A stretch of 63,162 nucleotides of DNA, the filler included, from Hyphochytrium catenoides (lineage: Eukaryota; Protista; Hyphochytriomycota), in the NCBI GenBank assembly GCA_900088475.1. It is 5 parts of 5 records of this genome, joined end to end, with 100 filler letters (N's around TTAATTAATTAA, not from the genome) between each part and the next. Parts side by side here need not be neighbours in the genome. Positions count along the whole stretch, not along the records: positions 31,160 to 39,067 come from FLMG01001753.1; 4 more parts are not named here. The stretch is one strand, 5' to 3'. Below, one piece after another: positions 1 through 63,162 of the stretch; positions within the stretch are counted from its first letter, which is position 1, and every line of letters starts with the position of its first letter. The notes below the pieces were generated by a model. It had not been told where the DNA came from. It was given only the letters and a program-made list of their open reading frames with translations, and made no database searches. A program made the position numbers and the translations under genes.

Positions 1-188
1 GTCTCCACCAGGAACCTCGGCCTTGAAGTGCGACCTGTAACGAATTGCAAGGGGGACCAGCACCCTTCTGAATAAGGTAACGGACACATCCGAAAGCAAG
101 CCAGTTTTACTGTTTTGGACCAAAAAGAGCATGAACGTAATTTCTCCCAAGTACCGCATTTATGGCCACAACGAACATACTTCGTCAT
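1..188 (-). CDS. 5' end of a spliced gene (MTKSHFKAEVPGGD...), possibly cytochrome c; runs off the window edge
   Basis: ATG at 188, 8-nt exon, GTATGT...TTACAG intron (180-35), then 34 nt in frame. The 14 aa resemble the '..EAP.GD' start of cytochrome c but are too short to assign. Confidence 0.3.
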   Translation of the reverse strand, partial: MTKYVRCGHKCGTWEKLRSCSFWSKTVKLACFRMCPLPYSEGCWSPLQFVTGRTSRPRFLVE

Positions 189-1859
189 AAATACAAGCCG
201 TCCTGCCGAAAAAGTACAACATCCATTTAGAGCAAAACTGCCAAAACGGAGGAAGGATTTAGTGGCGACACCCGGAAATAAGCAGAGAGCCCGTCCGAGG
301 TTTGGTGTTGGTATAGCATTTAGGCCCGAGGATAAGATCACTGTACTCATGGTTTGGAGCCTTTCTTGTCCCGTTTCTGCCCCAAGTTTGTAACGGACAA
401 TGATGAAGGGTTGGCGAGGAGAGAAAAGCTCAAGGCGGACCGATAGCTTTCCTACGTTCTGCCTGCCTTACAGCTAATAATAAAGTCTGACATGGGAGCT
501 TCCCAGTGTTTCGCCCAGAATCGCCCAGAACCTGGGGAGGAAGAAGCTCGCGAGGACGAAGAAGCATGCCAAGATGAGGATGGGCATCATTGTTGTTGGG
601 TAGTCTACGTAGCAGGAGGAAGAGAAGGAGGAACTTGCATACGATCTTGGCATACTACGCACGAACAAGAGTGGTGGGGCTGAAAGAATATTTGCCATCC
701 AGTGACAGCTTCTTCTAATATATTCCATTGACTCATCGGGTTTAGGATGTAGAGATAGATGTTTGTGGCTGTGTCAATTGTTCTCCTTTGTTGTCTTTGC
801 TGCAGGTTGCTCTCGTCTTCCCTCTCTCGGACAGTTTCAATTCGCAATAGAAGCCAAAAATAGTGCGGCATGATGCCGACGGCATTATTACACATTCAAA
901 AAGAACTGACGAGAACTAGCCGACGTGGGACTACGTCGCCTCTCGGACGGCTGTATCATGGCATCGCCATTTTTTGAAAGAACCATCATCGTACCAGCTG
1001 CTGTCATTATGCCATAAGAATAGTTGACGCAAAGACCATGAGATGTGATCAATGGTAGGGATGATGTTACGGATCTTTTCAGGGAGCACAGCTGCTGTTG
1101 TTGTAGAAGCATGCTTGACCGGCTCTTAACCTCACATCCCTCCTCCTTCCCCTCCAGATGAAGAAGGCTGATGATCCACCCAACCAACTCTGCCTATCAG
1201 CTACTTTGTCCTCCATAATAGTCGGCCGGGTGCAGAATAATTTTCAAACCTATTACTGTCTGCCATCAACATCTTTAGGGTTCCCAGGAACGTGGATGGA
1301 GGTGTGATGATGATCAAGGAGAAGTTGACCATCCTCCCCTCCCTCCTGGGGACTAAGAGAATTTGTCGATACTCGTTTATGTTAAGCCGTCTGACGAGAA
1401 GAAAGAGTAAGGGTAGATAGTGACGCGGAAGTGGTGGGCTCAATAGTATTTAAAAGGATGTGGCTATTATTTCCTCAGGCTGTCATTTAGGTATAAACGT
1501 AATCTACCTCTGTGAAGAATAACCTCTGCAAAGGTCTTACTTTGAGATACGAGTGGGCTAGAAGAGTGAATGAGAGGTCTGGCTGTTGAACTAGAGATTT
1601 GCTCTATACTCTGCTAAAATAAGTGTTGCTGGCAATTGTGACGACAACAGTTAGAGGTAAACTGCTGAAAGATAAGCATCGTCATCATCGCTCATGGGCA
1701 CTGCAACGTCTCAGTTGATCCAAGTCTGCATCGTCAACCACTGGGCCCTGATAGGCCCAGTAGGACGAGCAATTGGATGGTAGTAACGAAGGTGAGCGGG
1801 TTCGAGTAGGTGCCCATAGAGTTTAGTTGTAGACAGCAGATAATAGTCTTGAGGATAGG

Positions 1860-2850
1860 ACAAGTTCGAGATGAGATTGCCACAGTGCAGAATTTACATA
1901 TTGTCCTCTATGAGAACAAACAGTGAAGTTGACAGAGCCATCGTCTTTGACTGCTAACGGAATGATGTCCTCTTTCCACAGTTTTTCAATAAATAGAACT
2001 ATGTTCGTCCAAGAAGGTATTATAAACTCGTGGGGATGGTAATATATTATAGTGGGTGCACTTATGATGGCAAAAGAAGATGGTATGAGACAAACACGAG
2101 GTTCTGGTGGAGACTACCTGCTGCTGCACCGGCGCGGCATCGTGCAGCGCAACATCAAGCCGGAGAACTGCCGATCTGCGTGGGTTGTAGGGATAGCAAT
2201 CTGACTGCCAGAAGAATCAACTTCGGCAAGACTCGGTTCATTCCGGCTGATCCCATGACAATCATTGAGGGAGATCCTGAGGCTGGTGCCAGATAGTGAC
2301 CATCCGGCCTACTACTACCAAAAGTAAATCCTGTATGGCTGAGACATCTATCTGTTTGAGTGGTCAAGGTCGACACTTCGACGCCATTTGGGCTGGATAC
2401 CTATTATCCGCCCATCCCAAGGAGGAGCTCCAACTCGAGCAACAAGCCGACGATCTCGTATCCCTGATCCAGTCCATGTGGAACCCCGACGCGTCTCTTC
2501 TGCGCTCAACGAAACAGGTCCTCAGAAGTGAATTGATGCAATAGAGCATAGTACACAAGAAAAGGAGGATGCTTGAATGGATCTCCTTCTGCTTCTTGCT
2601 TGATTCTCACCTGTCGATGACAATGCATAGAGCTAATAGCAAAGACGAAGATTAGGTGATGTGAATTACTTGCTCCACAGCATGCATGCCGAAGTTGTTG
2701 CTCCTGATGATCTCGTCGGCCAATCTAAGGATGCGTTCCAAGTACGTACTTCTGATATTATTAGAAAGGAACCTACACTCACCCTCAGAATGCAACACAA
2801 CGGTGATGGTGGGATGATCACGAAGACAGGATTCTTGATGCCTGACAGAT
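1860..2850 (+). pseudogene. Decayed Ser/Thr kinase, probably CDPK-like (kinase plus EF-hand remnant)
   Basis: Fragments in shifting frames: VRDEIATVQNLHIVLYEN (alphaC-like), LHRRGIVQRNIKPEN (catalytic loop, ~2124-2168), INFGKTRF (DFG motif, ~2216-2239), KDAFQ..HNGDGGMITKTGF (EF-hand-like, ~2727-2835). Stops and frameshifts lie between them. Confidence 0.65.
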
Positions 2851-4331
2851 GATGTACATCCGAGCCCCCAACCGCTTCCGAAGACCCAACAACTGTTCGA
2901 CAGTTCTCATCAGACCTTTTGGATTCCCTGCCTTGGCCTCCAATGTCCCCATGTCCGAACCGCAGATCAACATGGCGGTAGAACTACCACGGCATTGCAC
3001 TGAATCACTGGGAATAAAAAGACAGAACCGGAGTTCATCCCACAACCAAGCTTTGTTGTCAATGCAACCAAGCAAATCTGGTCGCTGGATACCTCCAGAG
3101 GGTTCTAGGAGCCTTTCCTAGGAACATTTAGGCAGGAGGCGCTACTTCCACTCTTTCTTACCTTCAAAGGCTTCATTACGAGTACTACGTTTTACTGGAT
3201 TGTTCGTGTGGTCAACATTCGCCAAAATCTGTTGTGCTTGAAACAGAATCAATTTCTTTATTATAGCAAAGCATAAATTCTTATTCCATTCTAAACCTGA
3301 GTCTGCTATTAGCTTAAAAGTTGTAGGTCTTGCTTTAGTTTTATACCACTTTTATTGGGCTTTTATTCTGTGAAGAAGGATTCTATGTAAAAATGATGTA
3401 CAGGTTGAGGTGGAACTGTGTCCTTTCAGAGTGCGAAGTGCGAAGTCATACTTTTCGCCTGGAAGTTCTGTGTTTGGCTGCATCTTGACGAGGAACGGAG
3501 GAAGATGATCCGTAGCATCATCACTGCTAGGTCAATGGTGCTCATCATGGCTTATGGGCAGGAGAGGGACTGCATACTACGAGCTACAGAGTAGCATCGT
3601 CCAGCATAATCGTATAGAGCTCACACGGAGATAGTTCCAAGCAAGGGTCAACTGTTGGATGGCCGCAAGGGATCATCTGTCAGTGGATTTCTTTGTTGAC
3701 CAGGTAAGAAGTGAATCCATAATAATCCTATTTACTTTCATCGTTATGCGGTCAATCATGGAGCAGACTGCCAGACTGAAGAAACAAGCGAAGTAGTTCC
3801 TAGGGCCACAAGTAAGAGAAAGAAAAATAGAACAAAGGCCACTGGCTCCCATGTTCTTTGCCAGAACGTGGCCAGGAACGCCAAAGCAGCCCGTCTAAGT
3901 GGACGCCAGTTGTCCTAGCTTTATTATACTAGACTGGGTGACGACTCATAAGCAGCTCAAATTCACTTGATGGTTTAGTGCAAGGGCCTGGTAATAGCAG
4001 GTGATAGTGCGAGCCATAGGACGCCAAGAGGGGTCGAGTATTCAATAGATGCAAACCAGTCTTCTTGATTCTTCGTTCCTTCTTTCAGATGAAAGGATTA
4101 TTGACCCAACTCTTGTTGCTCCTCACTCCTCACTAGCGCTTCACCAGCGACATAGAGGTCCAAATGCTATACTTTCGCAGAGACTCGTCTCTAGGTCTTG
4201 AGGTGAAAGCAAAGAAGGGAGAAAAAGACAACACCCATCAGCATTCGCCCAGAGAGTCATTTCTAAACTTTCTCAAGATAGTAGAACCTTTTATCCTCCT
4301 CAAGCGAAGACAAATATTGACAAACAAACTA

Positions 4332-4709
4332 ATGATGCCCGCGACAGCATCAAGATTGAGGTTGCGACAGAACAGGCACAAAGATCTCGCAAGGCAAATC
4401 CAGAGGGATTTTCCCGAGTTCTGCCAGTCGGTGGCTAGTGGGGAGTTTACCTTGGCCAGGAATTATATCAAGGACGCAATGCAGTCCGGGACAGGAAGCG
4501 TGGACTCTAAAAAGGCACTGATATCTATGAAGCTAGCCCAATGCTATCCCACATTTTGGAGGGCGCTTTGCAGCGGCCAAGTTAATCTTGTCTACCAGCT
4601 TATGGAGAACTCCTTGAGCAATGAAACGGAGGACACCGAAGATAGGGACGACTCTCACTTCCAGCGAAGTCTACCAAGGGCTGAGATGGCAAACTCTTGT
4701 CGAAGCTGA
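4332..4709 (+). CDS. Single-exon hypothetical protein (~125 aa) with two internal helical repeats
   Basis: ATG at 4332 in an A-rich context (ACAAACAAACTAATG). Repeat pair FPEFCQSVASGEFTLARNYI / YPTFWRALCSGQVNLVYQLM. Confidence 0.5.
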   Translation: MMPATASRLRLRQNRHKDLARQIQRDFPEFCQSVASGEFTLARNYIKDAMQSGTGSVDSKKALISMKLAQCYPTFWRALCSGQVNLVYQLMENSLSNETEDTEDRDDSHFQRSLPRAEMANSCRS

Positions 4710-4879
4710 TCTGCCAAGGGGAACCTTAAGCGTGTAGCGCACTACTCAACCACTCCTTCCTATTTATTAGCTGCAGTATGCATTGCTGGCATTTACGCGG
4801 TTAGCTTATTAATGAGTTGCTTAGCCAGTAATAGAGCATTGGACATTGTACCATAATAAAGTATTAAGCTGCCTCTTCC

Positions 4880-5860
4880 TTATCGAGCTCCTAGACAGCC
4901 TCTGCCTCCATCAATGCTGATGCATTCTCCCGTTAAGAAAAGTGCCTGCAAAAAAGAGAGATATTACCAATGACAAGAGCTCCATTTTAAGCAGCTTGCA
5001 GTGCTGCCTTTACCTTGTCACTAGCCAGAAAGGCGATAAGGTTCGCGACCTCCTCAGGTTTGCCCACCCTTCCTAGGGCCTGAGCAATGGGATGGCAGGT
5101 GCTTATAGATCTGTCAATGAAACCCTGATACGTTTCCTCTGACATGCCGCCTCTCCTATGCAGCTCCGTGGCAATGACACCTGGGTTTACGGCGTTCACC
5201 CTTATACCGAATGGAGCGAGGTCTACAGCAGCGCAACGTGTGAACATATCGACGGCAGCCTTGGATGCACAGTAAGTTGCTACGCCGCCAAAAGATTGCT
5301 TCCCGTTAACGCTGCTGATATTTATAATGGCAGGCCCAGCCGCTGTTCCAGCCGCCTTTAGGTGAGGGATACATTGCACCATAACCTCAAAGACGGATCG
5401 AGTGTTGGCATTGAAGATCTTATTGTACTGTTCTAGATTGCAGGCATCAGAGCCAAAGGCGCCTCCCTAGACGGACCATGGGTGTTAGTTGACCCTGTGC
5501 CCCATGAGCTTCTTAGAACGCCTCACCTGCAAGATGCCGGCGCAGTTAACCACCGTAGTTAGTCCATCTAGTTTCGCTGCCGCTTCCTTAACCACGGCCT
5601 CAGCCTGTCCCTCCACCTCCAGGTCAGCTTGAAAGGTCAAGCAGTTGATCTCCTCTTTCAAGGCTCTCAAAGCCTCTGCGTTTCTTCCTGTTGCGAGGAC
5701 CTAATGGGGGTGATAAAGCTCTCGTTAGGCAGGGCAAGATCTTTTCATATGCTGACAATTGTGGAGGCACCTGGGCGCCTTCCTTTGCAAACAGTTTGGC
5801 GGTAGCCTTGCCAATGCCAGACGTGGCTCCTGTTATCAGGCACTTTTTGCCAGCCAACAT
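4880..5860 (-). CDS. Short-chain dehydrogenase/reductase (classical SDR, FabG-like), 4 exons
   Basis: TGATSGIG nucleotide-binding motif, VNCAG, NISS, YCASK catalytic motif, VNPG and C-terminal TGECISIDGG. Three ~60-70 nt GT-AG introns restore the frame. Confidence 0.93.
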
Positions 5861-6863
5861 AGTACCTGTCACTGAGCCTAGAGGCAATGAATCACGTCTG
5901 TTAAGTCTGATCAAGCAGTCAGAGCAGCAGTTGTGCTGTTGGTCGGGACGGGGGCTCCGGAGATGATGAGTGACCTTATTATGCAATGGCTAAGCCGTAG
6001 TAAGCCTATTGCTTGATGTGGAGCACCTCGATGGAACTTGACGAACTCATTGTCGTTTACTGACGGATCCTGGCTTCTGATCCCAAGGAAACATTTCCAA
6101 TGAAAGGAAGGTTGGTCAAGATTCCGCCTCTATATATAACAACAGTTCAGGTTGAAAGATTCGCGCGTTGCGCCTCGAAAGGATTCAATCGGAAAGATGA
6201 AGTTTGATAAGAGGAAACCAAACCAAGAGAAGGCACAGCTTTTCCTTAGTAGGAGCCCTTGCACCTCGAGGGTGAGAATGCGCTGAGAGGTTGGCATGGC
6301 CGCCTTCCTCTCCGAAGATGATAGCCGTGAGGAAAATGGGAGTCGGGCCTTTCTATAGTTCAAGGGTAGAGCTACACCACGATCTTTGAGGTAGAGAGCT
6401 AGAGGAGTAGTCCAAGTCCTAAGGGCATCTCGACGACTTGCTGCGCTGCTGCCTCATATATACTAATACCTGGAATATGCATCCAATTCTCACCCTGGTA
6501 AGCCAACTATCAGCATCTCCGCCTTCGACATCGACAACACTCTTCCCAGACTCAGTCGAAGGTAACGACTGCATGCGGACCCTGATCTCATGCGACCACG
6601 CCAATGCCCATTGATAGCATTATATCTTACTCCTAGCAACCTGGGACTGTCACAAGATATGGGCTTCCGGACATGTCGCCTTGGCTTTAGCATAGCCTTT
6701 CCCTAGAACACTCACTTTATGCACCTACGTAAGGTGCTAAAAATAATAAGAGAACGACTAGGCGGGACCCACTATCCTTTGACTATTGACGCCAGCTTGT
6801 GTTTCTACTCGTGTCTCCCGCGGAGTAACTTCATCAAGAACAAAGATGTGCTCAGTGGAGATC

Positions 6864-7953
6864 CTAAAGGGAACCACCCTCGCTCTTGATCCTTTCCACC
6901 TAGTATTGACGCAAAGGGAGTTAGGTAACAGAGATGCGGAGGTTCGAGAGATTTATCCTCACATCAAGATAAGCAGTGCCAAATGGGAGAAACTCGTCGG
7001 CATGAATTTTTGCTAAGCCTTGGTAATCCGTTGCCTGCTGCTCTACCGTCGGCTCCTACGGATCCCAACAAGGTCAGCGTTATATGCTTCATCATTCCAG
7101 AATGACCAACACTTACATCATCTGGATCCAGCTCGCGCATAAAGCTAGCGGGGTTTCCTCCCCAAAGCTAGTATTAGAGCAGATCTGTTAGAGCTCGATT
7201 GCGGCCCATATCGGGTAGAGCTTCAGTTCTTACCTGGAAGGCAGGAATGCGCTGCCCAGGGAGAACGACACTGCCTGCTGCAATCTGTGCGCCTCGTTCA
7301 ATGAAAGCCCCGTCCATAATGACAGAGCCCATGCCGATAATGACATGGTCCTGGATAACACAGGACATCAAGGTACAAGAATGACCTACAGAGTTATACA
7401 TCAGGTCTTCCAAGAGAGCCAAAAAGGACATAGCTTTAGCTCGTATGACCTATCGTCACATAGCTTCCAATTTTTGTGCTTGTGGGGAATCCTGTCTCTG
7501 ATGACCTGGCAGTACCGACTACCGTGTTGTCTTGCACGTTGGTGAAGTGAGCAATCTCAACGGAGTTCTCGTCACCTACATAAAGAGACAAGGCTTAGCT
7601 TGATTGAAAAGGATGAACGCAGACGCAGTGATTACCTCTGATGACGACATTGTACCAAACGGAGCTATTGTGACCAATGAGGACGTCACCAATGACAGTG
7701 GCGTTAGGAGCTACCCAAGCGTCATGGACAACACCTGGTCTTTTGTCTAGGATATTCATAATCTGCCGATGGCGGGAGACTATACCATTCTGGATTAGCG
7801 AGCGGTAGAGTTATTGACAATAGAGATCATAGGGGACGCACATTTTTCCTGATAGAAATTTTCGCCAGCCGCGCGCAGCCCTGCCCGATCAAGGGCCTGT
7901 CCGGTTTCCCGGAGGGCTCTCCCCAGCTGAACTCTGAACCTGGAAAGTACCAT
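6864..7953 (-). CDS. Mitochondrial gamma-carbonic anhydrase-like subunit of complex I
   Basis: Spliced product MVLSRFRVQLGRALRETGQALDRAG...SRHRQIM...WVAPNATVIGDV.IG..SSVWYNVVIRGD...NVQDNT...IGH..L..C.I...V.IGMGS..MDGA...LWGGNPASFMREL. Hexapeptide repeats plus the typical GRALRETGQALDR N-terminus. Confidence 0.92.
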
Positions 7954-8988
7954 GTTTCAATGCGAATAAGCAGCCAGGCCGCCTGCGTCACTTTAAGGTC
8001 TGCAGAGTCAGTGGTGAAGCGAAGATCTGCAGACTTTTGCAGACTCCAATCAGAGAGCTTTATAGAAGTGCGGACAGAGCTTTTTGACCCCGATGAATGA
8101 TGTCTAGGGCACTTCCCTTCTCCGCATATACGAATCACAGTATCCATAGAATTTGTTCCTCAGAGTCAATTCCCGATAGCTCCCTGGCAACGCTTTTGCG
8201 GACTAGTTGAAATGCAGTCATTGGCAGAGGGGTGACCTCCGGCTACAGGATAGGTGAGGTCGTTCCCTCCATCTATAGAGGCAGTGCTTAACCTCTGCAC
8301 CCTAAGGTATTGAAGCTTTGCCCGGATGGCGGTTAGCGGCTCTGTCTTTATCTCCCTATCTTGATGATGAATTTTTGTCGGATTTTCACGGATATTTGTT
8401 CCACCGATAGCATCTCATGATTGATCTCAATGTTCCTTGTCCAGTACAAGCTCCAAGAAACTCTTAATAATGTGACCGTCCTCGTTCATTTACATTCCTC
8501 TTCTTCCATGTACTTCTATTTGATGCAATTATATGAAGATTTATCTCAGATCGTGCGTCAGATATGCTGTTCTAGATAATCTCTTTACCCGCATGCTCCA
8601 CGACCAATGTGTAGACAAGGAGTGGAAGTCCTGCCCAAGAATTTCATTAACGTCTGACAAAGGGCCCAACTTTATAGAACAAGCTTCACGGCACCCTTGT
8701 TGCATTATCCCCCACTCTCCGTGGTTAGGTTTGAAGCTTGGCCAAGCTCAATAGTCTCATCCATTAGAGCAGAGACAAACGATCTATATTAGTACATTAT
8801 TGATGGTGTGACGAGACACACCCTGCTAATCTCAGGCGATATCGCTACATCCTCTTCTTTAACCGGGATCGGTTGTCCTACTACAGCCATAGGTGGCCAA
8901 AGTCAGTATTACTAAGCAAGAGGAAGGCTAGAAGAACATATACCATGGCGTGATGTGTTCTTAGGGGGAGCTCATCGTCGCAACCATA

Positions 8989-9614
<626 letters not shown>

Positions 9615-10833
9615 GTTTGTGTGCTCGGTCGACTTGCGCCCTCTGTCCTTCGGATATTGAATAGAGCAGAGTCACCTATTCTATTACCGGGTTACAGAAA
9701 GAGATCTGACCGGAGAATGGATCTCGATTGACTGCCTGAAAGTACGAAGAGAGGTGCACTATCAACGTCTCCTGCTGACCTCTACCCTTCTTCGCGCAGC
9801 TCCCTGATCAAGAACCCACGAGAGAAGAGCTGGAAAGCAAGCAAGTAGACAGGCAGAAGTGCTGCTGATGCTGGTGATGTGAGCGGCTACGAGGCTACAG
9901 ATAATAGACCGGTGTGTTGAAGGGAACAGCAGACAAAACATGAGAGAAAATCGAACGCTCAGTTCAGATCAACAGCCGTTGCGCTGCACTAGCCATTGAG
10001 TTTAGCCGCCTAATATTACTTAGGGGTTACGGAACAGCCCCCACCCATCTGGGCTGGTCTGATTTGACGTTTGTAGTAGTAAATGTTCGAAACCTCCTCA
10101 AGGATACAAGACACCTCGAAGGGTAAGCTAAAGCCGCCCACCCACCCCCGGTTTGAAATGAGCAAATGAGAGGAGAGAGAAACAGCAGCGAGACAGAGCA
10201 TGAGAGAGATATGAAATGCCCGTTATAGAACTAGCAATTCGGCATCGATAGGGGGAGAAAGACATCTGGCAAGCGGTGAGGTAGTAGAAGACAGAGGTGG
10301 ACGCAGATGGTAGGCCTTGAATGACTTCATAGAAAGAGATGCACTGAACGAGTGAGGTGACAGCCAGCGGCAGGAAGAAGAGCAATTCTAGCTGATTGAC
10401 GAGGAAAGAAGAGAAGAATAGAGAAGATAGAACTACTTATAAAGAGATGCGACCACGGAGGCGCATGAGCAGTGAGCTGAAGAGCTCACAGGCCATAGCT
10501 CTACCCTGGGGGAAAGCTCTGCTCCTGGGTCTCTTCGAGTTTCTATAGTTCTCTTGAACGTCATTGCCTGCTGTGACATGCACAGGTGATGGCTGGCACA
10601 ACGCCTTCTTCACCCAATTGATCTTGTCACCATCACATGGGCAGGGCCTTAACTAATGAGGATTACAGTCTCTCGCCTTTCTATTGTTAGGACCTGCAAG
10701 GGCGTGAAGCGCTTATGGTAGAACTCCCGTAGGCAACGTACGCGTAGGCTCCTTAGCCGTTCGAACCACGATCTCATAAATAGATAACAATAGCCAGCAG
10801 CCTAGACCATGATGGCAGGTGCTGGACGACGGA

Positions 10834-11838
10834 TCATGTGCTCGAGTTTTGTAACTGACTAGAGATTCTGTTGCTAACCAGTCCTTGCACGCTTGCCTTC
10901 CCAGATACATTGCCAATAGCCGCAGATCCTCTGTCTGAATAACCGTGTTTCTCTAGTCCTCGAGTCATCACGTTGAAGACTACTTTCACCACTCCGTACG
11001 ACCGAACGCGGGTTACTGCACGGAAAAGATCGTGTGTTGTTAGCATGGGAAGGGTAATGCGCATGAGATGAGACGGACCTTCTCTCCCTTCATTCTGTGC
11101 AATAAACTTAGCGTCATAAAACTCAGGCTTCGAACCGAAAAGCGTTCCAAGTAACTCTTGGATGCCAGACGACGAACAAGGGGCAAAGAGCCGGATATAG
11201 CGTACGTAATTTCCAGGCTGAGTAGGAACATGCACGGAACCGTAACCCTTGACAACGTCCCGTCCAAAAGCATCCAGTCCATAGACCTGCACCGTCTAGA
11301 TTAGACATCGAAGACGGAGTGGTTTCGTTTCAGTGCAAGAACGGGCGCCTTACGCTAAGAACCAGCCGTGGCCAGCCATGAGGGTTAGTGCTCTTGAAGG
11401 TCACATCCATAGGAAAGTTCCAGACAAGCGCTCGATCAAGCTCGGCTGTACTGGTCCTTGACATTTGAGTCAGTCCCATCTCGACTCCCTACGCCCAACA
11501 GGCAAAGGAAGCACATACGCCGTCAAGGGAAATCTCAGGAAGATATTCGGCACGCCGACTTACGTTGATGACCCGCCAGTCATGGCCGTATGAGAAGGCG
11601 TAACGGCAGTAAACTTCCTCGATAGTGAGGAACTACGCAGCCATTTATGATTAATTCCTGCCTCATGATTTTCCTTAACGAGACAACTCACCTGCGCAGA
11701 CTCTATGTGGCCAGCAACCATCACGTGGAAGCCAGAGAGCCGGGTTGTCTCGCCACTCGGCTCATCCTTAACCTCCGCGGGATCCCCCGCAGACAGCTTG
11801 GATTTCATCAGCTTTTTGGTAATGGCTTCTAGAGACAT
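10834..11838 (-). CDS. B9D1: B9 domain-containing protein 1 (ciliary transition zone, MKS module)
   Basis: Spliced: [13 protein letters not shown]/..[13 protein letters not shown]../[10 protein letters not shown]...[40 protein letters not shown]...[30 protein letters not shown]. Confidence 0.92.
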
Positions 11839-12628
11839 GGGCCACTATGCTGTGCTGCGCCTCCTTTTAAACAACCTGTGGTCCACTGCTAGGAAGGAAG
11901 TTCAAGCTCCGCTGTCAGAGATGCCGAGAAAGCCGATGTCCTATGTTACTATAGCTTAGCTTACGCCGTGTCGGCTGTTGACCAGTGACACTGGCTGTGG
12001 CTGTCTGTGTCGCTTCGCTTGCCCCGCTCTAGCCTTCAACTATCTTCTTGTACGGGGAAGAAGAAGAAGAAGAAGAGAGAAGGAAGGGAAGTGCCGTTAC
12101 ATCTTCATCCCCAACTCTACTATCATTCTTGCCCCCTCCGCCAATAAAAGCCGCTAACGTTCCGGAGCCGCTAGGGGCTAACGGCGATCTCTGTGGAGAC
12201 TTGAGGAAGCTTCGTCACAGTCTCCACAACCAAAGGACATAGGGAAATCGGCCATCAGTGTGCGCCAGCACTGAGCCTTAGCCCTTGGCCCTTGTTAGCT
12301 CAAGCCAGTGGAGAAGACAAGGAAGGCAAGCTAGCGTAGGGCCCCAGCTTTCTATATAAGGAGAGAAGTGGCGACGGGCACTTGTTTGTCGTCTGGGCGT
12401 TGCTTGCTAACCTGAGCGCAACCCTCAGGAGCTGTTTTCGCAGGCAAGGAAGAGGGCGAAGAGCGTGAATCTGGCTGGAAGCGGCCATTCCGCAGGAGCC
12501 ACGCTATACTTTTTACCCCCAGAACCTATTTGAAGGCGGGTCTGGGGTCGCTCAGGATTAGTCCTTCTCCATCCCGGAGGCTTTCTGTCTAAGTGCCGTT
12601 GCTCCTCCAGGAAGGCATTACGGAAAGC

Positions 12629-14761
12629 ATGTATGCAGCAACAGCTCCCCGAACCCAAACATGCCGCGCGGCGTGCCTTTCAGGGCCAGGGTCTCTGTCT
12701 TTGGCTTCGAGTGGTACAGCTCACCCTGTGAGCAAGAAGAGGCGCCGATGGGACAGTGAAGCAAAATCCGACGGGCGGTCCCCTACTAGAAAAGCAGTTT
12801 TCAAGAGCCCATCAGAGCCACATTGTCCGATGGCCCAGCACCTCGTCACGGGTTACTTCGCCCTACTTCCCGCGGAACTTCTACGCCTTGTCTTCAGGTA
12901 GAGCGTGATAGTTTGCCTTCTTGGATGAAATCGATCTAAAGCTGATGGCCTCTTACGTCAGGATGCTGAGGTCCAGGGACTTGGTTGTCTGTTATCGTGT
13001 GAGCTGGTTTTTCCGAGATCACTCGATCAACTTTATAAAGGCCGTCCGCCTCTTCTCCGAAGGCACTAAGCTGCGACGGAAGGGAAGACGAGGGGTAAGT
13101 TATTCTCCTTTTTGCCAGTGCGGTTGCCCATGCAACACATTGTGGTCACCCACTCTCTGGGGTATCACCTTTCCCTGCAGACTTTTCTGCTTGTCTCGCT
13201 CTTTCTTACTCGCTGTTGGTCTAAAAAAGTTGAAGTCATAACCCACTGAACAGTTCTTTGACCTTGTTCGGTAGGCGGCTGAGCTCTGCTTCCAACGGGC
13301 CCATGCGCAAGGGTACGCCCTGGCGGCAAACAGCATTGGGCTCCTTCATTGGGAGCGGGAAGCTTATGGTGAAGCTGTCTCATGGTTTCGAATAGGTGCC
13401 GATGGCGGCGATGGTCTCAGCGTCTGTAATCTGGCGAATGGTAAGTGCTCATTTCTATGGCCATGCCATCAACTGACGGGCGACCATAAAACGCTCATCC
13501 CCTCATGTCCTGGGTTTCGGTCTGGCTCTCTTCGCCTTTTGAGCCTATCTCACGAGCATAATGCCTGCCCTTCTCTGTGCCTTCCTCATCCATTGGAACC
13601 CGAACGTGATGCGGCAATCCTTCTGCCATACAATCCAAACTGTTCCCAGCCTTCTATCAGGGCAAAGGTAAAAAAGTACCTGCTTCGAAAGTTCTCAATC
13701 AGCTCGAGAATCACTGACCCATTGCGACTTGTCACTCTGTCATTAGGAGCTCCTTTAGACCTGGACACAGCGGCGGCGCTATTTGAAAAGGCAGCCTTGA
13801 CCGGCAATGTAAAGGCTCAGTATATGCTAGGTCTATGCTATGTCACTGGCAAAGGCGTAGGAGAGTCGAAGACGCTGGCACGCAAGTGGCTGTCGCTTGC
13901 TGCTCAGAAAGAGTAAGAGATACGCGCTGTACCCTTTTGGGCCCCCGTTTCTGTGTCATAAACTCCTTCTCGACGAAGCTCGCCATAGACTAGGAACCTC
14001 TTGCCCTTGGAGCCATAGGCTGTGTCTGAGCCTGTTCTACGGGACGAGTAGCCCCTCTCTGCATCTGTCTCTTTCATTTTGCTCATACTGGCACAACCCT
14101 TTTCTCTATTTTTTTTATGTATGCTTGGCACTAACGCTCTACACTTTCAGCTATGCTCGAGCCCAGCATCTACTTGCCTTGTGTATAGCGGACATCTCTA
14201 CTAGTAAAAAGGAGGAAGTTTGGCGTCATTCCGCCTCGAGCGTGTACTGGCTGAGAAAGGCAGCTAATCAAGGTCATGCCGAAGCCCAGCTTTGTTTGGT
14301 AAGTGACATCTTTGAGAACGCCATCGCAGGCGATACGTCAAGGATGGGAGGGCGTTAAAGCTAAACGGCTAGAGACAAATGAACAAAGAGAACCAGAGCG
14401 AAGAGAGAGAGAGGGAGTGCAGAAAGGGTGGACAACATGTTCCGCCAAGGAGGCGGCATGAGCTCTACTCCTACTGATCAGCAAACTAAGCAAGGTAACG
14501 AGCTCTACGAAGGCTAAACTTTCTTTATTTTCTGATCCGTAGGCGGAATGCTATAACAAAGGTTCAGGCATACAAAGAGATGAACGACGGGCTCTTGTTT
14601 GGTTCGAGCTGGCATACAGACAAGGTTTGACTGAGGCGAGAGAAATGTCCTCGCCCCTTAGGGCTTCTTTCACAATTGCTGAGCTGCTTGAGCTTCGCAA
14701 GGAGATTGACAGACGGGAAGAAAAGTATCGAGGAAGTAGGAAGACGAGAACTGGAACATGA
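12629..14761 (+). CDS. F-box plus Sel1-like repeat protein
   Basis: F-box-like FALLPAELLRLVFR/MLRSRDL..CYRVS. Several Sel1 repeats (AQYMLGLCYVTGKGV...ARKWLSLAA, YWLRKAANQGHAEAQLCL/AECYNKGSGIQRD...ALVWFELA). Includes an 18-nt microexon at 13650-13667. Confidence 0.8.
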
Positions 14762-15062
14762 AACGAGTCTATTTTTGCAGCACATAGTAGAAGTAGTCCT
14801 AGGCAGAGAGAGACAAGGCAAGGCCGAGCTGCGCTATGTGCTTGTCAGCCACACACATTGTCTGAACGAACTAGATTCAGGCTTTATTTATTCAGCCACT
14901 ATATTGGCTGGGGCTGGAGCGCTATCGGTCAACCTTCGTGGGCTCTTCGTGCAGACAATATCATAGGATATGTAGAGGGAGGAGATGAAGATGAAAAGTG
15001 AGGGACCACTATCTCCCTCAGGCTCTAATAACAATCTTATGACTGCCAAGCCGCAGTCAGAA

Positions 15063-16442
15063 CTATGAAAAATCGTGGTTTGTCTCAAAGGTCAGCTTCC
15101 GCGCCACGGAGGCAGTCTGCTGAAGCAGTAAAATGACCTGAGACAGGAGAAACGAAATTCAGTGAGAAACTCATCTTAAGGACATGGACTACTGGCGACG
15201 ACTAGTGCAGAGGCTCACCGAGCAAAGGAGAGGATGTGAAGCACCAAAGATGAGAAGATAACAGGTCGAGGGCAAAAGATCAGGTCAAGAGCAGGTCTGG
15301 CGTCACGCTATACCAGGCCGTCACTCCCAGCTCTTACCCGCAACCATAGCCGCCACCAATGGAAGATGATTGAAGGAACTAGAGTAAGAAAGGAAAGAGC
15401 AAGTTACCTTGTCTAAGCTGAGGCTAGTGATATCCATTCCATTGATCGCCACCAGCACGTAGCCTGGGTGGACGATGCCACTGGCCTCCAAAGCACCCTC
15501 AGACCCGTCGGGCAACGCGGTAAAGCCATCCACCACTGCTAAATCTTGGTACTCTGAGTCCAGAAGAAGGCCCAGAGGGCCAGGAGGCACAGCCACCTCT
15601 ACAATGGGAGGGATATCCTCGCTAATGAAAGTAGGAAGAGAGCAGGGATAAGAAGAGGGAAAGAGGGACAGACAGACGAACAGAGACATAGCGAGAGAAG
15701 AAAAGAGAGAATGAGAGAGACAGCCAGCCAGCCAGAGGGAGTGAAACACGGAGAGAAAGAGAGAGAGAGAGAGTGAGAGACAGACATACAGACATACAGA
15801 GTGCGAGAGAGAGAGAGAAAGAGAAAGAGTGCTGAAGATCGAGAAAGGAGTGCTAGTCACATTTAAGAACAGGGAGATGAAGAAGGCACTTTGGAGCCAG
15901 AGAGCGCCAATAAAGAAGGCAGGAAGAGCTCCGTAGATGAAGGCCAATGTCTCTCTTCTCCTTGCCCTTGGTCTTACAGAGCTTCCTCGTCCGAGTCCAG
16001 CCTCTCACTGTTCTCTCCTCCGACGGAGTGCAAGATCTGTGTAGACTGGGAGGCTGAATCATCTGCATACGCCTGATGGAGAAGCGGAAGAACAAGCAGA
16101 GACAAAGAGGATGATGCGGTAAGCCGGGAAGTTCCAGGTAGAGTGATAGGGCACAGGCACGGAGAAGGGTCTCTGGGAGTGTATAGAGAAGATGAAGCTG
16201 ACCTGAGGCTGCTTTGCTGCCTGTGGTCCGGCAGTGCCTGAGAATTGAGCCGGACGAGCCTCAGGATGTCCTGTCTGCTTTAACCCGGCACTGTGCTGCC
16301 TCGGCTGCTCTTCTCGTCTCCTGTCTGCTGCTGGCTCTTGGAAGATGTGCTTTGCCTTAGGAGATGGCTGAAATGTAGCAGCCGCAGCTTTGGCGTACTG
16401 ATCATCGGCATTACCGCCGCAGCAGCTGCCGTTGTTACCCAT
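15063..16442 (-). CDS. Small N-acylated protein with a C-terminal PDZ-like domain, 4 exons
   Basis: Starts MGNNGSCCGG (myristoyl/palmitoyl-type motif). PDZ-like VEVAVPPGPLGLLL...VVDGF...GALEASGIVHPGYVLVAINGMDITSLSLDK/VILLLQQ...RKLTFE. Junction phases are consistent. Confidence 0.75.
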
Positions 16443-17455
16443 AGACTCAAACAGAAGCACTCAAGCTTCAAGAGCTCTCTCAGCCAGCTCTTTTCTTTCT
16501 CTTCTCCCTCTCCCAGAAGCCCTGACTCTCTTCCCTTCTCGCTGAGAATCTTGGACCCGATCGTCCGTCCAAAAGTCTCCCCCAGCTCGTAACCTTCCCT
16601 TCGATGACCCAGTCGCTCCCGCCAACTGAGCTCTGCAGCAGTGGAAGGCAAGAGTTGATGTGAACCAACAGCGTCGTTGTCAAGCGAAAGGGAAAGTCAG
16701 CGGGCAATGAATGCCAGTGCGCGGGCTGGAGTCATAGGAATCGTAGTGCACTTGTGCTTGTAACATGCGAAGAATCAATTTCTCTTCCTTTCCTTCCTCT
16801 CTCTCTCTCTGTCTCTCTCTCTCTGTCTTGTCTCGTATTAGTTTGTGGCTATTTTATAATACTATGATTTCTGTAGATTGTATCTCGGTGACTCTCTGTC
16901 TTGTGACGGCTGGATTTGGTTCCCCGTTAGTCGGGCAACAAGTGACAATTCGCATGGAGCTGGCTCAGCGGGAGGACACATCACTCGAGACTCAGGGACA
17001 CAGCAGAAAGGAGAGAAAGTGAGAGAGAGAGAGAAGAGAGACACAAAAGAGGGTGAGGGAGGTCAAGGTGGACGGTGAGGAGGAAGACTAGATGAGGGAG
17101 TCAGGCGGCAAGGTGAGCGGCTCAGGCTAATGATGAGAGAAGATGCGTGTCTGGTCAAGATAAACGAGTCTGCAAGTGGTCAGACTCTCATTTATTTTAT
17201 TAGCCCAAGAAGATATCTCCCTGCCTTGACGGGCTCCCGGCCATTCAGTCACGGAAATCTCAACGCTCAGTGAGAGCGAACGAGAGAGAGAAACGGTAGA
17301 CTGGGGGCGGAGAGAGAGGGAGAAGGGGAGAAAAGGAGAGAAGCCTAAGGAGCTCAAGGTGATAAACTAACAGCTACAGGCCACTCTCCAATCTCTTCCG
17401 TCCCTCGACTGCCAACCTCTTCAGGAGAAGTCCTCAAGTTAGTTTCTCTCTCTCT

Positions 17456-21363
<3,908 letters not shown>

Positions 21364-23539
21364 GGCTTCTACCCCTACAACTAATACCCCGTACGTCACA
21401 CGCTTCTCAAACCCAGTCAACCACGCCCGATCCTGAAAGCTAGCAAAGCATCAGCTCAGCAAGCAATCACTCGCGAGGACACCGTCGGTCTCAATCTCAC
21501 TTGCTGTGCGAACCGTCCCGCTCTATCTCGTGCTGCCGAAGCTCTAGGATGGCTCCAGCGAGCTCTAGAGACCAGATGCAGGAGAAGTCACTTTCTGAAG
21601 ACGCAATGAGAATCTGCCTGCTGCGCCCTGGACGGCGGGGCGGCCCTGACATCACCACCAGCAGGATATTTCTCGCCTGCATCGACCTCCACCGTGTTCC
21701 CAACCAATGTAAATTCACAACCTGAGCAGCAGTTCGCTACCTCTCTGTGTCAATTTAGTACTTTTGGCGTGTCAGTTTAGCGATAATTGACAGGTTTGTT
21801 GTCGAGAATGAAGGTTAAGTGGGAACATAAACAGCGTTCCTTGTGGGTTGTCGACAGTCAAGAAAGGTGAGAAGGCAAGCGAAGGAATCGGACATCGAAG
21901 ACCATCACCGGGCCGAGGAGACCGAGACGATCCTCCCGATGAAGATCCAGCGTGCTAGAGACTAGGAAGCACGCTCCTGGCGTTGCTTGTCTCTATGACG
22001 GTGAATATGGGTAGGATATAGGCGATAGAGGCTATGGCCTTGCCGTTGAAGCCAGTGGGCATGGGACAGTGGGTTCTCCTTTAAGTCTCTAGCAAAGTGT
22101 AACAGGCTCGTGAACAGCTATCGGGTGGGAGGCTTCCCATAACGTGATATGGCCGACCGCCGACATAAGTTAGGTTATTATGCGGGGACACTGTGATGAG
22201 TGAACGGTCAAGAGGATAAAGTTCTATCGCACTCCTCGATATGTTGCAGCCTTGACTCTGCAAACTTTCTTGTTGATCTTGCCCCTTCCGCCAGTCGCAA
22301 AGTGTGCACCCTTGATGGCAATGGAGGAGCTTGACATGCCTCAATAAGACTACCTTGTGACACTAAAGGCTGAATGGACATCAGCGTTGGCTCACACTCT
22401 CAATCTTTCTACGGCTCCCGTGGAGCAGCACTTCCACCCCTACACACTTATGGCTGCTTTCTTCTGCGGATATAGCTACCGAGAAACAACTAAGATCGAA
22501 GCAATAGTCACAAAAGAAACGTAGCAAAGAAAGAAGACACCAAGGAAGAATGAGAGGCTAGAAAAGAAAGAAAGGAGAGGACGACTGTAGGCGAGAGAAC
22601 AAGTAAGTGCGCCGTGCCCTAGAAGTGTCAAAAGATTAAAGAGAGACAGCGGAGAGAGAAGATGCCTTAAAAAGATAGAGGCAGGTAATTGTTTACTGAG
22701 AGCACCTTTTGAGGCTGTAGAGCTCCAGGAGATGGAGACAGTGGACAGGAAACGGAATGGACGGATTGCTAAGTCAGATAACGGGCGCAACGGGCCCAGT
22801 GGGCTTCTTAGTCTCAAACCCAAAGAAGCCTGAAATGTCCTAGCACTTTCTCTCTTTCTTTCTTCAGGCTCTCGATCCAAGCTTTCAATGTTAAATCAAT
22901 CAAATACCTCTCGTCTTCTTCTTCCTCATGCCTGCACTAATTGAGGTGCGGGGATCTGCGTGCGCTTGCACTCCCTCCCTATCATCAGCCTTCCGCCACC
23001 TATCGTCCCCTGTCCAGTAGACTTTCGCCCTCACCAGTCAGATTGATAGGAGCTTGTACCCTATACCGTAACACCACTCCGCTCTCAATGAGAGACAGAG
23101 TCTTTTCTGTTACTGCCAGGATGCGGCGACATACGGCTAGCCTTGGGCCGCTACCTCTGTTGTTTACTCTCAAAAACAAAGTTAGCGACCTCTCTCTCTC
23201 TCTCTCTCCGCTGACGCTCACTGCTCTGACTGCTTCACTGTATGTCTCTTCCTTGTGGCGGAGGTTCTCTCTATCATTATGAAAGGCGGCCGAGGCCTTC
23301 AAGGGCCACGCTGCACAGGATCTGGAGCTCTGGACCAAGCGATGAACGCGAGAGTTGAGATAATCTGCCGGACTCACTGGGCGTTAGCAGCTATTATTGT
23401 AACGCCGTTCAGAGAGCTTTGGGTGGCATCCTTCCCTTGTTGGGCCCTTGCTTGGTCGATCATTCAACCTGTTCGCCTTCTCTCTCTCCCACTCTCTCTC
23501 TCTCTCTCTCTCTCTTCTCATTACTTGCTGCTGCTGCTG

Positions 23540-23546
23540 CTCTCTC

Positions 23547-23606
<60 letters not shown>
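23540..23606. repeat. (CT)n microsatellite, representative of dozens of CT/GA arrays from ~15 kb onward
   Basis: Near-perfect CT dinucleotide run seen directly. Similar runs flank most assembly gaps. Confidence 0.95.
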
Positions 23607-23610
<4 letters not shown>

Positions 23611-24189
23611 TTTGTCTCTGCCCTGTGTTCTCTCTTCATGTTTCTCTCTTCTTCTTTCTCTTTCTCTCCTCTCCTCTCTTCCCCCACTGTCGATATGTCT
23701 CCTCCTCTTCTACCCTTTCTCTCCTTCACTCTCCATAACTTGATCCTGGTGTGCTTTTCTCTTGCTATTTCCTTTCACTCAAGTGAGCCTCGTTAAGTCT
23801 TTCACCCCGTTCCTCGTGTTAGGTGCAGGGTCCCGAGCCATCAAGACCCATGGTCTTCTTTGTTGATCTAAAGTTAAACCAGCTGTCCTCTCCCCCACCC
23901 TTTTTCTTTTGAATCAGCCAGCTTCGCGATCTGAAATAGCGGCCCGTTTCGCTATCTCTTCATGATCGACCCCTGCGCACCGTCGGTCTCTCTCTCCTAT
24001 CCTTAGCCCTCATCACTTATCTAAACAGAGAAAGAGAGAGAGTGTGTGTGTGTGGACCGAGCGAAGGAGAGGGTTGCCAAGCATGAAACTCCAGGGAGGT
24101 TGCCAAGCATGACACTCCATATAGAGTGATAAGCGCCGCCGTGGAGGCAAAGAGCCAAGACTGTGCATAAGAGGTTAGAAGAGAAAGCG

Positions 24190-27100
24190 ATGACTTCTCT
24201 ATTAGATAAGGCCGAGCGCTTCAGGGAAGAGAGAATGCGTCTCAAGAACAGTGCTGAGGAGCCGGTAAGACTCCATCGGGAAGAGGAAGCAAAAGAGAGA
24301 AAGAGAGGAAGAAAGGAAGAGAGAGGAAGAGAGAGAAAAAGGAAGAGAGAGGAAGAGAGAGAAAAAGGAAGAGAGAGGAAGAGAGAGAANNNNNNNNNNN
24401 NNNNNNNNNNNNNNNNNNNNNNNNNNNNNNNNNNNNNNNNNNNNNNNNNNNNNNNNNNNNNNNNNNNNNNNNNNNNNNNNNNNGTTCGACCCGAAGCCCC
24501 GACTGGAGACCAGAAAGTACACATTTGGCGCGGAAGACCCATCGAAGGAAGTTTATCGGAGACCCTCGCCACGTCCGTCAGCTAAGATATTTGCTCCCTC
24601 TCAGTATCTTCTCCTACCTTAGTCGGTAGCAATGATCTCTTTCTCCTTCTCTCCCTACCTCTCTCTTGCCCTCTCTCTCTCTCTCTCTCTCTTCCTCTCT
24701 CCCCTTTGCATTGTCTTGCTTTTCCTGGATCTTTAGTCTCTTTGACTTTCCTCTACTCCTCTTTCAGGCCCGGGTCCAGAGACCTACAGTCCTAAGAAAG
24801 ACGGGGAGTTTCCTCAGCTGGGACCCTTAGACTCTAAGGAAAGATCCCGCCGGCGGCCACTCCTTCACCATCCTACCGGCGAATCCCCAGGACGATGGGA
24901 AGATAACCTGGGCCCTGGTTCTTATGACAGGACCGACGAGGTGATGACGGTGTCCTTCTCTCCTCTCATCCTCTCTCCCTCTCTGCCTCTCACTCTCTGT
25001 GTTTCTCTCTCTGTGTCTCTCTCTCTTTCTCTTATGTGTGTCTCTCTTGTTGCTTCCTTTGAAGTTTGTGCGGCGTAGCTCTTTTCTCTTTCTTCTCCCT
25101 TCTTTATGCCCTTCAGCCTCTCTTATCTTGCGTTCTCCTCTCTGGTTCTTCGGTCCTTAGTCTTTGGCATGGGAAGGCCTCATCTCTGTCTCGTATGCAC
25201 TACGTCCCGGCCTACTGTCGCAACCAGGGGTGAATGTCTATCAAGCTCTTTCTTCCCCTCGGCTTTCGTCTGTCTACTTTGATTATCCTGAGGTATCTCT
25301 CTTGCTTATCCTTGCTTTTTAGGGCTGGAAGCGCGCTGTGACGACAACCAAGTCTACCTTCTCCTTCGGGAAACGAACATCCGCGGCAGACAGATCTAAA
25401 GAGAAAGTACCAGGTCTTGCATCGAAGTCGAGTCTCTCGCGTGCCTCCAGCTGTGCGCTTTCACGTTACGCTTTCGGCAATCTGTCGTCGCCTCATATGT
25501 GGATATCTCGTTCTCTTTTTTTCTTCTCTCTACGCCCTCTCTCTTCTTTTCTTCTCTCTGCGCTCTCTCTCTTTCTCCCTATATCTTTCTCTGTCCGTCT
25601 GTCTGTCTGTCTCTCTCTCTCTCCTCTCAGTCTCTCTCCCTAGCAAGCGTGTGGGGGCATCCTTACGTGCAGCTATAGGCCACTCTTCCTCTCCCTCTCT
25701 CTCGGTGTTGCTCTTATTCCTGCTTGGCAGAATGCCCTCACGCGTAGAATTCTTTCATTAACATCCGCTTGTCAGTCCTAAGTCCTTCCTCGCTCCAAAG
25801 CCCAATCCCTAAGCTTCCCATCCTAACCTATGATATCACTCTCTCTTTCTTTCTCTTCTTTTTATCGTCGTCTTTTCATTTACCGTTTCTCTCTCTTCCC
25901 TTTCGTCTCTCCCGGAGTACTTTCTTCGCCCCTTCTCTCCAATACCTGTGATGTTAGTTGACCAGTCTCTATAGGTCCTGGCAGCTACAATCCGAAGGCA
26001 AACACTATTGAAGACGCGATAGAGAGGGCGCGGGCCTCGTATACTAACAATGGACTCCATGTCCGTACCATCGCACTTACCAAAGAAAGACTCTCGCCTA
26101 TCAAGCGTAAGAAGAGCTACTAAGATAGAATGATGCCATCTCTCTTTCTCTCTTGGGTCACCACACGCCTCATGCCTTCTCTCGTGCTCCACGCTCGCTT
26201 CTTATACGGATGGTCATCATCTAAGGGCTCGTCTACCTTCTAACCTTCTCACCTTTCGCCCTCCTCTTCCATGTTCTCACTCTGGCTTCTCCCATACAGC
26301 GGCCTACGTGCCAGGTCCGACGTATTATTTGTCCCATAGCAACCTCCTGTCAGATGCTGTCAGGACCCCGAAGTTTCAGCCGCCGCCTGAGTCCAACAAG
26401 GCGAAAGGGATGAGAGTTACGACTCCAGGTTGCATTTCTTGCCCCTTTTTCCGCCTCACGGTTGTCACTCTCTAACTGGCTCTTGTCCTTCCATGCGTTT
26501 CTTGTCTCCCTCAGGGTTATGATCTATCTATCTTTCTTTCATTTGAGTTCGTGGCTTCTTGCATCGTATCTAGGTCCCGACTCTTCAGTATCCAGCTTCA
26601 TCTTCAACCTGTTTCTTTGCTTACTGCAGAGCCAGTGGAGAATCCTGGGCCAGCGTCGTATGATCCGGTCTATCCAACTGTGGGTGCCAGGGAGAGTAAG
26701 AATGTTCGGTGCGGGTACCGGGAGGAAGCGTCGCAGGGAAAAAGCAGGTTAGAGTCGTGCAATGCCAGCTTTCTTCTTTTCCTGCATGCTTGCCTTTCGT
26801 CTTGGTCCTGCCTGCCTATCTTCCAACCCGATGACCGGTTGATCTGTATGATGTCTCCTGTTCTCTAGCTTGCCTTCGCCTTGCCTTCCGTCTATCACCA
26901 TCTGGTGTATCGACTTCATTTCCCCGACGTTTGCTCCACTACTGGATTGGGGCCATTGTCCTGACAATTGGCGTATATATCTTTGCTCTCGCTGTACTCT
27001 TCTCCCAGCGTCACTCTGCCGGAATGGCTCAAGGCGCCTGCAGACTTGACTGTTCCGGAACCTCTGAAGGGTCTTGCACTTCCTAGCTTGCGCAATCTTC

Positions 27101-30100
27101 TGCTGCATTCGAAGCCTCCTTCTCCCTCTCTTTCTCTTTCTTCTTCTCCAGTGTCCACCTATTCCTCACCCTCCTCAGCAAGAGGTAAAAGGAGTCGCGG
27201 CCCGAGCGTCAGCCCCATCAAGAGAAAGAGGTCGGACGGCAGTGGCTCCAAGAGCTCTTTAGCCGAAAGCAGTAAGAGGACACTTCATTTCCGATGCCAG
27301 ATCTCCCGTACTCTTCCTCCTCCTCCTCAGAGCAATAGATCGAACTGCGCTTCTCGCCTTTGTCACCCATGTCCTTGCTTGCTATCCTTAAGACTAGGAC
27401 AGAAAGCCTAGCTACAGGTCAACATTTCTCTCTTGCCTTGAAGCTCTCTTTCTCTTCCTGCTCTACTTGCGGGTGTCTATTTCCTCTTAATCTGATACGC
27501 TTTATGTTGTTTCCTCTCTGCAAACCTCTCACCTGAAGGGATTGCTGAGAACAGGAAGAGCCCAGTGATTGAGATAGAGGACGGAGGGTGTGAAAATATG
27601 CACATAACAGAAGAAAGGGAAGGCTTGTCCTATCAGCAAACTGAAGTGAGAGAACAGTTGCAGCCGGTTGATCTCGAGTTACCGCTTAATAGGACGGAGG
27701 GTGATAGAAAGCCCGAGGAAGAAGTGACAGCAGAGGGTTACGAGGTGGAAGATGGTGACCAGCATGCTGAGGCTCAGGACGAGAAGTCGGCTTCCGATAG
27801 ACTTGGAGCGAAGAAGGAGGAAGACAGACAAGAAGATTGTTCAGGTCGGACCACCTTGGATCTCACCAGAGCGGAAGGCATGGAGAGTGGAATGCCTCGC
27901 GCAACCTCAACTCAATGGGCAGCTCCTTCCGGCTCTTTGCCCGCTACTCTCTCACACTCCGACCTGGCTGCGGGTCTCCCTTCCTCTAAAGAGCCTTCCT
28001 GCCCGTCACCACTGCCTTCCAGCCTAGGTGGGGAAAACACATCTGTTAGTGGAGCTGAAGCGCTGAAGGTAGAGGTGAAGCAGACGAGAGATCCTGATCC
28101 TTCTTTCTCCTCTATTGATCAAGACAGCTATAGTGAAGAACAAGACCCAGAACGGTCAGACCAGGACAGAAAGAAGCAAGCAGATGAGGAGTCTTCTCTC
28201 CCAGCTTCTCCTCTGGAAGAAGAGGAGATTCATACCCAGAAGGACCGTCATGGTGAGGTCAGGTCGAAAGAAAGTGGAGAAGATGGGGAAAGCGGTTATA
28301 CAGCCAGAGAAAAGAAGGAGGAAGGAGACGAAAGAAGCCAGGAGGTGATGCATTCGGAAAGGGAACGGATGCTCGAGAGTAAGGAAGACGGGAACAAGGA
28401 GATGAGCAGTGAGCCGGAAGAGAAGAAAGACGAGAGCAAGGCTCAGAAGGATGAGGAGGCAATAGTCAAAACCGACGAAAGACACGGAGAACTGAAAGAG
28501 ACACACCCAAAGGATGAAGGAGCAGCGCCGTCGGGATCGGGATCTCCTCTTAAAGATGAATCTGTCTCTCCCTCGTCCTCTCCTGACTCTGCACCTCTGG
28601 CGTCCGATGGCCAGGAACAGCCCAGCTATGTAGGCGAACCTGTACGAGCGGTAGAGGCACAAAGTGTTGAAGAAAGACTGCTATCGGAAACTTCGGAGGA
28701 CAGACAACAGCAGGATGTCACCGTGACATTCAGGAAAGGAGAAGAGCAATCACTGGAAGCTTCGAATCCCACTCGCAACCTCCCATCCTCAGGCAATGAC
28801 ATCCCTTCTGCAGAAGGAGGAAGCAGCCCAGGGGCGGATTGGCAGCAGCCGCTTTTGGCGGTGGGGGTGGGCGAAAGAGGCGCAAACTTAGAGACGCAAA
28901 CAGACGGAGACCAGCAAACAAGGACTAATGAGAAGGAAGAAGTGACGCCAAAAGTGGCCGACTATCTGCTTCAGGCACTGGACACCCCAAGCGCGTCTGA
29001 TCTTAGTGATCAGGCACCACACAGTCTTCCATCCTCAGTGTCAGCCTCTAATATAGCGGACGAGAACCGAGATGTCGAGAGAGACAATGCAGAGAAGGCA
29101 AACAACCCTGACAGTGCGACTCTCTTTGATGAACAAAACGGCGCAGCCGTTGACGAAGTGAACATAACGGATGAGCAAAAGTACCAGCCGCCAGCGGAGA
29201 TTTCCTCTCCTGCCCGTACTGTTCTAGCGGCACCGTCTCCTTCTGAACCTTTGGCACAGCTTGAAGACAAGTGGGACGATGATGAAGCGGATTGGGAGGT
29301 GGAAGGCAAGAACAGTGCGTCTGCCTATCAGCCATCCACAGACGAGTCCGGTGAAGGAGGAAAGGAAACGCTTGTCATGGAAACAGAAGGAGGTGATAAC
29401 AACGCCTCTCCGGAAGCGGCGCTAAGAGCAGAGACAGGAGGCACAGATGAAAATCTGGTTGTGATGCAGGAGGCTCCTCAGGCGGACCTGTTCACTGCTG
29501 TTCCCCATGACAGAGATGTAGAGACAAAGGAGAAAGATGTAGAATTTGGTTCGTCACCGGGAGAAGAGTTCAGAGAAGAACAGGGAGAACGACAGGAAGA
29601 GACCTGTTCAAATACTTCTGGACGAGAAGGAAGAGAGGTCACAGACAAGCAAGTGAGTGCCTCTGCTCTGCCGGAGACGAAGGAGGTAGAGAGGGCAGAC
29701 GGGAATAGCGCTGTGCTTTCGGCGGAAGGAGAAGACGCGACTGAGGCAGCGCCAGCATTCAGCGAATGGGAAGAAGGGGCAAAGGACAACAATCAAACAT
29801 CGAGAGCTCAGGAAGAGATAGAGCCTCCTTTTAGTTCTCAACCAGCACCTCCCATCTCTAGCTTATTTCAAGCGGTAGAGCAGCAGCAGGAGGAGGAGCA
29901 GTGGGAGGAGGATGAGTTAGACTGGGAAGATGACGGGAAGAAGGAGCTTCCGACAGCTGCAGACCAGGACACGCGAGGCGCTACAGCGGGTAGAGAACAA
30001 CAGAATGTGGTCCAGCAAGAGCAAGAGATAGGTCCTGTGGATCCACCGTCGGTGGCACGAGACGCAGATAAGAATGAGCAGGATTGGGAGACAGAAGAGC

Positions 30101-30904
30101 CCGAGATTGCCCAGAATCCACAAAGCTCATTGCCCGAGTCAGGGGAAGAACAGACAGAATCACTGCGACCGTCAAAAGACGAACAGCTAAGAACTGCTCT
30201 AGACACACAGGGACAGCAGATCGGAGAGACCCAGGCACCTGGCGGTGCCATTCCATTAGAAGACACATTGGAAGCTACCATAGCAGCAAGGCTCTCTCCT
30301 CGCTTGGACGGGAGACAAGAGGGACCAGCAGGAGACACCAGAGCTAGGTCGATGACAACAAGCCCAAGAGATCCAGTTGTTGCCTCCACCGAAAGTGTAG
30401 AGGAAGAGGCAAGGAGAGAAGAGCATGAACGACCGTCTGCTATCCTGCAAGAGGCGACGTCCTCCAAGAGCTATCCTCTGGAGGAGCAATCCCAACCGGT
30501 GGCCTCTGAGGTGCCGGCGTCCTTCTCACCGTCTGAGAATGTTTCTCAACCGGCGTCAGACGCACACCACGATGCAGAGGTCGAGCCTGTTTCGAAGGCG
30601 CCAGATAGGAATGACGCGGAAGAGGATGGCATGCAACACCAAAGCGCAGCTCTTACTTCTGGCTCGGTCTCCGAGGCACAGGCAACAGAACCTGCGTCCT
30701 CATTAGTCGCCGACGGCACAGAAGTAGACCCAGCCCCTGCAGCACAACCTTCAACCATCGATGCTCAGCCAGATTTGAAAGAAGAGGAAGCCAACGCTGA
30801 GTCATCCGTTCCGGTGGCTGTTCAGTCTTTAGAGGAGCGGGAGGGAGGGCAGGAAGTGGCGGTGCCAGAGGCGAGCAACGAGGAGTACAGAGCTTCAGCA
30901 GAAG
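24190..30904 (+). CDS. Very large SHIPPO (ODF3-like PGP-repeat) protein with a >1100-aa acidic disordered region; 5' start uncertain, 3' end probably lost in the gap
   Basis: Exons give KYTFG..., PGPETY, LGPGSY, STFSFG, PGPGSYNP, VPGPTYY and NPGPASYDP. A phase-1 junction (27271 A|GTAAGA ... GAAG|GG 27539) joins these in frame to the ORF at 27565. A GTAAGA donor follows at 30905. Confidence 0.7.
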
Positions 30905-31059
30905 GTAAGAGCAGTTGCGAGGACTCACAAGGAAGGCAACTCAGATCCGCTTGTGCGCGTCAGAGAGAGAGAGGCACATAGAGAATACTCTAAATGCTGT
31001 CTGTCAAGAGTTTAAAAGCGCAGACTTTGCTTGTTCCTCGGTTTTGTTCAACCCTCTCT

Positions 31060-31159
31060 NNNNNNNNNNNNNNNNNNNNNNNNNNNNNNNNNNNNNNNNN
31101 NNNTTAATTAATTAANNNNNNNNNNNNNNNNNNNNNNNNNNNNNNNNNNNNNNNNNNNN
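31060..31159. other. Artificial scaffold-joining spacer (44N-TTAATTAATTAA-44N)
   Basis: Exactly 100 bp. The 12-mer gives stops in all six frames. Identical spacers occur at 39068, 40801 and 52456. Confidence 0.97.
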
Positions 31160-31289
31160 TGCGCAGCAGTGTTAAACGCAATCTCCGGCATGCTGAGCAA
31201 AGCGCAGCCAGGAATCCGACCTTGGGCGTTAGGATTCAACGCCTTAAAGCGCCCACGGAGCAGGGTCACTTCCGCGGAGGTGTCTAGGA

Positions 31290-31331
<42 letters not shown>

Positions 31332-31796
31332 AGAGAGAGGGAGAGTAAGGTCAGAGAGGATAAACGTCAAGGCAAAGAGAGAGAGACTCACAGAGAGAGA
31401 GAGATCAGAGAAGGAAAATGATAAGGGCGGACAAGGAAAGGGACAGAAAAAACGGACAGACAAAGGATCCCCAAGATGCAGTGAGTAGAGATTGAAAAGA
31501 GAGAGAGAGAAAAAGAGAGANNNNNNNNNNNNNNNNNNNNNNNNNNNNNNNNNNNNNNNNNNGAGAGAGAGAGAGAGAGAGATGAAGACATGGCGTGGAC
31601 CCGTTCCTAGAAGAGTGTGCCAAAAGGGAGAGAGAGAGAGAAGAGAGACAGAGGAAGAGAAAGTGACAGAAAGAGAGAGAGAGACGCATGCGACCGAACG
31701 AGAGACAAAGAAAAACAAAGAGACAAAGAGAGACAGAGAGAGGAGGGCGAAGAAACGGAAACAGAGACGAAGACAAAGAGACAGGGAGAGAGAGAA

Positions 31797-31827
<31 letters not shown>

Positions 31828-31940
31828 AACTGTAAGGGAGACTGGGCCTCTGATTGGGAGTGAGAGCAGCTCTGTCGTACGTACACTTCGCCTTGTTAAG
31901 GACGTTAAGGATCTCATCCTCAGTCAGGAAGTTGGTCCCC
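31160..31940 (-). CDS. Calcineurin B/CIB-like EF-hand protein, N-terminal fragment
   Basis: GTNFLTEDEILNVLNKAK, then T|GTACGT...CTAG|AC, gives YTSAEVTLLRGRFKALNPNAQGRIPGCALLSMPEIAFN. This aligns by eye to CNB F..EIKRL.KRFKKLD...G.LS..EF.SLPEL..NP. Confidence 0.65.
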
Positions 31941-31944
31941 NNNN

Positions 31945-31978
<34 letters not shown>

Positions 31979-32241
31979 ATAAAGACCACGAAGGACAGAG
32001 AGGAGCAAGAATAAAGAGACGTGTCGACTCTCTGGCAAGGCTAACAATGCGCTCAAGGAAGGAAGAATGCCTAAACTGAGCTGGGCAAGAGCTGCCAGCG
32101 CAGGGGAAGGTCTAGGATGAAAGTGCAGAGAGCGAGAGAGAGAAAAAGGAAGTTTGATGACCGATACTTTAATCCAGCAGAGGAATGATGACTCTTGCTC
32201 TCTCTTGACTCTCGCTCTCTCTCTTTCGCTCGCTCTCTTCT

Positions 32242-32286
<45 letters not shown>

Positions 32287-32578
32287 TCTCTCTCTCTCGC
32301 TCTCTTCTCTCGCTTCTCTCTCTCGCTTGTCAATGTCCTTTCGTACTTCTAGCGTTAGCGGCTAGATCGAGAGCAAGAAGGAGGAAGTGAAGAGGAAGTA
32401 AACGAGAGAGCCAGGAAAGTAGAAGCTGCATGATGGAGATGGCCAGGAAAGAGACGAGAGAAGAGAGAGAGGGAGAGAGAGACAGAAACAGGAGAGAAAG
32501 GGACAGAGAGAGAGGTGGCCGGCCGGTGGGGGAAAGCAGTCCTCGTTCTCAGGTCAACAGCCACCAGCACGGGGAGAC

Positions 32579-32610
<32 letters not shown>

Positions 32611-32699
32611 AGTTAAAAGAAGGTCGAGGGGAAAGGGAGCACACGGCGGGTTGGAGGGTTTGTCGGTGTCACTTTCCTCCGACGCTCTTCAGAACAATA

Positions 32700-33909
32700 A
32701 TGAAAGGGAAGAAGCTTGTCTCCCGAGAGAGAGAGGCCGCGGCACAGAGTCAATGGGCAGAGCGCATTCAAACCTCCTCAGCAGCCAACCAAGGAAGAGA
32801 GAGACAGCATGAGGGAGAGAGAGAAAGGGATGATCAGGAGAGAAAGAGAATGGTGGACGTGCTGGGCAGATGGAGCCAGCGGTACAGAGGGATGATCGAG
32901 GTTGAGCAGCAGAAGCCTAACAAAATGTTAGGAACGATGGGCGTGGGCGGGAGGCTAGCGCGGATCTTTATAGAAGAGGCAGTCTATCTTCTAGAGAGAG
33001 GACAGCTAGAAGTACGACCGAGAGAGAGAGAAGGAGAGAGAGAGACTGTGCGAGAGGAGGAAGAAAGAGATCGGTCACACCTAGAGAGAGAAGGGAAGGA
33101 CGAGAGAAGAAGAAGAGAGAGAGAGGAAGAAGAGGATGGACAGAGTGCAAGAGAGAAGAGAGAAGAGTCTCTTCCTCTGCCGCATGCACTTCTTCAGAGT
33201 GAGACAGAGTGTGCGATTCCTCTAGAGTGCTATCTGGTGTATAAGACGCTGAGAGATGAAGGACTCATACCGAGGAGACATGCTCTCTTCCAGTACTTTC
33301 AGAAGAGAAAAGATGAACCAAAGAGAGAGGGAGAGGAAGCCAGGCTAGAGAAAGAGAAGGAGTCGTATTGCGCTGACGATAGGAGAGACGCCATCAAGAG
33401 AGAAAGCACCGCGAAAGCACTCTTTCTTCTCTCTCCCGAGTCGATTGATGGCCATACTTCGAGGCCTAGGATGTGGCGGAGTAGAGAGAGACCAACAGTG
33501 GAGGAGAGAGACGCAGGTAAGAGAGAAGAATGGGCAGATTGACTACTCTCACATATTAAAACTCTCCTCTCTGACTCGTCTCTCCGATTGTTTGGCCATC
33601 TTATCTCCTACTAGTTCCCAGACACTGTCTCTCTTGTTAGTCCTCCTCCCCCCTCCCATCAATATCTTTCCATCTCTCTTATTTCTTTTCTTTCTCTCTC
33701 TCTCGCTCTCTCCCTCTCTTATTTTCTTGCCCACTGCTTTGTTCATCTTGACTTCTTTCTCATTATTTCGGAAGACTCTCTCTCTCTTGGCTCTCTGTCT
33801 TTCCTAGGCGAGGCTGTTCCTTTAGCCTTTGATGTCTACGAGGCCAAGACCTTCAGCAAGCGCAACCTAAAGCCTTACTTCCGTGTCTGTATCCTCAGGT
33901 GGGGCCACA

Positions 33910-33940
<31 letters not shown>

Positions 33941-34234
33941 TTTGCTTTCACCTTCTCTCTTTCACTTTTCGTTTTCAACTCCCGTCACTCTTCGCCTCTG
34001 CCACCTGTCGAAAACTCGTTTCAGACGTCCATGAAGATTCTCTCTCTTGACATCTTCTCTGTTTCTCTCTCCTCTGGATTCTCAAATCTTCTTTCTCGGT
34101 CGTCCTCGGATCGCTTTCCGTATCGAGCGCTCACTTTCCGCTAGTTGGATTTCTAGCGCTTGCTTATCCATTCCGCCCCTCTCGCTCCTCTTTCCCTGCT
34201 GCTCTCTCTGTGTCCCACTTCCTCTGACTCTGTT

Positions 34235-34275
<41 letters not shown>

Positions 34276-34517
34276 CTCGCTCTCTCTCTCTCTGGCTCTC
34301 TCCCTACAGCTACCGCGACTTTCTTCCTTCAGTCCAGGAGCTCTTGCGACTAAGTAAAGATGACAACGAACCCACTCCCTGTTGTTTGGCAGTAGTGGAT
34401 GTGGACGGCAGTGTTGTCTTCTTCTCTCTCTCTTCGGAGCCTTCCTCCCTCTCTCTTCAACCGAGTAGCATTGACGCCAGTCTCTCTTCCTCTCTGGCGG
34501 GATTGGCACTAGGCTGA
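32700..34517 (+). CDS. TSEN54: tRNA-splicing endonuclease subunit Sen54-like, 3 exons
   Basis: Exons 32700-33516, 33808-33898, 34310-34517. Motifs GTMG....IFIEEAVYLLERGQLEV, YLVYKTLRDEGLIPRRH, AFDVY....FSK....PYFRVCI and LAVVD.DGSVVFFSL. Confidence 0.8.
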
Positions 34518-34589
34518 AGCATGACGGGTGGGAGAGAGACGCTTGTCCCTTTGCAACAAACAAAGGAGGGAGCCCAATGCCATCCTTGC

Positions 34590-35144
34590 TTAACGGCGGC
34601 TTGTCTCCGCTGCGCAACTTTGTCCATCTCTTCCTGCGCTGGGAGAAAATTGCTCTGTCATTGTTCCGCCACCTCCTTCCTGTCCCAAAAGGGCAACGAG
34701 AAGCTGCTGCAGCTGCTCCTCTCCTCTCTTTGCCTGGTCCTGAAGCTGTTGAAGGCTTTGAATGGCTTTTTGAAGCTCCGAGGCCATGCATTTCCTGTCC
34801 GCGACGCACTGGTTTATAGAGACGGAGAGACTCCATCTTTTCTCCCACAACTCTCTCTTTTCTTCTCTCCCTGAGGCATTTGTCATGCTCTGCCGCGATG
34901 AAGGCGGCTGATCAGAACTTGCATGAGTCAGAGAGGCAGGAGTAGGCGGAGGATCGGACAGAGAGGCATTAGGGGAGACGCTGGTGGACATGGAGAAGAG
35001 AACGTCCGTGGTGTAGAGCCAGCCAAGGAGGCAGAAGAGACCGACAAAGCCGTACTGAAGCTTATTGAGTCTGGCTTGGAACTCCACCTCTTCCGATATT
35101 CGATTGAGAGAAGAGGAAGACGGCCGAGCAGTCTGAGGCTCCAT
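34590..35144 (-). CDS. Hypothetical single-pass membrane protein with a C-terminal coiled coil
   Basis: ATG at 35144, TM segment YGFVGLFCLLGWLY, Ser/Pro linker, heptad-like MASELQKAIQSLQQLQDQAKRGEEQLQQLL. Confidence 0.5.
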   Translation of the reverse strand: MEPQTARPSSSSLNRISEEVEFQARLNKLQYGFVGLFCLLGWLYTTDVLFSMSTSVSPNASLSDPPPTPASLTHASSDQPPSSRQSMTNASGREEKRELWEKRWSLSVSINQCVADRKCMASELQKAIQSLQQLQDQAKRGEEQLQQLLVALLGQEGGGGTMTEQFSPSAGRDGQSCAAETSRR

Positions 35145-35445
35145 CACTCTTCCTCTAGCTCCGACAACGGGGAGAAAGGACGGTCGGTGGACGGAGATCA
35201 AGGTACTCGCTCGTTTACTTTTGGCGATGGGCTCTACTACTGGGCAGAGCTGGGAGTTAGTGATTGGGACCAAGCAGGATGAGAGATAATGAGCTCTCTA
35301 TCGATAAGAATGAGTGAGAACAACCATAGCTCTTTCTGCTCTTTTGTTGACTAAGTGTCTACCTCTTCCTTCCTTCTTTCCGTCTCCTCTTTTCTTTCTC
35401 ATCCTTCCGTCCCTGTGCGCGCGCGCTCTCTGTTTCTCTCTCTCC

Positions 35446-35482
<37 letters not shown>

Positions 35483-36297
35483 TNNNNNNNNNNNNNNNNN
35501 NNNNNNNNNNNNNNNNNNNNNNNNNCTCTCTCTCTCTCTCTCTCCCTCTTTCCCCTCTCCTGATGTGATGGAGGCCGTCATATCAACGGCACGAAGCAGA
35601 GCAGAAACGAAAGGGCACGCTCTGATGTGAATATTACTAATAATTCTATGGCAGTCTTTACAGTATGATCCAGCGGTTCCTTAGGTCTTATTATTGATCC
35701 TGTAAGCACTTTTCACTCCCATCGCTAGCCTTAGATGCTCGCATTAATTCTCGTCTTATCCAGAGATTGTCGCCATTGTTGTATTCAGTGTTACCGAGCA
35801 GGAGCCTTACGGGCCGAGTTGTTTAGGTGTTAATTGTGAATGAATAGTGTTAGATCTGTTTCCTAATATGGTCGTAGATGTCCGAATGAACAGATATATC
35901 AAGTGAGTGATAAGGCTGCGTGACGGAAAATGTGACAGACATACCGAGGATTTGACGGTAGAAGATGAGAGAGACAACGATGATAGAGCAGCAGCTTGGA
36001 CAAGAGAGAGCTGTCTAGGAGGCTGATGGCACAGCTGTAAGGGCAGAGGCCAAGAGGAGTATCGGCCTGTGAACGCCCTAATGTCTGTGAGGATAGGTCG
36101 AAAGACTAGCAAAGCCATGAGGCTAACGATGGACAACTCTACTTTTCAATACTCATCATTTGTTTAGCAGGGAAATCCCTAATAAAGGCCTACATCTTCC
36201 TTCCCAAAGCGTAGACCCCAAAACCTCTTCGCCACAAAGCTGTCGTCGGAAGAAAGTTCCGCAATGTGTTTTATACTCTCTTCTTTCTGTTTTGGTT

Positions 36298-38562
36298 TTA
36301 GTCGACGGTAACGGCCTTGGCCAAGTTCCTAGGGACATCTGGGTTAATGCCTCTCTTCACGGCAAGTTCATAAGCAATGAGCTGCATGGGCACAACAGCC
36401 AGAAGAGCGGTCAGTGGACCGTTGCTGGGAATAGGGATGATGTCATCGGCGACGCCGTCGCACATAGCGGGGTTGTCGGTAATGACAATGGTGTATGCAC
36501 CTCTTGCGCGAACTTCATGGGCAGCAGTCTTCATGAAAGGACCATGCTCATCGTCCAACACCACCATGATGATGGGGGTAGGGCCGAACTTGCCATCTTT
36601 CCCCTCAATAAGGGCAAAAGGTCCGTGCTTGAGAGCACCTCCGCCGTAGCCCTCAGCATGCAAGTAGGTGATTTCCTTGATCTTGAGCGCACCCTCGAAC
36701 GCGATGGGCTCACCATAGCCCTTGCCCAGTACAAACATATGCTCAGACTTGAGCAGCTTGTCCGCAATCTCAGCACATTTTTCTCTTGTCCTAAGCACCA
36801 TCCCAAGAGTGATAGGAAGCCTGTGCATGGCCTGGATCAGCTCCTGTGTCTTTTCTTTGTTGGCAGTGGCCCTGTTCTGGGCAAACCAAGAGGCAATAAG
36901 GCCAAGGACAGTCACCTGGGTGACAAAGGCCTTGGTAGAAGCTACAGCGTTCTCTCTTCCGGCATTGAGGTAAACTCCGCACTTGGTGGTGCGGGCAATG
37001 AGAGAGCCCACAGAGTTCACTACCGAGAACATAGGAACCGCAGGTTGCATTGCCTCAGCTAACTTCAACACTCGGTGCACGTCCTTGGTCTCTCCACTCT
37101 GAGAGATGACACAGACACCTCCGTTGTCCTTGGGAATGCTAGCTGTGGTCGCCTCCGCTGCATCAAGGGTCTGAACTGTCCTAAAGCTGCCGAGGTTCTG
37201 CATGAGACGTGCACCATACTTTCCAGCATTAAGTGAGGTACCGCAAGCAGCAATGAGAAGATCCTGAATCTTTAGCATGTTCTCCTTGTTATGCTCCAAA
37301 CCACCAAGATAAACAGTGTGCTCGCTGACACGACCACCGTAGCCCAAAGAAGCAGCGACAGCCTTGGGTTGCTCCATGATCTCTCTAATGGTCCAGTGAG
37401 GGTAAGGATCCGGCGTGAGACGGACCTTGACATTAGCAGCTTGCTCTACACGGCTGGTAGGGAACCGCTGAAGCAGCTGGCTGTTCTCGTCTTCCTGAGG
37501 AGAGAGTTCGGCGGTTGTGGACCTAACGACGGCAACCTCACCATCCTTGAGCGCGATAAAGCGCTTAGTATGGCGAGAGAACGCAGGTGTCTCAGAAGCG
37601 ATGAACATCTGGTTAGAGCCGTAGCCTAGAACGAGGGGAGAGCCGTTTCTTGCCACCACAACCTGGTTAGGATATTTAGGAGACATGACACAGATACCCC
37701 AGGTGCCTTCGAGTCGGTTGCAAGCGAGCTTTGTTGCAGCCACAACGTCCAAGCCGTCCTGCATAAGTGAGCCAATGAGCTGAGCAATAACCTCAGTGTC
37801 CGTCTGACTCTTGAACTTCACACCATCAGCCATCAACTCCTGCTTGAGCTCATTGAAGTTCGTGATAGTGCCGTTGTGCACTACAGCCACTTGGTCCCAC
37901 ATATCGTGGTGGGGATGGGCGTTCTCATCCGTCTTCCCTCCGTGAGTAGCCCAACGCGTATGCCCAATGCCCACATGGTTGCCAATGTGCTTGCCAGCGT
38001 CCTTCTTCAGAAGAGCCAGAGAGTCAGCAGTGCCCTGAACAGAGGCATATTTGCTGGTGACGATCTTAGGAGGTGGGCCGCGGGCGAGAGTGGCAATACC
38101 CGCCGAGTCATAACCTCTATTCTGCAGGATAGTAAGACCCTCAAGCAGATAGTCCTTAGCCTCCTCGTTGTCTCCTCCAACAATGCCTACAATACCACAG
38201 GCTTCGGCCTCCTCCTTGGACATCAAGCTAAAAATGGCGGCACCAGCGGCAGCGGCTGCTGCGAGCTTCTTCATGGTGGAGAACGTGCTGCTGTCATTAT
38301 TCACAGCGGCGGCAGCAGCAGGCAGATTGGAGGACAGCCGGGCTGCATTATAACGCGGAAAGTTGCGCCCACGAGAGAAAGAAGGAAAGGAAAGAGAAGA
38401 GCGGATGTGAGAGGGAAATGGAGAGAGAGAGAGGCTGTCAGTGAGTGCATGTCCGATATGAATGTTAGGGACGGAGAGCTCGTTACCTTGAATGCTCTTC
38501 CTAGCGTTATGACTGATAGAGCGGCCTGGAATGGCCCTCAGAGTCTGAGAGAGAGCGAACAT
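36298..38562 (-). CDS. glmS: Glutamine--fructose-6-phosphate aminotransferase (isomerizing; GFAT/GlmS) with a ~73-aa presequence
   Basis: CGIVG (Cys at 38199-38197), NRGYDSAG, GHTRWATHG, HNG, TDTE, SQSGET, VASTKAF, LKHGP and C-terminal PRNLAKAVTVD. Probable 144-nt intron 38486-38343 in the leader. Confidence 0.96.
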   Translation of the reverse strand: MFALSQTLRAIPGRSISHNARKSIQGNELSVPNIHIGHALTDSLSLSPFPSHIRSSLSFPSFSRGRNFPRYNAARLSSNLPAAAAAVNNDSSTFSTMKKLAAAAAAGAAIFSLMSKEEAEACGIVGIVGGDNEEAKDYLLEGLTILQNRGYDSAGIATLARGPPPKIVTSKYASVQGTADSLALLKKDAGKHIGNHVGIGHTRWATHGGKTDENAHPHHDMWDQVAVVHNGTITNFNELKQELMADGVKFKSQTDTEVIAQLIGSLMQDGLDVVAATKLACNRLEGTWGICVMSPKYPNQVVVARNGSPLVLGYGSNQMFIASETPAFSRHTKRFIALKDGEVAVVRSTTAELSPQEDENSQLLQRFPTSRVEQAANVKVRLTPDPYPHWTIREIMEQPKAVAASLGYGGRVSEHTVYLGGLEHNKENMLKIQDLLIAACGTSLNAGKYGARLMQNLGSFRTVQTLDAAEATTASIPKDNGGVCVISQSGETKDVHRVLKLAEAMQPAVPMFSVVNSVGSLIARTTKCGVYLNAGRENAVASTKAFVTQVTVLGLIASWFAQNRATANKEKTQELIQAMHRLPITLGMVLRTREKCAEIADKLLKSEHMFVLGKGYGEPIAFEGALKIKEITYLHAEGYGGGALKHGPFALIEGKDGKFGPTPIIMVVLDDEHGPFMKTAAHEVRARGAYTIVITDNPAMCDGVADDIIPIPSNGPLTALLAVVPMQLIAYELAVKRGINPDVPRNLAKAVTVD

Positions 38563-38841
38563 GATTCTTCTTGGTAGGCCGAGGAGAAAGACTCTCTCAC
38601 TGGCTCCTTGGGTATGACAAAGATAAAGATAATCTGAGAGCACCCTAAACTTCGTCGGCGCTCTTTGTCCCTTTGCTGCGCTTCTATCGCTCTTGAATCT
38701 TCTATAAAATCTTCCTCAAAGAGCTTGCCACGATCTGGCTGCAGATGGGAGACACTTGGACAAGTTACCGTTGAGTTGGAGCTTGTAGGATTTCTTCTCG
38801 TAGAGACAGAGTTAACTCCAGCGTACTGTGAGGCGTGAGAA

Positions 38842-38875
<34 letters not shown>

Positions 38876-39067
38876 CAAGTGATAGACAGATGAGGCAGAG
38901 AAACAGAGAGTGAGAGAGAGAGCCAGACGGGGATAAAGAGAGCGAGGAAGAGAGAGGGAGAAAAGGAGACACGAGAGACAAAGGAGAGAGAGAGTAAAGG
39001 AGAGAAGGGGAGAGAAGGGGCAGAGAGAGAGAGAGAGAGAGACACGGGGAAGAGAGAGAGAGAGAGA

Positions 39068-39167
39068 NNNNNNNNNNNNNNNNNNNNNNNNNNNNNNNNN
39101 NNNNNNNNNNNTTAATTAATTAANNNNNNNNNNNNNNNNNNNNNNNNNNNNNNNNNNNNNNNNNNNN
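39068..39167. other. Artificial scaffold-joining spacer
   Basis: 44N-TTAATTAATTAA-44N. Confidence 0.97.
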
Positions 39168-39390
39168 CAAGGAGGCAGGATAACGGTGGTGATTGCGTCT
39201 GGTGCTTTACATCGGCAGCCCTATCTTACACCAAGAGGAGAGAAGTCCTCCTTCACCTCTCCTTCTCATCCGTTCTCTCGCTCTCTTGTGTCCTTTCGCC
39301 TCTCTCCTTTCTCTCTCTGTCTCTCTCTCTCTCTCTCTCTTTGCGCAATATCCGCAGCCAGCAACAGTTGTTTGTCGCTTGAAACGAATC

Positions 39391-40017
39391 ATGCCGAAAC
39401 CATCGCGAAGACGCCGTGCAGCGACGGGAGGAAGGACAAGCGGGGGACCTCCGCCTGCCCCGCCTGTACGGCGTGTTGAACCTGTTGAACCATCTCCAGA
39501 ACCCTCTCCTTCCTCTTCCTCTTCTACTTCTCCTCCTCTCTCTTCATCTAGAACGGCCAGTTGCTGGTACGACAAGCACCGAAAGTGCGATGACGGCGGT
39601 TATCACTTTGGAGAGCTCGAGCTGATTACCTGGGAAGGCAGAGGAAGCGATGGAGAGAGACTAGGTTGGGGCGCCTCCTGCATTGAGGAGGCAGAGGACT
39701 TACGGCGCATGTTTCTTCAGAAGTACAAGGGCAATCTTAGCGCTTTCTATGACTTCTGGCCTCAGGGCTTTCGCTGGACGTGCTGCGGCTGTATGGGCGA
39801 TCAGAACTATGGCTGTGATCATCACGGGACAGGGCAAAAGCCTTGCACTTGCGACTTCTGTGTGATGGGCCAGCGTCTTCCAGACCACATCGCCGCGAAG
39901 AATGAGTTCTATAGACGGGGTTTAAGCCTCTCAATGGGCCCAGACCCAAGGTCTAGAGATCCCGTTAGAGGACAACTCAACATGCTGATGAGAGGCCTTC
40001 TGGGCATGGACTCTTAG
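39391..40017 (+). CDS. Intronless Cys/His-rich protein of unknown function (putative multi-Zn-binding domain)
   Basis: ATG at 39391, low-complexity N-terminus, then a compact domain: WYDKHRKCDDGGYHFGELELITW...GWG...WPQGFRWTCCG...GCDHHGTG..PCTCDFCVMG..LP...GL.L..GPDPRS. Confidence 0.8.
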   Translation: MPKPSRRRRAATGGRTSGGPPPAPPVRRVEPVEPSPEPSPSSSSSTSPPLSSSRTASCWYDKHRKCDDGGYHFGELELITWEGRGSDGERLGWGASCIEEAEDLRRMFLQKYKGNLSAFYDFWPQGFRWTCCGCMGDQNYGCDHHGTGQKPCTCDFCVMGQRLPDHIAAKNEFYRRGLSLSMGPDPRSRDPVRGQLNMLMRGLLGMDS

Positions 40018-40088
40018 AGTAAGACAAGGAGAGGCCTGGTGGCAGTGTGGAGGCTATTATTTATGCAAGAATCAGAGAGAAGAGACAG

Positions 40089-40119
<31 letters not shown>

Positions 40120-40660
40120 AATTGGTGGAGGACTTCGGAAGCAAGAAGAGGAAAAGAGGGAAGCTTCAGGATCGATACGACACAGCTTGGAGGGCAAGAG
40201 ACCGAGAGTGGTGGGACGTGGAATCATGGGCAAGCGATAGACAGAGGGACGAGGAAAGTAAAGAGAGAGGATGATGGCACCCGAAGTTGCACATGTGAAG
40301 CTCTAAAAGCTAAGCAGCTAATCGAAGGTGGTCCGAACCGGCTATCATGTCTCTCACTCTCTCCCTTGGGTCGATAGACGAGAGATATAGTCTTAGATGC
40401 AGTGTTCCCCTGCACTGTCACTATTGCTTTGCTTTTTCATTGGCTTTGGTCAACAAGACTAACTCTTACAGATGTCGGGATAAGCTTAAGCACCAGGTGT
40501 ATGATAACACAATGAAGAAAAGAGTGGAAGATCTGTAAAGACAGGGCGAAAGAGAGTGAAACAATGGACTCATAAGCAGACTGCATTCTGGATGATTAAT
40601 ACACCGTATTGATTAGCCCAAAAATGTCTTCCAAAGAGCACCAGGACGTCAGTGAATGCT

Positions 40661-40706
<46 letters not shown>

Positions 40707-40800
40707 ACTCATCCCGTCTCACGCCCAGAGGAGAGGAAAGTAGTGGTATCCTAAGAGAGAGCAGCAAGTACGAGGTATCGCCATTCCTACAGTCTCTTTC

Positions 40801-40900
40801 NNNNNNNNNNNNNNNNNNNNNNNNNNNNNNNNNNNNNNNNNNNNTTAATTAATTAANNNNNNNNNNNNNNNNNNNNNNNNNNNNNNNNNNNNNNNNNNNN
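40801..40900. other. Artificial scaffold-joining spacer
   Basis: 44N-TTAATTAATTAA-44N. Confidence 0.97.
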
Positions 40901-43900
40901 GATTCTCTGTATACGATGCCCAGGTTGACATTTCTCAGCTTGCTGCTAAGATCTTCGATGTCCCAGATCCCTTCCCCTTTCCCTTCTCCCTCGATCGAGA
41001 GCACTGGAGGCCGCAAGTGGCGTTGTACATGGTCTGCCGCTGACTGTAAATCTAGATTTTGATAGAAAGCACATGGCTGGACCCTCTTTTGCTCCACTGC
41101 GGATGGTCAAGACATGCGGACAGGAAAGGATGGTGCCAAGAGTGAGCACCAAAGAAGAAGGAAGGACTCCAAGTAGGCAAAAGAATAGGGCTATGAGAGC
41201 TGTGTAAGAAGGATGTAAGGACCCCAACAGTGAGAAAGCCTAGATAAAGCCAAGATGCTTCTCACCAACCCCAACCAACCGAAGACACATAAAGAAGGAG
41301 GGACGTACATATTCACTCCCCTAATACGGCACTCTTCTCACCTTGGTTCTTGTCTGCCTCAATCTGTCCTGCGTCCCGCTTTGACTCTTGTTTTGTTTTT
41401 TTCTCGCTAACGAAGCACGCCCGCATTGCGGCCATGCATCTGTGTCTCAGCTGCTGGGGCGGCCCTGAGAGGACTTGATCATTGATACAAAGCTGGTCCC
41501 TAGAGCCTAAGATTGACATAGTCGGATTGTAGGGCGAGCGTTGGAGCTCTCTAAAAAAGAGCGGATAAGAAAAGAGAAAGTTGAATGCAGTTAGTCATAT
41601 TTTCCCAACACGTACAGAAAGCGACAAAAGCACAAAGAGGAAGAGAGAGAGAGAGAGAGGGAGAGAGAGAGATTCCTAGGCTGCAAGAGATATGAAGAGA
41701 GAGTCTATGACAGATAACGCAGCTTAGATGCGGCCTCTTGTACAACGATAGATAGCGGTAGACCACCAGGGCCGCCATGGAAAGACTCAGGAAGAGCTAA
41801 GTACCAAGAAGGACGGCAATTCTTACCTTGCGACCTGTGTCACTTGTGAGTGAGTCCTCGTGCAGTAGTAGATGCGCGGAACAGCTTGGTAAGGGTTCTT
41901 AAGCTCCTGCTGGAGCTGCCACGCGCACAACGAAGAGAGGAGAGCCGCCGTCTTCCCCGTCCCCGTAGGGGATTCAATAAGGGCATTTTCTCTTCGTGTC
42001 AGAGCTCGCAGAGTCTTGCTCATTAACTAAGAAGAACCCAACAGGAAGTTGATAGAAGAGCTGAGCCCAAGATACAACGGAAAGGATCAGAGTCTACTGC
42101 ACATACAGGGAGAGAAAGTGAAGAGATGAGTGGAAGAGTTAGAGAAAGAGTCTGAGATTTGAGGGAAGGCGAGTGTGGAAAATGATGTGAAAGATCAGTA
42201 TGCTTGGAAACGGGAGCCTGCGAGCGCTCACGGAGTGAGAGCGTGGGGGCGAAGCGACCCGCCGAGCAGCTAGAACGAGGTAGCTACAGAGAGAGAGGGA
42301 GCGATCCTAGAGATAAATGCCGTAAGATAGTACCGCTAGCTGTGGGGCCAGGGGCCGAGGAAAAGGAAACTTCACTGGCACGCCTGTGATGAATCCTTCC
42401 CACTTGGTCGCGCTCTGATTGACCTCTGCTGGGCCACAAACTGGGTAGTAGGACGAGGAGTTCTGATCGCGGCCATAGGAAGCCCGGTCCAACTCCTTTA
42501 ACCATTAGAAATCATGAAGTGGAAGCAGATCAGTCAGTTCTGGTTCTTTCTCCGTCTATGTCTTCGGTTTTCTCTCTAGTAGAACAAGCATCTCCTTGAT
42601 TGCCGTTGCGCTCATAGGGAGCTGTACCGTTTCGCTAGTTCACAGTCTTTGTCTCTGTTTTACTTAATTGCTCTCTCTCCCTCTCTTTATCTCTCTCAGT
42701 GGGCCTCTCTTCCTCTTTCATCACGCTCTCAATCGCTTTCTCTCCCTGTCGTAAACTTCTGACTATCGCTTCAGCATTCAACTGCCATTTTACCTGGCGG
42801 AAACTAGTGTTGATTCCATGTCTGCCTTTCCTCAGAGTGGCTTGCAGCGCTCCTTGAACCGCCAGTCTCTCGGAGAGGACATCTTTAAAAGACTGGAAAC
42901 GCCTCTCCTCTCGCAAGCTCTCCCTCTCATACCTCGCCATTAGCTGATGTTCCGCCATCTCCGATCGAGCTCTCTCCACTATTGAGGAAGTGAGCTGAGA
43001 CGGGAGGCGAGAGGCTTGTGACTGAGACAATTGCAAGAACAAGGGAAAACCCCAGCGAAGAGGACGAGGGCGAGAAAACAGAAGGCAGTGGATTAGACAG
43101 GAACAAGTAGCGGGGCAGTATTTGGAAGGATCTTTTCCTTATAAGTGAAAGCAGGGAAGGAGCGGCATAAGCCTACAATCCACGGAGGAGGAGCTCTAGC
43201 AACAAGCGAGAGGGAAAGAGGCATAGAGAAGAGTGAGAGAAGCGATCGTGAGGCGTGTGCCAATGGCAGGAGAAAGCCAGGATCGCTGGCGAGCTACCTG
43301 CTTGAGAAAAGTCTGAGCTTCACGATGCCCATCACTGACTTTCTCTCCTGCAGCTTGTGGTGGTGTCTTCTGTTCCGCCTTCACAAAAGAAGAAGGAGAT
43401 GCCAAAGACGTTGACATTTCGTTTCCCTTCGTCTCACTTCCAAAAGCCCTCTCCGTCCCTTGTTCTTCTTCTTCTGACGATTCTTCGACAAGAAGAATTG
43501 CGTCTGCTGCGCATTGGCCACCCACGGGAGGGAAGAGAGAGGGAGATGAAGAGGTAGAGATGAGGAGAATGGGAGACGAAGAAGAGCTCTCTTCTCCTAA
43601 AAGTTCCACATCCAACGCGCTTTGATGTTCTCCTCCGACCTCTCTGTAGGAGCCGTCCGGCTGCAACGTCGCAATGTGGATCTCTGCCGAGCAGCAGGAG
43701 AGAAACTCCAATAATTTTTCGTCTCTGCGGAGGTTCTAGAACAGGGGTAGAGAGAAAATGCTTAAGACACGTGGGAAACCAGAAGGAAAAAGAATAGCAA
43801 GAAAGAAAGTGAGGAGAGTGAGACAGAGCTGGATATAGAAAGAGAGCAAAAGAGAGAGAGAGAGAGAGAGAAGACGGGGAAAGAGGAAGAGAGGGACAGA

Positions 43901-44088
43901 GCCCCACCGAGAGACCGAAAGGCCGTAAGGAGAGGAACGACGCAGGAAGTCCATAGGATGTGGGAGGTAAAAGGGAGGTAGACAAGGGAAGAAGAAAAAA
44001 TGACACAACAAGAGGGAGAGTAAGGGAAGGTGTGAGATCAAGGACAACAGAAGTGAGAGGGAAAGGAGACATCTAGGTAGGTAGGTAG

Positions 44089-44149
<61 letters not shown>

Positions 44150-44951
44150 TTTGACAAGAGAGAGAGGAGAGAGTTTGAAGAGAGAGAGAGCGAGAAAAGG
44201 GGAAAGGAGAGGGGCTGGGAGAAAGAGAGAGAGATGAAAGCAGAGTACTAGAGAGACGAACTTTGGAAAGAGGGTCGTCTCTCCTTACCACAACTGGCAA
44301 AGCACAGACGGGACAATTCCCTTCCTCTTCCTCTATCTCTCCTCCTCGAGCTCCCCTCTTTCTCTTCTTCCCTCTCTTCCCTCTTCCCCGATAGGCTCTG
44401 AAAGTATCTTGGTCAAAGCATTGCGGATGTGTGCAGTGCAGACCTCGGACCGGGACCACTAGCCGTCCGCCACCCAGCGGGCAGCGGAGAGAGACCTTTC
44501 GAAGCGAAGATATGGACAGAAGGAAGGAGAGGGAACAAATGGCGAAAGTAAAGAGAAGATACCGGAGAGAGAAAGACAGAGTGGGATGTAAAGAAGAGAT
44601 AAGAAAGACCGAGAGAGAGGAGAGAGAGAGAGAGAAAGTGAGAAGAGGCAGGTAACGTGAGAAGCCGTGAAGCGAGATCAAATAGAGGGAAAGAGAAGGA
44701 GAGAGACAGCCACATAGAGAACGGAGAGAAGAGAGAGAGAAAGTGACCACAAAGGAGAGAGTGGAAGAGAGAAAAAGATGGAATTATCGTAGAAGACATC
44801 GGGGGGTTATTTCTGGAAAGAAGGGAAAGGAGAGGCAAAAGAAAGCCAGGCTGACGCTGAAGCTTATCGATGGGGCAGGACTGCCGTCTGTGCAAGACAA
44901 CGAAGGGATAAATGACTGGGAGGGGGGAAAAAGAAAGGGGACGAGGCGCGG

Positions 44952-44997
<46 letters not shown>

Positions 44998-45232
44998 AGA
45001 GAGACAGAGAGAGATAGAGAGAGAGAGGGAAGAAGAGGAAGAGGTGAAAATATAGAACGAAAGACGAAGTGAGAGAGAGAGAGAAAGCACACTAACGAGA
45101 GAAAGAGACAGAGTGACCGCGCCCCTAAGAGTAAACCGAGAAAAAGGGAAGAGAGAGAGGAGAGGATCAGGAGATGATGACCTGCTGTTCTAAGAGCTCT
45201 AGTTCGTCGTCTCCTTGCGAGAGTGCGGTCAT
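40901..45232 (-). CDS. FANCJ/RTEL1-family (XPD-like) Fe-S DNA helicase with an N-terminal SP-RING (MIZ) domain; 3'-truncated at the scaffold end
   Basis: Helicase motifs: ITGVPVKFPF.RP..PQ (Q motif), NALIESPTGTGKT, IYYCTRTHSQVTQV, ILGSRDQLCIN, Fe-S cysteines, WDIEDL. SP-RING: VSLRCP...VPVRG..CTHPQCFD...CPVC../NLRRD...LQPDGSY. Confidence 0.85.
44091..44142. repeat. (AG)n microsatellite, i.e. (CT)n on the sense strand of an intron in the helicase gene
   Basis: Perfect dinucleotide run seen directly. Confidence 0.95.
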
Positions 45233-45928
45233 GCTGACCCGAGAGCCTTGGTCCTAAAGCCTAAAGACAGAGGAAGATCCTCCGGGCGAAGTGACTGTCC
45301 CTAATCCTAAGACGCCCAGCGTCTGACATGTCGAAGGGCCAAGGAGTTACCTCTCTCGACCTTTCTCTCTCTCGCTCTCTCGAGAGGCAGACGTTTTTGT
45401 CTGCGCTCCTCTCTCTCTCTCTTCTCTCTCTTCTCTCTCTCTGTCTGTCTGTCGCGGTGTCTCTCTCTTATTCCCCCTCTCTGTCAGGGCTCCTAGGGGT
45501 TTTCTTGCTGCTCAGGCGGCTATGTCAACGTCGGTTCGTATCGCTTTGTCTCCCTCTCTCTCTCTTTCTTTCTCTCCCGTCGGCCTGCAGGCATTTCTCC
45601 TCATTAGCACATAGAGCATAAGGCATGACAGTTCGCGCTTGTCCTGCGCTGCTTGTTCATGTCTCGCTCAGATGTCTCCTTCCTCCTATCGCCTGTCCCT
45701 TGCTATTTCTTCCCTGTCCACCACTGCCACTGTCGCTGGATAGTGTGCTCAGCAGAGAAGGCGTGATGGGAGAGGGAAAGACGAGAAAGCATACGAAGGA
45801 GGAGGAAAAGCGAGTGAGAGAGAGCAAGGGGAGGAGGGACAACGGAAGAAAAGGGGGAAGTGAGAGAAGAGAGAGAGCACACACAGAGAGCGAGAGAGAA
45901 CGAAAGAGAGAGAGAGAGAGAGAGACAA

Positions 45929-45960
<32 letters not shown>

Positions 45961-45962
45961 CT

Positions 45963-46004
<42 letters not shown>

Positions 46005-46560
46005 CACAGCAAAGCCCAGTCATATTACGAACTCCCGCCAACATGCCGTTTAAACCCAAACTCTAACCGCTTTCCCTTTATCATCTCCCACAATTCTATA
46101 AGTCTGGATTCTCACAACCTAAAGATATTCCTACTTTGAAAACGTTTTTGGCCATGAGAGGCCAGACGAGAGACAGAGGCCGAGAGTCTAGAGGCAGAAG
46201 ATAGAGCATCTCTTGGTGCGAGAGACACCAAGAGATTCGTCCATTGAAGATGATGGAGAAGGAAGAAGGAAGTCTACTCTATCGCGGCTCTTTAGCCCTA
46301 GGAACTGCATGTGAGAGCCTGGTCATGAGGCAGAATCTGCGGCTCCTGAGGGCGCTTGTGCCATATGTTATTGACTTTCTTAGAGAGAGAGAGAAAAGAG
46401 AGAGAGACAAGTGAGAGACGACTCAACGCCCAAGATAGAGGAGAAGCGCCTGCGAGTGGCGGTACGTACTACTAAGAGAGACAACGAACTTCAATGGAGA
46501 CAAAGAGCGGGGAGAGAGGAGCACAGCCAAACTTTCTCCCCAGATGCTGCCGGGCCTCCT

Positions 46561-48889
46561 CTAAGGGCTCATATCGCCTCTTGCCACCATTTCCTTGGAG
46601 ATGATCACCCTCTGGATCTGTGAGGTTCCCTCATAAATCTGATAAATCTTCGCGTCTCTCATGAGCTTCTCCACTGGATACTCAGTGTTGAAGCCGTTAC
46701 CGCCAAAGATTTGCACTGCATCGGCTGCCACCTTGTTGGCGTGATCGCCAGCGAAAGCCTTGGCCATGGAAGCGAACATTGTGTTCTTACGTCCGTGGTC
46801 GATCTCATAGGCGGACTTGTAGGTCAACAGTCGCGCAGCCTCGATGCCTGTGGCCATGTCTAACGTTGGGGAAAGAGTTAGGGACAGAAGACGGATAAGC
46901 AGAAAGCAAGGGACAGCAGGAGATTCAAGACGCTGAAGCAAAGACGCTGAAGGGCCCGCGCTTGAAAGAGCTAAGAAGTGAAAGGAGGTAAAGACGGCAG
47001 AGCCATTTCACATGCAACAACTTCGAACCGACCAGGTCTAAGTTTTAGGCATTGCCATAGAGATAGCCACAGAGAGTCGCCCGTCATGGGAGAAGGTGTG
47101 GAGAGGGGCTAAACGGGAACGCACGTACGCGATAGAAGAGAGAGAGGAAAGCGAGCAGAGGGAGGGAAGAGGTCACAAGAGGAGTTACCTGCAAGCATAA
47201 AGGAGACAGCCTGGTGGTTGTAGATCGGTGTCCCGAACGTCTTTCTCTCCTGTGCGTACTTGAAAGCTTCGTCAAAAGCCCGTCGAGCCAGGCCCACAGC
47301 TCCAGCAGCCACAGGCGGACGAGTGTGATCGAAGGCCTGCATCGCGATCTTGAAGCCGTAACCAGGAGAGCCTTACCAGGACAAGCAGACATTAGACGGC
47401 AAGATCATGTCTCCCGCTTTGACCAGCTGTTGTCTCTGCGTTGAGGGAAATCAATCGCATCCGCTTTTCTCTCTTTGTAATCTTCTCTCTCTCTTTCTTT
47501 GCCTATTTGTCCTCCCTCCCTCTCTGCGCCATCACTGGCACTGCCAGATTGTGAGCTTTATACCAACCTAGGACATTCTCTGCGGGTATTACTACGTCTT
47601 CGAAGGTAATGCCTCTAGTATCAGAGCAGCGCTGGCCAAGGTTGATTTCCTTGCGGCCGACAGTGATGCCTGCAAAGAGTAAAGAAATAAGGTCATCTCG
47701 GCAGCTGTAGAGATGTGGAGACTTGGACTAGATAGATAAAGGACTAAGGAGCACAATGAAAGAGGGAGACAGGAGTGGAGTGAAGTACCTGGAGTCTGGG
47801 CGTCAACAACGAAGCCCGTGAAAGCTGACCCGGCCTTGGCCTTAGGATCCGTCTTTGCCAATACAAAGTACCAGCCGCCACTTTCCTGAGCCATTCCTCC
47901 ATTCGTGATCCACATCTTATTGCCATTCTAACAGCACGAGAAATGAGCGTCATGGGAGAGAAAGGCTTTGTAGAAAAAGCATGAGCTAGGAAGAACTCAA
48001 GACTCCGTCGCACACGACATGAACTCTGACCAGGGTAAAGACAGGAGGCCAAAAAAGCAGCAGAGATAGTAGCACGATCTGGGGGAGTCTTCCCTAGCAA
48101 CCTACCAGGACCCAGCTATCTCCCTTTTTGACTGCAGTCGTCTTTGCTCCGGCGACATCTGAACCTGCACCAGGCTCCGTCACACAGTAAGCGGCCTGGA
48201 TCGGGGCCTCAGTGAGTCGGCCGAGATACTTCTTCTTCTGCTCAGGATTGGCAGCAACCACCAACGGCGCGATCGCAAGGTTGTTCGCCTCCATAGCGGT
48301 CATCATGCCTAACGCAGGGAGCGTCAAAGAAGGGAAACTTCACGCTATGTGTGCGGTGTATCGTTGCCCGTTGCACGGCTACAGAGACTGTTCCCCCATT
48401 GCGCATAGATACCCCTCTAACTTCGTCACTTTTTCGTTTGCCAATCCTTTTCCCCATTGGAAACGCTTTCTTTCTTGAGTGACATTACCTGTGCATCCAT
48501 AGGCAAGCTCCTCGGCGATAATAACCCCATCCAACGCACCAAGGCCCATGCCGCCGTATTCCTGTCAAGCGGATTAGTCCAATTTGATTGGAAGACGTAG
48601 TAGTTTCTAGTGCCTTTACCTCTTCGATGTGACCGTTGCAGAGGCCTAGCTCCCATGCCTTCTCGAATATCTCTTTTGGATACTTTCCAGTGCGGTCATA
48701 CTCCGCGGCCTGGGGAATCATAACCTCCTGCGCAAACTTTCTCGCCAGAGATTGGAACTCCTTCTGCTCATCACTGAGCTTGAAAGAAAGACCTGTGCTC
48801 GGATCGGCAGCCGTGCCAAACCCTCTAAGTGCATTCACACGCAGAGGTGCGGCAGCAGCCACAGAACGATGTACCAGCTTGGAGAGCAT
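46561..48889 (-). CDS. ACADM: Medium-chain acyl-CoA dehydrogenase, mitochondrial
   Basis: Arg/Ala-rich presequence, [109 protein letters not shown]. Confidence 0.96.
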
Positions 48890-49550
48890 TGTTTTCTATT
48901 TCCAAGCTCTTCAGCAAGCTAAACAAGGAGTGTGACGAAGCTCAGCAACTTGAAAAGTGAGATCTCTCTATGAAGTGGCTTGGCCTAGGTCCTGGGCTAT
49001 CGAGGATAGTGAGTCTCTGGGTCGGCGTGGCGTCTATGTGGCTTGTCTATGGGACCGTCTGCAAGCTCTGAGAGACAGACTCTTGACTCTTTCTCACAGA
49101 CCGTCAGATTGACCGATGGCGCGGCGCGGTGAGGATCTGACGTGGGGCCGACTGACTGCAAGCTCCAAGGGGAGGTCAGGGATCACGCGCACTCCAGGGG
49201 TCGCTCTGAAATTGGCGTAGGATCAGGATGTGAAGTGTACAACAAGATGAAGGCTGGTTAATAAGGGCGGAATATGATTAGGAGCCCAGTAGAGGCCAAG
49301 TTGAAGATTGACTTTAGTTGGTGTTTCTTTTGACAACACACAGAACGGGGAAAGTCGCTCCTGTGCTCCCCCTGGAAGCTTGAAGTCCAGTCTCTCAGTA
49401 CTTCCCCAGTAATATGGGCGGTTGGCCGTTAGCGGACTTTTCTCCGTTTCAGTTCTGGGATAAAGAGGCAGAGGAGCGGAGGGGAGGGCCTGGAGGGACA
49501 AGTACCAGAGATATAATGAGAGAGGAGAGAGACAGAGAGACAGAGAGAGA

Positions 49551-49584
<34 letters not shown>

Positions 49585-50207
49585 CAGACAGAGACAGAGA
49601 GAGAGAGGAAGAAAGAAAGACACTGAAAACGACCAGAAAGATGGAGAAAAGAAAGAGCGGGAGAGAGAGAGAGAGGAAGAAAAAAGGACACGGAAAACAA
49701 CCAATGACGGAAAAAAGAAAGAGCAGACAGAGAGAGAGAGGTGAGAGAGAGAAAAGAGAAAGAAAGGAGGGAAAGACGAACTAGTTCTACGTCCAGCTTC
49801 ATCTGTCGAAGAAGAGGAGTTGTCTACAAGCGCGAAGGAGAAGGAGGAAGTGGGAAGAAACAACAGATTCCCCTGGCAAGAAGAGAACAACAAGATCATA
49901 GAAAAGGAGAGATCTTTTCCTCTCATCCTTCCTGGGACAACCGATGAGAAGGACGTTGATGCCATCATCAGAGAGCCAACGACCCACTTCCTCGGGCGAC
50001 ATCCTGCTGGATACTGACGTGAGCAAGATAATCAGCTCTGCCGGCGCTGTCTTTGGAGGTCAGTAGCGGACCATTCAGCTCCTACTCAAGCTGCAGGTTG
50101 ATCATCCAGCCAGCCTTGGAGAAGGAGGAATAGCCAAAAGTGCTCAGAGACGAAGCCCTACTATATGATACCATCGCCTGCCCGCTTGCAGGTCCAGACC
50201 TGGGCTG

Positions 50208-50527
50208 ATGGGCTCTGTCGAATGGAAGATCTTGAATGCGATCGGCTGCAAGGACAATTCGCCTCTTCTGCCTCTTCAGAAGTGTGATACAGATGACGAC
50301 TGCACGCTGTACTCACAGTGCTGTCAGGCCCTTGGAACATGCGTCTGCAACAACCTTGTGGCGCACGTAGGGCCTAGATGTGACCAGATTACCAGGGTAA
50401 GGAGAGACAGACACGCGCTAAGAGAGAAGAGGAGCTCAACAAGGAAGAAAAGGGAGATGAAAGAGATAATCCAAAAGGCGAGCGAGGGGGGAGAGAGAAG
50501 AGAAAGAGGAACAAAAGGAGAGAGAGT

Positions 50528-50561
<34 letters not shown>

Positions 50562-52201
50562 NNNNNNNNNNNNNNNNCATCAGTTATATTACCTCTGTAG
50601 CTTTCTTTTATGAGGATCGTTTAGTTTGCCTTCATAGACAGCCCGGCGATGAAGGAAGGAGGAAGGAAGGAATGATGAGTCCTCCTTCCTCTTCGCTCTC
50701 TATCTCTCTATCGTTTTCCACTCGTTCTTCTCATCTTCATTTGCTCACTTTTCCTTCTCTTTCTCTCTCTCTCTCGCTCTCTCTCTCTCTGTGTGTGTGT
50801 GTGTCTGTGCTTCTGTTGTCTCTCTCTGCTGGTTCCTAACTGCTCTTTGCTCTTGTTCGTATGTTCTCTTAGATCTCGGTGGCCTACGCTATCCTAGAGT
50901 ATCTGATCTTTCTGGGCTGGTTCCTGCTCACAGCCGCCGCCGTATGGGCAATCTTCAACATCTATCGACGGCGATACTCTCTCCCACTCATTCTCAAGAT
51001 AAGGACATATCTACTCTTCTTCGTCCTTGGTAGTGCCACGTGTGCTATCAAGCACATTGCCATCAAAGCCCATGAGTACCTGGGGCTGGCTCCCTCAGAC
51101 GATCCAGGTCTCTTCGTGCTCTTCCGTTCATCGATTCTTGGCATCTCTATCCTTATCCTTTATGGCTGCGCGGTGCTCGTTCCTATCTCGTGGCTGGACG
51201 TCTCTCTCACTTTGTCTGCTTCGGAAGAAGAAAGGGAGAAGACGATGCAGAGAAGGAAGAGAATCTTGCTCCTGACCACCATTCTCCCCTTCCTTCAAGT
51301 GGTAGCTTTCTATGGAATGTTGGCCGTGGTGGTCGCGGTGCTAACACTTGTCAATATGGTGGCGGTGATGGCTGCAGTGGTGGTGGCGGGAAGTAGTGCT
51401 GGAAGAGTGATGTTCCTCGTAGAGAGAGAGAAACAGAAAGTCAAGAGCCATATGTCCTCTCTCTCTCGCAAATCTGGATCCACCGTTGGAGGAGGAGGAG
51501 GAGAGACATGCACAGGCGACGCTTTCTGGAAGCTAAAGGAAGGTAAGGATAACAAGGAAGATGAGAACCGAACATCTCTTCTGAGCACACGGCTCTTCTT
51601 CTACAAGCTGCCTCTCTTCTTCTACATTATTGGCACCTTATCTCATAACTTTCGTCGTCTTTGATCCTCTGCGGATGGAGCTGCAGCACTTGCCTCCATT
51701 ACTCTTCTCTCTCTCCCTCTCTCTTCTCTCTGCTTTTTCTGTACCTCTTCCTGCTCCTCTAGCTCGTCTACGACTCGTTTTCTTCCTTCTCGCATTAATC
51801 TTCTCTCTCGTTCGTTCTTTCCTCACAACTGTTTCTCCTGTCGTCTCATATCTTCTGCCGCTTCTCTCTTCCGTGTTGCACCACTTTGAGCAGTCGTCAA
51901 CAACCCCATTCTGCCCGGTACACAGACCCTCACATTCGGCTGGGTCTGGCTCAGGAAAGTGAGCGCTTCTCTTCTTCTCATCTACTTCGGACTCTTCTTT
52001 GACACTTTCCTGATGACACGGTACAACTACGGAGATAACACGTCAGGCATGCAGATCTTCCTCTTTGATATTGCTTACGACACACTTGTTCTCCTCTCTG
52101 GCTACTTCATGCTGAAGAGCTTCCTCTCTATTATCAACTATGGGATATTGTGCGGTCCAACTGCGGAGGAGGCGGAGAAGAATGGAGGGGAAAGAGGCTA
52201 A
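50208..52201 (+). CDS. Seven-transmembrane receptor-like protein with an N-terminal EGF-like Cys-rich domain, 3 exons
   Basis: Exons 50208-50396, 50873-51542, 51894-52201 join in frame. C-x5-C-x5-CC-x5-C-x-C-x10-C ectodomain, then about seven hydrophobic segments with a long polar loop between TM5 and TM6. Confidence 0.65.
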
Positions 52202-52353
52202 GATCGGGCAGGTGGAGGAAGGGATAGACCGGGGAAGGGAGAAACATGTTGAGGAAAGCAAGGAAGCTATAGGCTGGAGAGGAAGCAATAGCCATTCTTG
52301 GGGTATGGAGGAAAAACAAACAACCGGGGATCGAAGAGAGAAAGAGAAAGAGA

Positions 52354-52385
<32 letters not shown>

Positions 52386-52455
52386 AAGAGCTAGTGAAAA
52401 GAAAGAGAGAGAGAAAAAACGGTCAGTTGCCGTTCATCCTCTTCCCGGGTTGGCA

Positions 52456-52555
52456 NNNNNNNNNNNNNNNNNNNNNNNNNNNNNNNNNNNNNNNNNNNNT
52501 TAATTAATTAANNNNNNNNNNNNNNNNNNNNNNNNNNNNNNNNNNNNNNNNNNNN
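52456..52555. other. Artificial scaffold-joining spacer
   Basis: 44N-TTAATTAATTAA-44N. Confidence 0.97.
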
Positions 52556-52748
52556 GACCATTGGCACGGTGGATGCTAAGCATCGCACCGCTCATACAAG
52601 TAGGCCGCTCCCTTTCCTTATGCTCGGTCCCTTTTCGCCGCCCTTTATCTAACCCCCTGCCCTACTCCTAACCCTAACACTGTTCTACCCGTTCTTTAAC
52701 CTGCTCACTATTCCGCTCACTAAACTGCTTACTAACCCCGCAGAACCC

Positions 52749-53062
52749 GCTCCAACACGCTAACTACCCTCGCTCACTAACTCCCTTGCTGACCAACTCC
52801 CTATCCCGCTGCCCACTGTCCTTTTTAGTAGTTGCCCTATGCTTAACTCCTCAGCTCTAACCAGCTGCCCTTGCTTCCCATGCCGGCTCCAACACGCGAA
52901 CTACCCTCTCTTTACCTCGCTCGCTGACCGACTCCCTATCGCGCTGCTTTTTTAACGCGCTACTCTCTCCCTCTTACCGATGGCCCTTCTCTTATCTGGC
53001 TGCCATTTTTCTAAGTAGCTGCCCTGTGTTTAATTCCGCAGCCCTAACCAGCTGCCCTTGCC
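52749..53062. repeat. Imperfect tandem duplication (two units of ~135-175 bp)
   Basis: GCTCCAACACGC.AACTACCCTC...GCTGACC.ACTCCCTATC.CGCTGC...AGTAG.TGCCCT.TG.TTAA.TCC.CAGC.CTAACCAGCTGCCCTTGC occurs at ~52749 and ~52886. Confidence 0.8.
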
Positions 53063-53333
53063 AGCTGCCCAGCCCTGGTATTATATTCCCACCTGCTTGG
53101 TATTTTCGCGGGTGCCCTAATGCTTATCACCCACCCCTACTTACCTCTTCCCTACCTACCTTCTACCCGCACTCCCCTATTTCACCCTTTCGACTTCTCT
53201 ACTCCTTTTCGCGATTTCCATCCTCCGAACAAATATTCTTGGTGCTTTCCCTCCCTGGCACCAACTCCCGTCCTCATTATCTTCAAAACCTTGATAGAGC
53301 TCCCCTTCTTAGCAACATTCAGTAGATAGACTT

Positions 53334-53618
53334 GCAGAGCTTGCCCAATGCTTCGAAGACGAGTGTGGCGCTGCAAGGAGTCTCTGTTCCGGTTGCAATG
53401 TGCGGGTGGCCATCTTAGGTTAAAAAGATCCAAAGCAGCCGGAAACAGCCTTGTACTGCATTGAGTGTATGCCCTCAAACGAACTTGCAGGAAAGGCGCG
53501 TCTTTTGATTTCCAAGCATATCTCAGAATTCTACACCTTCCTTCAGCGCTACACCGTCGAGCGTTTGCCGTGGCGTTCGACCTGGAGACTTGCGCCTAAC
53601 TGTTGTTCCAGGTTATAG
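53334..53618 (+). pseudogene. Interrupted reading frame with a CxxC-x20-CxxC zinc-finger-like motif
   Basis: LCSGCNVRVAILG*KDPKQPETALYCIEC...FLQRYTVERL with an in-frame TAA at 53421. Confidence 0.3.
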
Positions 53619-53959
53619 TCTACCAGGAGGAAAGCAAGTGCTGGACAAGGCTATCAAGGACGGGAGATTTAAGAGGAGACAGATCGATCGTAGCCGCACT
53701 CCAGAATGCAAAATAGTGGTTCAAACAAGTAGAAATGGTGAGGAAAAGAAAGGAGAAACGTGAAGAAAGAGAGGGACGGAAGAGAGGGCCCCCATCATCA
53801 GTTGTCCTTCTCTCCTATTCTTATTTCAAGTTCTTCTTCGTATACATAGAACACACAACCTTCCGTATTCTCCCTCATCTAATAGACGATAGAGGGACAA
53901 GAAGAGAAAGGCACCAAAGAGCATCAGAAGGAGCGAGAAGAATAGAGGAACAGAGAAGA

Positions 53960-54335
53960 ACAGAGAGATAGAGAAACGGAGGCAGTGGACATCCCTTGCG
54001 TCTCCTGACTATTATCGCTAGAAACGCAAGATGTGCCTCAGCAAGACATGAAATGAGAAGTTAGGGTTCTCTTGTCTTAAAAAAGTTGACGAGGGCAGAG
54101 CGAAACACTACCGCACTCCCTCTTCCTAAAGAAGAAGCGCCTCAGAAACTAGGAGCGAAAACGATAGAGGGACAGAGAGAGCAGAGAATAGATGGCCACT
54201 GTATCTCCTGAGTCGTAACGTTAAATGAGCAAGAAGTGCCTCAACGTGGAGTAGATGTCCTCTTATCTTAAGGCTGTGGACGAGAGCGGAGAGAAACGCT
54301 ACCTTACTCTCTCTTCATAAGCGAGAGGAGCTTCT
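53960..54335. repeat. Diverged direct repeat, two ~200-bp units
   Basis: Shared blocks TCTCCTGA, GCAAGA.GTGCCTCA, CTCTT.TCTTAA, GACGAG.GC.GAG.GAAAC.CTACC..ACTC.CTCTTC.TAA in both copies. Confidence 0.7.
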
Positions 54336-54659
54336 GTGTTCCATCGTCTCCCTCTATTTCTTCGCTTCCTCCCTCATAGCTCTGTGGGTCTTTCCTTGAG
54401 TTTGAAGATTCGTTCTTAGAGAGTATAAGAATAAGATAGATGGAGATTGTCTAGAAGGACAGAGTGAGAGCATGAGAGAGACGGAAGGAAGAGAGGGAAT
54501 GCTCGGAGCAAGAAGTGGATAATGAATATCATGGAAAAAAGGAGACGCCACGCATGTATTTATGGTACGTATAGGGGGAGAAAGAGAGAGAGAGGGAGAG
54601 AGAGACAGAGAGAGAGAGGGAGAGAGAGAGGGAGAGAGAGAGGGAGAGAGACAGAGAGG

Positions 54660-54693
<34 letters not shown>

Positions 54694-54939
54694 ATAGGGA
54701 CGGAGAGGAGAGGTTGGATAAGGTGGGAGCAAAGGAAAGAGGTGGCAAATGAGTGTTGGTCAATTTATCTAAGCGGTGACTAGGGCTGGCTCACGGAAGA
54801 CGGAACGTAGGGGAGGAGACAAAGAGCTGTCTAGCCATTGAGGCAAGAGAGAACACAATAAGAAGGGTTATGAGGTAAGGAGAGGGCAAGATGAGGAGAG
54901 ACGCAGATGGAAACTCAACCAGTCTTTCATATAGGTCTA

Positions 54940-55730
54940 CGTGCCAACGTAAGTACCAGCTAGGTGCCAGTAATGGTGCCTGCCATATGCCAGTTTAGGT
55001 GTCACCCGAGGAGCCAGTCTCGCTCTGCCCTCTGGGTACCAGTTAGCAGAATCCTGGATTCCAGCCTCAGGAGCCGCCTATGTATATTTACCAGCTCTGT
55101 CAAGCACGTACTGATGCAAGTCACGGGTCGCACTACTCTAGCTTCTAGCCTATCAGATGCGTCAGATAAGGCACCAACGTATTACGTAACCAGCTCAATG
55201 TCGGCCCTGATACCAGTTTGGGGAACTGCGTTTTATGCAGACCATAGGGGCGGCTAGATACCAACTCTGCGGTGCCAGTCTTGATGCGAGGAACCATAGG
55301 TGCCACCCTAGCTACGAGAATAGGGGCCAGAGCCAGCCTAGGTAACAACCTAGATTGTACCAGTCCGTCGTCAAACTCAAGTGCCAGCCTAATTGCCCAT
55401 GTTGGTGCCATTCTTTGTCCCAGCAGCCTTCATCCAGCCTTATGCCGGCTGTAGGTGGCAGCGTAGGTGCTCGGATGGGTGCCAACCTAGGTACTACTTT
55501 TACTGATGGATTCTACGTATGAGTAGCATTGGGATCACTCTAGAGCCAGCCTTAGGAGTCACACATATACATTACTTTAGATCACTAAACCCGACGATGA
55601 GCAGCCTACGTGCCGTAGCCCTGCACGCGAGCGCTACTCATTAGCTATTGTTCCAGCTTATATGTCAGTCTTCGTTGCCAGCCTAATGACAGAGATGAGG
55701 AGTCCGAGGTACGCCTAGGTGCCAGCAAAA
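54940..55730. repeat. Decayed ~12-bp-period minisatellite (AGGTGCCAGCCT-like)
   Basis: Recurrent GTGCCA/GTACCA followed by GCCTAG/ACCTAG/GCTAG. The minus strand reads as broken LAP-/LVP- tetrapeptides. Confidence 0.6.
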
Positions 55731-58650
55731 AGGTGCTATTCCTGAGGCCACCTAATTCCCATCCTTAGGTGTAAACATAGTGCGAGCCCGCTTCGGCTCC
55801 TCTGAGAGACCGAAGATTGTCCACCTGGCATATTGGTCAGTCAACAACGTCTTCGAATGAAGCATCCTTTGACCTCTCTGCCTTGTTTTTCTTTTACTTT
55901 GCGCTGCCTGACAGACGCTCAGCTGGCGCAGGCGACCTCCAACCTGACCTCGGTGCTGTCTGTCGTACCGCCTGCCCGGCCCATCGCCTAGGAGCCACTC
56001 ACCTTATTTGAGTCTTACCATGGCTGAAGATGGAGATGGAAGTGATGGACCGAGGGGCTGCTGCGGTGGTGACCTTATATTTTTTCCTTAAGGTCTGGTT
56101 CTTGTCCTACCCTTGGCGGTGGCTCATCATCCTTTTAGGCAATAGAAGGCGTTGGAGGAGAAAACAAGGGAAAAGAGAAAGCTCAGGCCGTCAAGTCGTC
56201 ACTCTTAGCTGCCTTGAAAGGAGGATCTTCAAGCCTTTCTCTCCTTGACATTGTCATTAAGCCAGCGTCACGTTCCACTGTCACTTCTACCTTGACGAAA
56301 GAGCTAAGGGGAGCCAGTATCTTGCCTTCAGCCTGAGCATCTGCGCCTCCTTCGAGGTCTTATCTTTCTCCTTATCATACGAGGCTCGTTTGCTGGCTGC
56401 TGCCGTTGCCTGTCATGTTGTTATAGCAGCGCAGATAATCTGTCTATGTGTCTCCATCACTTCCCTGCTCACCTAGTTACATCATCACCACCATCAAAGC
56501 TACTCCTTCTAATCATTCCTGAAGGAGGCCATGGCAGACGTGGGGCTGAGAACTGAGGACCTGGGTAAAGGACGGGCAATACTTCTTCTGTCCTCTGTCC
56601 AATTACGAGCTGACACCCACTGTGACAGGTAGAGAAGCTCGCAGCCAAGCTCTGTCTATAATTAGTAGCAGGAAGTCACTGTAAGACACCGGTGAAGGCT
56701 CAATCTGGCCTTTTGCAGATTGCGAGACCGGAGGTAGGTCTCTGGCTCCGACCTGTGCTTCCTAAGCTGTTGGAACATGTGGGACTCTCACACTTGGGTT
56801 GCATTGATCAATGGGGCAAGCTGACAGGCATTGACTGGCAGCCAGTATAGGCGTCACAAGATTTATGACACAAAGCCTCATCGTGTGACCACACTGGCAC
56901 TTACACCACGTGCCTCAGAGGCATTTTGGGCCAGTGAACCTGGACAGATTTGACCACATTCGTAGTTCTTTTCTTCTCCTTCCTTATCTTCTTGCTTCTA
57001 TCATATTCTTCTTACTCCTAAGAGCTCTCTTTGAAGTAGGTACCATGAGTAGGACTCTTAGGCATAGGGACAGTGAGGTTACCATTTATCCTTCACTGCT
57101 CACTCCACTATCTTCAATGACATCAACAACAGTAGTGTCACACCATTGACCTTAGAAGATATCTTACAACCTCTTACTAGCAAGAACCTTCGCTTAATCT
57201 GTGCACTCGCTTCGTAAGGACCTTACTGTTCTTACATAAGCTATTATATTTTTCTACGTAGACGATACGACGATTATCTACCATGACGCTCTACACATAA
57301 AGATCTACATACCCTAACTCCTGCGACCGAGAGTGGTAAGTGTCAGTAGTAGTAGCACTGGCGTCCAATGGCACTACTGGCCCACGCCCGGCAGAACAGT
57401 GGCGCGTTGTCGTCCGGGATATCGAGGGAATATGTCGCTAAGCTCAGGAAGCTTCGAAAGTGAGACCATTCAGCGTCACTCTTGGCCCCTGTCCCATGAC
57501 GAGTCCAAGGTTGCTATGTCGATGTCCCACCCGTCAGTTCATTAGGGAAAAACAAGTGCTCAAGCCTGGTTGCTCAGAGTTCCAACCCTAGCCCATCCTT
57601 TTCCTCTTTCCCAAGTGAGAGAGCACGTTAAGACCTTCACTATCACCTGCAAGACTCTAGTTTGACCGCTCTTATGCGTGTCTCTTGATAATCTGCCTCC
57701 GACCGGAGCCTTTCTACTGCCGCTGAGCTCAGTCCAATGGTTAGTGCCACCACTGGGTTGCGTCTAACCAATGGAGAACTCTGGCATGGCCTGGTAGGAG
57801 GTTTTAGGTTACGTGTCGCCTATGTTGGCGCCCATGGATAGCGGCTAGCGGAATCATCTGTGCAGCCCAGAGCTCGGCGTGGTCAGTGCCGTTCAGCTAG
57901 ACGGTGTGGTGCATGCTTCCTTCACGAAGAAGAAGCCAACGCCTCGTGCATGATCTTAGTTAGCCGGCAGCCCGTCCGCGTCCTTGTTCCTCGCTGCCTT
58001 CTTGTTTGACATGGGGGCTAGTGTCCCCGCTACCTCTTCTTCATAGACCATTCCCCCCACGTCCGAGCGCCTATCCTTCTTCGTTTGGTAGCATCTCACC
58101 TGGTCCGGAGGAAAAGTCGGCGCCAAAAGTTGATGCCGCGCACTTTTCACTCGGCAGACTGATAAGAACACCATCTCTTTCGTCATTATCACCCTGGGGA
58201 TCATTGGGACCGAGGGACAAGAGGAACGGCAAGAGAGCAAGAAAAAAATATAGAGATGATGTACAGCCCGGCAGGGCTGAGTAAGCCTAAGAATCATAGT
58301 AGGTCCCATTCGGAGCTATCGTCAAGAGGCACAGCTGTCAGACTTGAAGTCTTTGACTGACGCCGACGCTATCATGAGAGGGCAACAGCCCTAACTATGG
58401 AGGACCGTCTGCTATCATCAAGGCAGGCAGCGGAGTAGCTATTGAATTGACAGGGAAAGTAGACACTATATTGAAATCTTAGCTGGGATTATTAGGGGCA
58501 ATTGCCTGTCCTCCTCGCGCTCTGTAAAAACAAATGTAAGACATAGATACCGATGGACGGCATTGGTTCACCTCTTTCGACGACAGGGCTCTACATGCAG
58601 CCAATCAAAGAGAAGTGTGAACTCTAAGGAGCAGAGTTCCTTCCACCTGC

Positions 58651-60084
58651 TCACCAACATCCATATATCAGACAGCAGAACCACCCGCAAGGTGGTCGCT
58701 GGTCTGGTGTTGGAGCATGTGATGGAGTGCATGAGGGAGTGGGCGAGGGAGTGGGCGACGGAGTGGGGGAGGGAGTAGGCCCAGGAACAGAATTGACTCT
58801 CGGCGTGGGACTTGGGGTAGGCACTGAAGGTTGGAGAGACTGTCCAGGGCACTTGACTGCATTGGAGGGGTCAAAGCCCGCCTTTTTGGCAGCCGCACAC
58901 ACGTTTACAAGCCCCTTGCCATAATAATCGTCACGACCAGGAGTACCGAGGTCCATAGCCGTCTCTTCTAGCGCCTTGCGGACATCCAAATTGGTCCATC
59001 CGCGGCTTAAGCCATAACTCCAAACAATGGCTGCAGCCCCAGAAACGTGAGGTACGGCCATCGAAGTCCCCGTCATGATGATGAAAGAACCATCAGGCCC
59101 ATAACTTCCAATACCTTCACCTGGAGCAACAACGTCCACCTAATTGTTTCACTGGGAGCGACTGGACACTTGCCTGTTGGCATTGACCGAGCCCACTGAC
59201 AACACACTGGGATAAGAGGCAGGATATTCGAATGATGAGTTTCCGGCATTGCCTGCAGCTGCGATAACTAGCACTCCCCGGTCGGCAAGGCTCTTGTATG
59301 CTGCAGCTTCCGTTTCTGAGAAGCGGATCCCGCCAGCACTCATGTTTATTATGAGTTTGCGTTGCCCGTCTCTTGCCTGCAGGTGTTCGCAGCAGCTAAT
59401 ATGTCTGACATCCAGTATCGGGAACAAGTGTTCGGAGACATGTTGGGAATATTTACAATGTAAAGGTGGATGCCTGGAGCTACCGCCACGCGGGGATTTT
59501 GACGAGCAGCGCCGATGGTTCCAGCCACATGCGTACCATGTGGATCACAAGTTTCGTCAAAGTTTCCATATCCAGCGATAGAAGAGCCTTGGAAAGCAGG
59601 AATCCTGGCGGCTAGTCCTGAGTCAGGGACGCAGATCACTAGTTCCTCTCTTTTGACTCCAGGCTTAACTGGGGTCTGCAGTGCTCCGATTAAGGACAAG
59701 CCGTACAAAGAATTCTGAATCACGGCATTAACATCGTAGGAGGCAGAAGACGAACTCATTCCGTCGCGCTGAAGATCAAAAGGAATGACAGTCCGTATGA
59801 CGTCCTCCTCAACCCTAGCGAACAGCTGACTTGCCCTAAGTCTCTTGAGCGCCGCTTCTGTTCTGACTTCAATCGCTTTGGCTCCAATACTTTGAAGAAT
59901 ATGCAGGGGCTTGATGTCTCGGTCGTCTTCAAGGAACCGAGTCACATTGAAGGCATCGAAATGTCCTATTCTGGGATAGATGACGAACCGCGTAGAAGGG
60001 AGAGTATCTGCGGCGGCTTGGACGCCTACATTAGGGAGGTGCCCATCGGGCTAAGGCTATCAGGGTATATAAGCTCAGCCTCAT
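58651..60084 (-). pseudogene. Intronless secreted subtilisin-like (S8) protease pseudogene with a PT-rich linker and Cys-rich tail
   Basis: Triad motifs PDSG, PHGTHVAGTIGA, GTSMAVPHVSG and oxyanion AAAGN. Frameshifts after the signal peptide (~60040) and at ~59365. In-frame TGA (59151-59149) and TAG (59142-59140). Confidence 0.88.
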
Positions 60085-60827
60085 CTTTCTTTATAAACGA
60101 GAAGCAACGTGCCACCACCACAGTAGCAGGGATAGCATCACACAAAACAGCTTCTGGGCAGTGCCGCGCGCTCTCGAAGAGCCCGTGCGGTCTGACTAGA
60201 CTCCTACCGGCATGTCGCGCCCCAATGACCTTCCGATGGATGTCCAACTCAAAGGCGACGGTTCATAGAGGAGCCTAAATGTTCCGTTCCCGTGATGCCC
60301 GCGGTTGATGAAAACATCCGATCGATGATGGAAAGAATGCAAGGCAGGTCCGCCGCTGAGTTCCCCATAGGCATCGGCCGATGGCCGAGGAAGATCTGTA
60401 GTCGCTCCCGTTCCTGGTAGTACGCCTTCGCCCGCTGATCGGCGTAGCTCTTCCATCATTCTGGGGCCATGGGTTGAAATCCGCGTAGAGCCTGCGAAGA
60501 ATAATGATCGGCGGCCTCCGTGAACAATTGGCCTGCCTCTAAAACCCGAATCCGCTCGTGGAGACTCTCCAGTTGTTCCTGATGCTCCAGTTCTCGCGCG
60601 AACGCCTGCTGCCGGACAGATTCAACAGACAATTGGATCGCTTCCGCCGAAATACCCGATTGACGGGTTTGGCCACTTTGGGATGGAATAGGTGAAGTGC
60701 CAGGAGCAAGCCCACGCCTGTTTCGAGAGGAAACGAGCCCGTGCTATTACTCCCCGCAGGCCCAAGCGCAATACGTGGTAGCGCGGCCGCAATGGGAGAG
60801 GAAGCCGCGATCACCTCTACTCCATCA

Positions 60828-62132
60828 TCAGTTCCGCCTGCACCGTCGGTAGGGCTTACCTCTCGCCTTGCTCGTTTCCCTGGCTGACGAAGTAGCGCTA
60901 CGGCCGGACGAGCCTCCCGGGGCAACATTTGGTGGTATTCCTGGCTTGATTCCGCTAGCGCCGCACCGGGCCCAAGGCTGACGGAACCGCGGGTAGCTCC
61001 ATCGGAACTTCAGGAGGTGAAGGATCCTCCCACCAAGATGACCCGAGCTGAAGCAAGGCGGAGGCACCCTACCTTCCTTGCCGAGATAGAATTGTGCATC
61101 CAAAAGGTACTGCATCCGCACGAAGCACACATCCAGCGCTGGAGACAAGACCCGCAATCCCGCATCGCCTGATATAGGCAACACTGAAGGAACCAACCCG
61201 TCGACCAGAGCGGACAGTGAAGGCTGCGTTAAGAACCTGCGGTCGACTTCATGGTACATCGATTGTAGAGCCGCGAGCGAAAGAGTATGCACCACCACTT
61301 GGTTTGCCACGTTGGTCGCGAACACCGCATATGAAATGGCGTGTAAGTCCTTCTCCACCTCGAGGGGCCGGAAATCTACTTCGATAGGATCCTCCAAACC
61401 TAAAGATGGCGTGATGATAAGCTTGCCTGCCCTGCGGCGGGCGAACCATTCGTACTCCCGCACCATGCCGTATGTCCGAACCCCGTTGCAAGCAAATGCT
61501 ACTGGCCATCGAAGTCGGGCCTCGATACCTGACGCAGCCTCGAATGCGGACACAGACCAGCCAGTCAATAATTATGCTGGAATCGTAAGTGGTACGTCGC
61601 CTCCGTCAGGACCGTTGGCAATGCCCTCCACTGACTCGTCACTGACTGCTGGCTGAGACTTGACCGTGATATAGCAATATCCGGGGAGATCGTCGAGATC
61701 ACCCGGACGAAGGAGGCAATAGGCATGAGGCCGAATTGAGGGAGCCATAGTCTGGTAGTTAATTGGTAAAGCAGTAGTAATCGCGAAAATTGGTCGACGA
61801 CCGAGGATTTTATCGCGAACGGTACCTCCGGAGACCGAGTTTGCGAAAGCCAGCAAGAGAGAAATGGTGCTCTGGAGCTCCTGACGAAAAGGATGACGCA
61901 ATAATGAAAGAGACATCTGGCCGCCAATCACCGCGTCTGCTGTCTCTGCCTAGCCTCCACCCTCCATGCGAAACTTCGTACTCGTACAGCCGTGCCTGAT
62001 CAGGCAATCCCGTTCTGAATAAAAACATGACTTCACATCTGCGAATGCGCGCCACAATACCAGGAGTTCGTCGCCCTTCTCAGAAACAAGTGCTACATCT
62101 CGTCGTCTTATTACTCTTATGTGACCGCACAC
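60828..62132 (-). pseudogene. ~435-codon intronless orphan reading frame broken by two in-frame stops; possible mobile element or viral relic
   Basis: ORFs 62132-61950, 61931-61572 and 61568-60828 share one frame and are separated only by single TAG and TAA codons. No family recognised. Confidence 0.5.
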
Positions 62133-62416
62133 CCGACATTGTCGGTCCCACCATTAAGAGCTAGCGGTCTGGAAGAAAAGGAGCCAAGCTTTTAATCTGA
62201 TCCTAGTGATCAGATAGATTACTAGGTATGTGCCTCTTCCCCTCATTTTCCCTCACTCCCATCTTGCTAAGTCTTCTTTTTTTCTCGCCGACCTCCCAAT
62301 TCTTCAACTTTTCTCTCGCTCGCTCTCGCTCTCCTATCTGATAGTGTCTCACACTCTCCTCCTCCTTATCTTTTTCTCGCTCTTCTCCCCCTCTCTCTCT
62401 CTCAATCTCTCTCTCC

Positions 62417-62447
<31 letters not shown>

Positions 62448-63162
62448 GTCCTGTCTCTCTCTCTCTTTCTCTCTATTCATCCTCTCGACTGGCTTGAGTG
62501 TCAGTCTAGTTGCCAACTAGCCACCGTCGGTGCGAACTTACGCTCCATGCCGTCGGCCACCTGTAAGAAGGCCAGCTGTATTTAATGTCAGGAGACTAGA
62601 AGCCAGCATTAGCTGTTGACCAACCTTATTTTAGAGCCTAGAATAAAAAATCCAAATCTCACACCTGGAAACCAATTAGTAAGACCATCCATCTTCTTTT
62701 CTTCCGCTAGTTATCTCAGCCCTCCTGCAGAATCAAGTCAGTTGCCTCTACGATAGCTGAGTTCTTTTGAAGAGTTCTGCTATACCATACTGCTGATCCA
62801 TTCCATTTCCCCCCGCTTCATGACCTCCACGACATCAACAAACTACGAATGATATTGCTGCCCTAGTTGGTCTCTTCTGTCCTTCAAGAACCAAAGAAAC
62901 AGTAAGTGAGGAAGCATTAGTAGACAATTCTCCTTCCAAACAATGGTGCAGCCATCGCATAAGGATTGCAACGATCCACCAGCTCCTGAATACCTTGGGG
63001 GCCGATTTCTCTCAACTCAACCATCAATCTCTTCTCCGACTATCGATCTTTGTTGCCTACCAAGATTTTTATAATTAAGGCGGAACCACTAAATGAATTA
63101 CTCCCCAAAATGTCAGAATCTGGCCTCCGCTCAATGAACCCCCTGGACCTCTATACAGCCAC

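What the first reader, a model, noticed from the sequence alone, without database searches (positions are those of the whole stretch)
38150..38562. GFAT with its catalytic Cys1 masked by a bipartite mitochondrial-type presequence ending in A-E-A|C
Known: GFAT/GlmS is an Ntn-hydrolase that needs Cys as the free N-terminal residue, normally exposed by removing Met1 in the cytosol. Seen: no Met precedes CGIVG. After removing the 144-nt intron the leader reads MFALSQTLRAIPGRSISHNARKSIQARLSS (Arg/Ser-rich, no acidic residues, MPP-like R-2 site), a linker, KKLAAAAAAGAAIFSLM (basic plus hydrophobic stop-transfer-like), then KEEAEA|C (A-x-A signal-peptidase-type site exactly at Cys1). Inference: the layout matches IMP-processed intermembrane-space proteins such as cytochrome b2/c1. 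The first step of hexosamine synthesis may be switched on only after import and cleavage, implying an organellar UDP-GlcNAc pathway entry point.
Basis: partly seen in the sequence, partly recalled or inferred. Interest (0 to 1): 0.8.

Follow-up and report, generated by a model that had tools for sequence, protein, structure and literature searches.

The report
GFAT with cleavable mitochondrial sorting leader
The first enzyme of amino-sugar synthesis in this oomycete-like protist carries a 73-residue leader built like those of mitochondrial intermembrane-space proteins and ending exactly at the catalytic cysteine; the layout recurs in about 94 relatives, which suggests the enzyme becomes active only after a mitochondrial membrane peptidase cuts it.

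Summary
A bacterial-type GlmS/GFAT gene lies on the minus strand (CDS 38562..36298). Its catalytic Cys (38199-38197) aligns with Cys1 of E. coli GlmS. It is preceded by a 73-residue leader after removal of a probable 144-nt in-frame intron (38486-38343). The leader has a basic Arg/Ser-rich start, a 16-residue uncharged Ala/Gly-rich helix, a 6-residue acidic linker, and A-E-A just before Cys.

The layout is not chance. Among homologues, 94 (oomycetes, diatoms, other stramenopiles, Rhizaria) share it:
- position -3 is A/T/S/V/I/L in 91 of 94;
- position -2 is D/E in 71 of 94;
- position -1 is C/N/A/S/T in 94 of 94;
- in the first 101 leaders, the hydrophobic segment mostly ends 7-12 residues before Cys.

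The yeast cytochrome c1 precursor is cut at the same A-E-A, 8 residues after its hydrophobic stretch. Asn at -1 is the hallmark of Imp1 substrates.

The best reading (about 0.55) is a bipartite intermembrane-space sorting signal whose removal by inner membrane peptidase frees Cys1. The rivals are self-cleavage and an ER signal anchor. Amoebozoan relatives have a leader with no hydrophobic segment, which keeps self-cleavage open.

Mitochondrial targeting of diatom and oomycete GFAT has already been predicted in print. The sorting signal and its link to Cys1 were not found there. No RNA or localisation data were available.

The parts
36298..38562 (-). GlmS/GFAT gene, from the start codon to the stop codon (stop 36300-36298). 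It gives 706 aa if the intron is removed and 754 aa if it is retained.
   Evidence: ORF list; Pfam GATase_6, GATase_7 and SIS x2; end-to-end alignment to E. coli GlmS, E = 5e-98; 73-75% identity to Saprolegnia GFAT.
38487..38562 (-). Coding exon 1: leader residues 1-25 plus one base. Arg/Ser-rich with no acidic residue, like a matrix-targeting sequence.
   Evidence: codon score 0.30. The first 45 leader residues hold 5 K+R and 1 D+E.
38343..38486 (-). Probable intron: 144 nt, GTAACG...TGCAG, phase 1, in frame and without a stop codon.
   Evidence: coordinates; codon score 0.03, 70% pyrimidine. The spliced leader of 73 aa fits the 56-76 aa of the nearest relatives. No RNA evidence.
38275..38342 (-). 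Start of exon 2: leader residues 26-48, with A-R-L-S-S as a possible MPP site followed by an Ala-rich and Asn/Ser-rich spacer.
   Evidence: The MPP site is inferred only.
38218..38274 (-). Met49-Lys-Lys followed by the uncharged hydrophobic core Leu52-Ser67, the candidate stop-transfer sorting segment.
   Evidence: Kyte-Doolittle 13-residue maximum of 1.88. AF2 predicts a 19-residue helix over residues 47-65, pLDDT about 70. The homologues' uncharged core has a median of 18 aa, is 57% A/L/G, and lacks Pro in 67 of 82.
38200..38217 (-). Acidic linker K-E-E-A-E-A, with Ala at -3, Glu at -2 and Ala at -1.
   Evidence: Consensus of 94 homologues. Same A-E-A as the yeast cytochrome c1 cleavage site.
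38197..38199 (-). Codon of the catalytic Cys: residue 74 of the spliced precursor, and Cys1 of the mature enzyme.
   Evidence: Aligned with Cys1 of mature E. coli GlmS chains 2J6H_A and 1JXA_A. Invariant in alignments A1 and A2.
37591..37992 (-). Best Pfam match within the class II glutaminase (Ntn) domain.
   Evidence: GATase_6, E = 1e-21. AF2 pLDDT above 90 across the domain.
36892..37260 (-). First SIS (sugar isomerase) domain. A second SIS stretch follows, towards the C-terminus.
   Evidence: PF01380, E = 7e-30, two stretches.

Best explanation
The gene encodes a bacterial-type glutamine:fructose-6-phosphate amidotransferase made as an inactive precursor with a bipartite mitochondrial presequence.

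Proposed steps (all inferred, none shown experimentally):
1. The basic N-terminal part takes the precursor through TOM and TIM23.
2. The Ala/Gly-rich uncharged helix (residues 52-67) stops transfer in the inner membrane. The basic side faces the matrix and the acidic linker and enzyme face the intermembrane space.
3. A matrix peptidase may trim the first part.
4. An inner-membrane peptidase (Imp1/Imp2 type signal peptidase) cuts after A-E-A.
5. This cut creates the free N-terminal Cys that the Ntn glutaminase mechanism needs and releases soluble enzyme into the intermembrane space. That space exchanges fructose-6-phosphate, glutamine and glucosamine-6-phosphate with the cytosol through porin.

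Shown here: the enzyme identity, the leader architecture, its conservation, and its match to known IMP sites. Inferred: the import route, the compartment, and the identity of the protease.
For: - Enzyme identity, with Cys aligned to Cys1.
- The architecture is conserved in 94 homologues from oomycetes, diatoms, dictyochophytes, Pinguiococcus, Spongospora and Partenskyella.
- Site pattern in those 94: -3 is A/T/S/V/I/L in 91, with A alone in 59; -1 is always C/N/A/S/T.
- The hydrophobic window ends 7-12 residues before Cys in about 78 of 92 leaders.
- In 82 full leaders: the region before the core has a mean net charge of +6.7 and is positive in 81; the uncharged core has a median of 18 aa; the flank after the core is net negative in 60.
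- The first 25 residues average 4.7 K+R and 0.19 D+E.
- AF2 predicts a 19-residue helix, then an 8-residue coil, then the first strand right at Cys.
- Yeast cytochrome c1 precursor (6GIQ_D) reads ...LLYADSLTAEA followed by MTAAEHG, and mature chains start at MTAAEHG. So the IMP site is A-E-A, 8 residues after the hydrophobic stretch. Candida has T-A-D-A.
- A review states that natural Imp1 substrates have Asn at -1, that IMP substrates have a hydrophobic -3, and that the distance from the transmembrane segment to the site is preserved. Asn is at -1 in 24 of 94 GFAT leaders.
- The accepted definition of an IMS signal is a cleavable presequence plus a cleavable hydrophobic sorting signal.
- Stramenopiles encode Imp1 and Imp2.
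- Independent predictors called GFAT mitochondrial in P. infestans, Cyclotella and T. rotula.
- Leaders without a hydrophobic segment lack the small -3 residue: 9 of 20 against 91 of 94. This ties the -3 rule to the membrane segment.
Against: - There is no experimental localisation or N-terminal data for any member.
- No RNA evidence supports this gene's start or its intron.
- Amoebozoan orthologues expose the same Cys from a leader with no membrane segment. The clade therefore has some IMP-independent route, and class II amidotransferases are described as self-processing.
- Cys at -1, the commonest residue, is not among the documented natural IMP sites.
- The +1 residue is Cys, not the D/E of Imp1 substrates, and -3 is usually Ala rather than I/V.
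- The window leader's helical hydrophobic moment is not above that of shuffles.
- Cyclotella GFATs also gave weaker ER signal-peptide predictions.
- The statistics are not corrected for shared ancestry.
Confidence: 0.55

Rival explanations
1. The leader targets or anchors the precursor at mitochondria, but the bond before Cys is broken by the enzyme itself. This would be Ntn-type autoproteolysis as in MEROPS family C44, not cleavage by inner membrane peptidase.
For: - A review states that class II amidotransferases have a few residues before the N-terminal Cys that are autocatalytically cleaved.
- Amoebozoan orthologues of the same clade have 25-60 aa leaders with no hydrophobic segment. They still end in [D/E/N]-[T/C/V/A] before Cys, so they need an IMP-independent route.
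- An acidic residue at -2 is shared by both leader classes.
Against: - Self-cleavage does not explain why -3 is small or aliphatic in 91 of 94 membrane-segment leaders but in only 9 of 20 leaders without a segment.
- It does not explain the fixed 7-12 residue spacing between the segment and the site.
- It does not explain the identity with the cytochrome c1 A-E-A site.
- No GlmS is known to me to self-process. Known propeptides in PurF and PPAT are about 11 residues (from memory).
Confidence: 0.2
2. The hydrophobic segment plus A-x-A acts as an ER signal peptide or a type II signal anchor cut by ER signal peptidase. This could happen from the internal Met49 by alternative initiation. The enzyme would then enter the secretory pathway.
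For: - From Met49 the leader reads as a textbook n-h-c signal peptide of 25 residues with A-x-A.
- Cyclotella GFATs have weaker ER signal-peptide predictions, and one T. rotula GFAT is predicted ER.
- Some homologues have leaders of only 20-36 residues.
Against: - The long basic, acid-free region before the core is conserved: net positive in 81 of 82 leaders, with a mean of +6.7.
- The internal Met is not conserved.
- The core starts at about residue 52.
- The segment after the core is highly charged (K-E-E-A-E-A), unlike signal-peptide c-regions.
- Asn at -1 in 24 of 94 leaders is typical of Imp1.
- DeepLoc, HECTAR and other predictors favour mitochondria.
- No supply of fructose-6-phosphate or glutamine to the ER lumen is known (general knowledge).
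Confidence: 0.1
3. The protein goes to the matrix or stays anchored in the inner membrane, and another protease trims it to Cys. Alternatively the leader is a regulatory propeptide unrelated to sorting.
For: The published predictions say only 'mitochondrial'. Moderately hydrophobic Ala/Gly-rich segments can sometimes pass into the matrix (general knowledge).
Against: - No Arg lies at -2 or -3 of the Cys site. Those positions are acidic or small, so MPP would not cut there.
- The charge asymmetry and the signal-peptidase pattern point to the outer face of the inner membrane.
- Fructose-6-phosphate is not made in the matrix.
Confidence: 0.08

Closest known systems
Yeast cytochrome c1 precursor (Imp2 substrate; PDB 6GIQ chain D holds the full precursor)
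   Same: A basic presequence, an Ala/Gly/Thr-rich uncharged stretch, an acidic linker of 8 residues, and cleavage after A-E-A. The window has a 16-residue uncharged core, then K-E-E-A-E-A, then the mature N-terminus.
   Different: The cargo is a soluble metabolic enzyme, not a membrane-anchored respiratory cytochrome. Here the new N-terminal residue is itself the catalytic nucleophile.
Yeast Imp1 substrates (cytochrome b2, Cox2, Mcr1, Gut2), with motif [I/V][H/D/F/M]N then [D/E]
   Same: Asn at -1 with Asp/Glu at -2 in 24 of 94 GFAT leaders, for example the Saprolegnia and Aphanomyces x-D-N sites. The distance from the hydrophobic segment to the site is preserved.
   Different: Position -3 is mostly Ala, Thr or Val rather than Ile or Val. 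Position +1 is Cys instead of Asp or Glu. The window itself has the Imp2-like A-E-A.
Smac/DIABLO
   Same: An IMS-sorted precursor whose removal of the sorting signal (attributed to IMP, and also listed under PARL) creates a functional new N-terminus.
   Different: The exposed N-terminus is a binding motif, not a catalytic residue, and the protein is unrelated.
Propeptides of class II amidotransferases (B. subtilis PurF, human PPAT; MEROPS C44)
   Same: The same Ntn fold, with Cys1 masked by residues that must be removed before the enzyme is active.
   Different: Those propeptides are short (about 11 residues, from memory), have no membrane segment, and are described as self-cleaved. This one is 73 residues and has the anatomy of a targeting and sorting signal.
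Canonical GlmS/GFAT (E. coli GlmS, human GFAT1)
   Same: The same two-domain enzyme, aligned from Cys1 to the C-terminus.
   Different: Canonical enzymes start Met-Cys and need only methionine removal. The nearest bacterial relatives of this clade (607-609 aa) also start Met-Cys.
Published predictions of mitochondrial GFAT in diatoms and Phytophthora (PMC5124317; bioRxiv 10.64898/2026.07.27.741032; 10.64898/2026.07.09.737548)
   Same: The same enzyme family and the same call of mitochondrial targeting from sequence predictors.
   Different: In the passages I read, those papers treat the location as a puzzle about fructose-6-phosphate supply. Those passages do not mention the hydrophobic sorting segment, the intermembrane space, IMP, or the fact that the leader ends at the catalytic Cys.

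Membership tests
GlmS/GFAT (glutamine:fructose-6-phosphate amidotransferase, class II Ntn amidotransferase) | N-terminal class II glutaminase domain whose nucleophile Cys aligns with Cys1 | tested here: met
   GATase_6 and GATase_7 hits. Cys aligned with residue 1 of mature E. coli GlmS chains. Cys invariant in alignments A1 and A2.
GlmS/GFAT (glutamine:fructose-6-phosphate amidotransferase, class II Ntn amidotransferase) | C-terminal isomerase half with two SIS domains, and full-length collinearity with a characterised GlmS | tested here: met
   SIS with two stretches, E = 7e-30. A single alignment runs from Cys to the last residue of E. coli GlmS, E = 5e-98.
GlmS/GFAT (glutamine:fructose-6-phosphate amidotransferase, class II Ntn amidotransferase) | Free alpha-amino group on Cys1 in the mature protein | not testable with these tools
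   This needs N-terminal sequencing or N-terminomics. The T. pseudonana N-terminome supplements held no GFAT entry.
IMS-sorted proteins with a bipartite presequence (cytochrome c1/b2 type; TIM23 stop-transfer plus IMP cleavage) | Basic N-terminal presequence almost free of acidic residues | tested here: met
   Window: 5 K+R and 1 D+E in the first 45 residues. Homologues: 4.7 K+R and 0.19 D+E in the first 25. Net positive before the core in 81 of 82.
IMS-sorted proteins with a bipartite presequence (cytochrome c1/b2 type; TIM23 stop-transfer plus IMP cleavage) | Amphipathic helix in the presequence | tested here: inconclusive
   The best 18-residue helical moment of the window leader was reached by 1296 of 2000 shuffles.
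IMS-sorted proteins with a bipartite presequence (cytochrome c1/b2 type; TIM23 stop-transfer plus IMP cleavage) | Cleavable hydrophobic sorting segment downstream of the presequence | tested here: met
   16 uncharged residues with a Kyte-Doolittle value of 1.88. AF2 helix of 19 residues. Present in 89-96 of 101 homologous leaders. Definition taken.
IMS-sorted proteins with a bipartite presequence (cytochrome c1/b2 type; TIM23 stop-transfer plus IMP cleavage) | Signal-peptidase-type site (small or aliphatic -3, small or Asn -1) at a preserved short distance after the segment | tested here: met
   Window has A-E-A, 6 residues after the uncharged core (7 after the 13-residue hydrophobic window). 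Homologues: -3 A/T/S/V/I/L in 91 of 94, -1 C/N/A/S/T in 94 of 94, spacing 7-12. Yeast cytochrome c1 has A-E-A, 8 residues after its stretch. The Imp1 motif has Asn at -1.
IMS-sorted proteins with a bipartite presequence (cytochrome c1/b2 type; TIM23 stop-transfer plus IMP cleavage) | MPP site in the first part of the leader | tested here: inconclusive
   A-R-L-S-S fits an R-2 pattern, but such patterns are expected by chance in an Arg/Ser-rich leader. No dedicated predictor was available.
IMS-sorted proteins with a bipartite presequence (cytochrome c1/b2 type; TIM23 stop-transfer plus IMP cleavage) | Demonstrated IMS location and IMP-dependent processing | not testable with these tools
   No experimental paper was found in the held library.
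Self-processing Ntn propeptide (MEROPS C44 style) | Short propeptide of a few residues directly before the nucleophile, removed autocatalytically | tested here: not met
   The leader is 73 residues and has targeting and membrane-segment anatomy. Whether the bond itself self-cleaves cannot be tested here.
ER signal peptide or signal anchor | Hydrophobic region close to the N-terminus, followed by a short polar, mostly uncharged c-region with a -3/-1 site | tested here: inconclusive
   The -3/-1 site is met. The hydrophobic region starts at residue 52 of the full leader, and would be near the N-terminus only if translation began at Met49, which is not conserved. Four of the seven residues between the hydrophobic window and Cys (S-K-E-E-A-E-A) are charged.

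The most novel reading that the evidence does not exclude
In stramenopiles and Rhizaria the mitochondrial import machinery may be an obligatory activation step for all hexosamine synthesis. GFAT would be a zymogen whose catalytic N-terminus is made by inner membrane peptidase. Supply of UDP-GlcNAc for chitin, N-glycans and GPI anchors would then depend on membrane potential and import competence. The mature enzyme would work in the intermembrane space, or slip back to the cytosol after cleavage as fumarase does. This would be the first Ntn hydrolase known to be activated by a signal-peptidase-type protease rather than by itself or by methionine aminopeptidase.
Probability: 0.3. Interest if true: 0.8.

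Novelty: new variant of a known kind. Interest (0 to 1): 0.62.

Why it matters
GFAT is the rate-limiting entry to UDP-GlcNAc, which feeds chitin, N-glycans and GPI anchors. Everywhere it has been studied it is treated as a cytosolic enzyme whose Cys1 is freed by methionine removal.

Three papers note, with puzzlement, that diatom and oomycete GFATs are predicted to be mitochondrial even though fructose-6-phosphate is not made there. The leader anatomy found here offers a concrete and testable way out. The enzyme would sit in the intermembrane space, which is open to cytosolic metabolites, and would be switched on by the cut that removes the sorting signal.

If this is true:
- a metabolic enzyme joins the very short list of IMP substrates;
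- it shows a new way to mature an Ntn hydrolase;
- it links cell-wall and glycan precursor supply to mitochondrial import in oomycete pathogens and in chitin-producing diatoms, where the processing step could be a lineage-specific point of control.

Tried and rejected
- RNA support for the start codon and the intron. The run search found only seven runs holding 6-14% of the words. The contigs laid cover parts of the coding body at 99% identity but nothing between 38095 and 38810. The intron therefore rests on composition, codon score, splice dinucleotides and leader length.
- Exact look-up of the window protein found nothing. The organism is placed only by the tree, as basal in the clade that holds the oomycetes.
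- The maximum-likelihood tree with the default method did not finish in 300 s. FastTree was used instead.
- The amphipathic-moment test on the window leader was not significant.
- The T. pseudonana N-terminome supplements hold no GFAT peptide.
- The Burri 2005 paper on DIABLO and IMP is not held.
- Considered and rejected: a gene-model artefact with the true start at Cys. There is no Met before Cys, the leader is conserved in transcript-derived ORFs, and leader and Cys share one exon in Saprolegnia.
- Considered and rejected: plastid targeting. The layout is the reverse of signal peptide plus transit peptide, it occurs in plastid-less oomycetes, and the +1 residue is Cys.
- Considered and rejected: rhomboid cleavage. 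The site lies outside the hydrophobic core.
- I could not fetch stramenopile cytochrome c1 precursors for a within-lineage comparison of IMP sites, because no tool gave me a reference sequence to query with.
- TargetP, MitoFates and DeepLoc are not available here.
Full report
**What is there.** The piece 31160-39067 holds one clear gene, on the minus strand. The ORF 36298..38643 matches Pfam GATase_6, GATase_7 and two SIS stretches. It aligns in a single block, from its Cys to its last residue, with E. coli GlmS at E = 5e-98. The Cys lies opposite residue 1 of the mature crystal chains 2J6H_A and 1JXA_A. The match to the bacterial enzyme is better and more collinear than the match to human GFAT1, so this is a bacterial-type GlmS in a eukaryotic genome.

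The first in-frame ATG is at 38562 and the Cys codon is at 38199-38197. No Met directly precedes the Cys. The nearest in-frame Met codons are 8 and 25 residues upstream. The rest of the piece is rich in GA/CT microsatellites and has no tRNA. Its only other Pfam signal is a weak Sen54 N-terminal match in a Glu/Arg-rich ORF at 32430-33542.

**Gene model of the leader.** The segment 38486..38343 is 144 nt long, starts GTAACG, ends TGCAG, and sits in phase 1. Its codon-usage score against the gene's own body is 0.03 per codon, compared with 0.30 and 0.17 for the two leader exons and 0.43-0.49 for the body. It is 70% pyrimidine, like the CT repeats of the intergenic DNA. It is in frame and has no stop codon, but that means little in a pyrimidine-rich stretch. 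I take it as a probable intron.

Spliced, the leader is 73 residues, within the 56-76 of the nearest relatives. Unspliced it would be 121 residues and the protein would still be made. RNA evidence could not be obtained. The public runs that share words with the gene cover only parts of the coding body and nothing upstream of 38094.

**Anatomy of the leader (spliced numbering).**
- Residues 1-45 contain 5 Lys/Arg, 1 acidic residue and 10 Ser/Thr.
- Met49-Lys-Lys precedes an uncharged stretch, Leu52-Ser67, made mostly of Ala and Gly. Its Kyte-Doolittle 13-residue maximum is 1.88.
- The linker K-E-E-A-E-A follows, and then Cys74.
- AlphaFold2, run on the exon-2 part with an alignment of 43 homologues, gives a 19-residue helix over residues 47-65 (pLDDT about 70). 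Residues 66-73 are coil. The first strand of the glutaminase domain begins at residue 75, directly after Cys74, and the domain has pLDDT above 90.

**Is it more than chance?** Yes, because it is conserved. A word-based search returned 120 close homologues. The nearest are oomycete proteins (Saprolegnia 73-75%, Aphanomyces, Pythium, Phytophthora). Next come diatoms, dictyochophytes, Pinguiococcus, the plasmodiophorid Spongospora and the chlorarachniophyte Partenskyella. Almost all are 640-750 residues long, which means they carry an N-terminal extension. The bacterial relatives are 607-609 residues and start Met-Cys.

Over the 101 leaders of at least 15 residues from this first search:
- position -1 is C41, A24, N23, S6, T6;
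- position -2 is D38, E38;
- position -3 is A63, T16, S9, V7, P3, I2;
- a 13-residue window with a Kyte-Doolittle mean of at least 1.5 is present in 89;
- that window ends 7-12 residues before Cys in about 78 of 92;
- in the 79 leaders that start at Met and have a long enough N-region, the first 25 residues hold on average 4.7 Lys/Arg and 0.19 Asp/Glu.

In 82 full-length leaders:
- the region before the core is net positive in 81, with a mean of +6.7;
- the uncharged core has a median of 18 residues, is 57% Ala/Leu/Gly, and lacks Pro in 67;
- the flank between the core and Cys is net negative in 60.

Many of these sequences are transcript-derived complete ORFs. In the annotated Saprolegnia diclina genome the leader and the Cys lie on one exon, with the first 144 residues contiguous. 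An unseen exon that splices an ATG onto the Cys codon is therefore very unlikely.

**Comparison with known sorting signals.** Reviews define the intermembrane-space signal as a cleavable presequence followed by a cleavable hydrophobic sorting signal that inner membrane peptidase removes. They state that natural Imp1 substrates carry [I/V][H/D/F/M]N before the cut, that IMP substrates share a hydrophobic -3, and that the distance from the membrane segment to the site is preserved.

I checked the Imp2 substrate directly. The full yeast cytochrome c1 precursor deposited as 6GIQ chain D reads ...VAAAGITASTLLYADSLTAEA followed by MTAAEHG. The mature chains 1EZV_D, 1KB9_D and 1KYO_D begin at MTAAEHG. 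Candida has T-A-D-A at the same place. Cytochrome c1 is therefore cut after A-E-A, eight residues beyond an Ala/Gly/Thr-rich uncharged stretch. That is the layout of the window's leader.

Among the GFAT leaders, the A-[D/E]-A form (the window, dictyochophytes, Rhizaria) matches the Imp2-type site. The x-[D/E]-N form (Saprolegnia, Aphanomyces and several other clades; 24 of 94) matches the Imp1 hallmark. The commonest form, x-[D/E]-C (diatoms, Pythium, Phytophthora), is small at -1 but has no documented precedent. [quoted passage not shown]

**A second leader class, and what it implies.** Searching with a dictyostelid homologue showed that Amoebozoa-like sequences carry a different leader. These include dictyostelids, Pelomyxa, Balamuthia and many unnamed sequences. 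The leader is 25-60 residues long, has no hydrophobic segment, and has a conserved R-[R/L]-L-x-[V/I]-x-x-x-H-L motif near its start. The Arg is invariant, and His-Leu is at least 90% conserved. A variable linker follows, and then [D/E/N]-[T/C/V/A] before Cys. AlphaFold2 makes the motif a helix of moderate confidence followed by disorder.

These proteins must free Cys1 without a membrane-tethered signal peptidase. This keeps self-cleavage, as described for MEROPS family C44, a live possibility for the whole clade.

The two classes differ exactly where a signal peptidase would read the substrate. Position -3 is small or aliphatic in 91 of 94 leaders with a hydrophobic segment but in only 9 of 20 without one (Fisher p = 7e-8, not corrected for shared ancestry). 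I read this as evidence that the -3 rule is imposed by a membrane peptidase and not by the enzyme itself.

**Phylogeny.** In a FastTree of 115 mature domains, the window sits at the base of a well-supported group of 32 sequences that contains all the oomycetes. The source is therefore a stramenopile close to, but outside, the sampled oomycete genera. The -1 residue follows the clades. The Met-Cys bacterial sequences, several labelled Patescibacteria, form one group next to the dictyostelid branch. The tree is midpoint-rooted, so I draw no direction of transfer from it.

**What is already known.** Traller et al. 2016 noted that three of four Cyclotella GFATs are predicted mitochondrial by several programs, with weaker ER signal-peptide predictions. 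They remarked that fructose-6-phosphate is not made in mitochondria, and that the single-copy steps of the pathway are predicted cytosolic. A 2026 preprint on Thalassiosira rotula repeats the puzzle. A 2026 preprint on Phytophthora infestans lists GFAT (PITG_02122) among enzymes predicted mitochondrial by DeepLoc in oomycetes but cytosolic in non-stramenopiles. In the passages I read, none mentions the hydrophobic sorting segment, the intermembrane space, IMP, or the fact that the leader ends at the catalytic Cys. Searches for such a link, or for experimental localisation, found nothing.

**Most likely mechanism.** The precursor is imported by its basic N-terminus and arrested in the inner membrane by the uncharged helix. 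The basic side faces the matrix and the acidic side faces the intermembrane space. An Imp-type peptidase cuts after A-E-A. This releases the enzyme and creates the free Cys1 that the Ntn mechanism requires.

The intermembrane space exchanges small metabolites with the cytosol through porin (general knowledge).

Shown: the enzyme identity, the leader anatomy, its conservation, and its match to IMP sites. Inferred: the import route, the compartment and the protease.

Confidences:
- bipartite sorting signal cut by IMP, about 0.55;
- self-cleavage after mitochondrial targeting, about 0.2;
- ER signal peptide or anchor, about 0.1;
- matrix location or another protease, under 0.1.

**Verdict.** The finding is a new variant of known kinds: a known enzyme and a known type of sorting signal, in a combination not described in the literature I could search. 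It is directly testable.

Noticed in passing
P0057, P0100, P0121, P0122, P0124, P0141, P0184 and others; alignment A2: Amoebozoa-like orthologues carry a different 25-60 aa leader with no hydrophobic segment. It has a conserved R-[R/L]-L-x-[V/I]-x-x-x-H-L motif, with the Arg invariant and His-Leu at least 90% conserved. It ends in [D/E/N]-[T/C/V/A] before Cys. Its role (propeptide, matrix signal or regulator) is unknown.
   Followed up: partly
P0045, P0156, P0159, P0188, P0196, P0202 and about 60 unnamed proteins of 607-609 aa: The nearest bacterial relatives start Met-Cys and are 60-68% identical to the eukaryotic proteins. Several are labelled Patescibacteria or Uhrbacteria MAGs, and they group next to the dictyostelid branch in the tree. 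This hints at gene transfer between such bacteria and eukaryotes, direction unknown.
   Followed up: partly
window 38343-38486: The probable intron is in frame and stop-free. A retained-intron transcript would still encode a full precursor, with 48 extra Ser/Pro/Phe-rich residues in the leader.
   Followed up: partly
window 38272-38274 and 38221-38223: There are two internal in-frame Met codons. Starting at Met49 would give a 25-residue leader that looks like a textbook signal peptide. Starting at Met66 would give an 8-residue propeptide like those of PurF-type enzymes. Neither Met is conserved in the homologues.
   Followed up: partly
homologues in the tree: The residue at -1 tracks phylogeny. 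It is Cys in diatoms and in the Pythium/Phytophthora group, Asn in Saprolegnia/Aphanomyces and several unnamed clades, and Ala in dictyochophytes, Rhizaria and the window.
   Followed up: yes
window 32430-33542 (+): A 370-aa Glu/Arg-rich ORF has a weak match to the N-terminal domain of tRNA-splicing endonuclease subunit Sen54 (PF12928, E = 5e-6). Much of the ORF is translated GA repeat.
   Followed up: no
window 31294-31345, 31628-31827, 32198-32324, 34239-34302, 35426-35483, 38837-39067: Long GA/CT dinucleotide microsatellites flank the genes. Short runs of N (assembly gaps) lie near 31.47 kb, 31.95 kb and 35.5 kb. Many listed ORFs in these regions are repeat translations.
   Followed up: no
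L001:5001-7174 (Saprolegnia diclina JH767132.1): The orthologous gene has its single intron inside the glutaminase domain, after residue 144, and not in the leader. The intron position is therefore not shared with the window. The neighbouring genes (Zf_WRKY19-like, Calx-beta, EF-hand/ankyrin) show no obvious synteny with the window piece.
   Followed up: partly

Follow-up and report, generated by a model that had tools for sequence, protein, structure and literature searches.

The stretch analysed here, which we call the window, comprises 63,162 nucleotides of Hyphochytrium catenoides DNA, filler included. In the piece that begins at position 40901 the minus strand carries exons coding for an SP-RING, followed 1.8 kb downstream, on the same strand, by the start of an Fe-S helicase (Table 1). 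In a sequence-only reading of this region six exons had been given and joined in frame into a single product. All six were recovered on the minus strand at the same coordinates, exons 1 to 5 were each found in a frame check to have a length divisible by 3, no stops and AG...GT flanks, and the translated strings could be reproduced (MTALSQGDDELELLEQQ / VSLRCP...CTHPQCFD...CPVCALPVV / NLRRDEKLLEFL...LQPDGSY / ...DAILLVEESSEEEE...). The exon joins themselves are a reading of the sequence and not an observation. A TAG stands in frame 8 codons upstream of the exon 1 ATG, and the next gene upstream codes for an acyl-CoA dehydrogenase (ACAD). For a 261-aa membrane ORF a homologue was sought and none was found.

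Table 1. Exons of the SP-RING and helicase locus, with the intron on which the one-gene reading turns (positions in the window).
Feature	Position	Strand	Content
Exon 1	45182..45232	-	ATG 45232-45230; acidic stretch GDDELELLEQQ; donor CAG/GTCATC
Exon 2	44289..44495	-	SP-RING (zf-MIZ); 17-residue insert between CFD and CPVC halves
Exon 3	43298..43735	-	Post-RING PIAS-type segment; two SIM-like cores; 51-residue tail; donor CAG/GTAGCT
Intron 3	43022..43297	-	276 nt; predicted; join deciding between fusion and two genes
Exon 4	42794..43021	-	Charged, helix-like linker; ATGs 42958, 42940; donor CAG/GTAAAA
Exon 5	42334..42495	-	26 residues without counterpart, then conserved helicase N-terminus ...WEGFITGVPVKFPFPRPLAPQLA; no ATG
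Exon 6	41827..42026	-	Motif I (ESPTGTGKT) and start of motif Ia (YYCTRTHSQ), short spacer between
Exon 7	41342..41550	-	DEAD_2 region; candidate first Fe-S cysteines (LGSRDQLC..., HRC, RAC)
Exon 8	40901..41096	-	Cut by piece edge; PCAFYQN (candidate third Fe-S cysteine), WDIEDL, GIVY

The candidate SUMO E3 module at this locus would be a minimal PIAS-type SP-RING. Exon 2 scored 49.3 bits against the Pfam zf-MIZ profile PF02891 (cut-off 33.5, E 4.3e-13), in a match that the insert in this exon limits to profile positions 1-33, and its best solved-structure matches were PIAS2 and PIAS3. The zinc-binding pattern C-x-H-x2-C ... C-x2-C is present (C21, H23, C26, C61 and C64), and these residues, together with C5, were invariant in an alignment of 11 SP-RINGs. 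The insert has no counterpart in the homologues (blastp), the loop around it, at about 44318-44390 (RGRGKRGKKRKRGARGGEIEEEE), turns from basic to acidic and looks like a nuclear localisation signal, and the Trp usually found before CPVC is missing. Prediction of exon 2 by AlphaFold with an 11-row alignment gave a pLDDT of 57.

The acidic stretch of exon 1 is of the kind that precedes SP-RINGs in PIAS-type proteins, and the RING is followed in exon 3 by a PIAS-type segment, LRRD...LQPDGSY, at 43735-43640. Further along this exon PILLIS (43573-43556) and DAILLVEESSEEEE (43504-43463) each form a SIM-like hydrophobic core beside a Ser/Glu run, both called by pattern alone (ILLV+EESSEEEE and ILLI+STSSS). 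The zf-MIZ score and the alignments thus bear out the earlier claim of an SP-RING with PIAS-type flanks and a SIM-like acidic stretch, the SIM being putative and identified by its pattern. Neither a PINIT nor a SAP domain was found N-terminal to the SP-RING, and the RING lies 17 residues from the ATG, as against hundreds of residues from the N-terminus in full-length homologues. Since the RING is this close to the ATG, and since in an ORF check 45233-46560 held no coding sequence but merely low-complexity CT-repeat ORFs, the SP-RING stands without a targeting region of its own.

When compared with PIAS/Siz proteins (PIAS1-4, Siz1/Siz2), the locus shares zf-MIZ, the zinc ligands, an acidic stretch that leads into the RING, the L-x-x-D...DGS(Y/W) segment downstream of the RING, and a hydrophobic core with a Ser/Glu run behind it, as in the PIAS SIM. 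It differs from them in the absence of SAP/PINIT, the near-terminal position of the RING, the 17-residue insert, the lack of a Trp before CPVC and, maybe, a helicase that follows. Nse2/Mms21, a member of the Smc5/6 complex, is an SP-RING SUMO E3 with recombination and repair helicases among its targets in trans. A language-model search placed exon 2 nearest to zf-Nse clusters; however, the RING of Nse2 is C-terminal and follows a helical arm that binds Smc5, whereas the flanks seen here are PIAS-type and the zf-Nse score of exon 2 was 19.7 bits, under the Pfam cut-off of 27.

The helicase encoded by exons 5 to 8 belongs to the XPD family of Fe-S helicases and is nearest to RTEL1/FANCJ. The piece ends at 40901 and holds its N-terminal part, so that motif II (DEAH), the arch domain and Helicase_C_2 would lie beyond that position. 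The stretch VKFPFPRPLAPQLALM was covered by blastp alignments to RTEL1-like fragments and includes the N-terminal FPF...Q motif. Exon 6 holds motif I (SPTGTGKT), and its best solved-structure match was FANCJ (9ej9, E 2e-9), followed by XPD/Rad3 and CHL1; the closest fragments, 44-51% identical, were named RTEL1 or Rad3-related. Exon 7 alone scored 22.0 bits against the Pfam DEAD_2 profile PF06733 (cut-off 21), a marginal match, as the score comes from a fragment alone. Among solved structures exons 5 and 7 alone gave no significant match, and exon 8 alone gave none in either Pfam or solved structures. Exon 8 is continuous in frame and acceptor with the upstream helicase exons, and by its likeness to RTEL1 and FANCJ sequences it probably belongs to the Fe-S domain. 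Candidate Fe-S cysteines lie in DQLC, HRC/RAC and QPCAFYQN. GIVY takes the place expected for CPYY, 9 residues past DIEDL and 6 residues from the piece edge, and a splice into a further exon is possible there.

Motif I, the FANCJ match and DEAD_2 agree with the RTEL1/FANCJ-class N-terminus that had been proposed. With the FANCJ (BRIP1) and RTEL1 helicases the locus has in common FPF-x-P-x-x-Q, motifs I and Ia, DEAD_2, and candidate cysteines, C-x-FY-x-N and DIEDL as Fe-S landmarks; unlike theirs, its fourth Fe-S cysteine is not seen, with GIVY at that position near the piece edge. The subfamily signals, which come from about 250 residues of the N-terminal part, are split: the best structure is FANCJ, the fragment names are RTEL1 or Rad3-related, and the spacer between motifs I and Ia appears RTEL1-like. 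This spacer is short as in RTEL1, in contrast to the roughly 170-residue insert of FANCJ, and the FANCJ structure match spans exon 6 only when that insert is skipped.

Relatives that carry both modules were sought from either side. A phmmer search of exon 2 against 1.84 billion representative proteins gave 43 matches, none of them near-identical and none (0/43) both long enough for the fusion and with its SP-RING at the N-terminus; no close relative turned up in any of the collections searched. The top three ranked high only through repeated copies of the domain, and no DEAD_2 or other helicase domain was found by Pfam in the 17 longest or best of the 43. No helicase was found near P0045, the best single-copy SP-RING match, on its contig. 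Exon 3 had no match among proteins of 80-255 aa, exon 6 had nothing closer than the fragments described above, and a metagenome scan returned one unrelated 1.4 kb contig. In the literature searched we found no description of zf-MIZ with DEAD_2, of SP-RING with RTEL1 or of SP-RING with FANCJ. The statement that these domains are not known as one polypeptide therefore held among the 43 matches, 17 of them scanned with Pfam, and in the literature searched; the fusion, if real, brings two known modules together in a domain combination that is new.

Whether the two modules are in fact fused depends on the joins between the exons. Blastp alignments to PIAS-like proteins, starting at residues 1-4, cross the join of exons 1 and 2, and an alignment to P0019/P0066 (residues 4-140 of spliced exons 1-3) crosses that of exons 2 and 3. 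On the helicase side, blastp alignments to RTEL1-like N-terminal fragments, starting at residues 27-41, cross from exon 5 to exon 6, and an alignment to RTEL1-like fragments continues in frame from exon 6 to exon 7. No homology was found by Pfam or by protein search across the joins of exon 4 with its neighbours (introns 43297-43022 and 42793-42496), in exon 4 itself, which had no Pfam family match, or in the exon 3 tail. We infer that introns 3 and 4 are spliced. A splice-site matrix was built from only 11 sites, in introns of this piece that homology validates. With this matrix donor 43297 reached 7.8 bits (the best GT between 43735 and 43150), acceptor 43022 5.4 bits (the best usable AG) and donor 42793 7.9 bits (the best GT between 43021 and 42500). 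Equally strong donors occur about 0.6-1.1 times per kb and equally strong acceptors about 2 times per kb, so that chance would place a strong in-phase pair exactly here in only a few per cent of cases. Intron 3 is 70% pyrimidine, like the validated introns. In codon-usage log-odds (747 training codons) the CT-rich introns stand apart from everything else, and a good score is obtained for the read-through after exon 4 as well. The purine-rich intron 4 was considered as a hidden promoter and rejected, as the validated ACAD introns 2 and 5 are equally purine-rich.

The splice scores and the gene spacing favour one gene. A single multi-exon gene on the minus strand, starting at ATG 45232 and fusing the SP-RING to the Fe-S helicase, is to our judgement slightly on the probable side. 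Of the fusion as it had been claimed, the domains, their order, the strand, the open frame and joins 1, 2, 5 and 6 stand, while introns 3 and 4 came out without homology support.

The start of the helicase bears directly on this question. Exon 5 lacks an ATG and, 4 codons ahead of its acceptor, the frame is closed by a stop, so an upstream coding exon is required. It had been argued from this that the helicase must start upstream; the lack of an ATG in exon 5 was indeed found, but the argument reaches only as far as exon 4, whose in-frame ATGs at 42958 and 42940 had been overlooked. These are the only ATGs from which a separate helicase gene could start, so that the helicase could begin there on its own, and ATG 42958, with G at both -3 and +4, speaks against the fusion as a workable independent start. 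Two close-packed genes would then be present. Gene A, a small SP-RING protein of about 266 aa, would consist of exons 1-3 read on to a stop at 43196, and gene B would run from ATG 42958 or 42940 and be spliced to exon 5, the 43297/43022 pair being coincidental.

We regard this arrangement of two genes as unlikely. It would fit the in-frame ATGs and top-scoring donor of exon 4, but it leaves only 237 nt between stop 43196 and ATG 42958 to accommodate both the 3'UTR with its poly(A) site and the promoter and 5'UTR of the next gene, as against 1328 nt between the ACAD stop and the exon 1 ATG next door. If unspliced, exon 3 meets its stop after 34 further codons, and it could be a terminal exon because PIAS-like proteins often end soon after the SIM (e.g. 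P0005); on the other hand, the best local donor ends exon 3, and a pyrimidine tract with a CAG acceptor precedes the ATG by 64 nt. Some matches, such as P0030, P0040 and P0042, are short proteins whose SP-RING is close to the N-terminus, though they may be fragments, and among the 43 SP-RING matches a fused homologue was not found, yet gene A would be left without any targeting domain. The RTEL1-like relatives have a Met of their own 8-33 residues before the FPF motif, as two genes would predict, whereas here at least 42 residues precede it (97 to about 400 depending on the model), and gene B would keep a 97-residue extension for which there is no homologue.

It was also considered that one transcription unit might give two products, either through an internal promoter that yields a helicase-only mRNA or through a polycistronic precursor with spliced-leader trans-splicing at 43022, the fused form being optional. 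The good acceptor at 43022, with its pyrimidine tract and CAG, is closely followed by an ATG whose context is favourable, and so short a spacing is typical of operon-like units in organisms with trans-splicing. However, no spliced leader or other sign of trans-splicing was seen in the piece, the neighbouring genes are 1.3 kb apart and so not operon-like, and the strong cis donor at 43297 would be left unexplained, making two products from one unit quite improbable. A non-functional SP-RING remnant, or SP-RING exons placed beside an unrelated helicase gene by chimeric assembly, could be suspected from the short draft scaffold with its internal 16-N run, the long (GA/CT)n arrays in introns 1 and 2, the unusual insert and the missing Trp, but is hardly credible given an open frame, all zinc ligands and both flanks conserved across three exons, a gap (50562-50577) far from exons 3-6, and a sequence check in which exons 3 to 6 showed neither a tandem repeat nor an N gap between them that would point to misassembly.

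In the fused protein, the N-terminal part would comprise the SP-RING, the PIAS/Siz segment that follows it and one or two SIM-like motifs, without SAP/PINIT. A low-complexity, charged linker of about 170 residues, running from the tail of exon 3 through exon 4 into the first part of exon 5, would lead to the C-terminal part, an Fe-S DNA helicase from the RTEL1/FANCJ branch of the XPD family. The helicase might stand in for the missing PINIT/SAP as the targeting part, and Ubc9~SUMO might be brought to whatever the helicase is loaded on, be it the protein itself or partners at forks, D-loops and telomeres, with the SIMs holding the charged E2 or SUMOylated partners. That SUMOylation takes place at the structures which the helicase unwinds is speculation, and so is the connection that had been drawn to GA/CT tracts. 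The wider proposal, of a catalytic PIAS-type SP-RING and SIM module at the N-terminus of an RTEL1/FANCJ-class helicase in a lineage outside the public protein sets, and thus of a SUMO E3 targeted by a helicase rather than by PINIT/SAP, we hold to be evenly balanced between right and wrong.

Cooperation in trans between SUMO ligases and the helicases of recombination or replication is known, for instance that of Nse2 with Sgs1 or Mph1 and that of Siz1-modified PCNA with Srs2. The nearest precedent for how such a fusion could work is provided by Rad5/HLTF/SHPRH, in which a modifier-ligase RING and a DNA motor share one polypeptide. Theirs, however, is a C3HC4 RING that works with ubiquitin E2s and lies inside an SNF2 ATPase, whereas this locus has an SP-RING, of the Ubc9/SUMO type, N-terminal to an SF2 Fe-S helicase; the likeness is functional only and does not make it a member of that family. 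A 'RING/helicase' architecture has been listed among apicomplexan E3s (PMC2408969).

If the two modules belong to separate genes, the locus would hold a small, unusual SP-RING gene beside an ordinary helicase gene, and nothing more. If the fusion is true, it would provide direct genomic evidence that SUMO is ligated at helicases of the RTEL1/FANCJ-type class, and would tie SUMO ligation to RTEL1/FANCJ-type unwinding by a Rosetta-stone link. It would also offer a compact protein in which to study how an E3 that lacks PINIT/SAP finds its substrates.

The six minus-strand exons proposed in the sequence-only reading, in which an SP-RING SUMO E3 ligase domain is spliced in frame onto a FANCJ/RTEL1-like Fe-S helicase, were found exactly in place when the sequence was re-read, and their translations agreed with those reported. 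The first five have lengths that are multiples of three, are free of stops and have AG and GT at their borders. The model was extended downstream, with exon 6 ending at 41827 in the donor AAG/GTAAGA. As introns 1-5 (45181-42027, minus strand) are all in phase 0, exons 2-5 are symmetric, and the frame is preserved when any of them is skipped, exon 4 too. A strong donor-like site (GAG/GTAACT, 9.2 bits) is found 118 nt ahead of the exon 1 ATG, and AG sites directly precede that ATG. The region (45241-45350, minus strand) may hold a 5'UTR intron, in which case transcription would start upstream of 45350.

Features of the part of the window at 40,901-52,455 that carries the candidate locus
Feature	Positions	Strand	Remarks
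Exon 1	45232-45182	-	
Exon 2	44495-44289	-	
Exon 3	43735-43298	-	
Exon 4	43021-42794	-	
Exon 5	42495-42334	-	
Exon 6	42026-41827	-	
Exon 7	41550-41342	-	downstream extension of model
Exon 8	41096-40901	-	starts at 41096; cut at 40901 by the edge of the piece
Medium-chain-type acyl-CoA dehydrogenase (ACAD) gene, complete	46561-48889	-	7 exons; 422-aa in-frame product
Plus-strand gene	50208-52201	+	Cys-rich N-terminal exon 50208-50400, then long ORFs

Exon 2 matched Pfam zf-MIZ at 49.3 bits (cut-off 33.5, E 4.3e-13) and zf-Nse at only 19.7 bits, under the cut-off of 27. Its best solved-structure matches were PIAS2 and PIAS3, and residues C5, C21, H23, C26, C61 and C64 are invariant when exon 2 is aligned with ten SP-RINGs taken from the representative search. 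The SP-RING call is sound. The spliced exon 1-3 product aligned to PIAS-like proteins, including two from the transcriptome of an amoeba (P0019 and P0066), from its first residues to residue 140. Both exon junctions lie within this alignment, as do the acidic stretch that precedes the RING and the LRRD...LQPDGSY segment that follows it, so introns 1 and 2 have homology support. Compared with PIAS-like SP-RINGs, the copy here has a 17-residue insert in the basic-then-acidic loop between the RING halves and is missing the Trp before CPVC, and neither of the SAP and PINIT domains of PIAS-like proteins is present. Two SIM-like cores, PILLIS... and DAILLVEESSEEEE, recognized by pattern only, are also present in exon 3, next to Ser/Glu runs. 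The exon 1 ATG lies 17 codons before the RING and is itself preceded, 8 codons earlier, by an in-frame stop, and the 1.3 kb between exon 1 and the next gene upstream was found to hold CT-repeat ORFs only. Full-length homologues have hundreds of residues ahead of the SP-RING.

The helicase call was likewise borne out. Exon 6 carries motif I and best matched FANCJ (E 2e-9), followed by XPD/Rad3 and CHL1, exon 7 scored 22.0 bits against DEAD_2 (cut-off 21), and the spliced exon 5-8 product aligned to N-terminal fragments named RTEL1 or Rad3-related by their source. That alignment begins at the FPF motif of exon 5 and continues through the exon 5/6 and 6/7 junctions, so that exon 5 is a helicase exon and introns 5 and 6 are homology-supported. 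The spacer between motifs I and Ia is short and looks RTEL1-like, not FANCJ-like. Three of the Fe-S cysteine positions can be seen. The fourth cysteine belongs to a CPYY motif in RTEL1 and FANCJ; here GIVY stands in its place, nine residues after DIEDL and only a few residues short of the edge of the piece (40901-40960, minus strand). Either the ligand has been lost, or the donor ATC/GTATAC leads to an exon beyond that edge.

Whether these two parts form one protein depends on intron 3 (43297-43022) and intron 4 (42793-42496), whose support comes from the sequence itself only. Neither exon 4 nor the exon 3 tail gave a family match, or a homogue in sequence searches. Because exon 5 lacks an ATG and a stop is found four codons ahead of its acceptor, the start of the helicase must lie upstream, as had been proposed, but that proposal overlooked in-frame ATGs in exon 4. 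These, at 42958 (with G in both the -3 and the +4 position) and 42940, were the sole workable independent starts when all ATG-to-donor paths within 43297-42500 were enumerated. Donor and acceptor matrices were built from six ACAD introns and the five homology-supported introns of the locus, only 11 sites, and with them donor 43297 (CAG/GTAGCT, 7.8 bits) was the top GT site within 43735-43150 and donor 42793 (7.9 bits) the top within 43021-42500. Acceptor 43022 (5.4 bits) was outscored by a single AG, which is unusable because of the in-frame stop that follows it. Per kb, about 0.6-1.1 donors and about 2 acceptors score as well as these.

The exons, frames and both domains hold, and on this evidence the SP-RING/helicase fusion appears the likelier reading. 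In it all exons would follow in a single frame, with or without exon 4, and the helicase would do the targeting for a minimal SUMO E3. It is possible, at a clearly lower probability, that there are two plain genes, exons 1-3 ending at a stop at 43196 and a helicase gene starting in exon 4. Against one gene, PIAS-like proteins often end directly after the SIM, every helicase relative starts at a Met of its own 8-33 residues ahead of the FPF motif, and a fused homologue was not found. However, two genes would leave only 237 nt between the first stop and the second ATG, compared with 1328 nt between the ACAD stop and the exon 1 ATG. Moreover, a strong in-phase pair such as 43297/43022 is unlikely to arise by chance, as far as matrices from 11 sites can tell, and the SP-RING would be a ligase module without a targeting region unless the helicase provides one. 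The codon-usage test did not separate the two models. A single transcription unit with separate products seems improbable, even though a trans-spliced or internally promoted helicase mRNA would also account for acceptor 43022. That the SP-RING exons are a remnant or artefact is very improbable. No tandem repeat or N gap occurs between exons 3 and 6, making a chimeric join there unlikely.

The suggested link to GA/CT tracts found no support beyond their abundance in introns and spacers. Long (GA)n/(CT)n arrays with 22-72 copies occur there at 44091-44195, 44956-45027, 45862-46004, 49518-49607 and 50518-50561. On the sense strand, pyrimidines make up 81-82% of introns 1 and 2 in the SP-RING part, whereas intron 4 of the candidate locus and introns 2 and 5 of the ACAD gene are purine-rich, so no single strand rule applies. 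A 16-N scaffold gap (50562-50577) lies within a GA repeat, and the piece looks like a short-read draft scaffold. The ACAD gene, the immediate upstream neighbour of the SP-RING exons and oriented like them, has six GT-AG introns of 58-329 nt and a mitochondrial-looking N-terminus. The long ORFs of the plus-strand gene (50879-51664 and 51959-52201) contain several hydrophobic segments, probably membrane-spanning; it matched nothing in Pfam, and a search among proteins of 143-457 aa gave no homologue.

When exon 2 was searched with phmmer against 1.84 billion representatives, 43 matches came back; they belong to fungi, amoebae, oomycetes and ciliates or are unnamed proteins from metagenomes. No match was near-identical, none had an N-terminal SP-RING in a protein long enough for the fusion, and a helicase domain was absent from all 17 scanned with Pfam. 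Proteins of the source organism itself were absent from every collection searched. No description of zf-MIZ with DEAD_2, or of an SP-RING with RTEL1 or FANCJ, was found in the literature searched. The closest known case in which a ligase RING and a DNA motor are joined is the Rad5/HLTF type, listed as 'RING/helicase' in a survey of apicomplexan E3s (PMC2408969). If true, the fusion would be a new domain combination of two well-known modules.
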